In this document: piece by piece, positions 1 to 64,000 of the stretch
How the letters are laid out: each line of letters begins with the position of its first letter
Numbering within the stretch: the stretch's first letter is position 1
Source: the human T2T-CHM13v2.0 reference genome, Homo sapiens
Strand: one strand, 5' to 3'
NCBI RefSeq assembly: GCF_009914755.1
Contig: NC_060929.1
DNA: 64,000 bases
Program-made: the position numbers and the translations under genes
The notes under the pieces: model-generated
Told to the model about the DNA's origin: nothing
The model's database searches: none
What the model saw: only the letters and a program-made list of their open reading frames with translations

Positions 1-1030
<1,030 letters not shown>

Positions 1031-1381
1031 ATACATATATGTATATTATAATATGTATATTCTATGTGTGTACACATTTTAGAGTAAATTGTAGGTATCA
1101 TACCCAGTTACTTCTAAATATTCTTTTGCTAGTTTGGTAAGAAAAAGGACATTCTCTTACATAACAACAGTACAGTTTTCAAAGTCAAGAAATTTAACAT
1201 TGATATACTATTATCTATAGTCCATATTTAAATTTAATCAATTATTCCAATCAATTTATAGCTACTTTTTTCCAGTCAGAGATCAAATCCAGGATTCTGT
1301 CTCTTTAATCCCCTTTAATTTGGAACAGTTCCTAATACTTCCTTTGTGTTTTATGACCTTCACATTTTCGAAGAGTACTAG

Positions 1382-1697
<316 letters not shown>

Positions 1698-3024
1698 AGT
1701 ACTAGCCAGTTATTTTATAGAACAGTTCTTACTGTGAGTTTGTCTGGTGTTTCCTCATGATGAGACTTATGTTATGCATTTTTGGCAAAAACATCATGAA
1801 ACTGATGTTGACTCCTTCCCAGTGTATATGATTAAGAAGCGTATGATGTTGGTTTGTCCTGATATTGGTGTTGTTTCTGTCTGATGACTTGCTTAAGGTG
1901 GTGTCTGTCTGATTTGTCTAGTAAAGCTACCATTTTTTCCTTTGTATAAGTAATAATGTGAAGTGTTACTTTGAGACCATGTAAATATCCTGGTCCTTAT
2001 CAAACTTTTACTGAGTGGCTTTAACATCTATTGATTATTTCCTAACCCCATCATTCCTATTATATTTAATAGTTGGCATTCTACTGTAAGGAAGTAATTT
2101 TCTTTCACCCTTGTTTGTTGGTTGTTTATATTAACATGAATTTATGGATATTTATTGTTTTCAGTGGTTTCTAATCCATTACTAGTCATCATTTATTTGA
2201 ATACCAAATTGTCCTAGATTTGGCCAGCAGGAGGTTCTTTCAGTTGACTCCTGTATGCTTTTGACATGGCTACATAATTCTTAGAGCATGTCCTTATTTC
2301 CTGGTGCCACAACATGTTTCAGCAGTTTTGTTTCACCGGTTTTTAGATGACTATTAATGTCTCTTTGTATGCTGTGTGAGAAAAAAATAATGTACATATG
2401 ACCCAACTACTTTGGACGGAAATCCATTTTTAAACAGACTGGGCATATCTTGTACTTTAGTTGAAACCATTATAGTGGTGACAAAAATAATAATCTTAAA
2501 GGTTCTTTTTTGTGTGTTCAAAAGAAAGAATTATTTCTTTCAGGACAGTGGTCAGTTGAAACAACAACAACAAAAGAGAACTTAAGATCAGGAAACCTGG
2601 GTTTGAGTCCCCAATCCAACTGAACAGCTATTTTAGAGAAATTTACACAAGGGTCTCAAAGTTTTCTCATTTGCAAAACGGAGCTGTGAAGGTTCTGTTT
2701 GGCAACATATGATAAAGCATTATCAAATATATAGTATTTCCTCGGCCCAGCATGCCATAATAGGTTTCAGACTAGGTATAGTGTTTTTGATTATGTGGAT
2801 AACTATCTTAAAATCCTTCTGAATGTAGTCGAGGATGTTTATAAGAGTATTTGAAATAAAACTTAGGAGCCATGCAAAAAACCCAGGTCAGTTATCTTCT
2901 GTATTAGAAATGATAAGCACAAACTGTATGCTTGTTCAACTGCTTTCCAAAATAAAACATTTTTTGATAGTTTGAAATTGGGTATATAAAGAATATGCAA
3001 TTGAAATAACTCAACTTTTGGGTG

Positions 3025-3321
3025 TTTTTGTTTTTGTTTGTGAGATGGAATCCCTGTCGCCCAGGCTGGAGTGCAGTGGTGCAATCTCGGTTCTCACTGC
3101 AGTCTCCGCCTCCCAGGTTCAAGCGATTCTCCCGCCTCAGCCTCCCAAGCAGCTTGGACTACAGGTGCACACCATGACACCCAGTTAATTTTTGCATTTT
3201 TATTAGAGACAGAGTTTCACCATGTTGATCAGGCTGGTCTCAAACTCCTGGCCTCAAGTAATCTGCCCACCTCAGCTTCCCAAAGTGCTGAGATTACAGG
3301 CATGAGCCACCACACTCAGCC
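3025..3321 (-). mobile_element. Alu
   Basis: Antisense Alu dimer. Confidence 0.9.
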
Positions 3322-4622
3322 AAAATATGAATTTTTTGGATAGTCTTGAAATTTGTATCTTATTTATCTAATCAGTTTGTTTGTTAAATTTCCATTTTAT
3401 TTTGCACTGGATTAAAAACATCATTATTATAAATATTTTTGCATTGCTTTACAATTTACAAAGCACTTTCACATGCATTCTCTTATTTAATATTCACAGC
3501 AATCCTGTGAGTTATATAGAGCAAAATTAGTATCCTCATTTTATAGATGAGGAAACTGAACCTCAGAAGTGTAAGGTCACATTCTGTGTAACAGATGGCG
3601 CAGGAACTGTGAGTTGGTGGCTACTGCATTCCCAGTACTGGAGACAAACCTAGCACATCACAACACCCAGTAAATATTTGTTGAATGGATAGATGGAACT
3701 CAAAAGCAGGTCTTCTGATTCCAGAATTTCAGGTCATAGGACATAAAATAAAATTCGAATCAACTCATAATAATGTTGAGTGATGCTGATAAACAAGCCT
3801 TTCCTGGCAACCAGGAATAATCTACAAATATAAGAAGTCGAAAGATGTTCAGCATTGCTCATATTTAAATACAGACCAATCAAAACAAGGACATGCCATT
3901 TTTACCTATCAGATTTAGCAAAGATAACAAAATGGGCTATTCTGGGAACCAGGGAAGATGTGGGAAAAAGACACACACTGGTGTGCCGCATGCAAACTCT
4001 TGCCACCCACTTGGAGAATGTGTTGCTGTCTTTCAATCTTTCAGATGCACGTAACCTTTTCCCTAACAAGTTCACCTTTAAAAACTGTTGCTACCGACTC
4101 CCATATGTACTCAAAGATAGATGCATAAGAATTTTCACATGCACGTTATTTGCAGTAATAAACAACCAAAAACCATTTAAATGTTAATGAATAGACTAAC
4201 GATAGTGTAGAATATTGACAGGATGGAAAACTATGCAGCCATTAAAAGGAACAAGGCAAGTCAGTGTGTGCTGATATGGAACAATCTCCAAGATATATTG
4301 ATAATTGTAAAAAGCAAGATGTCAAAAAGCCAAAGGAAAACCTATACTGACCTGTGTTTGCCTATGCATAGACTGTCTCTGGTTAGATTCAGAAGACACT
4401 ATTAACAATTGTTCACTGGCCAAGGGGATTGGGGCAGGAGAGACTTTACACGGGGAACCTTTGGATACTGTTTCACTTTATAATTAAAAGATAATTCGAG
4501 AAGATATATCAAGGCCTATTTCTTGGAGGCCAGAGCGCTCCTAACCCCTGAGCCTGCCTCAGCCTCTGGCTCCCACCCCCGCAGCCGCCCCGTCGCCTCT
4601 GAGCAGGACGGGGCCCCACTCA

Positions 4623-5066
<444 letters not shown>

Positions 5067-6734
5067 TCACGGGTTGGTTAGCGTTTATGGAGCCCTTACT
5101 CGGTGCCTGGCGCTGCACAGAGTGCTGTGCTCAAGTTATCTCCTCATCTTCACAATTATCCCCATTTCACAGGTGAGGAAACTGAGGCTCGGCGAGTCAG
5201 GCGACTAGCTCAGGGTCACGGGTCCAGCCCCGCGGGGAGCGAGGATCAGAAGTCTAGCTTTCGGACGCATGTCGCGCACACATTTTCTTCCCTCAACCGA
5301 CCCTCGCCCGCAGCTCTTTGGGCTAATCCGTCCGGGAACTCTTCGGACTGTCCCCTCGCGTTTTGGAAAAGTCAGCAGCCTGGCCAAGCAGCCTGGCCTT
5401 GCGAGTCGCCGGCTGGTCTGAAACTAGTCCTGGGCAAGGACGCCCCCAGAGCTGCGGTGCAGGGTGGAGGGTAGGTGGGATTCGCTAGCACCCCTCAACC
5501 TCCTCTCACCCGGTGGTCCCCAGCTCCTGGCCCCTTTCCTGGTCTGGTCACCAGATGTTGGCTTTATGCCCAGCCATTTCTACGTCGAGTATGTGTGGGG
5601 GTGGGAGGAAGGAGTGACTAAGCAAAATTAGGAAGGGCATGAGCTTGGACGAAAGACATCCCCAGGACCCTTCAGAGACCCCCACCCGCTCCAGCCCTGT
5701 CATTCAGAATGGGAGGAAGGGAGGAGGGGCAGTTTATGCGTGGAAATGTGCACCACCGAGCTATTTATACTAAAAAGTTAGAAACGACCAAGATACTCTG
5801 CAATACGGGATTCTAAATAAATTAAGGTTCATCTACTTAAGTTATTAGACAGTTAAATAACTTAGTATGAGAACCAGCTAAGTGCCTTGGCAATGTTAAG
5901 TTGCAAAAGGAAATATATCACAAACTGATCCCAACCATATACAAATATTTATATACACACTGTAAGGAAGGACACAATAATGGTAATAGTTACACAAGAT
6001 GTGGAATATTGGTTTAAAAAGCATGTTTTAGGATATTTTTTCAGGTTATAAAAGCAAAATGTGAGCATTGAAAGAATACAGTTAATAAAAATAATCAAAG
6101 AACATTGTGCTTTTTTCTCTCAACTTTCTCTAATGCTATGTTCATCTTTACAGTTCATATTTTTAAACGTTTTTAAAATGCCCTGTTTTTGTTCAGTGTC
6201 TTTGGGGCCTCTACTGTTACAACACCAAGATTATCACACACTAATCCATGTGAATGTGTACCTGGGAGTTAAGGTGTTAATGGGAAGGAACTAATCTCAC
6301 CTCTCTCCTCAGCTAGCAGGTACATTTTAAGAATTCATTTAATTGCCACAGACAAGACCTCCAATTAGGTCTCAAATCCAAAAGAGCAGTTCTGCTGGCA
6401 AATCTAGGAAAAGGGGAAGGTATTTTAGACAGACTGGGTTTTTCTGATCACCTCCTACTACATACACAGTGAAGTTGATCCCCACTGAGTATGAATAGAG
6501 ATGTCTTGAAGCCAGATCTTAAACCCAGAGGTCTTACGTAGTGATATCTGCAAAAAGGGGGCATAAATGCACCCTAGAGCTCGCTGTCAGATGCAAGGCA
6601 GGTTCACTGCCAAACTGATGGGGAGGAGGGAATGAAAATATAAATGTACTGCAAAATTAATTTACAGGGTTCCTTATTTTACATGTTCCTGTCTTTATAA
6701 TTTTACAGCTGACTTTAGATCGTACTAGTATAAT

Positions 6735-6951
6735 GGTGAGGAACAACACACACTGGGGCCTATCGAAGGGTGGAGGGTGGAAGGAGGGAGAGGATCAGGA
6801 AAAATAACTAATGGATACTAGGCTTAATACCTGGGTGAGGAAATAACCCATATAGCAAACCTCCAATGATGCACATTTACCTGTGTAACAAACCTGCACA
6901 TCCTGCACATGTACCCCTGAACTTAAAAGTAAAAAAAAAAAAAAAAAAAAA
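6735..6951 (+). mobile_element. Older L1PA 3' end fragment with poly(A)
   Basis: ...gtaacaaacctgcacatcctgcacatgtacccctgaacttaaaagt(A)n. Confidence 0.85.
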
Positions 6952-7072
6952 TCTAAAGAAGGGATCATACTGGTATAGTAATTAATTGAGGTAGTTAGAA
7001 TAGCAGTGAAGGAAGGGCTAAAAGATGCTCTGATCTCAAATCTTGATAACTTAGTTATTTTGGTAATGGCTA

Positions 7073-7413
<341 letters not shown>

Positions 7414-8001
7414 TTAAAATGGTGGACAAACATCCAGATAACAAATGAAAATGTCCTCCCTTTACTTGGTTTCATAAAGACACAGTCAAAATATATACTA
7501 CAATTTTCTTAAAACCTACCTAATTGTCTGCTAAAGAGTAACATTTTTTCTTCTTCAGGACAAAAATTCTAGCATATGCAATACATCTGACATTTTCAAA
7601 ACAGTCCTGTTTATTTGCTAATTCTTGGCATAGTTTCTTAAGTGTCTACTCATTTTAGTTGTTATATGTGGTGGTAGGGATATAGACCAATAAGATATGT
7701 CACCTGCCCCCAAGCCTCTTACAGTCAAACTGAGGTGACAAGTAAGTAACCAGATACTGCTGTACAGGGGGATGCATGAATGAAGGATCTGTGAAGTTAA
7801 GCAGGACACAAAAGGGGTATAATCACAGGTGAGACTGGGTCAGTGAGCCTGTGCTCTGGTAGCAATGGAAGACAGTTCAGAGTAGGGCTGGAGAGAACTG
7901 GAGACCATTTCAATAATCAAATGCAGTGAGGATGGTGGGGCATTTGAGAAATGTGTAATACACTTGGCATAACCCTGTGATAGGTTGGATGTGGGAGGTG
8001 A

Positions 8002-8385
<384 letters not shown>

Positions 8386-10095
8386 TAACATGGTGAACCT
8401 AATGAAGTGTATGGGATTTTCAGGAAAACAGTTTGTACACAGTAACTGTACCTCTGACTTTCTCTTCTGTATTCCTGTGTAGCATTTATTGGTCACATTC
8501 TGCTGTGATTATTTGTTGATTTATTGGCCTTCCCCAAAGTAGCCAGACTTTGAGCTTGTGGAGGGCAGAGACCTTGTCTTATTCTGATGTTTATCCCACT
8601 TGCCCACAACTATACCTGACATGTGGAAGGTCTCAATAAACGTCCAAAATTTAAGGCCTTTTTTATATTTCAAAAGTACAAATTGAAAAGAGTGAATTGC
8701 ATTTGATGCAGGGAGGAGAAAGAAAGAGATGAGAATCAGTAAATATTAACATTTCTTCTGCATTCAGCTAAAATTCAGCTTTAGATATAAAATATGGAAA
8801 AATAACCAGAGTTGAGAGCTCTCTCTGCCAAAATAGTGTTTATGTTTAACATAGTTCACACAGCTGGGCTCCATTTGCCTGCCCTCCAAGTGCACAGTAA
8901 AAAGATGCTGTAGGTAGAGTGACCTGGTATTTACCTCTAGTTAAACCCCTTCTGATGGACCTTCTTGCACTGCAGAGGAAAGAAAACTAACCACTTTGCC
9001 AGACTCCTTTGCAGCTAGGATCTGGATAAGAACTAGCATCCCCAATCAGATGCACCAGTATGAGTCTGGGAAGGTGGAAGCATAGCAAATGTGGCCATAG
9101 TGCAGCATTCCAGGGTCACGTGAGGGGCAGCTGAGGTCGCTGGAGCAGCCTCCTTCTCCCTATATGACAGCTGTGTCCTGAAGCCAGCAGTTCAATAGTG
9201 GCTTCTCTTAGTTGTGGCAGAGGGTGCAGCCCCAGCCGGCCAATTCAGTCATGTTTTTCTAGGGGTCATTTCTGGAAGCCCAGTGTAAATTTTTTATGTA
9301 CCCATTTCTCAATATTAAACTCCTTTCTGCTTAGTCAGAGTGGTTTGTACTTCTGCAGCTAAACTGAACATGGGGAGAAAGCTAGAATAAGCCCCCTCTC
9401 TAGTCATGCCATTCGATGGAGATTAAGAGATTATTCAAGCCATATTTGACCTCTCATGTTTGGTTCCATACTGTTAACAGGACTGTCCTGGGAGGCTCTG
9501 TGGGAAGATCCTCACGTCTGCTTTAATTTCTGGTTGCTTTTATTAGATCCAGGATTGACCCAGCTAAGGACAAAGACTCCTGTAACCAAGATCAAATTAG
9601 CTTCCCTCTTATTCTTTATTGCCTTTATGGCCTTCCAGCCTCCTGGGAAAAGATTGAAGAAAACAGTATATCAAGCAATATGGCCAAAATGTGTTTGGGA
9701 TCTCTTTGTTCCTTGGTATCCAAGGAAGCTCGCTCCTGACACCTGGGTGGGTCACTTTGTGTGGGGAGTAAGCAAAGGAGAAATAGCAGATGCCAGACAC
9801 TAGAACAGAAGCAGTTTCTCTCCAAAATCTGTTCCCCCTCCTTCCGAAGGATTAGCGTTGGAGCTGGACACATGGACATTCACTGATGATACTTCCTGGC
9901 TTCCCTTGCAGCAAGGTAGAGCCATGTGGCTAAACTCTCACGCAGGAAATGTAAATGTCAATGAGATGAGTCACTTCTAGGTCTGAGCTAAAAACTTTAG
10001 GATGAGCTTTGCCACACTGTTTCCTCATCGTTTGAGACAGAGTATGAACGTGACTCTGATCCAGTTTCCCCCATGCTGAGGAGGACAGTACCCTA

Positions 10096-10318
10096 GGGCT
10101 GGGTTGGCAAACGCTTTCTGTAAAGGGTCAGATAGTAATTATTTTTAGCCTTGGGGGCCATACAGTCTCAGTGGTAACTACTCAACTCTGCTACTGTAGT
10201 GGAAAAGTGGCCATTAGACAATATGTAAATCAATGGGCAGGGTTTTACCTAAGACTGTTTTTACAAAAACAGGTGATGTGCCAGATTTGGTCTGTGGGCT
10301 GTCATGTGCTGACCCCTG
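10096..10318. mobile_element. MER58A-like hAT DNA transposon
   Basis: gggttggcaaac...tctgtaaagggtcagatagta...tgctgacccctg resembles MER58 by recall. Confidence 0.7.
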
Positions 10319-10879
10319 CCGTAGGGAATGGCAAAGCAATAAGATAAAAGGACTGTGCAATTTGGTGCACACTCTGTAAAAAAGAGTCCCCCACAAACAG
10401 TGGCTTTCCTCTTACAGAGGAAAAAGAAACTACTTTTATTTAAAGCCACTGTTGTGGGGGCCTCTTTTTTACACAGCTTAGTTTTACCCTACACCCAACA
10501 CGTAGGCCAGTAAGCTGCCTATGTACCCTGCTTGATGTCTCCCTTGGATTCAGGAACTGAGGGGGTTTATGTTGATTTCATAGAACAGATAAGACTAGTT
10601 AAAAGAGGCATCTGAGGCTTTTCTCCCTGATCCATTCATTGCTTTGTGTCCAGCTATGGGCAGGCCTGAAATGAACTGGCCTATTATCAATAAAAGGTTG
10701 CATCTTCCACTGATGCAGCCTACAAAAGAGGGATCAGGATTGCTGTGGGGAGTTGGGAGGAGTGGGTGGTTTGCATTGCTCAGGGAAGGCATCTCTGAAA
10801 AGGTGACACTTGACCAAAGACCAGAAAGCAGTGAGGGGATGACCCTGCAGGCACCTGGGGAGATGTGCTTTAGACCAAG

Positions 10880-11590
10880 TGAAATGGGAAAAGTTCCCTT
10901 ATGCCCCTTGCAGGGTGTGTGATGGAGGCGTGGATCACTTCTTCAGCACCCCACAGCTTAAACCCCTAGGGGGAGCATGCAGGTACCCCATGGCAGCATC
11001 TAGGGGTGAATGTTTACAGCTCCTGAAGCCCCAGTGGGTGTGTGTTACAGTGTGCTCTTTCAGCTTAGCTGTCCACTGGCAGCTTGTGTTAATCAGCTCA
11101 ATTAGACCCTCCGCCTTATCGAAAGGACAGAGGGCTTTCTGTATCCCGGGGTTCTTGCCAGTGTACTGGAAAAATTGGATCACACATGGGCTTGGAGAAT
11201 GAGTGCAAAGTTTTATCGAATGGTGGAAGTAGCTCTCAGCAGATGGATGGGGAGCCAGAAGGGGGATGGAGTGGGAAGGCGGTCTTCCCCTGGAGTCAGG
11301 CCGCTCAGCAGCCAGACTCTCCTCTGATTACCCCTGGCTGAATTCCACTTCGTCTGTGTCATTCTGCCACCGATGGCCTGCCAGAGTCTGTGTGTTCTTC
11401 TGCCAGTGTGTTCCTCTCAACGTCCAGCTGCTTGTGTTTGTGTTTGCTAGGGTCTTGAGGTTTTTATAGGCACAGGATGGAGGTGTGGCGGGCCAGGGTG
11501 GTCTTGGAAAATGCAACATTTGGGCGCAAAAGCAGGAGTGCCTATCCTCACCAGGGTCTGTGGGCACAGGCCTGAGGCCTTCCTGTATCA
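10880..11590 (-). mobile_element. ERV1-class solo LTR (exact family uncertain)
   Basis: TG...CA termini, ~710 bp, near-matching 4-bp flanks CAAG/AAAG, TATA-like tataaaaa on the minus strand near 11465. Confidence 0.7.
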
Positions 11591-12591
11591 AAAGGAAACT
11601 GCACCCCATGGCTAACTGCTCTGAATGGAACCTTTTAAATAAGTTATGAGTGGGCTAAATAGGAAGGTGGTAAAATAGAAGGAAAAGAGAGTAGGAATTT
11701 AGAAGCTAGTCTGATTTTTTACTTACTTAGCTCTGTGATCTTGGGCAAGTCAACCATTCTGAGCCTCAGTTTCCTCATCTACACCTGAGAATAAAAACTG
11801 TCTGTCCTGCCTCACTGGCAGAGTTGCTGGGAGTGCCAAATGATAAGACACGTGTGAACACACTGCATGACTACAAAGCGTTGTGTCCACTACCGTTCTG
11901 TTCAGTGGCTGACACGAAGAAAAATTATTTTTCTCACCTAACAAGAGGTCCAGGGGTAACAGCCCATGGCTGCCGCAGCCACCCAAGGATGTCTTAAGAA
12001 ATCTGCCTCATATGGCTGTCAGATGACTGCTGTATTCCCAGGCATTATGTTGGCATTCCAGCCAGGAAGGAGGAAAATAGACAAAAGGGAAGGGAGTGGG
12101 CGTCTATGTCAGGAAAGCAAAACTTTTCCAGAAATCCTCCACCAGCTTCCGTATGTGTCTCACTGGCCAGCACTGTGTCACAGGGCTGCTCCCAGAGGCA
12201 AAGGAACCTGGGAATTTTTTGAAAGTTAGGGGCATTGTCCCCCCACACAAAAACAGGGGAGAGAATGCACACTAGGTAGACAACTAGCTGTGTTGTCACA
12301 AACATGTTGAAAAGCCAAAATAACTATCGTGGAATCAGTGCTATAATTTGACTCAGATTAAATGTTATTTAAGAATAAATAGTCTCAGCCCTTTCATTGT
12401 ACAAAATAGGAACCTGGATCGGCCAAGAAATACGGTATGCTCAATCTTTCTGAAATATTATTAGAGCACATGATTTTAACAAAACTACAGCTCTAAGAAC
12501 GTAATACCACTTCACCTAAAATTAGAAAATGCTTTTAGGAAAAAAAAAAAAAAGTAGAGCGGAGCTTAGGTGCTTTTTTTCTCTTCTTCAG

Positions 12592-12724
12592 GGGATTTTG
12601 GAGCGCCTGGAGAGTGGGGAGGTTGTGATTGGAGATGGCAGCTTTCTCATTACTCTGGAGAAGAGAGGCTATGTGAAGGCTGGGCTCTGGACTCCAGAGG
12701 CAGTGATAGAACACCCAGACGCAG
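12592..12724 (+). CDS. BHMT2: BHMT2 exon 2
   Basis: Polypyrimidine tract + AG; [44 protein letters not shown]; donor GTTGGT; 133 nt. Confidence 0.96.
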
Positions 12725-12896
12725 GTTGGTGTCCACATCCCCAAGAGTGTCTACCTGAGTGGTATTTTATTTAAATCTGATTGAGAGAAGATCAAGAAAA
12801 AATTAACAACTGTTTCAAAGGGGTGTTTTGCTTGCTAAGATTGCCAAGATGTGGAGATAATGGCAGTATACAGGCGGAAGTATATGGAAGAAAATG

Positions 12897-13110
12897 ACCT
12901 CTCTCTCTCTCATACACACACCTACCCACATCACACACCCACCCATCCACACGCCCACACACACTCCCACACACACACATCCATGCACTCACACCCCAAC
13001 CCCACATCCACACACACCCCACATCCACACCCACATACACCACAAACACACATACACACCCACACAACACACTCTCACACACACACACACTCTCATACAC
13101 ACACACATCT
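12897..13110. repeat. (CT)n/(CA)n-rich low-complexity tract
   Basis: Degenerate CA repeat; produces spurious His/Thr-rich ORFs. Confidence 0.9.
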
Positions 13111-14480
13111 GCATCTTAATGTACAGGCAGTGCTAAAATAGACATCTTAATATTTGTTCCATGAATATTTACCTTGTAGATATACAGAGTTTCCTTAAAA
13201 CAGCAAAACTGTTCCTGCTTCTGATTCACCCTGCTGACAATGTGCATGGTTAAGTGTAACAGCGTTTATAGTGAGGGTGATTAATGGTAGTCACAGTGTA
13301 ACAGAGCACAGACAGCCAGGTTCCAGGGTTGGGAGGGCAAGGAAGTCAACACAGTTTTATATCATCCTCCTGGCTGGGAAAAAAAAAAAAAAAAAAGAGC
13401 TAGAGGTAAAGAACTATGATGGGATTAGATAGTTACCTGAAATGAAAACTTTAATTCTCTTCTAACTCTTTTTTTGTGTGTTTGTTCTCCTAAATTAAAG
13501 TGAGAAAATAAAGCCAAAGAATGAAATGGGTGTAAGAGAACACTAGCTGAGACTGGAACTTTTGATTCACTCTGATTTTATGTATATTCACACAGCGTAT
13601 CAGATAAACCTAGGGTCCTGTCTTGATTCTTCCACTGACCAGCTGTGTGACCTTGGACAAGTCACTTGACCTCTCCAAGGATCCATATCTTAATCTGTTT
13701 CATGGGGGCACAACATGGGCTAGGTGTGAGGACTCACAAGTTAACCCGTGTGAAGTGCCCGTATCATCAGTACGATGGCCGTTATGATTGGTGCATCGGA
13801 CACCCAGAGTTCTGTGGTAGAGCAGGACCAAGTTTTGTTCCTTTGGTGCTTAACAGGATGTTTTCATCTGGCCCAAGAAGAACTTGTTCTTAATGTTAAA
13901 AGACCTTTTTGCTAAACTGGGAAGAAAGTGCTGGAATAACAAGAGTAAGGATAAGGGAGGAGGGGCGAAAGTGGTGAAGGAGAGGAAGGAATGACTTTCA
14001 GATAGCCAGGAAAAGCTTCCAGACTGCTTTCTGATGTTCCCAAACTGCTTGCTCTGACTCTGATATGGGTGCCACCCACATGCATTCTGCTTTCTATGAG
14101 AAGCTCCTCACTTTACTTTAAGGGCTGCCAATGCTGACTATAGTAGACCAGCTCTGTCCTTTACAACACAGGTATAGAATAAACCTCTCTAGACCAAGAG
14201 ACCAAGGGTTAATTGGCCAGTCAGGCCTTAATCTCTGCATGTGACTGCACCAAGTCATTGAGGCCCATCACCAGAACAATACAAGGCTGCTCTAAACAGT
14301 ACATCCTGCCTATGAATTCTACTGACCTTAATCTATAATTTTTTGTTACTACTAGGTTTGAACTGAGGTATGATTGAAAGAGATGGGAGTCAGTGAGCTA
14401 CTGCTGCTTTTGAAAATGATAGCTTCTGTAATATTTCTTTATTCATTTATTTCAATGTTTAAAACCCAACTACTTTGTAG

Positions 14481-14572
14481 TTCGTCAACTTCACATGGAA
14501 TTCTTGAGAGCAGGATCAAATGTCATGCAGACTTTTACCTTTTCTGCCAGTGAGGACAATATGGAAAGCAAG
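14481..14572 (+). CDS. BHMT2: BHMT2 exon 3
   Basis: (V)[30 protein letters not shown]; AG/GTAAAC; 92 nt, 27 nt shorter than BHMT exon 3. Confidence 0.95.
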
Positions 14573-14725
14573 GTAAACGGCAATGGCTGGGTGTGGGGGA
14601 GGGAGTCATCTATTAAAAAATAACCTCTTCATGGGAAGCTATGGAATTGATTATGTGTTACTATACTTTATTACAAAGTCCATATAAATATGTATTAATT
14701 TTCACGTGAAGATATATACTAAATA

Positions 14726-15013
14726 GGTCGGGCACAGTGGCTTACACCTGTAATCCCAGCACTCTGAGAGGCCGAGGTGGACAGACCACTTGAGCCCAGG
14801 AGTTCCAGATCAGCCTGGACAACATGGTGAAACCCTGTCTCTACTGAAAATGCAAAAATTAGCTGGGTGTGGTGGCAGGCGCCAGTAATCCCAGCTACGC
14901 AGGAGGTTGAGGCATGAGAATGGCTTCAACCTGGGAGATAGCATTGAGCCGAGATCACACCACTGCACTCCAGCCTGGGTGACAGAGCAAGACCCCATGT
15001 CAGCAAAAAAAAA
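14726..15013 (+). mobile_element. Alu
   Basis: Sense dimer in BHMT2 intron 3. Confidence 0.9.
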
Positions 15014-15798
15014 GAAGTTAATATATACTAAATGAATTAGCTTTCTCTTCCCATTTAGGTAGAGGAGGGGTCAGGACTAGGGGTAAAATAAACCATTGGA
15101 AGGGCATGGCTGTCTTCTTGTGCTATTTTTTAGAGAGAAAGCACTTCATAGATGCTCTTTTCACCTTCTCATTTCACACTTTTCTCTTCTGGAGACAGGG
15201 AGGCCCTAAAAAACAATACTGGAGTAGAAATGAGAAAAAACGGGTTTGATATCCAGCATTGCCACCTATTGGCTGTGTGGCTTTGTGTAAGACACCTACC
15301 TGCATTGAGCATTGGTTTTCTCTCTGTAAAATGGAGACAACAGTAGTGCTTAAATTCATAGACCTGTTGAGAAGAGTAAGTAAGACCAAGGATGTGAAAG
15401 TATTGTGAAATATTCTGCAAATGTAAAATGTTAATACGTGTAAATGTTAATGCCCATTAATTCATTCAACCAACCAACATGTACTGAGTATCTGTTACAG
15501 TCCATTCTCTATGTTAGACTCAAAGTTGATACAAAGGCATAGACCCTATCTGGAGGTGCAAGGTCAAGTATGGGAGGCAAACAAATAGTTATTAAAATCC
15601 AATGTGGTAAGTACAATAATGGAAATATAAGGTCATGGTAACAGAGGAGATTGTACCCAACTCTGCTGGTCTTTTCTGCTTGCATTGAAGAGAGTGGCTT
15701 ATACTCATCTTACTTGTTTATTGTCCCTTTAGTTATCTTTTATATTTTACCTTCAAACTGCTAGGCTCACTATCTGAACTCTTGCTCTCTAACCTCAG

Positions 15799-15990
15799 TG
15801 GGAAGATGTAAATGCTGCTGCCTGTGACCTCGCCAGGGAAGTGGCTGGCAAAGGTGATGCTTTGGTAGCAGGGGGGATCTGCCAGACATCAATATACAAA
15901 TACCAGAAGGATGAAGCTAGAATTAAAAAACTTTTTCGACAACAGCTAGAAGTTTTTGCCTGGAAAAATGTGGACTTCTTGATTGCAGAG
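15799..15990 (+). CDS. BHMT2: BHMT2 exon 4
   Basis: [26 protein letters not shown]...KNVDFLIAE; AG/GTGAGG; 192 nt. Confidence 0.96.
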
Positions 15991-16688
15991 GTGAGGCTAG
16001 TATTGGAGGAAAAGGATTGAACCTATTTTGCAAGCATAACTGCAGAGTCTTCACATTTCATGAGGGTATTGGACAACATTCTGCCCTCATTTCTTCCATG
16101 TGGATGGTCAAAGGTTTATTTAAATGCATGGTAGTCAAGGCCAACATTCCCTCATTGGTATGCTAGGTTCTCTTAGAGCCAAAGGACAGACCCAAGAGAG
16201 GCCTGACCATAGCCTTTTATCTTCTAAGGTCTGGGTGGCTGCAGAAGCTGACTTGGGGGACTCTACAACCTATAAGGAAGCATAGGGCACAGTGCCTCCG
16301 GGAGCACCCTCTCCAGAGGGAGAATCCACACAGGAGGGCACTGCATGTGTGGGCTGGGGACTGAGAGAGCAAGGCCTGGAAGGTGGTGGCTATCCAGGCT
16401 CGTCTAGGCCCCACCAATAATGCTCAGCACCCAGTAGTTTCCATAGCCTTCTCCATCCATGTCTTGCTCTTCTTGCCTCTCTGCTTTCACTCAAGCTATG
16501 ACATGTGAATTACATTTTGAAGAAAGAATCAGTAAGAATTGGTCATTGATTGGACATGAAGGCCCAGAACATTCTCTTTCCTCCACTTCCAAAACGAAAG
16601 TCCTCATTCCCCATTTCCCAACATAACTGCTACTGCCTGGGGTCATGCCTTCAACCCACAACTTTACTCCAAACAAGAGAATATCCCC

Positions 16689-16990
16689 TGGCTTGGCGCG
16701 GTAGCTCACACCTGTAATCCCAGCACTTTGGGAGGCCAAGGCAGGTGGATGGCATGAGGTCAGGAATTTGAGACTACCCTGGTGAACAAGGTGAAAGCCC
16801 ATCTCTACTAAAAATACAAAAATTAGCTGGGCATGTTGGTGGGAGCCTGTAGTCCCAACTACTCTGGAGGCTGAGGCAGGAGAATGGCTTGAACCTGGGA
16901 GGCGGAGGTTGCAGTGAGCCAAGATAGGGCACCACTGCACTCCAGCCTGGGCGACAGAGTGATACTCTGTCTCAAAAGAGAGAGAGAGAG
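16689..16990 (+). mobile_element. Alu with (AG)n tail
   Basis: Sense dimer in BHMT2 intron 4. Confidence 0.9.
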
Positions 16991-17920
16991 AATAGCCGCC
17001 ACCATTATTCCCCCTAGTGACCCCACTGAACTCTACTGAAAACCTTGCCTCATCCTCCTGCCCACGCCTGGCCAACCCCACTGGGAACAGTCATCTGCAG
17101 GGACAAGCACAAATTCCACCCTCTGTGCTTTCCAGATGGATGATGACACCACTCTGTTTGTTTAAGAACCCGTCTTTTGATTCTCTCATAATTCCTCACA
17201 CTGCTTCTGCAGAATTTGTTTCTAACTCAAGAGGGAAGAAACAGGAAGATTTCTGGCTTTTCTTTAGTTGCCTTAAGGTCAGCTTTTCAGCTGTGGCACT
17301 GAAGGGGCTTCCTGGGAAGCACCCAAGAAAATGACATGGGTTTACCAGACAAGATGTCCTGTCCACCACTGGCAAAGACAGGGAGTAGCTATTTCTCCTA
17401 TGCTGTGCCTCAATCTTCTCACCCGGGGAAATGGTGCTTCCCTTCCTACTTTATGGAGCACTTATGAATATCTAACTAGAAGTGAATATAAAAGCTCTTT
17501 GAACTATAACACATGATAAGCTACTCATTGTTTCAGAGATTACCCCAGTTTTATAAGAGATGAATCTAAAATTTATTAGCAAAACTTTTCCTCCTTCAAA
17601 ATTACAAAATTATGATTTTAAATACTCAATTACTTTGAAAACCTCTGGGTGTGTTTTCTTCTTTTTTACTAATAGGCATCATCTCACTGAATCAATGAAC
17701 CCTGAATGAAAAACTATATGTTATTGTTATAGGAATGAAAATGTTTACTCAGAAAGGTATTCTTTAGTCAGTCTGATAGACACACATTCCTTAGCAAGTT
17801 TTATTATGCATATGTTTATATTCTATTTGGTAATTTTTATAACTGTTTTGCTATATTTACCTTTACCATTCAAAATCTGCTTTATGTTTGGACCAGTAGA
17901 AAAAGTGACATTTCTCTTAG

Positions 17921-18068
17921 TATTTTGAGCACGTTGAAGAAGCTGTGTGGGCTGTGGAAGTCTTAAAAGAATCAGATAGACCCGTGGCAGTTACCATGTG
18001 CATAGGCCCAGAGGGAGACATGCATGATATAACCCCCGGAGAATGTGCTGTGAGGCTGGTGAAGGCAG
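17921..18068 (+). CDS. BHMT2: BHMT2 exon 5
   Basis: [49 protein letters not shown]; AG/GTAATT; 148 nt. Confidence 0.96.
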
Positions 18069-18303
18069 GTAATTTGGACCCATACCGTGATACACAGCTC
18101 AGTTGTTGCTTACGAAATTTAACAAAGTGTGCTTGATATTGTGAGAGCAGTTTGGAAATAGAAGAATGAACTCCAATCAGTTTTCTTATCTGTAAATTGT
18201 GGGAGGTGGAGGGGAATGGCTAACCTCTAAGGTACCTTCCAACTATTAAAAAAAAAGAATAAACAAATAAATAATAAAATGTAAGTGTTATTTCTTTGCA
18301 CAG

Positions 18304-18486
18304 GGGCTTCCATCGTTGGCGTGAACTGCCGCTTTGGGCCCGACACCAGCTTGAAGACGATGGAGCTCATGAAGGAGGGTCTTGAGTGGGCAGGGCTGAA
18401 AGCGCACCTCATGGTGCAGCCTCTGGGGTTCCACGCGCCTGACTGTGGCAAAGAGGGGTTTGTGGATCTCCCAGAATATCCCTTTG
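18304..18486 (+). CDS. BHMT2: BHMT2 exon 6 (GVNC zinc-ligand motif)
   Basis: [18 protein letters not shown]...DLPEYPF; AG/GTAAG; 183 nt. Confidence 0.96.
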
Positions 18487-18739
18487 GTAAGCTCAGGTGC
18501 ATAGTAGAGGTCCTTGTATTTCTCGTGACAAAATCCAAATGGCTATAATAAATTGTGGCCCAGTTTTACAATAAGAGACTGCATATGACAAAACATTCAG
18601 AGTTAACCAAAAATGAGCTATCAGAAGAATGCATCATCTAAAGTTTATAGTTTTTTTAATTGGAAAAACTGCTCATTAGAGCATCCATCATTTGAAAATG
18701 AGAACAGTAACAGAAATGCTGTTAACTATTGTGATTCAG

Positions 18740-18968
18740 GACTGGAGTCCAGAGTTGCCACCAGATGGGATATTCAAAAATACGCCAGAGAGGCCTACAA
18801 CCTGGGGGTCAGGTACATTGGCGGGTGCTGTGGATTTGAGCCCTACCACATCAGGGCAATTGCAGAGGAGCTGGCCCCAGAAAGGGGCTTTTTGCCACCA
18901 GCTTCAGAAAAACACGGCAGCTGGGGAAGTGGTTTGGACATGCACACCAAACCCTGGATTAGAGCAAG
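18740..18968 (+). CDS. BHMT2: BHMT2 exon 7 (GGCC zinc-ligand motif)
   Basis: [45 protein letters not shown]...KPWIRA; AG/GTAAG; 229 nt. Confidence 0.96.
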
Positions 18969-19125
18969 GTAAGCATTTTTAAATTAACATTCTTATTATT
19001 TTCCTTTAATCTCATTTTATTTATTGTTGTAAATGTCATGCATGCACATGACAAAAAGTATAGAAATGTATAAAGTGAAAAGTAAAAATTATCCCCTTCC
19101 TGATACCAGCTCCATTCCCAAAATT

Positions 19126-19808
<683 letters not shown>

Positions 19809-20509
19809 AGAGGAAACCTGTTTGTCATTTGTGTTTTGAAATCTTGTACCTCTATTTCTTTTGTCATCAGTTTTAAGTGGTAACTATTGATAACCCTTTA
19901 TGAAAGCTGAGGGATTTAAATCACATAGGCTTCCCCTTTTCCCCGTTCTCCTTTTTCCAGTTTTGATTCGTTACACTTTTATTTCTTCTGTTGGATATCT
20001 TTTTAAGTTAAAATTATATATTTAACCACCTGTTTCTTAGTTCATCAATATAAGGCAGGAATCTCTTGACTCCACTCTCTGTAAAATAAGAATAGATTCC
20101 CCTCTGCTTCTTTCCACCTTCCCTCTCTCATCTACCCCTTGGTGTCTTTAAGTTTTACCATACTTTACTATCATCAAGGTTTATAACCATTTTGTTCTAT
20201 TCTATAGTTATAATTGTCTTTCAAGCTTTCTCTGTAGGTTGATCCTAAAAATATAAAATCAGTGAATAACATTTACAATATTATTATAATTGTTATATTA
20301 AACAAGCAGGACTCATGAGACATAATTAGAATTCACTTTTATTTTTGTCTCCCTCTATCCCTTTAAACCTACTCAATGAATTCCTTCGTTTGTTCCTACT
20401 TGAAAATACTGACCAGCTCTAGAACTTCTCTGGGTGCTCTTAGGCAATGGAAAGTTCCATAATCACTTTATTTCACAGATAGTCTCAGTTCAGTAATTAA
20501 AAGTGTTTA

Positions 20510-20835
20510 GGACTGGGCACAGTGGCTCACGCCTGTAATCCCAGCACTTTGGGAGGCCGAGGCTGGTGGATCACCTGAGGTCAGCAGTTCAAGACCAGCC
20601 TGGCCAACATGGCAAAACTTCATCTCTACTAAAAATACAAAAGTTAGCCTGGCGTGGTGGCGGGAGCCTATAATCCCAACTACTCGGGAGGCTGAGGCAG
20701 GAGAATCGCTTGAATTCAGTGGGGTGGAGGTTGCAGTGAGCCAAGATTGTGCCACTTAACTCTAGCCTGGGCAATAGAGCGAAACTCCATTTCAAAATGA
20801 ACAAACAAAAAAACCCCAAAAATAAAAAATAAATA
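20510..20835 (+). mobile_element. Alu
   Basis: Sense dimer in BHMT2 intron 7. Confidence 0.9.
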
Positions 20836-22104
20836 AAAGTGTTCAGGTTCATGTCAAATCAAAACTCAGAGCATGTTTGAAACTTGAAGCTTCTCCCTTT
20901 GTCCAGCAACAGCCTTCCACAGACAGGAAACCAGGAGAGGCCAGCGCGCTGCTTCTCTTTCTCTGTTATGCTCCCAAACTTCCCTTCCCATCTTGCTACC
21001 ATGGTTTCTGGCCTCCTCAGATTCAAAGTAAGAAGAAAGAGGATGGATAAAGGAGTAAGACTGTTGTTGCTTGCCTGGCACCCTGATAGGAAGCCGGCAT
21101 CCTCTGACCCTGGCAGATCTTTGTGAGCACGCTCATGGGTCTTCAGAGGCTCCCACTGGAAACTTTTGTCTGTACTTCTCATGCCACAGGCATTTTTCTG
21201 ACTGTGACTTCTGCCTCAGACAGTGGCTTTTTCAACCAGGTCACTCCAGATATACTCTGATTTGGGGGTCCTGTTGTCCTCCCCGGTAATTCTCTTGGGC
21301 CAGATTTTAGATAGTTCAGGCTGGCTCTCTCACTCTCATTAGGCTCAAAACAGCTTTCACCCTTTCTGCAGACAAGCCATGAGAGTGTGGTCTGACCCCA
21401 ATTTAACAGCACCCCTTTTGCCCACAAGCAAAGTAGCTGGCCCATTGTTCTCTTGTGGTCCAGATTTTCCAGGGGACAGTCAAATGAGTCATCTGGCTGG
21501 TTCGTGGCCACCTCCTTTTAACTTCTGTGCAGTGTCTGTCTTGCAACTCCCCTTGATACCTAAAATCCATCATGCCTTGGTGTTTCCAGTCAAACTTCCA
21601 ATCTAATACTCTGTTGCAGGAATAATAGAAAATTGTTGCATTTAGAAAAACGTTCACTGCAGAACAAAGTAGTATGCATGGGACCATGGATAAAGAGAAA
21701 TAATCCTATTTACAAAACTTGAGCTACTTGTTGGAGAATGTTCCAAGCATCAAGGTCAAATGAATTTTCTTCTCTTGCATTCCCGTGGATATATTGTCCA
21801 AATCCATGCCATATTTCAATTTGCTTCATACTTGGTCTGACTTTCTTTGTATAGCCTTTGGTTTTCTAGGGATTTCTGATTAACTTCCTTTTCCATTGTT
21901 GAAAGAAAAATAACAGGGCTTCACTTTCCCTGAGGTCTTATAATTTCTAAATTATATTGTTTGTTACAGTAAGTCACTTTATTATTGAAGGCATTTTTCT
22001 TGGGGCCTCAAGAAAATTACTGTTCTGTTATGGATCATTGTATTTCACACACACACACTCATACTCTGTCTCTCTCTATCTTTCCATATAGATAATCTTT
22101 TGTG

Positions 22105-22110
22105 TATGTA

Positions 22111-22157
<47 letters not shown>

Positions 22158-22165
22158 GTATGTAT
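22105..22165. repeat. (TG)n(TA)n microsatellite
   Basis: Direct reading. Confidence 0.9.
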
Positions 22166-22931
22166 ATCTGTTGATATAATTCCATCCCCCTTCCATCTTC
22201 TAGAACTAGTCACAATCTCTGCTGTCTTCTCTCTGTTCAGTACTCTCATGTACTTCACCCATTTTGTGCTTATTTATTCATTTCAGTGGGATTTGAAAGT
22301 CTTCATTTTTGAACTGGAAAAATTTGCCTAATGCAAATTTACTTAGGTTGTAAAAGTAGGCAAGAATCACTTAGCCAAAGCTTTCTTCTAGGAGATATGG
22401 ATATTTACCAGAGAAGATGTTTTGTATATGTGTCATACTTTTTAAAAAGTATTAAATATAAATATAATTAAAAGGTGAGGAAAACATACTTTGGTGATGA
22501 TTAAAATAGTTTAAATAAGTGAGTAGTTTATTTAATTATCATCTGCTAGGAATCCTTAAAATTCATTAGCTATTAGAATTAAAACATTATTCTGTAGACC
22601 AAAGCAAGAAGACACCCTTTTTACCCTGACTCCCAAACCTACTGATATTCACAGAAATTTATGATTACACAATAAACACTAGATTTCTGACATCTCATCA
22701 TCCAAAAATATTGATTTATTCATTGTTTTGTAAGTAAAGTGGAAAAAACAATAAAAATATATTCATCAGAAAGGGCTACGACCAGGGACCTTTGTACTCT
22801 TCTTCCTTTGTCTAACAACAAGAAACAAATATTGGTAAAGTAATTTGTATTATTTTCTTAGTTACTTTTTGGAGAATTATACTTTGACTCATTACATTAA
22901 AAACTGTTCTCGTATTCTTCTCATTACATTA

Positions 22932-23358
<427 letters not shown>

Positions 23359-23466
23359 TTATTGAAATGTAAGAAAGGCCCCTGGCATTAATGGATATGG
23401 ACACAGTTTTCCGTCTGTATGTTAAAACAAAAGTTCTGCTTTAGCCTGATTATCCACCAAGTTTTG

Positions 23467-23468
<2 letters not shown>

Positions 23469-23504
<36 letters not shown>
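23469..23504. repeat. (TG)n microsatellite ~95 nt upstream of BHMT2 exon 8
   Basis: Perfect TG run. Confidence 0.95.
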
Positions 23505-23505
<1 letters not shown>

Positions 23506-23598
23506 TTATATACATATACATACATATATACATATATGACATATTGGACTTATAGGTAAGACTTTTAATTAATTAATTATGTATATATTGAAACACAG

Positions 23599-23680
23599 GG
23601 CTCGAAGGGAGTATTGGGAGAATCTGCTGCCAGCTTCAGGCAGACCTTTCTGTCCTTCGCTGTCAAAGCCAGACTTCTAA
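23599..23680 (+). CDS. BHMT2: BHMT2 exon 8, coding part to stop
   Basis: (R)[29 protein letters not shown]. The eight exons sum to 1092 nt = 363 aa + stop. Confidence 0.95.
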
Positions 23681-24209
23681 GGAGTAGTGAAAGAAAACCC
23701 TGAAATAATCGAACAGGAAAAAGTTGCCCTCAAGCCTGACCTGGAACCGTTCCTCACCTTCATCCTCACCATGCCCTGCTATCTCCAGCTGCTGAGCAGC
23801 TGAGGTGCTGCAGCCCCTTCCCTTCCAGCCCACAAGTGTGTGCATATTGAGCTCCTGCTGTGGTTAAGCACTGCAACAGACTCTACCAGAGATGCAAAGA
23901 GAAGCGAGAGAGGCACCTTGTTCTCCAAGAACTTACTGTCCAATCATGCTGTGGTGCATTCCTTTGAAGATCATGAAGAATAGCCAAACTTGTCTTTGAG
24001 GGTGAATTTGACACTTTAAAATAATCAGAAGTCACTGAGACCCAAAGCTAGTGAATAATTCAAGTGACTAAGCTAGATACTTGAGGATGATAGAGCAACA
24101 CTAAACTAAAGCAATGAGTCTGCTTTTTTTAATGATTTATACAATGACTCCAAAGGCAATCCCAAAGAAAAGATGTAAAGAATGTTTTGAGCAATGGTAG
24201 CATTATTGA

Positions 24210-24215
24210 AATAAA
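24210..24215 (+). terminator. Candidate proximal BHMT2 poly(A) signal
   Basis: AATAAA ~530 nt after the stop, upstream of the first 3'UTR Alu. Confidence 0.45.
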
Positions 24216-24244
24216 TGTTTAACTATCCAAAGTGATTACTTTCA

Positions 24245-24604
<360 letters not shown>

Positions 24605-24750
24605 TCATAATCATAGGTAGCTAGGTTATAAACTATTTAAAGACAAGATCACGTGATAAGCTTATAATCTTCTCATAATTCCCCTTACTTAGCATTGTGT
24701 TAGACATACTAATAGGTGCACAGTGAAATACTTATTGTTGATTGTTTAAA

Positions 24751-24756
24751 AATAAA
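24751..24756 (+). terminator. Candidate middle BHMT2 poly(A) signal
   Basis: AATAAA between the two 3'UTR Alus. Confidence 0.5.
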
Positions 24757-24789
24757 GTTTTAGAAAACCTTTTCAAAAGTCAGAGTTTA

Positions 24790-25059
<270 letters not shown>

Positions 25060-25152
25060 TCAAATCTATTTTGGTCTTATATCTTCTTATGTTTGTGTTA
25101 TTTCATGTGTGCCAGTTTCTCTTTTTTTCACAACAATTTATCAATTTGTGGC

Positions 25153-25158
25153 AATAAA
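25153..25158 (+). terminator. Candidate distal BHMT2 poly(A) signal
   Basis: AATAAA followed by T/GT-rich sequence (tagtgtttgaatgtc). Confidence 0.55.
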
Positions 25159-26575
25159 AATGATTTACCTTTTATAGTGTTTGAATGTCGAAAATGTCAT
25201 GAACATTCTTTGGAATAATACTAGCAAATATTTATTACTCACTATGTCGCAGTCTTTGTTCTAAAGATGATCTCATCTACATATACCCCCCAACAGGGAT
25301 TCAAAATTAGATAGTGTTTAACACAGTAGTTTACAGGTAAGGAAACTGAAGTTTAAGGAGGCTAGGTAACTTGCCTGAGGTCACACAACTAGTAAATGTG
25401 AAATTAGTAAATTTGGATTTGAACCCATGGGGCTGGCTCTAGAATCCATGCCCTTAGCTACTGCACTACACGGCATCTGTCATGCACACAGCTGCTGCTT
25501 TTTGTCAAAAATCTATCCAAATTTTTCTGTCGCTGGATTCAAAGTATTTTTTATCAACTTTCCTTATTATGAATTAACTCTTCAAACCTGCCATGACTGT
25601 TTCTGTAATGTTGACAACCTGGAATTTATTTGATATAGCCACTTTACCCATAATACACAACCCCACCCTGCTGGAAATTAGAAAGTGAATCATTTACTAT
25701 TATCTCAAGGCCTTTGGGGTCCTTAAGGGTGACTAATCCAAACCACCAATTAAATACCTGAATATCCTCGCCAGCATCTTCATCAGGACCATCCAGTCCC
25801 TGTTTGAATCCCTTAAATAGTAACTCACTACCTCTCGAGATCACTTACTCCTTTTTAAGAAACACTTCATTCTCTGGAAAGTTATTCCATGTATTAACTA
25901 GAAATCTATTTATTAATGACCCTCACCTGCAGACTTGGAGCACCTAAAGTGCAAATTTATAATTTCTTCCATATAACTCTTTGAAATTTAAAGATAGCTG
26001 TATGGCTTTCCTATACTTACTTGTCCTCATTTCCTTCAACTAAAAGGCATAGGCTAAGATGTGCTTTGTCAAATCTACCTGTGTGACACTGTACAGTTAC
26101 TTAAGCTTTATGCCTTAATTTCCTCATCTGTAAAATGAGGGTAAAATAGAACCATCCTTATTAGGGTGCTATGAGGATTAAATGAGATAAGTTTCTTAGA
26201 AACAGTGCATGTCGTATAACAGGCATTCATTGCACATTATATAGTATAATATAATTATGTTGACTTGGTTTCCAATCCCCTCATCCTCATGGTGACTGTC
26301 TTCTGGGAACACTCTGGTACCAAAGCCTCTGCTTATTTTTAGTATGTAGTCCTGAACACCACATTCCAGGGGAGGACCGTTTACACAATATCTCCTGCTT
26401 GCTTCATAGATTTTGTGGAGAGGGCAGTGCAGGACATCATGAGAATAGCAAGAGTGAAGAAGGTACATTAGGAGGGAGAGATGTCTCCACACCGAATCCC
26501 TTCCTTGGGTCTGCACCAGCACAAACAAAGGCTTTTATCTAGTTACTGTACAGTTTAGGTGTGCTAAACTGTATA

Positions 26576-26830
26576 GGAGTTTGAGACCAGCCTGGGTAAC
26601 ATGGCAAAACTCTGTCTCTACAAAAAAATACAAAAATTAGCTGGGCATGGTGGTGCATGCCTATAGTCTCAGCTAGTCAAGAGGCTGAAGCTTGAGCCCG
26701 GGAGGTCGAAGCTGCAGTGAGCTGTGATCACACCACTGCACTCCAGCCCGGGTGACAGAGCAAGACCTTGTCTCAAAAAAAAATAATAAAATAAAATAAA
26801 ATAAAAATAAAAATTAAGAAAGAAAAAAAG
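26576..26830 (+). mobile_element. Alu, 5'-truncated
   Basis: Right arm plus A-rich tail. Confidence 0.85.
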
Positions 26831-29722
26831 ATAAATTTTACCATATAAAAACTTTAAATGTATGAACACTCACACAAAAATACTCTAAACAAAGGCAAAG
26901 GCAAATAGGAAAACTGTGTAACAGAGGTCAGAAACCACTCTTCCAGTAAAGGGGTCTTGAGCTGCTTTTGTTCAAACCTCCCCGAACCCAAACAGATGTT
27001 GTGAGGGGGGCTCGCCTATGTGATTGGCATTCAGAACCCCACTCCACTCCATTTTCTTGGGCTTACAGGTATTATGAGAGGACAGTGTACCCAGCTGGGA
27101 CCAAGCAAAGCCTTGGGGTCAGCACTAGCATCAACACCATCAGCCATGTTGATGGTCACTGTTTCAGGTGTAGGATATGAGGTTGTGGATCAGGTGCCCC
27201 AGGAAGCACAGTGCACCTCGTGGAGATGATGTGAGGGCCAGGTCGTTGGATCTACAGGCACTGACACAGAGCTCGGACAGTTTCTGAGCATTCATATGTT
27301 ATCCCGTAACATGGTACCTGCCAGCCCCACTTGACTCTTTCCTTCCCAAGAAGCAGGTCCTCTCCCTTGTTGGGCAACTTCTGGGGATTGATGGTCAGCT
27401 CCTGTGCGCCCCCACGTGCACTTTGTACTGCCTCCTCCCCACCTCCCTCAATCCCCACAACTATGTAAGGTTTTCAGAAAAACTTTCTTTTCTTCATATG
27501 TTATTATAATAGGACATCACTCCAAAAGCAATAGGAAAGTGAAGTCCTCTTTTCTCAATGGCATCCTTATTAGAGGTGGGGAAATATTTGCCTTATATCT
27601 TTCCAGTGCTGGGAAAAAAGGGTGGGGGGAACAGAATAACACAATCTGAGTACTAATATCCTGCCACACATATTTGCATACATTTGATAAGCTAAGGGAT
27701 AGTTTCCTTAATCTATAAATTAGGAAATAATTACCTTAATCCATTAAATATAGAAAAAGATAAACACATTCAAAATTAGGTAAATGCACAGCAAAGTGAC
27801 GAGATACCTTTTTTCACCTATCATCAACTAGGATCAATAAGTGGATAATATGTCAATGAGGGTGCAGGGGAAAAGACTTTCTCATACATATGCTTTTTGT
27901 AGAAGCATAATCTGGTACAAACTATTTGGAAAGTAATTGGTCCATATTTACAAAATTTAGAATTCACATGCCCTTGGATGAGCAATTTTACTTCTAGGAA
28001 TATAATCTGCAATTATGTTCATATATATGCAAATATGTATGTCTGGAAACCACCTAAATATCCATCAATGACATATTAGTAAATGAATTATGGAACATCT
28101 ACAGGATGTTAAAGCATGGCATCATTACAAAGAGTACATTATATCAATATGTGCTAAGATGGAAGGATCTCCTCCATATATTGTTAAATGAAAGTATGCT
28201 CCCATTGTGTGTACATAGAATATTTCAGGAAGGAATATCTCCCTCCTAGGGGAGAAAGACTGGTGATAGAAAGTGTGGTGTAGGAGGAAGACTTCCTTTT
28301 CTCTGATGCCCTTCTTTAGTGTCTACATTTGTTAATATGGTTTGGTATTACTTTTTCTACAAAATAAATTAGTTTTAAAACATATGTCAAGATTTCTGAT
28401 TCCAAGGGGAAAAATCAGATAACATGAGTTTCCTGTTGTGATACAGAATGGGAAACGCTACATTACCAATGATGTACACCAGCCAGAAGTGCCTGGGGGA
28501 ATCTAATCAAGCCTTTAGATTTCACTTCCAGTTCAGTGAAATCAAGGGATATAGGAACAAGGTAAACACCACAATCAGGTGAATCCTATATTCTACAGGC
28601 TGGCTGGCCTGGTCTTTTCCACAGGTCATTGTGTTGGAGTTGCTCATCTTTATATGACAAACCAATGCAATGCATGGTCCTGGTTGAGACAAACTGGCTA
28701 TAAGAGGTCTTTTGGGAACAACTGGGCAAATTTGACTAAGGAATCAGGTTAATTTTGGCAATGCAGGAAAATGTTCTTAATTTCTGGAAATAATGCAATT
28801 TTTTAAAATGCATACTAAATGTTGATTACTATTTATAATTTATGCTAAATATTTTAGAATATAAAAAGGAGGCGTTTTTAAAAGGCAAGATTTCCACAGG
28901 TTTTGATTTTGTAGGGGGAAATTAAGGAGAAGGTAATTGTCTGCCAAAAAAAAACAGTGCAATTAAGAAAAACTGGCTTGAACTAGCTCTTTCCAGTTCT
29001 ACAGCAGATGTTTGCTGTACTGGAGTTATCAAGAAGAGCAGATGGCCCTCTGATAAACCCTGCTGTGCATAGACTCAGCAATGCAGACCAGCAAATAGCT
29101 GGCATGGAAACCAACTGAAAGGGATCGAAGAGATTTGTTGAAACTAGGGGCGAGGGTCAGCTGGAAAAACAATTCCTGCTTTGCAATGATCACAGCCATG
29201 ATTTGATACTTTATGCAAAATCATAAACAAAGTTAAGCAACTCACTTTGGCTGTACAGTCAGCTGCCTTGAAGGTGAGCACATATTTTATTTAATCAGTA
29301 ATGAAAATCCTGAAAAGAGTTGCAGAAGGGTGCAATTTTGCCTCATATCAGTGTTGTTTTGTGAAAGGATTTTGAGAAAAGTAGATGGGGCATGCTAGTG
29401 GTGCTATTGCTGGCAGTCACGTTTCATTTATAACCTCCATTATTTATCTGGAGCACAGAGGTGGGAAGAGGAGAGAAAGAGAAATAAAAGTTGTATTTTC
29501 CATGATACAGGTGCAGATGAGCCCGCCTTTCAAAATAGTGAAGTTGGAGGAGAATCTTTTCATCTGGTGGTGGCAACTCACCTCGAGGGTTCTGTGCTTT
29601 CATAACTAATCATGTTCAACCATTTTTTAATTTATTCACTCATTCAATCACTCATTCATTCACTGTTCAAATAACATTTATTTAGTGCTTGACTATGATA
29701 GTCACTCTTATATGTTCCATAG

Positions 29723-30144
<422 letters not shown>

Positions 30145-30582
30145 TGAAAACATCTTGTTAGTTGTTGTATTCTCAGCATCCGGCACATTATAGAACTCAA
30201 AAAAAAATTGTTGAATGAATGAATAAGTAAATGAATGTACAAACCATGCTAAGGTCAAAGGATGCAAAGATGAATAAGCCACTCTCTTATGTTGCCTTGC
30301 TGAATCCTCTTGTCAAAAGTATTTTGAAGAACACGCACATGGTGTAGGACAGACCAGCATCAGATTGTGCTCTTTTAAAGAAGCTGAAGTTGAAGAGACT
30401 GGAAGGAGGAAATGGGGGGCATCAGAAAGTGAAATGGCAGGCTGTGCAAACAGAATGGCTCAGGGGGCAACCCTGAGAAGGCCCAGACCAGAGTAGATGA
30501 GGAAGCATTTAGGACAGAGGAGAGAGTTAGGACTCAGGGTCATTAGCAATAGACAAAAGTGCACATTCAAAAATGCATCATT

Positions 30583-30907
<325 letters not shown>

Positions 30908-31215
30908 TTAATGTCTTAAAAAAGTAAAACCAACACAAGCATTTTAACTGTTCAACTAAAACATGAGTGTGGGATACACTATTTCAAACCGCTTTTTTTT
31001 TAAATTATTATTATTATACTTTGTTTTAGGGTACATGTGCACAACATGCAGGTTTGTTACATATGTATACATGTGCCTTGCTGGTGCGCTGCACCCACTA
31101 ACTCGTCATCTAGCATTAGGTATATCTCCGAATGCCATCCCTCCCCACTCCCCCCACCCCACAACAGTCCCCAGAGTGTGATGTTCCCCTTCCTGTGTCC
31201 ATGTGTTCTCATTGT

Positions 31216-35037
<3,822 letters not shown>

Positions 35038-35100
35038 TATGATGTTAGCTGGTGATTTTGCTCGTTAGTTGATGCAGTTTCTTCCTAGTCTCGACAGTCT

Positions 35101-36117
35101 TTACATTTTGGCATGATTTTGCAGCGGCTGGTACCGGTTGTTCCTTTCCATGTTTAGCACTTCCTTTGGGAGCTCTTTTAGGGCAGGCCTGGTGGTGACA
35201 AAATCTCTCCGCATTTGCTTGTCTGTAAAGTATTTTATTTCTCCTTCACTTATGAAGCTTAGTTTGGCTGGATATGAAATTCTGGGTTGAAAATTCTTTT
35301 CTTTAAGAATGTTGAATATTGGCCCCCAATCTCTTCTGGCTTGTAGAGTTTTTGCCGAGAGATCCGCTGTTAGTCTGATGGGCTTCCCTTTGAGGGTAAC
35401 CCGACCTTTCTGTCTGGCTGCCCTTAACATTTTTTCCTTCGTTTCAACTTTGGTGAATCTGACAATTATGTGTCTTGGAGTTGCTCTTCTCGAGGAGTAT
35501 CTTTGTGGCGTTCTCTGTATTTCCTGAATCTGAATGTTGGCCTGCCTTGCTAGATTGGGGAAGTTCTCCTGGATAATATCCCGCAGAGTGTTTTCCAACT
35601 TGGTTCCATTCTCCCTGTCACTTTCAGGTACACCAATCAGACGTAGATTTGGTCTTTTCACATAGTCCCATATTTCTTGGAGGCTTTGCTCATTTCTTTT
35701 TATTCTTTTTTCTCTAAACTTCCCTTCTCGCTTCATTTCATTCATTTCATCTTCCATTGCTGAAACCCTTTCTTCCAGTTGATCGCATTGGCTCCTGAGG
35801 CTTCTGCATTCTTCACGTAGTTCTCGAGCCTTCGTTTTCAGCTCCATCAGCTCCTTTAAGCACTTCTCTGTATTGGTTATTCTAGTTACACATTCTTCTA
35901 AATTTTTTTCAAAGTTTTCAACTTCTTTGCCTTTGGTTTGAATGTCCTCCTGTAGCTCAGAGTAATTTGATTGTCTGAAGCCTTCTTCTCTCAGCTCGTC
36001 AAAGTCATTCTCCGCCCAGCTTTGTTCCATTGCTGGTGAGGAACTGCGTTCCTTTGGAGGAGGAGAGGCGCTCTGCTTTTTAGAGTTTCCAGTTTTTCTG
36101 CTCTGTTTTTTCCCCAT
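35101..36117 (-). CDS. L1 ORF1p, full-length 338-aa open frame
   Basis: MGKKQSRK...QNHAKM. ARR and YPAKLS motifs intact; REKG reads RQKG. Confidence 0.9.
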   Translation of the reverse strand: MGKKQSRKTGNSKKQSASPPPKERSSSPAMEQSWAENDFDELREEGFRQSNYSELQEDIQTKGKEVENFEKNLEECVTRITNTEKCLKELMELKTKARELREECRSLRSQCDQLEERVSAMEDEMNEMKREGKFREKRIKRNEQSLQEIWDYVKRPNLRLIGVPESDRENGTKLENTLRDIIQENFPNLARQANIQIQEIQRTPQRYSSRRATPRHIIVRFTKVETKEKMLRAARQKGRVTLKGKPIRLTADLSAKTLQARRDWGPIFNILKEKNFQPRISYPAKLSFISEGEIKYFTDKQMRRDFVTTRPALKELPKEVLNMERNNRYQPLQNHAKM

Positions 36118-36563
36118 CTTTGTGGTTTTATCTACTTTTGGTCTTTGATGATGGTGATGTACAGATGGGTTTTTGGTGTGAATGTCCTTTCTGTTTGTTA
36201 GTTTTCCTTCTAACAGGCCCCTCAGCTGCAGGTCTGTTGGAGTAGCCGGCCGTGTGAGGTGTCAGTCTGCCCCTGCTGGGGGCTGCCTCCCAGTTAGGCT
36301 ACTCGGGGGTCAGGGACCCACTTGAGGAGGCAGTCTGTCCGTTCTCAGATCTCAAGCTGCGTGCTGGGAGAACCACTACTCTCTTCAAAGCTGTGAGACA
36401 CAGGGACATTTAAGTCTGCAGAGGTTATTGCTGTCTTTTTGTTTGTCTGTGCCCTGCCCCCAGAGGTGGAGCCTAGAGAGGCAGGCAGGCCTCCTTGAGC
36501 TGTGGTGGGCTCCACCCAGTTGGAGCTTTCTGGCTGCTTTGTTTACCTAAGCAAGCCTGGGCA

Positions 36564-36818
36564 ATGGCGGGCGTCCCTCCCCCAGCCTCACTGCCGCCTT
36601 GCAGTTTGATCTCAGACTGCTGTGCTAGCAATCAGCGAGACTCTGTGGGCATAGGACCCTCCGAGCCATGTGCGGGATATAATCTCCTGGTGCGCCATTT
36701 TTTAAACCCGTCGGAAAAGCACAGTATTCGGGTGGGAGTGACCCGATTTTCCAGGTGCCGTCTGTCACCCCTTTCTTTGACTAGGAAAGGGAACTCCCTG
36801 ACCCCTTGGACTTCCTGA
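36564..36818 (+). CDS. L1 antisense ORF0-like frame (84 aa)
   Basis: ATG in gcaATGg; MAGVPPPASLPPCSLISDCCASNQRDSVGIGPSEP... resembles the primate L1 ORF0 peptide. Expression unknown. Confidence 0.7.
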   Translation: MAGVPPPASLPPCSLISDCCASNQRDSVGIGPSEPCAGYNLLVRHFLNPSEKHSIRVGVTRFSRCRLSPLSLTRKGNSLTPWTS

Positions 36819-37920
36819 GTGAGGCAATGCCTCGCCCTGCTTTGGCTCATGCACGGTGCACACACCCACTGACCTGCGCCCACTGTCTGGCACTCCCTAG
36901 TGAGATGAACCCGGTACATCAGATGGAAATGCAGAAATCACCCGTCTTCTGCGTCGCTCATGCTGGGAGCTGTAGACCGGAGCTGTTCCTATTCGGCCAT
37001 CTTGGCTCCTCCCCCTCAAACCGCTTTCAATAACAGCAAAATTGATAAAGCATACTTTTCTGATAGGAAGATAAGGAAAGGTTGATCCCCCATTCATAGA
37101 AGTTGGGCCTCGTTCCATGCTGAAGAAGCCTTACAACTTGCCCTAATGGACAGATACATCTATATGTTCTGATTTTAGAGGCAATAAATACCATCTTACA
37201 CTCCCCTCCAAAGGTACTACTTTCTCTTACCTACTTGCTCATTCATTCATTCAATTCATTCGTTCATTCAATTCAACGAATATATGTTAAGCCTGTTATG
37301 AGACAGTCACTGTTTCAGATGCTGGGACTACATAGGGTAAATAACTGTCCTGGTTTCCCCACTAACCCGGGTTTAGCACTGAAAGTCCTGTGTCCTGGGA
37401 ATCCCTTCTGTCCTGGGCCAGTGTTGGTCATCCTAGAGCTTACATCAGTGACGTAGGATTGAAATTTTAGCCAGGGAGACCCCAGAAAGCCTTTACTAGA
37501 AAGGTTACTTTCAAGAAAAGACCTGGAGCGGATAAGGACAATAGCTGCACCGATATCTTGGGGAAGAGCAGTCCAGAAAGTCCAAGCCTCAGGCAGGAGC
37601 TTCCCTGTCATGTTCCAGGGACAGCCAAGAAGCCACGGTTGCTGGGGACATAGTGAGAGGAGGGGAGGACAATGGGAGATGAGATCTCAGAAATACCAGG
37701 AGTTAGATCATGTGAGGACTTGTGAGTCTTAGCAAGGATTTTTGGCTTTTACTCTGAGCAACATGAGAGGATACTGAAAGGTTTTCAACAGGGAAAGAAC
37801 AGGCTTACTTTGGCTGTTGTGTTAAGAATAAGCCACAAAGAGGTAAGATCAGAGAGACAAGGAAGCTAAGCATTTAAATAATCCTTTTGAAAGTTCTAGT
37901 CCCACTGAGTTGTTCCAAAG

Positions 37921-39303
<1,383 letters not shown>

Positions 39304-39305
39304 AC

Positions 39306-39570
39306 TTTGAGTGGCCAAGGCAGGAGGATCGTATCAGGCCAGGAATTCCAGTCCATCCTGGGCAATGCAGGGAGACCCCGTCTCTACAAAAAAAAAAAAA
39401 AAAATGAGCCAGATGCAGTGGCACACACCTATAATCATAGCTACTTGAGAGGCTGAGGCAGGAGGATTGTTTGAGCCCAGGAGTTTGAGGCTGCAGTGAG
39501 GTATGTTTGCACCACTGCACAGCAGCCTCAGTGACAGATTTGAACACTGCCTCTTAAAAAAAAAAAAAAA
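39306..39570 (+). mobile_element. Alu (old, 5'-truncated)
   Basis: Sense Alu. Confidence 0.85.
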
Positions 39571-42500
39571 TGGAGACAGTGTTTTTACTGTACTACCACT
39601 TGGTTCAATGGGGGCAGAGTGTTTATACATATTTCTTGTACATACATTTCTGACTGAACATGAAAGAACTGAAACTTGGTTGACTGGGGGAATTGGATGC
39701 TTGAGGGACGGGACACCCTTTTTTAACTTTTGAATTTTGAGCCACATGACTGTCTTACTTAGTTAATTAATTAAAATGAGATTAACTTTTTAAAAATGAA
39801 TCTTGTATACATTATGCAATGCTCCTCTAACAGACACTTAAAAATAAAATGAAACTGGCAATATAAAATAGTGTTTTAATTTTTCCTTTTTATTTTTTAT
39901 TCTAGATCATGATTATATAGTTCATCTCATTAACAATTAATGACCTTTTAAACATTGGGTTATATAGATATATCTGAATTTATTCATATATATCTGAATT
40001 TATTTTTCAAAATGGATTACCTTTATAATAAAGAAACTATTGGAATTAACACTGTCTACCTAAATAGTTGCTTACCACAAGTGAAATGACGGTATTCAAA
40101 ATCTAGACTGGTTTGTGTTAGTTTTTTTAGTTTATTTAATTTAACTGGGGCTTTCCTGGAATTCATAAAATGTCAAGAAGCTGTTTCATGTCATTTTGAT
40201 TTTTACTTTTAAATTTGTATTGGGGTATAAGATACATACAAAAAAGTATACAAGTTGCAAATGTACAGCTTGATGAATGTTCATAAACTGAACACTGTCA
40301 TGTACACAGCAGTAAGATCAAGAAATAGAACATTACCAGCACCTCATTTCCTTCTATTTACTCTCCTCTTCCCTGGGATAATCAATATTGAGACTTCTGA
40401 GAGCATAGCTTTGTACTGCCTGCTTTTTACCTCATACAAATGTAATTTTACAGTATTGCCCTTTTGTGTCTGTCTTCTTTTAGTGAATACTATGTTTGTG
40501 AGATTCATCCATATTGTAGTTATAAATCATACATTCTCATTGCATATAGCATTCCATTGTGTGAATATGCCACAACTTAGTTACCTATTCTATTACTGAT
40601 GGCTATTTGCGTAGTTCCCAGTCTTGGTCATTTATGAATGAGCTGCTTTGAACATTCTTGTGCATGTTTTTCAGGGGGAGCATTTGCATACATTATCCCC
40701 CCAGGAGTGGAATCATTTGATACAGATATGTGAAGCTCTCATAGATGCTGCCAAACATTTTTTTTCTAAACAGGTGTACCAATTTACACTGCTATCAGCA
40801 CTAATGAGAGTCCAGTTGCTCCCCATCCTCCCCCCAAATTTCATATTTTTTGTTTTAGTTATTCTGGTGGGTGTGTAGGGTATCACCAGAAGCTGGTTTT
40901 TGGAAATTCTAATTGTTTTCAAAAATTCTTTAAGCTGGATAGGTTATAAATACCAAATAAGTTGAAGCTGAGAAAATGCAAGTCAAAGAGAACCCTACTT
41001 TTATGTATACCCTTATTTAATACTTGGGGGTTCTTATTATATGCATGTATTAACTTGAAAAAATAAATATATGTTCCTCTATTCTTGAAGTTCAGAAGCT
41101 GTTGAGTGATGACCATTTTGCTAGTCAGAAATGTGTCACTACTTTTCTAAGTCAACAGGGGGCCATGTACTGATAATAATCTCAAAGTAGACTAAAGTCA
41201 TGTACTAGTTTACCGCCAAAGAAACGCTTTACATAGGCAAAGATTTCCAGCATCAGCACCAGCTAAAGCCCTCACAAAATCCTCTTCAGATGCAGCTGAC
41301 TAGTACAGTTATGTGCAAACCATCAGGAAATGGAAATGAGAAAACAGCATGTTTTGTGTAAGAAAAAAAAGGGGTGGCAGGGTGTGGATTCCAACCTGGT
41401 AGTGAATTTCCCGTCACATGTAAGCTCCTCAGTGTGGTGCTGGTGTCTAAGTTCCCCCGGGTTAGAATCCACATCTCATCCCACTATAACCAGCTATCCC
41501 CTATAACCAGCTATCCCTGAGTTGCTGTTGATCTTTCTGTTGCCATCTCTCCCTTCTCACACCACACACCCGCCAGGCTGCTGTGTATTTCTTTCTTCTG
41601 CAGGGTTGAGACCAAGTCGCAGGGCTGTCCCTGGGGTATGACTACCCAGATCAGGAGCTACATACTGGAGCTGATGGACCACTTAAACATCATGTACCAG
41701 ACCCCTGGGAAAAAGGGGACCTATAGCATCCACTCCAACCGTTTCCTATTAAGACAGAGAAAGATGAACTAAGACATCTATTAGCAGCTCACAAAGATGA
41801 TAGAAATTAAGATTTGAATGGCTATTCCCAGAACTTAGTGCTTCTGTTTTCCAATGCCTATCAAAAACAACAACATTTCAGAATGACTAGGCAACCCAAG
41901 GGTTACACACAGTGCAGAAGTCATGGGGTATTTGGTGGGGTAGCCTGGTCAGGACAGACTATTTTCTGTCTGTCACTAACTGTATGTCCAATGAATTGGA
42001 ACTTCTGACCAGGAGAAGGGACCTCTGGGTCGGGCCAGGTGAGTGGGAATGTCCATGAGTCAGATGAGGTTATAAAAAGTTTGGGGAGCTTTTGAGAAAA
42101 ACAATCTACTGAAAAGAAAGCATAGAGTAACTCTAAAGAGTGTGATCTCTGGCTTCATTCGGCCCAGCTGACGTCCTCTCTCAGCTCTGTGCTTACTATT
42201 GACATGATCTTGGGAAAGTTCTCATCTGGCCTCCATGGGCCTCAGCACTGTCATCAGTAAAATCGGGCTGGTCAAATCCCTACCTCACAGGGCTATTGTA
42301 AGGATTACTAATGCTTACAAAGCACTTAGCACAGCTAACTCCACATAGGAAGTGCTCATAAAGTTACAGTTATCTGCTTAAAAAAAAAAGCCACAAAAGG
42401 GCATGTGACAGGCTAATCATCCTGTTAGAAAGCATTTGAGGAAAAGCAGAAGAGAGGAAATTTCAGAGCTAGAAAGGGAACTCAGGATGCAATTACCATG

Positions 42501-44099
42501 CTGAGAGGATAGTTCTGGGAAACTGGAGGTGTCCAGAATGAACAAGAATATCAGCTGGAGGACTCCTCTGTGGAAAGCCAGGAGATGCTGGAGACGCTGG
42601 ATATGCTGGCTAATCTGCAAGCCCTGAGGGAAGCATTTTCACCTGTGGTGGAAGGAAGCCCTGAGATAACAAGCAAAAACAAAAAGCTCAGCTGTTTCTC
42701 TAAGAACTAGGAAATTAAAGGCAAAAACTCAAGCATGGGCAGCAGTTGGAGGCACCAGCAGGAGCCACAGGCACGGTCAGAGCCGGGCTCAGGAAGGGCT
42801 CGCTGATGGCAAGGGAAAGGCAATGAAAGCACCCTGGGAAGAGGCTGTTTTGTGCTCTAAGTTTATGCCAAACCAAATGCAAAGACAAATCTGAAAAGTC
42901 ACCCAGCTTCAACTTCTAATTTTCCATATGAAGAAACCAAGACCCTTTAAAGAGGAGTAATTGTGCAGTGGTTGGCTATGCATGAACGTGTTGGGACAAA
43001 TGCATGTATGTGGCCACTGCAATAGACAGGGTGCTGGACAGGACAGGTAAACTGAGGAAAACCTGTGCACCTGCAGAAGAGAGTTTTAGAAGGAAAATCC
43101 ACCTCATCAACCTTTTAGTATCGTCATCCTGGCAAGAAAAAATAACGGGGGTTAGTGGCAGTAGGAAAATGTAAGGCAAATGAAATCTTCGGTTTGGGGG
43201 CTACTTGGGGGAACATGTATTCCGTAACCCCAAATATACCTTCTATTTATAGCAGAAGTTGAAAGCCCAAATGCCTTTAAGGTAAGGTAAATATGTGAAC
43301 CAGAAGAGTGCAGGGCAGCTGGGTGTGGTACAGACCAGCAAATGGGAAGGGTGGAAGCGCCACATAAAGGAATTCACATTCAATTTTTTAAAAACACTGG
43401 CCTTGCCAAAGGAAACGCAGAAGCTGGCTCCATTTCCACATCAGCAGTTTGCAAACACTGTTCTGTACAGTGTTAACATGTAAAACCACCATTAAACACA
43501 GTGTTAAAACATCATTAAACATCATACTAAAATATAAAACATCATTAAACACAGTGTTAAAGTATCTTCAATGGTTTAAGGCTAAATGAAACATATTTAG
43601 TCTAAAAAGGCCTGTGAAAAGTCAGTTTCATTTTAAAAGAGATCCCAGTTGAGTGGGAAATGAAAAGTCCTGACATTTTTCCATCTACATATTGGTAAAA
43701 GGAACATTTTAGCACTTATATGAGATGGTTTCTATCTCTTCCTTGAAAAAAAAAAAAAAGGAGATGATATCCTTTACTTCCAGCACCAAGCATAGGGTTT
43801 AAAACATTGTATTAATGGTACCTAAATGTTTATTGAGTGAATAAATAGGATTTCAAATAGAACAAAGCACTGGTCAGAGACAGAACAATAACCGAGTATC
43901 TTTTGAGGTTGTAAAATGAAGGGGGTGGATCGCCAGCTCTAAGTCTCCTCTTCTTCTTTGGGATTTATTTTTAACCCCCAACATCTTTGTACACAGCCAT
44001 GGACTTCAGTCTTATGACCTCCCTCATCTGGTTGACTCCAGTAGAGATCAGAGAACATAGGCAGCCTCCCAAGGACAGTTTATTGCAGAACTCACTTCC

Positions 44100-44407
<308 letters not shown>

Positions 44408-45659
44408 CTCACTTCCTAAGTGGTATCCAAGCAGACTTAGTTCTCTGGGAATGGGGCAAAGAAACTTCAGGGAGCATGCTGATGATCCATCTAACTCCCT
44501 AACTTCGTGGTTCTTGAGAACAAAGAGGGGACACCCACCTCACAGAGTTGTGTGGGGTAAATAATGTTGTGTAAGTAAAAGGCTTAGTGCCTTTTACATA
44601 CATGGTGGATATTATCATCTATTATGGAAATAAGTGAATAATTTTTTAAATGGACCTAATTGGGGGTGGGGGCATGGGATAGTTAGGACAACAAATTGAG
44701 AGGCCCAGAAAAAACAAAAATATTTTGACAGCACCTATAAATCATTCTGGAAAAGCTGGGAGTCGATAATTTTTTTAAAAAACGAAAATTCCCTACGTTC
44801 GAGTACAAATCCTTTTATATACATCTATACACTTAGGTATGCATAAAATTCCTCTGGAAGAACGGTTAACAGGCAATAGTGGTTACCTCCAGGGAGGGGA
44901 CTTGATCTGCAACAGCAGCTGGGGAAAGGCTTCTAAATTTTTTTTGCCATGTTTGTTCTTGGAGAAATAAAGATTAAAAAAGTAAAATTTTTGCCATGTG
45001 TCTATATTACCTATTAAAAATTCATAATTCACTTCTAAATTTAATGCTACTAGTTTAAAATTTCTCCCAAGTTTTGCCACATTTTGAGGAAACTGAAATT
45101 GGGAACGTCGGCTTTCAGCCTTTATTGAGTGTTAGAGTGCTTATACCGCCTCCTAGTGCCAGATACCCACGACTGCGGCTGCTCCCTGCAGCCACCGCGG
45201 GGCTCACTCTAGACCTGTTCATCTCACCAGTGCTCACCAGGTGAATACCTTAACTAGTTAACGCATTAACTAACTAAACTGTTACCTATTCGGATACTCC
45301 AATGCCTTCAAGGTGTTTTTTTTTTTTAATCTAGGTACTGTGAAGAATGACTTTACCTCATGCCTCATTCTTGCTGACCCCAGATCACAGTTGGGGGTGG
45401 AGGAGCCAATGAAATAATAGATCACTTGAATAACAGTATATCCTTTCACCTTTTCATTTCTTTTTCCATTTTAAACTTGACATACTTAGAAGCAAAAGGA
45501 CATTTTTACTTTCTCAGTTGTATTTCAAACACATGTCACTTTAGCCGTTAAATTTGTATTAATTCATCAGGTGTTGCAGTAACTTTCTTCTCTGCATGTG
45601 TTGAAATGGAGGTTGTTTGTCCACATACAGAATTTTTTTACATGCTTTTATTTGGGTAA

Positions 45660-46040
<381 letters not shown>

Positions 46041-46884
46041 TAATGTTTTTATTATTTTAAAATCAATGTATTCTCATTATAAAAATATTTTGGAAAATAC
46101 AGTGAAACATGAAGAATAAAATAAAACAAGCCTTAATTCCGCCATCAATAGGTAACTACTGTTAACATCTCTATTCCCTCCAGTTCTTCTAATGTCTATG
46201 TTTTTATATCGTTTTCATGCTGAATTTTGAAGTCTTCAAAGTACATTTCTGCTTCCATTTATAAATGTTAAAAGTCTGTCCTTGTTAAATATTACAAACA
46301 TATTCTTATTAGAAACTACTGTGTTATTAGAAACTGCAAGGCATGTTTGGGTATAGGGGTAGAAGGTCATTTTGAACATACCCGCCAATTCAGGGTTAGT
46401 ATTGGACTCCTCTACTAAAGCCGCATTTGTGTCCCGTTATACTGGATGTATATCACACAGGAGATCACACTCCAGGCTGAAGATCTTCCAGGACTTCATC
46501 CCCTGATTCCATAATCTTGACGCCTTGGCCTTTGACAAATATCTGAGCATCGAATGGACTTCTCAGAGGCCTCTCTGGCAGCCTAAGTGGGCCATGGTGC
46601 ATGATCCCAGGTGAGCGAGAGGACGGTCAGGGTCGGGGCAAAAGTGCAAGAGGCAAAAGGGACGCTAGGCAGGTTTGAAATCTGAGCGAGTGGCAACCTC
46701 GCTTTTTCTTATCTTACTTTTCGGTGGTTCCACCCATTTGGGTGAACAATCTGGATTACCTCCTTGGCAGGCCAGGTTCCCAACAGGAGGCGGGCCTGAT
46801 GAAGGGCTGGTGGGCGTGTTCCCGCCCAAGGTCCGTGTTGGCCCGCGCGGTGGCTGGGAGGCCCTCCCCACGCCCAACTGCGGG

Positions 46885-46890
46885 TATAAA
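46885..46890 (+). promoter_or_regulatory. BHMT TATA box
   Basis: gggTATAAAgagg in GC-rich context ~105 nt upstream of the expected start codon. Confidence 0.75.
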
Positions 46891-46990
46891 GAGGCAGGCT
46901 GCGGACTCGGAGCAGCTCGGGGCTGCGCAGCGGGAAGGCTCGCCTAGTCGGTCCGCATCCGTGTCGACCACCTGTCTGGACACCACGAAG

Positions 46991-47023
46991 ATTCCACCCG
47001 TTGGGGGCAAAAAGGCCAAGAAG
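46991..47023 (+). CDS. BHMT: BHMT (betaine-homocysteine S-methyltransferase 1) exon 1; first codon is ATT, not ATG
   Basis: ATT-CCA-CCC-GTT-GGG-GGC-AAA-AAG-GCC-AAG-AAG = (I/M)PPVGGKKAKK, donor GTGAGT at 47024. 33 nt, same as BHMT2 exon 1. Confidence 0.92.
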
Positions 47024-49361
47024 GTGAGTCTCCAGGGGACCCGAGGGCGCTCTCCTTCCCCTCCCACCTGCTCTGTATCCCAGCCTCTGGGAGCGCAGAG
47101 GGGCCCTCGGACCCTGCCTGGTACCCATCATCCTCCTACTCCCTCCCCTCCCTCAGCCTCAGACCAGAATGTGCTTCCAGAACTTCTCCAGCAGGACCCC
47201 AAGGCGCCTCTGAGCCTCCCCACTCCTGCCCCACGTTCAGAGCGCGCCCCCAGAGCGCCTCTGTCCCCTCCAGCCCCAGCCCAGCTTGGACCAGAGTGCG
47301 CCCCAGATCTATGTGATCCTTGCCTCTCAGACCCAAAGGCACCCTCTGAGCCCTCCCTGACGGCTGGGTGTCCCCAGAACTCCGAGCCTTCCAATATCTT
47401 CTGAATCTGGCACCCCAAGACCAGAAAACTCCCTAGAGATACTGCTCCTAGCCCCGCAGGCGCGATATCCCGTCCCCACGGAGCCCCTCCGCATCTGTGT
47501 CCGAGGCCGCCGCGAGCGCCCTCTGCACCCGGCGCGCCCAGAACAGGGAGGAGTGCACGGCGCTGGCTCCGACATTTCCCGCCTGGATCTGCACCGCGGG
47601 TGTCGGGGCCGCCTCCCCGCCGGGTTCTCGCTGCACCCAAGGCCCAGGCGCTGGTTGGGTGATTGCAGATTTTCACAGGCAATTTGATGTCCGTGATGAC
47701 AGAAAAATGTCATCCGAAATGTCAGCCTCGAAAACATGGTTTAAGAAAAAATGGGCAGAGTGGCTGTAAGATACTGAGGAAGGGCTGTTGATGAAATTGT
47801 AAAACCCAATTCCAGCTCCAGATGAACAAGTCCATCTCTTGGCTATCCCAGTGGCTTGTTGGGAGGGGTATTTTCAGTCCAGACGGTAGGCCTTCCTCTA
47901 ATTTGGGGAACGGATGGATAGATGGACTGACTGCCGTGGAATGAGACTGGACAGGTGGGAAGAGAGAGAGAAGGATGGAGGGAGGAGAGAATAAACTTGA
48001 CCTTTTGGTCAAATGCCCAGTCCCAGGCCTGGCACGACAGAGGCCCCCGGAAAATGGTAGGGAGGCAGATGGGGCCAGGCCAACTGTATCCTCTGGGCTG
48101 TAAGGACAGTGAGAAAGGTCCAGCTCTCATCCCAGTGCCTGCCCTGCTGGAGAACCAGCTGAGGTGTGCCCAGTTTCTAAAGGGATGGCCTCCCAAATCA
48201 AAAAGACCTCTACACAAGGAAGAAGGTCAATTCGGTTACAGATTCTAAATGCAGCATCGTGGATGCATGTTGATGGCATGAGTGGGTGTTGAGATGGCAA
48301 AGGACTATGGACTATCACCAGTCAAAGGAGGGTGAGAATTTCGCCAGTCCCTAAATGTACTAAATGAATAGTCCACAGAGACTGGGAAGGATGATTCCTA
48401 TAGATATAGATATTTTTTGTTTGTCCCCATTCTCATAGCCACGTAAGTCTAACTTATTCCCCAAACTCAAACTCAGAAAATCTAACATTTTAAAGAATTA
48501 TCTTTGTAGAATTATCTAAGCAACAGATGAATGTAAGATGGAAAAAACAGTTTCCTAGTAACTTGTTTCCGTGCATATGTCAGTGTTAAAACAATATATG
48601 GACAATAACATGTCTACACATTTGAGTTTAAAATTAAAATAAATGTTACAAAGTTTGCACATGTTCATTATAAACAATGAGGGAAAGCACAAAGAACAGT
48701 GCCTGTTAAATTCTGGTGTATATTCTGCTAGTTTGTTGTTGAGGCAAATATGCACTTCTTAGACAAAAATGGGCTGATATTACATATACTGTTTTGTAAT
48801 ACTTTTTCACAAAATGGTATATTTTTTTCATAGCACATTCCACCTTTTAAAAAGTCTGTTTAGCTTGGGAACAGAAAATCCTGAAGTCTAGATAATTTTA
48901 AAATGCAATAGAATGTAAGAGATCATATTTCCAGAGGTAACCACTCAACAAGTGCATGAGCCACATAGTAATTGAATCGCCACTACCCACCCTGCCACCC
49001 AGCATCAGATCCTTAGCTATGCTGCACATTAAAATGCTGTGGTACTAAAATTTGAAAACACACACGTTCAATGGGAGCTGCTAACTGCCCAAATGTCATG
49101 AATTATTTTATCCAAATAAAAGTTAGTAGCAAGTCATATCTCATTTAAGTGACCCTTGTTATGTTTTTTATGTAACTGTGCTGGCAGTAGTATATATATA
49201 TATATATTTATATATATGTATACATATATATATTATTGTTGTTGTTAATTAGGTCATAATCAAAGTTGCAGTTTTCAGATGTGACATTTAGATACATTGC
49301 AATCATGACAAATATTTGGATTTCAAAATGACGTGTGAGCCATTTATATTTTTGTTGTGCT

Positions 49362-49393
49362 TTGTTATCTTATGGGCTCCCATAAGATAACAA
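49362..49393. repeat. Perfect 15-bp inverted repeat with 2-nt spacer
   Basis: TTGTTATCTTATGGG-CT-CCCATAAGATAACAA. Confidence 0.95.
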
Positions 49394-50291
49394 GGCTTCA
49401 ACACTATGGCTTGAAAATGTTTTGATCTGAAAGGTATATTAGGGAACACACAGCATAATCCTACCACTTTGCTTCTGTCTGGTGAAATGTCAATTGTTTC
49501 CTCTCTCTGAGCACCAGCTGTCCAAATGGCATGGGAAGGGGCAGTGGAGGGGAAGAGAATGAAAATGAGGGAGGTTCTAAGAAGGTGGCAAGGAATTGGG
49601 ATGCAAAATCCTGTGACTGCCTCTCACAGATTTCTGGAATCTTGTTATTATGTCAGCTTTTGTTTTATCCACTGTTATTGGTAGTAAGTGGAACACACTG
49701 GGTAAATACGTCCCAAGTTATTCCTTTACACTATACAGTTTTTTTCAGGGCTGTCCCACCACCCCCAATCCCATTTGAAATCAAATATAGATGTTATTTA
49801 AGCATAAAAGAGTCAGGAAGCCCTATGCTCCCCATCTGGAAAACCATGTATAAATTACTCAGGGACTCTGGGTCTTAATTTCTCATTTGTGAAATGAGAG
49901 AGAGATCTCAATTGAATTGAGTACTATTTATTTTTAAAGTCTATGATTCTTTGAAATTACAAAAAATCTATTAAACTAGAGAATTACTTTGTAATTCACA
50001 AAACCCTTTCAAAATACTTAATTCCAAAGTTATCCATAGAACAACACCAGGGTGATTACTGCACAGTATTGTAAATGGAATAAGTATGGAGATTGGGCTG
50101 AAAAATCATTCAACAAATACTTTAGTTGTCTCTTCCTTGTTCTCATCATAGAGTACAGCATGTGCACACTCATAACCTGGACTGTATAGCATAGCTACTG
50201 TTGTGGAAACTGAATTTTAACACCAAAGATAGAAGTCTTTGAGTGATTTGGCCACCTTTTCAGTCTTAAAATAAAATGGCTTAATAGCATT

Positions 50292-50423
50292 GCTGGGCAC
50301 TGTGGCACGAGCCTGTAGTTTTGGCTGCTGGGGAGGGTGAGACTGGAGGATCTTCTGAGCCCAGGAGTTCAAGTTCCTCTGGGCACATAGTGAGATGCTG
50401 TCTCTAAGAAAAAAAAAAAAAAA
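50292..50423 (+). mobile_element. FLAM / Alu monomer
   Basis: Single arm with poly(A); TSD aatagcatt. Confidence 0.8.
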
Positions 50424-50871
50424 TAGCATTCTATGCCATTTCAACTTCTTTAACAATTTTTTAACCCTCTCTTTAGTTTGTTGATAGAGTAAGAAGACTA
50501 GTATTTACCATTTTAAGAATCTGTGCTTAAGTGCAGATTTGAGGCTTTACAACAAAATCTTTTCATTTAATCCCTCAGCAGACAGTTCTTCAAACACACC
50601 TCCCATGGTGTTCTTCAAATACTCTTTAACGTGTTAAGAAAGACCCCCCCACCCACAGCACATACAAAGGAATACACAAATGTTTATTTTATGAGCATTC
50701 TGGTTGTTTGTCTTATAGATAGCCATAAATGTATATATAAAATATACATTTTTCTCTGAAAATTCTAAAATAACCACACATCTCCAAGAATATGTTAGCA
50801 AAAGTAATAAAAATAGAAAATTATCTTAAACACTCAAGTAACTCCTTTTCCTCCCTCATCTGTAATTTTAG

Positions 50872-51004
50872 GGCATCCTAGAACGTTTAAATGCTGGAGA
50901 GATTGTGATTGGAGATGGAGGGTTTGTCTTTGCACTGGAGAAGAGGGGCTACGTAAAGGCAGGACCCTGGACTCCTGAAGCTGCTGTGGAGCACCCAGAA
51001 GCAG
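50872..51004 (+). CDS. BHMT: BHMT exon 2
   Basis: [44 protein letters not shown]; AG/GTTGGT; 133 nt. Confidence 0.96.
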
Positions 51005-51039
51005 GTTGGTGCAGAGCTCTATTGTAAGTTCTCATAAAG

Positions 51040-51245
51040 GAGCCGGGTGTGGAGGCTCATGCCTGTAATCCCAGCAACTCAGGAGGCTGAGGTGGGAAGA
51101 CCACTTGAGCCCAGGAGTTCAAGACCAGCCTGGGCACATAGGGAGACCTAGTCTCTCAGAAGTTTTTTAAAAATTAGCTGGACATGGTGGTGCACTCCTG
51201 TAGTCCCAGCTACTTGGGAGGCTGAGGCAGGAGGATCGCTTGAGC
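51040..51245 (+). mobile_element. Alu, partial
   Basis: Starts ~35 nt after the BHMT exon 2 donor. Confidence 0.85.
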
Positions 51246-53299
51246 TATTTTATGCAAATGATTTTGTGTATCTGCAGCGCTTTTGTAATTTAGACTGAGT
51301 GGTAGCTAGAATTGATGGAAACCCCTGAAGAGTCTTCCTGCAAGCTGGACTTCACCTGCAACATTTTTATATATCTCATGCCTGGGCCTGACTTTTTCAT
51401 GTTCTGGGCAAAAAGAAAGGAGTGGTTATGCTACAGGCCCACAATCCCCTGTCCAAACCACATTTTGGGGTCAAACATATCTTGGAATCCAGGAATCTGG
51501 GGATGTTAGAAAGTTAATACAGTACAAATGTAGCATATTATGTAACACTCCCAATGGGCCCTGAAGCAGCTCCCATTGAAACACATTAATACATTTTTGC
51601 ATCAAAATACATGACTACCCTTACTAATTGAAACATGTTTATCAATACCTTCATGTTGGTTCAGGTCATATTTTGCCCCCAAATGGTTTTGCTGCAAACT
51701 TACCCAACTGAAGAAATACTTCAGAATTTTATTTGACCTTTTAGAGTTTGCTGTGGAATTTTAAAAACTTGCATTTCTCAAGCTAAATCTATAAGGCTAA
51801 TCTCCAACTATGCCATGTACATATATAATCATGTATCAATGTACATTTAGCTTCTATGATTTTAAAATAAGTAATATAATGAGGAGTTAAGGCCATAAAA
51901 TGAAGGTAATCAATTAGTATAAGCGACGTCATTGAGTAAAAGGGACTAGCCCTATTGTATTATGGGTTAGAGTAGGAACCTTGTGGTCAGGAAAAAGTAG
52001 GTGAAAGGATACTCAAATTACCAGCCTCATTCTCTTGCTAAAGTTTATGCCCAAAGTTATGGTTCTTGCACCCAGTGGAAGCAGCTTTAATTCAGCAATG
52101 AATTCAGGTTATCGGGGTCTGGAAGAGTTTGAGGAATCTGCCTTTCTGATAATTGCCCCCAGGTGACTCTAAGATGGATCATACTTAGAGAATCACTGCA
52201 GTTTTAGAAGCATGATGAATAATCAAGAGTGAGGAGTTGTCTTCAACTGTTTGGGATCACTGCCCTGTGGAAAAATCTGATAAAATTTTATAGACCTTCT
52301 GCACTGTAAAATGTATTTATACATAACAATTTGCACACATTTCCAGGGTTTTTTTCATGAAACCTCTGGAACTCCACCCAAGGACCATGTGAGTGGACTT
52401 CGTAGTTATAAACCATTTATTCCTAGTGTCCAGAAACCTAGTATATAGGCCTTTCAGCCCTCTCCAGCCACAGCAGCTCTGGGTTTATCTGATTGATATA
52501 TGGAACTCCCTATATTTTTCATTGGTTCTGTTATTAATTAAAACAAGTTTGAAGCCCGCTAATTTAGGGATGCTTTTGAGGTCCCACTGAGAACTTTCTA
52601 TGATTTAAAAAATCATGGAAAATCTTTGGCTACAAGCTTACAAATGCATTTTCTAAAATTTAAAAGCTTTTTTCACTTGTGTATTCATCTCTTTAAAAAC
52701 AAAAACCAAGGTTTCTATGTTCCAGTTACTCTACTCTACTAGTCGTCTGGGAGACAAGAGATGAGTATAGACTCATCTCCAGCGTTAGCGCTGAGAGCTA
52801 AGAACTTCAGTGTCCTAGTAATTTCCTAGCCTGTCATATAGTTGCTCCTGGACCTTTGGATTTCATAAACCTCTGAAATTTCAAAATAATTTTCAGGAGC
52901 TGATATATTAATAGCATGCTGATTTCTTACTTTGCCCAGTTAATTCTCCTAACGAAAACAACCAAGTTTTTGTGAAATCCAAGTTTCACAGTCATTTTAT
53001 AAAAGGAGTTTTTTTCCACTATCTTACAATGGCAGTTTTTGACAAGGCTGAAAACAAAGATGGGTTGGGGAAACTTAAAAAAAAAGATGCCTATGCCTCA
53101 CTCCAAACCATTTAAGTCAGAATATCTGTGGATTTGACATTCCAATCCGTAATTTTAATTTGCAGGGGATCTAATGGGCAACCACAGCTTAGGACAGCTA
53201 TTTTAAAACAAATGATAATTTCTTAAACTGAATACTTTTAGCTATATGGGGAAAAAATCCCACCATATTTCCTCCAGCTGATAAAACTTTGCCATTTGG

Positions 53300-53621
<322 letters not shown>

Positions 53622-54363
53622 TCATCCATGGAACTGTGCTTGGAAATCTTGCTCCAATTCTTATTTCACCATGCTACCAGAATTATCTTTTGAAAACACT
53701 GTATTAATTACATCATCCAGTTGCTTAAAAACTATATATTTCCCTGATTCATCAACTCCAGCCACTCAAGGTACTTGTCATTCCCCCAAATGCCATGCCT
53801 GTTCCCGCTTTATTATCTTTGCTCAGGCTATTCTCTCTGGATGGAATTCCCTTCCCCACCTTCTCTGCCTGGCAGTAGCATTGAATTCTTCCAAGTGCAG
53901 CTCAAATGATTCCTCATCTTTGGACCTCCTTCGCCCCCTTGCCCCATGTCCTGGGTAGAAATGATCCCTTCTTCCTGCATAGCCCAACCATGCAGTGCTG
54001 TAGTCAGTTATTTCTGGACAGACTGTGAAGTTGTCCAAAGACAGAATAATGGATTGTTTATCCTTGTGTCCATGGGTGCCATCCACAAATACAGTCAATG
54101 AATGATAAACAAAATAAACAATGAACAAGATGAGCAAATACAGGAATATGAGCACCCCCTGCCCACCCATTCATCTAGTCATAGCAGGTTCACAGGAGTT
54201 TCCAAGAGACTTCAGATCTACCTCTCATCTACCCCTAAGATGTGCAAATGTCAAGCAACCAGAAATTCAAGCAGTTGTTTTCCTGCTTGTTTATCTGAGA
54301 GCCATTTGAAAATATCGTGTGTTAATAAACAGAAATTATACCTTTCCTCATTCACTCTCCCAG

Positions 54364-54482
54364 TTCGCCAGCTTCATCGAGAGTTCCTCAGAGCTGGCTC
54401 AAACGTCATGCAGACCTTCACCTTCTATGCGAGTGAAGACAAGCTGGAGAACAGGGGCAACTATGTCTTAGAGAAGATATCT
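54364..54482 (+). CDS. BHMT: BHMT exon 3
   Basis: (V)[39 protein letters not shown]; AG/GTGAGT; 119 nt. Confidence 0.96.
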
Positions 54483-55454
54483 GTGAGTAAAACCAGCCGT
54501 GGGACTTTTAGAAGGATATTGTCGACCTATTGCATCAACAAAGCTCCCATAGAGAAAAGGGTTCAACCTCTTCAGAGTTTTGTTTTATTTCTAATAATAC
54601 AAAAATGAGAGGCGTGAATAACAACCTTAGGTTTTATTTAGCTGGAATCCCCAAAATTAACAAAGAGGCATTTAGCGAAGCAGATGAAGAAGAGGTATTT
54701 AATGATTAATGATTCTCCCAGTCTCTTGACTAAGTTGCTGAGTAAATTGGGCAACCTTACAAATTCTTTCGTCCTTAATGTTTTTAAATGTAGCATGGCT
54801 AGAGGAAAGATCATAGGCATAATAAATCAGTAAACCTGGAATAGTGCCTGACTCAAGCATGTCTACTTTGTGATGTTGAACCAACCCCTTTACCCCATCA
54901 AGGCTGAGGTTTCCAAAATTCCACGAGTGTACAGTGCTAGGTTTGGGGAGCTTTTTGTTTGTTGAGCATAACAAACAACTTTTAAAGTCTAAATAATTAG
55001 AAAAGACCTTATTAGTTATGCATGTATCTGTTAATTGAGAATATACATACAAAAACATCCTGAATTCTACAGGTATTTAAATTTAATTTTAATCTTCTCA
55101 ATCATAAAAGCAAATCATCATCACCACCACTACTATTTGTTAGGTACTCTTCTAAGTGCATCTCAGGCACTGGAAGATACCAGATAACATCCTTCAATGT
55201 AAAAACTTTTACCATCTCACACATCTTTGGTACAATGTAATGTCATATATATATTTATTGTTACTATCACTATTATTAGTGTTATTGTTATGGCAAACTG
55301 TTCAACTTGGTAAAGCTTTGAACTATTCCATAACAGTCATTTTCTGGAATAAGATACTATTGTAAATATACAACTAAGATGTGAATGTTTGAATAATAAT
55401 TTTATTTCAATTTCACATGAAAATTTAGATGTCTCATATACTCACCCATTTTAG

Positions 55455-55646
55455 GGGCAGGAAGTCAATGAAGCTGCTTGCGACATCGCCCGACAAGTGG
55501 CTGATGAAGGAGATGCTTTGGTAGCAGGAGGAGTGAGTCAGACACCTTCATACCTTAGCTGCAAGAGTGAAACTGAAGTCAAAAAAGTATTTCTGCAACA
55601 GTTAGAGGTCTTTATGAAGAAGAACGTGGACTTCTTGATTGCAGAG
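55455..55646 (+). CDS. BHMT: BHMT exon 4
   Basis: [33 protein letters not shown]...KNVDFLIAE; AG/GTAAAG; 192 nt. Confidence 0.96.
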
Positions 55647-55975
55647 GTAAAGAAAGATGTGGTGAAAGATAAGACAAATACACCTAGTACATTTTCTCTA
55701 CCTTTTGCTTTCAAGAGTACTGTGTGGGGTTAGGTGACAATCATAACTAGCAATAGTAATATTTAGTTTTTGAAATCGTTTTCCAATTCAGGGCTACTAC
55801 TAAATTTGATTTAATTAATCTGATATGGTGTTTTTCAAACTTTTTGACTGCAATTTACAGTAAGAAATCATTCTATTTCATTTTAAAAATGCTAATGGGT
55901 CACAATTCAAAGTTTGAAAACAGTAATAATGAAGTTTTTAAGCAATAGAATACATTTTCAAATTGTTTTGGGAAA

Positions 55976-56302
<327 letters not shown>

Positions 56303-56322
56303 CTAACCTTAACTGATTCCAG

Positions 56323-56470
56323 TATTTTGAACACGTTGAAGAAGCTGTGTGGGCAGTTGAAACCTTGATAGCATCCGGTAAACCTGTGGCAGCAACCATG
56401 TGCATTGGCCCAGAAGGAGATTTGCATGGCGTGCCCCCCGGCGAGTGTGCAGTGCGCCTGGTGAAAGCAG
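56323..56470 (+). CDS. BHMT: BHMT exon 5
   Basis: [49 protein letters not shown]; AG/GTGATG; 148 nt. Confidence 0.96.
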
Positions 56471-56637
56471 GTGATGATAGATTTCAATCAGTTTGTGATT
56501 AGTAAGTCTTAAAAGAACACACTAGTGCACATCTGTCTACAAATCAGTGTATACTACTTTCGTTAACATAAAAACCATTAATTTATTTTTGTAAGAATAT
56601 TGATATTATTGAATCCCAGAGGAAAAGTTTTAAAAAT

Positions 56638-57346
<709 letters not shown>

Positions 57347-58620
57347 TTAGGCAGATATCTTTACTGTGGAACTTATCAATATCTTTGATATGTTCACATA
57401 TATTCCTAGTCTCCAAGAAGGTGATGTGGTGAACAGCTACTTCCTAACTTAATTGATCATGGAACATTATTTTCATGGACCAAACCTTGGAAAACCCTGT
57501 GCTAAATTATAAAATTGTTGATGTCAGGAACAATGTCCTTTATTTCTACTTCTCTATAATCTCTTGCAAGGAGGCTTACACCTAAAAGACATCCAATAAA
57601 TAGCCAACATATTATTAATTTATTAATAGAATGAAGTTAATTAAGCAAGGAAAGAGAAACTCTGGCAGCACAACATCCAAAAAAAAAGGGTAGCCAAAGA
57701 TCTTCAACAGCTTATAGCTTAGTTGATATCAATGATCTTCCCACTTGGTTCCAGACTTGGATATTGTGGATATATATACTTGTGAGTATATGTATACACA
57801 ATCTGATGAATATATATATATAAAATATATAAGTATATGTATATATACACACACATATTCTGGCTACATAGGTATACACACACATACAAGTATATTTACT
57901 TCTGGATACTTGCATATATCCACAATATTCAAATCTGGAGCCCAATGGGAAGGTCAGGGTAAGAGAGAGGAATATGGGAGAGACCTGGATATAGATGGTA
58001 TTGAAAGCCTAGGACAGAAAAGGAAGTTTAAATGGGGAAGAAAAGATGAATCAGTGCAATCTTGGAACACTCCAGTTGAGAGTTTTAGCCTTGAGGAGGA
58101 GACAGCACAGAACATGAAGACATTTTTAAAAAGAATATTAAACAGGACATTTATTAAAATAATAAACCAGCAAAGTAGAAACAATACTTGGACAGTGTGT
58201 GGGAAGTTGCAGAAGCCAAGAGAAGGGGAGTGTCAATGAAGGAGGAAGTTGTCCACTAGGTTGCATACTGCTGAGAGCTTCAGTGAGATGAGAACAGAGA
58301 AGCAGCTGCTGGATTTGGCAAGGTTGAGGTCATTGGTAACCTTAACAAAAGCTGTTTCAGAGGAATGAAGGGGAGTGAGGCCTACTTGGAACAAGAATGA
58401 AGAGCAAACTGCAGACCCAGCCCAGCAACAGCAAAGACACCTGCCACTCACCACTGGATTCCATGGGTTGTGGCACCAGCTCTGCTGCTCCTGGGAGCTG
58501 AACACTGGGGTCACTCATCACTCATGCTGCATCCAGAAATAATCTCTCTTGCTCTTGTTCTTGGTATCTCTATATACAAAATACAAAATCCTAGGCCATG
58601 AGTCCATCCAAAAAAGTCCT

Positions 58621-59581
<961 letters not shown>

Positions 59582-60268
59582 CTATTTGGGAATTCCTCCC
59601 ACTTTGAGAGGAGAGAGTAAAAGAATTATAATGTCATAATGCCTTCTCAAATCTTCTGGAGGAGGAAACTTCCAAAATCATGTCTAGTGATTGCCATGGT
59701 AAATCATCTGTGGTCCAAATATAGTTAAGAACATAATGACTATAAAGAAAGTTTTTGAAGAAAATGAAATATCTAAAACATAGTTTGTTCTCACTAAATC
59801 AAACTTCACAGCACCAAATTTTACAAGAATACTGTAGGAAGACAATCCCATATAGTTGTGAGTCTGGGGAGGCTGAAATGTAAATTAAAAGCTTGTCAAA
59901 ATGATTGATAGGCTAGTAACCACATTGAGTAGCTGAAGTCAAAGGATTTTTGAGATTCTTTTTCCCCAAACTATTAATCCTAGACACAAAATTCCTTCTA
60001 GAAAACACGTGTCTAAAAAACTTTTTTCTAAATTACATTCTGCTGCTGTGCCCAAGAAGGCTAATGAACTTATTAAGTTGGCCTGGTGAAAAGGAATATT
60101 TATTTACACCTCAAGCAAGCAGTATGGTAAACACAGGTGTAGTCTAGCAGCTGGGAGTGTTGAAAAATTATTGTGCTTGCAACATAATGTCCAACGTTGA
60201 AAGTTTGACTACTAAAATTTGAAGTTTAAAAAAATTCTAATAATTTTTTTTTGAAAAAAGATGGATAG

Positions 60269-60609
<341 letters not shown>

Positions 60610-60749
60610 TTATACCAGACTCTTCAAAGCACTTTCACAGAAAGCACTTCCTGCCTGCTAGTAATCATTCTCACTCAAAGGTAAGAGGTTTGTGGGGAAT
60701 GAGGACCTAATGCTATGCTTCCAGTTCATCATTCCAATTAAAAGCTTCC

Positions 60750-61053
60750 TGCTGGGTGTGGTGGCTCATGCCTGTAATCCCAGCAGTCTGGGAAGCTGTT
60801 GGATCACTTGAGCTCAGGAGTTCGAGACCAGCCTGGGCAACATGGCGAAACCCCATATCTATAAAAAAACAAACAAACAAACAAAAATTAGCCAGACGTG
60901 GTGGCACACACTTGTAGTCACAGCAACTTGGGAGGCTGAGGTGGGAGGATTGCTTGATCACTTGAGGTGGAGACTGCAGTGAGCTGAGATCACGCTACTG
61001 CACTCCAGCCTGGGCAACAGAGTGAGATTGTGTCTCAAAAAATGAAAAAAAAA
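60750..61053 (+). mobile_element. Alu ~85 nt upstream of BHMT exon 6
   Basis: Sense dimer; TSD cttcctg. Confidence 0.88.
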
Positions 61054-61139
61054 CTTCCTGATTCCTGATGAAGAGAGGAGAGCTGGCCCTGCTGGTTTCT
61101 GGTGCATCCCTAAGTCTATCATGTTCTTCCCACTCACAG

Positions 61140-61322
61140 GAGCATCCATCATTGGTGTGAACTGCCACTTTGACCCCACCATTAGTTTAAAAACAGTGAA
61201 GCTCATGAAGGAGGGCTTGGAGGCTGCCCAACTGAAAGCTCACCTGATGAGCCAGCCCTTGGCTTACCACACTCCTGACTGCAACAAGCAGGGATTCATC
61301 GATCTCCCAGAATTCCCATTTG
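61140..61322 (+). CDS. BHMT: BHMT exon 6 (Cys217 zinc ligand; carries Gln239)
   Basis: [61 protein letters not shown]; AG/GTAAG; 183 nt. Confidence 0.96.
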
Positions 61323-62114
61323 GTAAGACCAACATTTGATGAATCATCTCAATATCTTCATTTGATATGCATATAAACTCAAGTAAATCTATACCCAGAG
61401 ATCTTTTGTCATAGTGAAGAGATGGCTTGGTGTCTCCTCATGTCTTGTCCCTGGTTTCTGTCCCTGCAGCCAAAAGCCCCTTCGTATTAGAGAAGAGCAG
61501 AAGGAAAGGATGGTCCCAGCTAGCAAAAAAGATCTCTGAATTTAAATATAAAATCTAAGGTGAATCAGCATCTAAACAGACAACTAGTGAGTCATACTTT
61601 GGGGTTGGTGAGGATGCCCTTCATGGGAGAATCAACAGATATTTAGTTCTAGTTCCAGCTCTGTTGCTAAGTCCTGTCACCTTAGGAAAATCTTTAAATT
61701 CCTCTAGCTCTCAAATTCTTTATTGGGAAAATAAGATCAGACCAGTTATCTCTAAGGTCCTTTTCTCCAATTTTTAATATGGCTCAGCTACTCCAGAGTT
61801 TTGGGATTGCAGGCAAGATACCATCATCGAGTGACTGTATTACAAGTTTTAATGAAGAGACCAAGCAGATGAAGTGAGGGGATACTTGCAGTCCAGGCAG
61901 AAGGAAAAACTTTCCCAGCATGATTGGGAAGAGCGGGTGGGTTGATCTCACAAATTAAGCCAGAGTGGTCAGCAGGGGCAGAGCATGCCCAGCCTCCTAT
62001 TTCCTTCTAAGGTCTTTACACCCTATCCTATATTTTATAGGGACCCTTAGACAAGTAAGATATTATAAAATACAATCACTCTGGAGGAGCCACAGAGGAA
62101 GAAAGGCAAGGCAT

Positions 62115-62690
62115 TTGTGTTACTTACTGCTGTATAACACATTAAATTAATGCAAAATGTAGTGGCTTGAAAAACCACTTCTTATCTCACAGTTTCTCCA
62201 GGTCAAGAATTCAGGGATAGCATAACTAGGTGGTTTTGGTTCAGGGTCTCCTAAGAGGTTGGAGTCCGGATATTTGCCAGGGCTATTATCACCTGAAGGC
62301 CTGTTGGGAGCTGGGGGATCTACTTCCTAGCTCACTTAATTGGTTTTTGGGAGTTAGTGTCAGTTTCTTGCTGTCTGTTGACTGGGGGCCTCAGTTCCTC
62401 AGCTCATGGGCCTTTTCACTGTGATGCTAGAAAACATGCTTGAAACATGTGATGCTTGCAACATGGCAGCTGGCTTTCCCCAGGGTGAGTGCTCCAAGAA
62501 AGTGCAAGGCAGAAACCATGATGTTTTGTATAGCCTAGACTCTGAAGTCACATGCCAGTTCTGCCATATTCTATGGATCTCACAGACCAGCCCTGTTATA
62601 ATGCAAGAGGGGACTGCACAAGAAGAAAAACATCAAAGGGCAGGGGTCATTTGGAACCTCCTGAAGGCTGGATACCACAGCATGTAAAAG
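62115..62690. mobile_element. MLT1-type MaLR LTR
   Basis: tagtggcttgaaaaac...tctcacagtttct...ggtcaagaattcagg pattern. Confidence 0.65.
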
Positions 62691-62848
62691 TGAACATACA
62701 ACACAAAGTAGCAAAGTTTTTTCTTAAATGTAAAAATTGAATATTGAAAACAATTCATTTATTGAAAATTACATACTTGTAGCTACTTATCTTGAATTTT
62801 TATGAAAAGAATGTATAATGCCTAATGGCATAATGCCACTTATTACAG

Positions 62849-63077
62849 GACTGGAACCCAGAGTTGCCACCAGATGGGATATTCAAAAATACGCCAGAGA
62901 GGCCTACAACCTGGGGGTCAGGTACATTGGCGGGTGCTGTGGATTTGAGCCCTACCACATCAGGGCAATTGCAGAGGAGCTGGCCCCAGAAAGGGGCTTT
63001 TTGCCACCAGCTTCAGAAAAACATGGCAGCTGGGGAAGTGGTTTGGACATGCACACCAAACCCTGGGTTAGAGCAAG
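62849..63077 (+). CDS. BHMT: BHMT exon 7 (GGCC zinc ligands); exon 8 outside window
   Basis: [45 protein letters not shown]...KPWVRA; AG/GTAAG; 229 nt. Confidence 0.96.
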
Positions 63078-63332
63078 GTAAGCATCTTTTTACTAACCCA
63101 AACTAATTTAGATTATGAATATGTTCAAGTGAGGCCATTTAGAAGACTGCAGCAAATTTGTTGTGTGATGATGAAGAATCAGTCATCCCCAAATTCTCTC
63201 CCAGAGATGTTTACAAAGCATCCTTATTAGGTGATTTCTGGAGATTGTTTTAAGAATATAGAACGTATTTGACCTGATTTTGGATTTTGAAAAGAAAAAG
63301 AAAAATTTTTTTAAAAATTGTTTTTAAATATA

Positions 63333-63695
<363 letters not shown>

Positions 63696-64000
63696 CTAGT
63701 AAAGCACCATTAGTGTGGTGCACAATACTCTTAAATTGCATTGATTTTTAAGAGTTAAGGACCACTTAAGTATAGCTAATACTGATTGTTCTATATCAAG
63801 CATGATTTTCAGAGCTGGGAATACGGTGGCAAATAAGACAGGCAAGGTCTTTGCCCTCAGAGTTTACATTCCAATGGGGAAGATGAATAATACACTAGTA
63901 AAAAAAAATGTATGTCAGGCACTGGGAAGGGCAGTAGGAATATAGAAATGAGAAGCCGTGGATTAGAGACTCACAGTCTACTGGGTAAAAGAATACGAAA

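What the first reader, a model, noticed from the sequence alone, without database searches (positions are those of the whole stretch)
18740..18968. Exon 7 of BHMT2 and BHMT is nearly identical: exon-restricted gene conversion
Seen (hand count): 18740-18968 vs 62849-63077 differ at only 4 of 229 nt (2 synonymous), with a perfect 166-nt run (18749-18914), and identity continues into the donor (gtaagcat). Exon 2 differs at 36 of 133 nt (~73% identity), many at third codon positions. Protein-level selection cannot explain identical synonymous sites, so recent or recurrent interlocus conversion is inferred. The exon carries the GGCC zinc ligands and part of the oligomerisation region. Practical effects: short-read mis-mapping, cross-reacting siRNAs and probes. 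I do not know whether this is already published.
Basis: partly seen in the sequence, partly recalled or inferred. Interest (0 to 1): 0.7.

Follow-up and report, generated by a model that had tools for sequence, protein, structure and literature searches.

The report
Gene conversion of one BHMT exon
Two ancient neighbouring human genes for homocysteine-clearing enzymes, BHMT and BHMT2, share one exon that is 98% identical while their other exons are only 67-80% alike, most likely because that exon has been copied between the genes more than once, which would confuse probes, peptides and selection tests aimed at either gene.

Summary
Observation confirmed. Exon 7 of BHMT2 (18740-18968) and BHMT (62849-63077) differs at 4 of 229 nt, with a 166-nt identical run. 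Synonymous divergence is 0.04 against 0.61 for the seven other exons pooled; 0 of 29 four-fold sites differ against 43 of 92. The duplication predates living mammals (Ganu 2015), so this is not a young copy. Protein constraint does not explain it: exon 2 of BHMT is about as conserved (43 of 44 residues to 1umy) yet has paralogue pS 0.68. Published ape alignments show orangutan with Ala in both paralogues where human, chimp, gorilla and 1umy have Gly (residue 334/325), and human-orangutan orthologues differing at 3 and 4 exon-7 residues, against ultraconservation. Ganu's own tests found breakpoints at alignment positions 794 and 822, near the start of exon 7 (CDS 809), and dismissed them. Best reading: recurrent interlocus gene conversion confined to exon 7 (0.72; any conversion about 0.93). 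No non-human nucleotide sequence was available, so the decisive exon tree is not run. GC3 is not raised. No earlier report found in my searches. New member of a known kind.

The parts
18740..18968 (+). BHMT2 exon 7 (codons 261-337), homogenised copy
   Evidence: annotation row
62849..63077 (+). BHMT exon 7 (codons 270-346, CDS 809-1037), homogenised copy 44,109 bp downstream, same orientation
18749..18914 (+). 166-nt run identical to 62858-63023
62858..63023 (+). 166-nt run identical to 18749-18914
18747..18748 (+). two adjacent gene-specific differences (silent Glu; Ser264 vs Pro273), likely 5' edge of the tract; Ser/Pro is gene-specific in 4 of 4 apes
18826..18831 (+). Cys-Cys codons (Cys290/291 of BHMT2; Cys299/300 of BHMT at 62935-62940); zinc-ligand role is recalled
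   Evidence: sequence
18915..18915 (+). only internal silent difference; CpG in BHMT2, TpG in BHMT (63024)
18931..18933 (+). Gly325 codon (Gly334 of BHMT at 63040-63042); Ala in both orangutan paralogues
18958..18958 (+). Ile334 (BHMT2) vs Val343 (BHMT, 63067); Val in both orangutan paralogues, Ile in 1umy
18969..18988 (+). eroded similarity tail in intron 7, 16 of 20 matches to 63078-63097
63078..63097 (+). matching intron-7 tail of BHMT

Best explanation
Exon 7 of BHMT and BHMT2 is nearly identical even at silent sites, most likely because short tracts of genomic DNA have been copied between the two tandem genes by gene conversion more than once, long after the duplication. Shown: a 229-nt island of near-identity between unalignable introns, in genes 44 kb apart. 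Inferred mechanism: a break repaired from the paralogue needs a stretch of near-perfect match; exon 7 is the longest coding exon and strongly constrained in protein, so it stayed similar enough to keep converting, each event resetting its silent sites, while the other exons fell below that threshold. Converted alleles are tolerated because this segment (last barrel strands, zinc cysteine pair, first half of the dimerization arm) does the same job in both enzymes, whereas betaine versus S-methylmethionine specificity lies further 5'. Selection to keep BHMT-BHMT2 heteromers compatible may add to this and is untested. The last homogenisation on the human line is roughly 10-20 My old (95% range about 0.3-73 My, assumed rate); orangutan likely had its own later event over residues 334-343.
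For: pS 0.04 vs 0.61; four-fold 0/29 vs 43/92. Permutation 0 of 100,000. Duplication at the base of mammals, both genes in tandem in monotreme, marsupial and placentals (PMC4516251). Two copies only in the genome. Orangutan Ala334/Ala325 and Val343/Val334 in both paralogues, against Gly in 3 of 3 African apes and in 1umy. Ganu Table 1 lists Asn290Asp and Asn290Lys each in both BHMT and BHMT2. GARD breakpoint 822 (p 0.0004) and single-breakpoint 794 lie near the exon 7 start. Exon 2 control: 43/44 residues to 1umy but paralogue pS 0.68. Intron-7 tail points to a genomic template. BHMT-BHMT2 binding seen by yeast two-hybrid and AP-MS (PMC6010280).
Against: No non-human nucleotide sequence was examined. 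The species-sorted evidence is one clear site; coincidence probability 0.02-0.30 by assumption, and it rests on one orangutan record per gene. Orangutan paralogues differ at 4 residues in the 5' third of the exon, no closer than orthologues. GC3 of exon 7 (0.59/0.56) sits inside the range of the others (0.41-0.72). Ganu's authors inspected segment trees and attributed the breakpoints to fast rodent rates; BIC did not support recombination; their alignment coordinates cannot be mapped exactly. Table 1 does not say whether the paired Asn290 changes are in the same species. The rest of the dimerization arm, in exon 8, is not homogenised (7 of 26 residues differ, pS 0.69), which weakens the heteromer motive.
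Confidence: 0.72

Rival explanations
1. A single conversion event in a primate ancestor overwrote exon 7 once; the orangutan sharing is coincidence or a record error, and other mammals show ordinary divergence.
For: Human silent divergence fits one event 10-20 My ago with a wide range; orangutan paralogues differ at 4 residues; coincidence up to 0.30.
Against: A one-off tract between exons about 73% alike, ending at both exon edges, is hard to start without prior near-identity (inference); a breakpoint shows in a 38-species alignment; paired Asn290 changes.
Confidence: 0.18
2. No exchange: both copies are held at the nucleotide level by an overlapping function (RNA structure, splicing or regulatory element).
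For: Exon 7 is 74 of 75 residues identical between human BHMT and 1umy; similarity ends close to the exon edges.
Against: Human and orangutan orthologues differ at 3 (BHMT) and 4 (BHMT2) exon-7 residues, 3 of 6 and 4 of 14 of all their differences, more than the 2 between human paralogues. Folding z-score -0.45. No Rfam match over the exon; 1 chance hit at E 0.57 upstream. No RefSeq element annotated there.
Confidence: 0.05
3. Conversion templated by a spliced mRNA or cDNA copy, which would explain an exon-bounded tract.
For: Similarity stops at the acceptor (4 of 16 upstream).
Against: Similarity runs about 20 nt into intron 7; no processed copy of exon 7 in the genome; differences sit at exon positions 8-9.
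Confidence: 0.04
4. Assembly collapse or mis-polishing in this genome made the two exons look alike.
For: None direct.
Against: Independent human, chimp and gorilla protein records carry the same exon-7 residues in both genes; three PDB sequences match BHMT exon 7 at 75 of 75; flanks are unique.
Confidence: 0.01

Closest known systems
Long-lived concerted evolution in mammalian gene pairs DDX19A/B, TUBG1/2, BMP8A/B (Carson and Scherer 2009, PMC2720389; abstract, background, parts 1, 3, 4 of 7 read)
   Same: Ancient two-copy tandem pair, close together, mosaic pattern with one homogenised segment and divergent remainder; binding-site co-evolution proposed as motive.
   Different: Those tracts span at least two exons and the intron between (a filter of that screen, which would have excluded this case); here one 229-nt exon with a 20-nt tail, no GC3 rise, and two enzymes with different substrates.
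CCR2/CCR5, TLR1/TLR6, EMR2/CD97 mosaic conversion (as summarised in PMC2720389; originals not read)
   Same: Partial conversion between functionally diverged paralogues whose products interact or share partners.
   Different: Receptors, multi-species evidence published; here a metabolic enzyme pair with nucleotide evidence from human only.
Ganu et al. 2015 evolutionary analysis of BHMT/BHMT2 (PMC4516251; parts 1-5 of 6 and six PDF supplements read, S1 Text not readable)
   Same: Same genes; found significant breakpoints at 470, 794/822 and paired substitutions at residue 290.
   Different: Concluded there was no recombination and did not single out exon 7; called sites 290 and 330, both in exon 7, borderline positively selected.

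Membership tests
Long-term segmental gene conversion between ancient mammalian paralogues | Duplication predates the mammalian radiation | tested here: met
   Other exons pS 0.61; published phylogeny
Long-term segmental gene conversion between ancient mammalian paralogues | Two copies, close in cis | tested here: met
   2 matches in the genome, 44,109 bp apart; copy number in other species not checked
Long-term segmental gene conversion between ancient mammalian paralogues | Significant run of silent-site identity (mosaic pattern) | tested here: met
   own permutation test, not GENECONV itself
Long-term segmental gene conversion between ancient mammalian paralogues | Paralogues cluster by species in the tract | tested here: inconclusive
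   Protein level, 4 apes only: holds for residues 294-346, not for 270-293 in orangutan
Long-term segmental gene conversion between ancient mammalian paralogues | Seen at nucleotide level in several distant lineages | not testable with these tools
   No non-human mammalian DNA held; indirect only
Carson-Scherer screen class | Over 97% identity across two exons and the intervening intron | tested here: not met
   Introns unalignable apart from a 20-nt tail; a screen filter, not a requirement of conversion
Carson-Scherer screen class | Raised GC3 in the tract | tested here: not met
   0.59/0.56 vs 0.41-0.72
Ultraconserved or synonymous-constraint element | Near-zero divergence between orthologues | tested here: not met
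   3 and 4 amino-acid changes human vs orangutan in exon 7; silent sites not seen
Structured RNA element | Folding stability above shuffles or Rfam match | tested here: not met
   z -0.45, 59 of 200 shuffles as good

The most novel reading that the evidence does not exclude
A single 229-nt exon between unalignable introns has stayed under gene conversion in many mammalian lineages since the duplication before monotremes split, and selection favours it because it keeps the zinc site and dimer arm of BHMT2 matched to BHMT so the two enzymes co-assemble: a minimal, self-sustaining conversion island that intron-requiring screens miss as a class.
Probability: 0.3. Interest if true: 0.75.

Novelty: new member of a known kind. 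Interest (0 to 1): 0.55.

Why it matters
It would reverse the 'no recombination' reading of the one dedicated evolutionary study and cast doubt on its borderline selection calls at residues 290 and 330. It suggests that single-exon conversion islands between old paralogues are undercounted, since the screen read here required a homogenised intron. Practically, the copies share 168 exact 21-mers, 67 100-mers and 17 150-mers, and 8 of 10 tryptic fragments of the exon (four of 8-14 residues), so siRNAs, probes, single-end RNA reads and peptides from exon 7 cannot tell the genes apart; mass-spectrometry evidence for BHMT2, including its binding to BHMT, needs unique peptides.

Tried and rejected
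RNA structure or known RNA family: negative. Extra or processed copies: none, 2 matches. Wider duplication: outside exons 2-7 the inspected BLAST matches between the two gene regions were many-to-many, repeat-like hits. PRDM9-type 13-mer motif (recalled): 0 sites within about 1 kb of either exon. GC-biased conversion signal: absent. Ebbert 2019 camouflaged-gene supplements (PMC6526621): no BHMT in 12 of 42 files searched, 30 not searched. Carson and Scherer supplements: no BHMT in 5 files. Not held: Li 2008, Ganu 2011, Szegedi 2008, Ezawa 2006, Pajares 2006. A set of mammalian BHMT/BHMT2 protein homologues was not obtained, so clustering beyond apes is open. Earlier scan findings were not available. 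One search returned nothing on BHMT2.

Full report
Observation. The two exons align without gaps and differ at 4 of 229 positions: two silent (18747, 18915) and two replacements (Ser/Pro at 18748, Ile/Val at 18958). The 166-nt identical run is as described; no other exon has a run above 23. The other coding exons are 67-80% identical. BHMT exon 8 begins 4.5 kb past the window; I fetched it and it is diverged like the rest (23 of 79). The genome holds just these two copies of exon 7.

Silent sites. Proportion of synonymous differences is 0.040 in exon 7 (2 in 49.5 sites) against 0.36-0.86 in the others, pooled 0.61. Four-fold sites differ at 0 of 29 against 43 of 92 (p 3e-7). Among 266 same-amino-acid degenerate codons the longest identical run is 53; none of 100,000 shuffles exceeded 36. 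The only internal silent difference is a CpG transition. At an assumed 1e-9 per site per year this gives 10-20 My since homogenisation, with 95% limits of about 0.3-73 My, far younger than a duplication placed before monotremes, marsupials and placentals split (PMC4516251).

Boundaries. Upstream of the acceptor the introns share 4 of 16 positions, chance level. Two gene-specific differences sit at exon positions 8-9. Downstream, 10 of 14 positions beyond the donor consensus match (p 8e-4; other donors 1-7 of 14), then similarity is lost. A tail into the intron fits a genomic donor and older tracts now eroding (inference).

Is protein constraint enough? BHMT exon 7 matches PDB 1umy at 74 of 75 residues (that 1umy is the rat enzyme is recalled, the call gives 407 residues and no organism). 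Exons 2, 4, 5 and 6 match at 43/44, 61/64, 44/49 and 51/60 (exons 1, 3, 8 not compared). Exon 2 is about as constrained, yet its paralogue pS is 0.68. Constraint may help exon 7 stay convertible but cannot fix its silent sites.

Is it nucleotide-level constraint? Supplementary alignments of Ganu 2015 show human and orangutan orthologues differing at 3 exon-7 residues in BHMT (291, 293, 334; 3 of 6 in the protein) and 4 in BHMT2 (266, 282, 325, 334; 4 of 14). The exon is thus not frozen between orthologues. It has no unusual folding (z -0.45) and no Rfam match.

Species-sorted sites. At BHMT 334 / BHMT2 325 orangutan has Ala in both genes; human, chimp and gorilla have Gly in both, as does 1umy. 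At 343/334 orangutan has Val in both, African apes Val and Ile, 1umy Ile. The simplest account is an orangutan-line tract covering both residues. Against over-reading: chance coincidence of one shared change is 0.02-0.30 depending on how many sites tolerate change; each orangutan gene is one database record; and orangutan paralogues differ at 4 residues in the 5' third, so that part has not been converted recently there. Ganu's Table 1 lists Asn290Asp and Asn290Lys each under 'BHMT&BHMT2', without naming lineages; site 142, outside exon 7, has one such entry too.

Published breakpoints. GARD gave 470 and 822 with significant incongruence; single-breakpoint analysis gave 794 under AIC and cAIC, none under BIC. 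Exon 7 starts at CDS 809, or 773 after their removal of 12 codons, plus an unknown number of insertion columns, so 794-822 is near its start though not exactly mappable. The authors ascribed the signal to fast small-mammal rates; I could not read S1 Text.

Mechanism. Shown: the island, its silent identity, its edges. Inferred: repeated non-allelic conversion between same-strand copies 44,109 bp apart, inside the roughly 55-kb range that PMC2720389 cites as favourable. Exon 7 is the longest coding exon; homology-length dependence of conversion is recalled knowledge. It codes the end of the barrel and residues 319-346 of the dimerization arm (319-370), while the betaine-specificity segment is residues 86-94, so swaps here should be near neutral. 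BHMT and BHMT2 bind in yeast two-hybrid (3 clones) and AP-MS (PMC6010280, passages), which offers a selective motive; but the rest of the arm and the hook lie in exon 8, which is diverged, BHMT2 is called monomeric in PMC4516251 and tetrameric in PMC11942099 (passages), and the AP-MS signal also appeared on the control column. I hold the motive as untested. GC3 shows no rise.

Prior knowledge. Searches for BHMT2 + gene conversion (1 paper), BHMT + gene conversion + paralog (0), BHMT + concerted evolution (0), BHMT + gene conversion (4) and BHMT2 + evolution terms (19 listed) found no report of this. Of the four I read passages of two (unrelated) and saw listings only for two homocystinuria reviews. 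The library lacks most subscription papers, including the 2000 cloning paper (seen only as a reference) and genome-wide conversion scans, so a prior mention is not excluded.

Verdict. Real feature. Conversion of some kind about 0.93; recurrent conversion 0.72. It works like DDX19A/B, TUBG1/2 and CCR2/CCR5; it fails the homogenised-intron and GC3 features of the Carson-Scherer class, and the multi-lineage nucleotide test is open. New member of a known kind, interest 0.55.

Noticed in passing
window 46991-46993: The annotated BHMT start codon reads ATT, not ATG, whereas the human and ape proteins begin with Met: a start-loss allele of this cell line or a base error. A search for CHM13 + BHMT + start found 0 papers.
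   Followed up: partly
window 46799-47023: An upstream ATG at 46799 is in frame and open for 64 codons into BHMT exon 1, starting 5' of a TATA-like box near 46885; it may be why the annotation lists an alternative exon 46771-47023.
   Followed up: partly
window 61229-61231 (BHMT codon 239): Gln here; PDB 8d45 and 1umy have Arg and all four apes have Arg. That this is a known common polymorphism is recalled.
   Followed up: no
window 17921-18068 and 56323-56470 (exon 5): Exon 5 is the next most alike (80% identity, pS 0.48, 23-nt run) and Ganu's other breakpoint, 470, falls near its start; possibly an older conversion. Not tested.
   Followed up: no
window 14481-14572 vs 54364-54482: BHMT2 exon 3 is 27 nt shorter at its 3' end, matching the nine-residue betaine-specificity segment described in PMC4516251.
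   Followed up: no
window 4724-4887: DMGDH (minus) and BHMT2 (plus) start codons lie head to head about 160 bp apart in a GC-rich stretch: a likely shared promoter for neighbouring steps of betaine metabolism.
   Followed up: no
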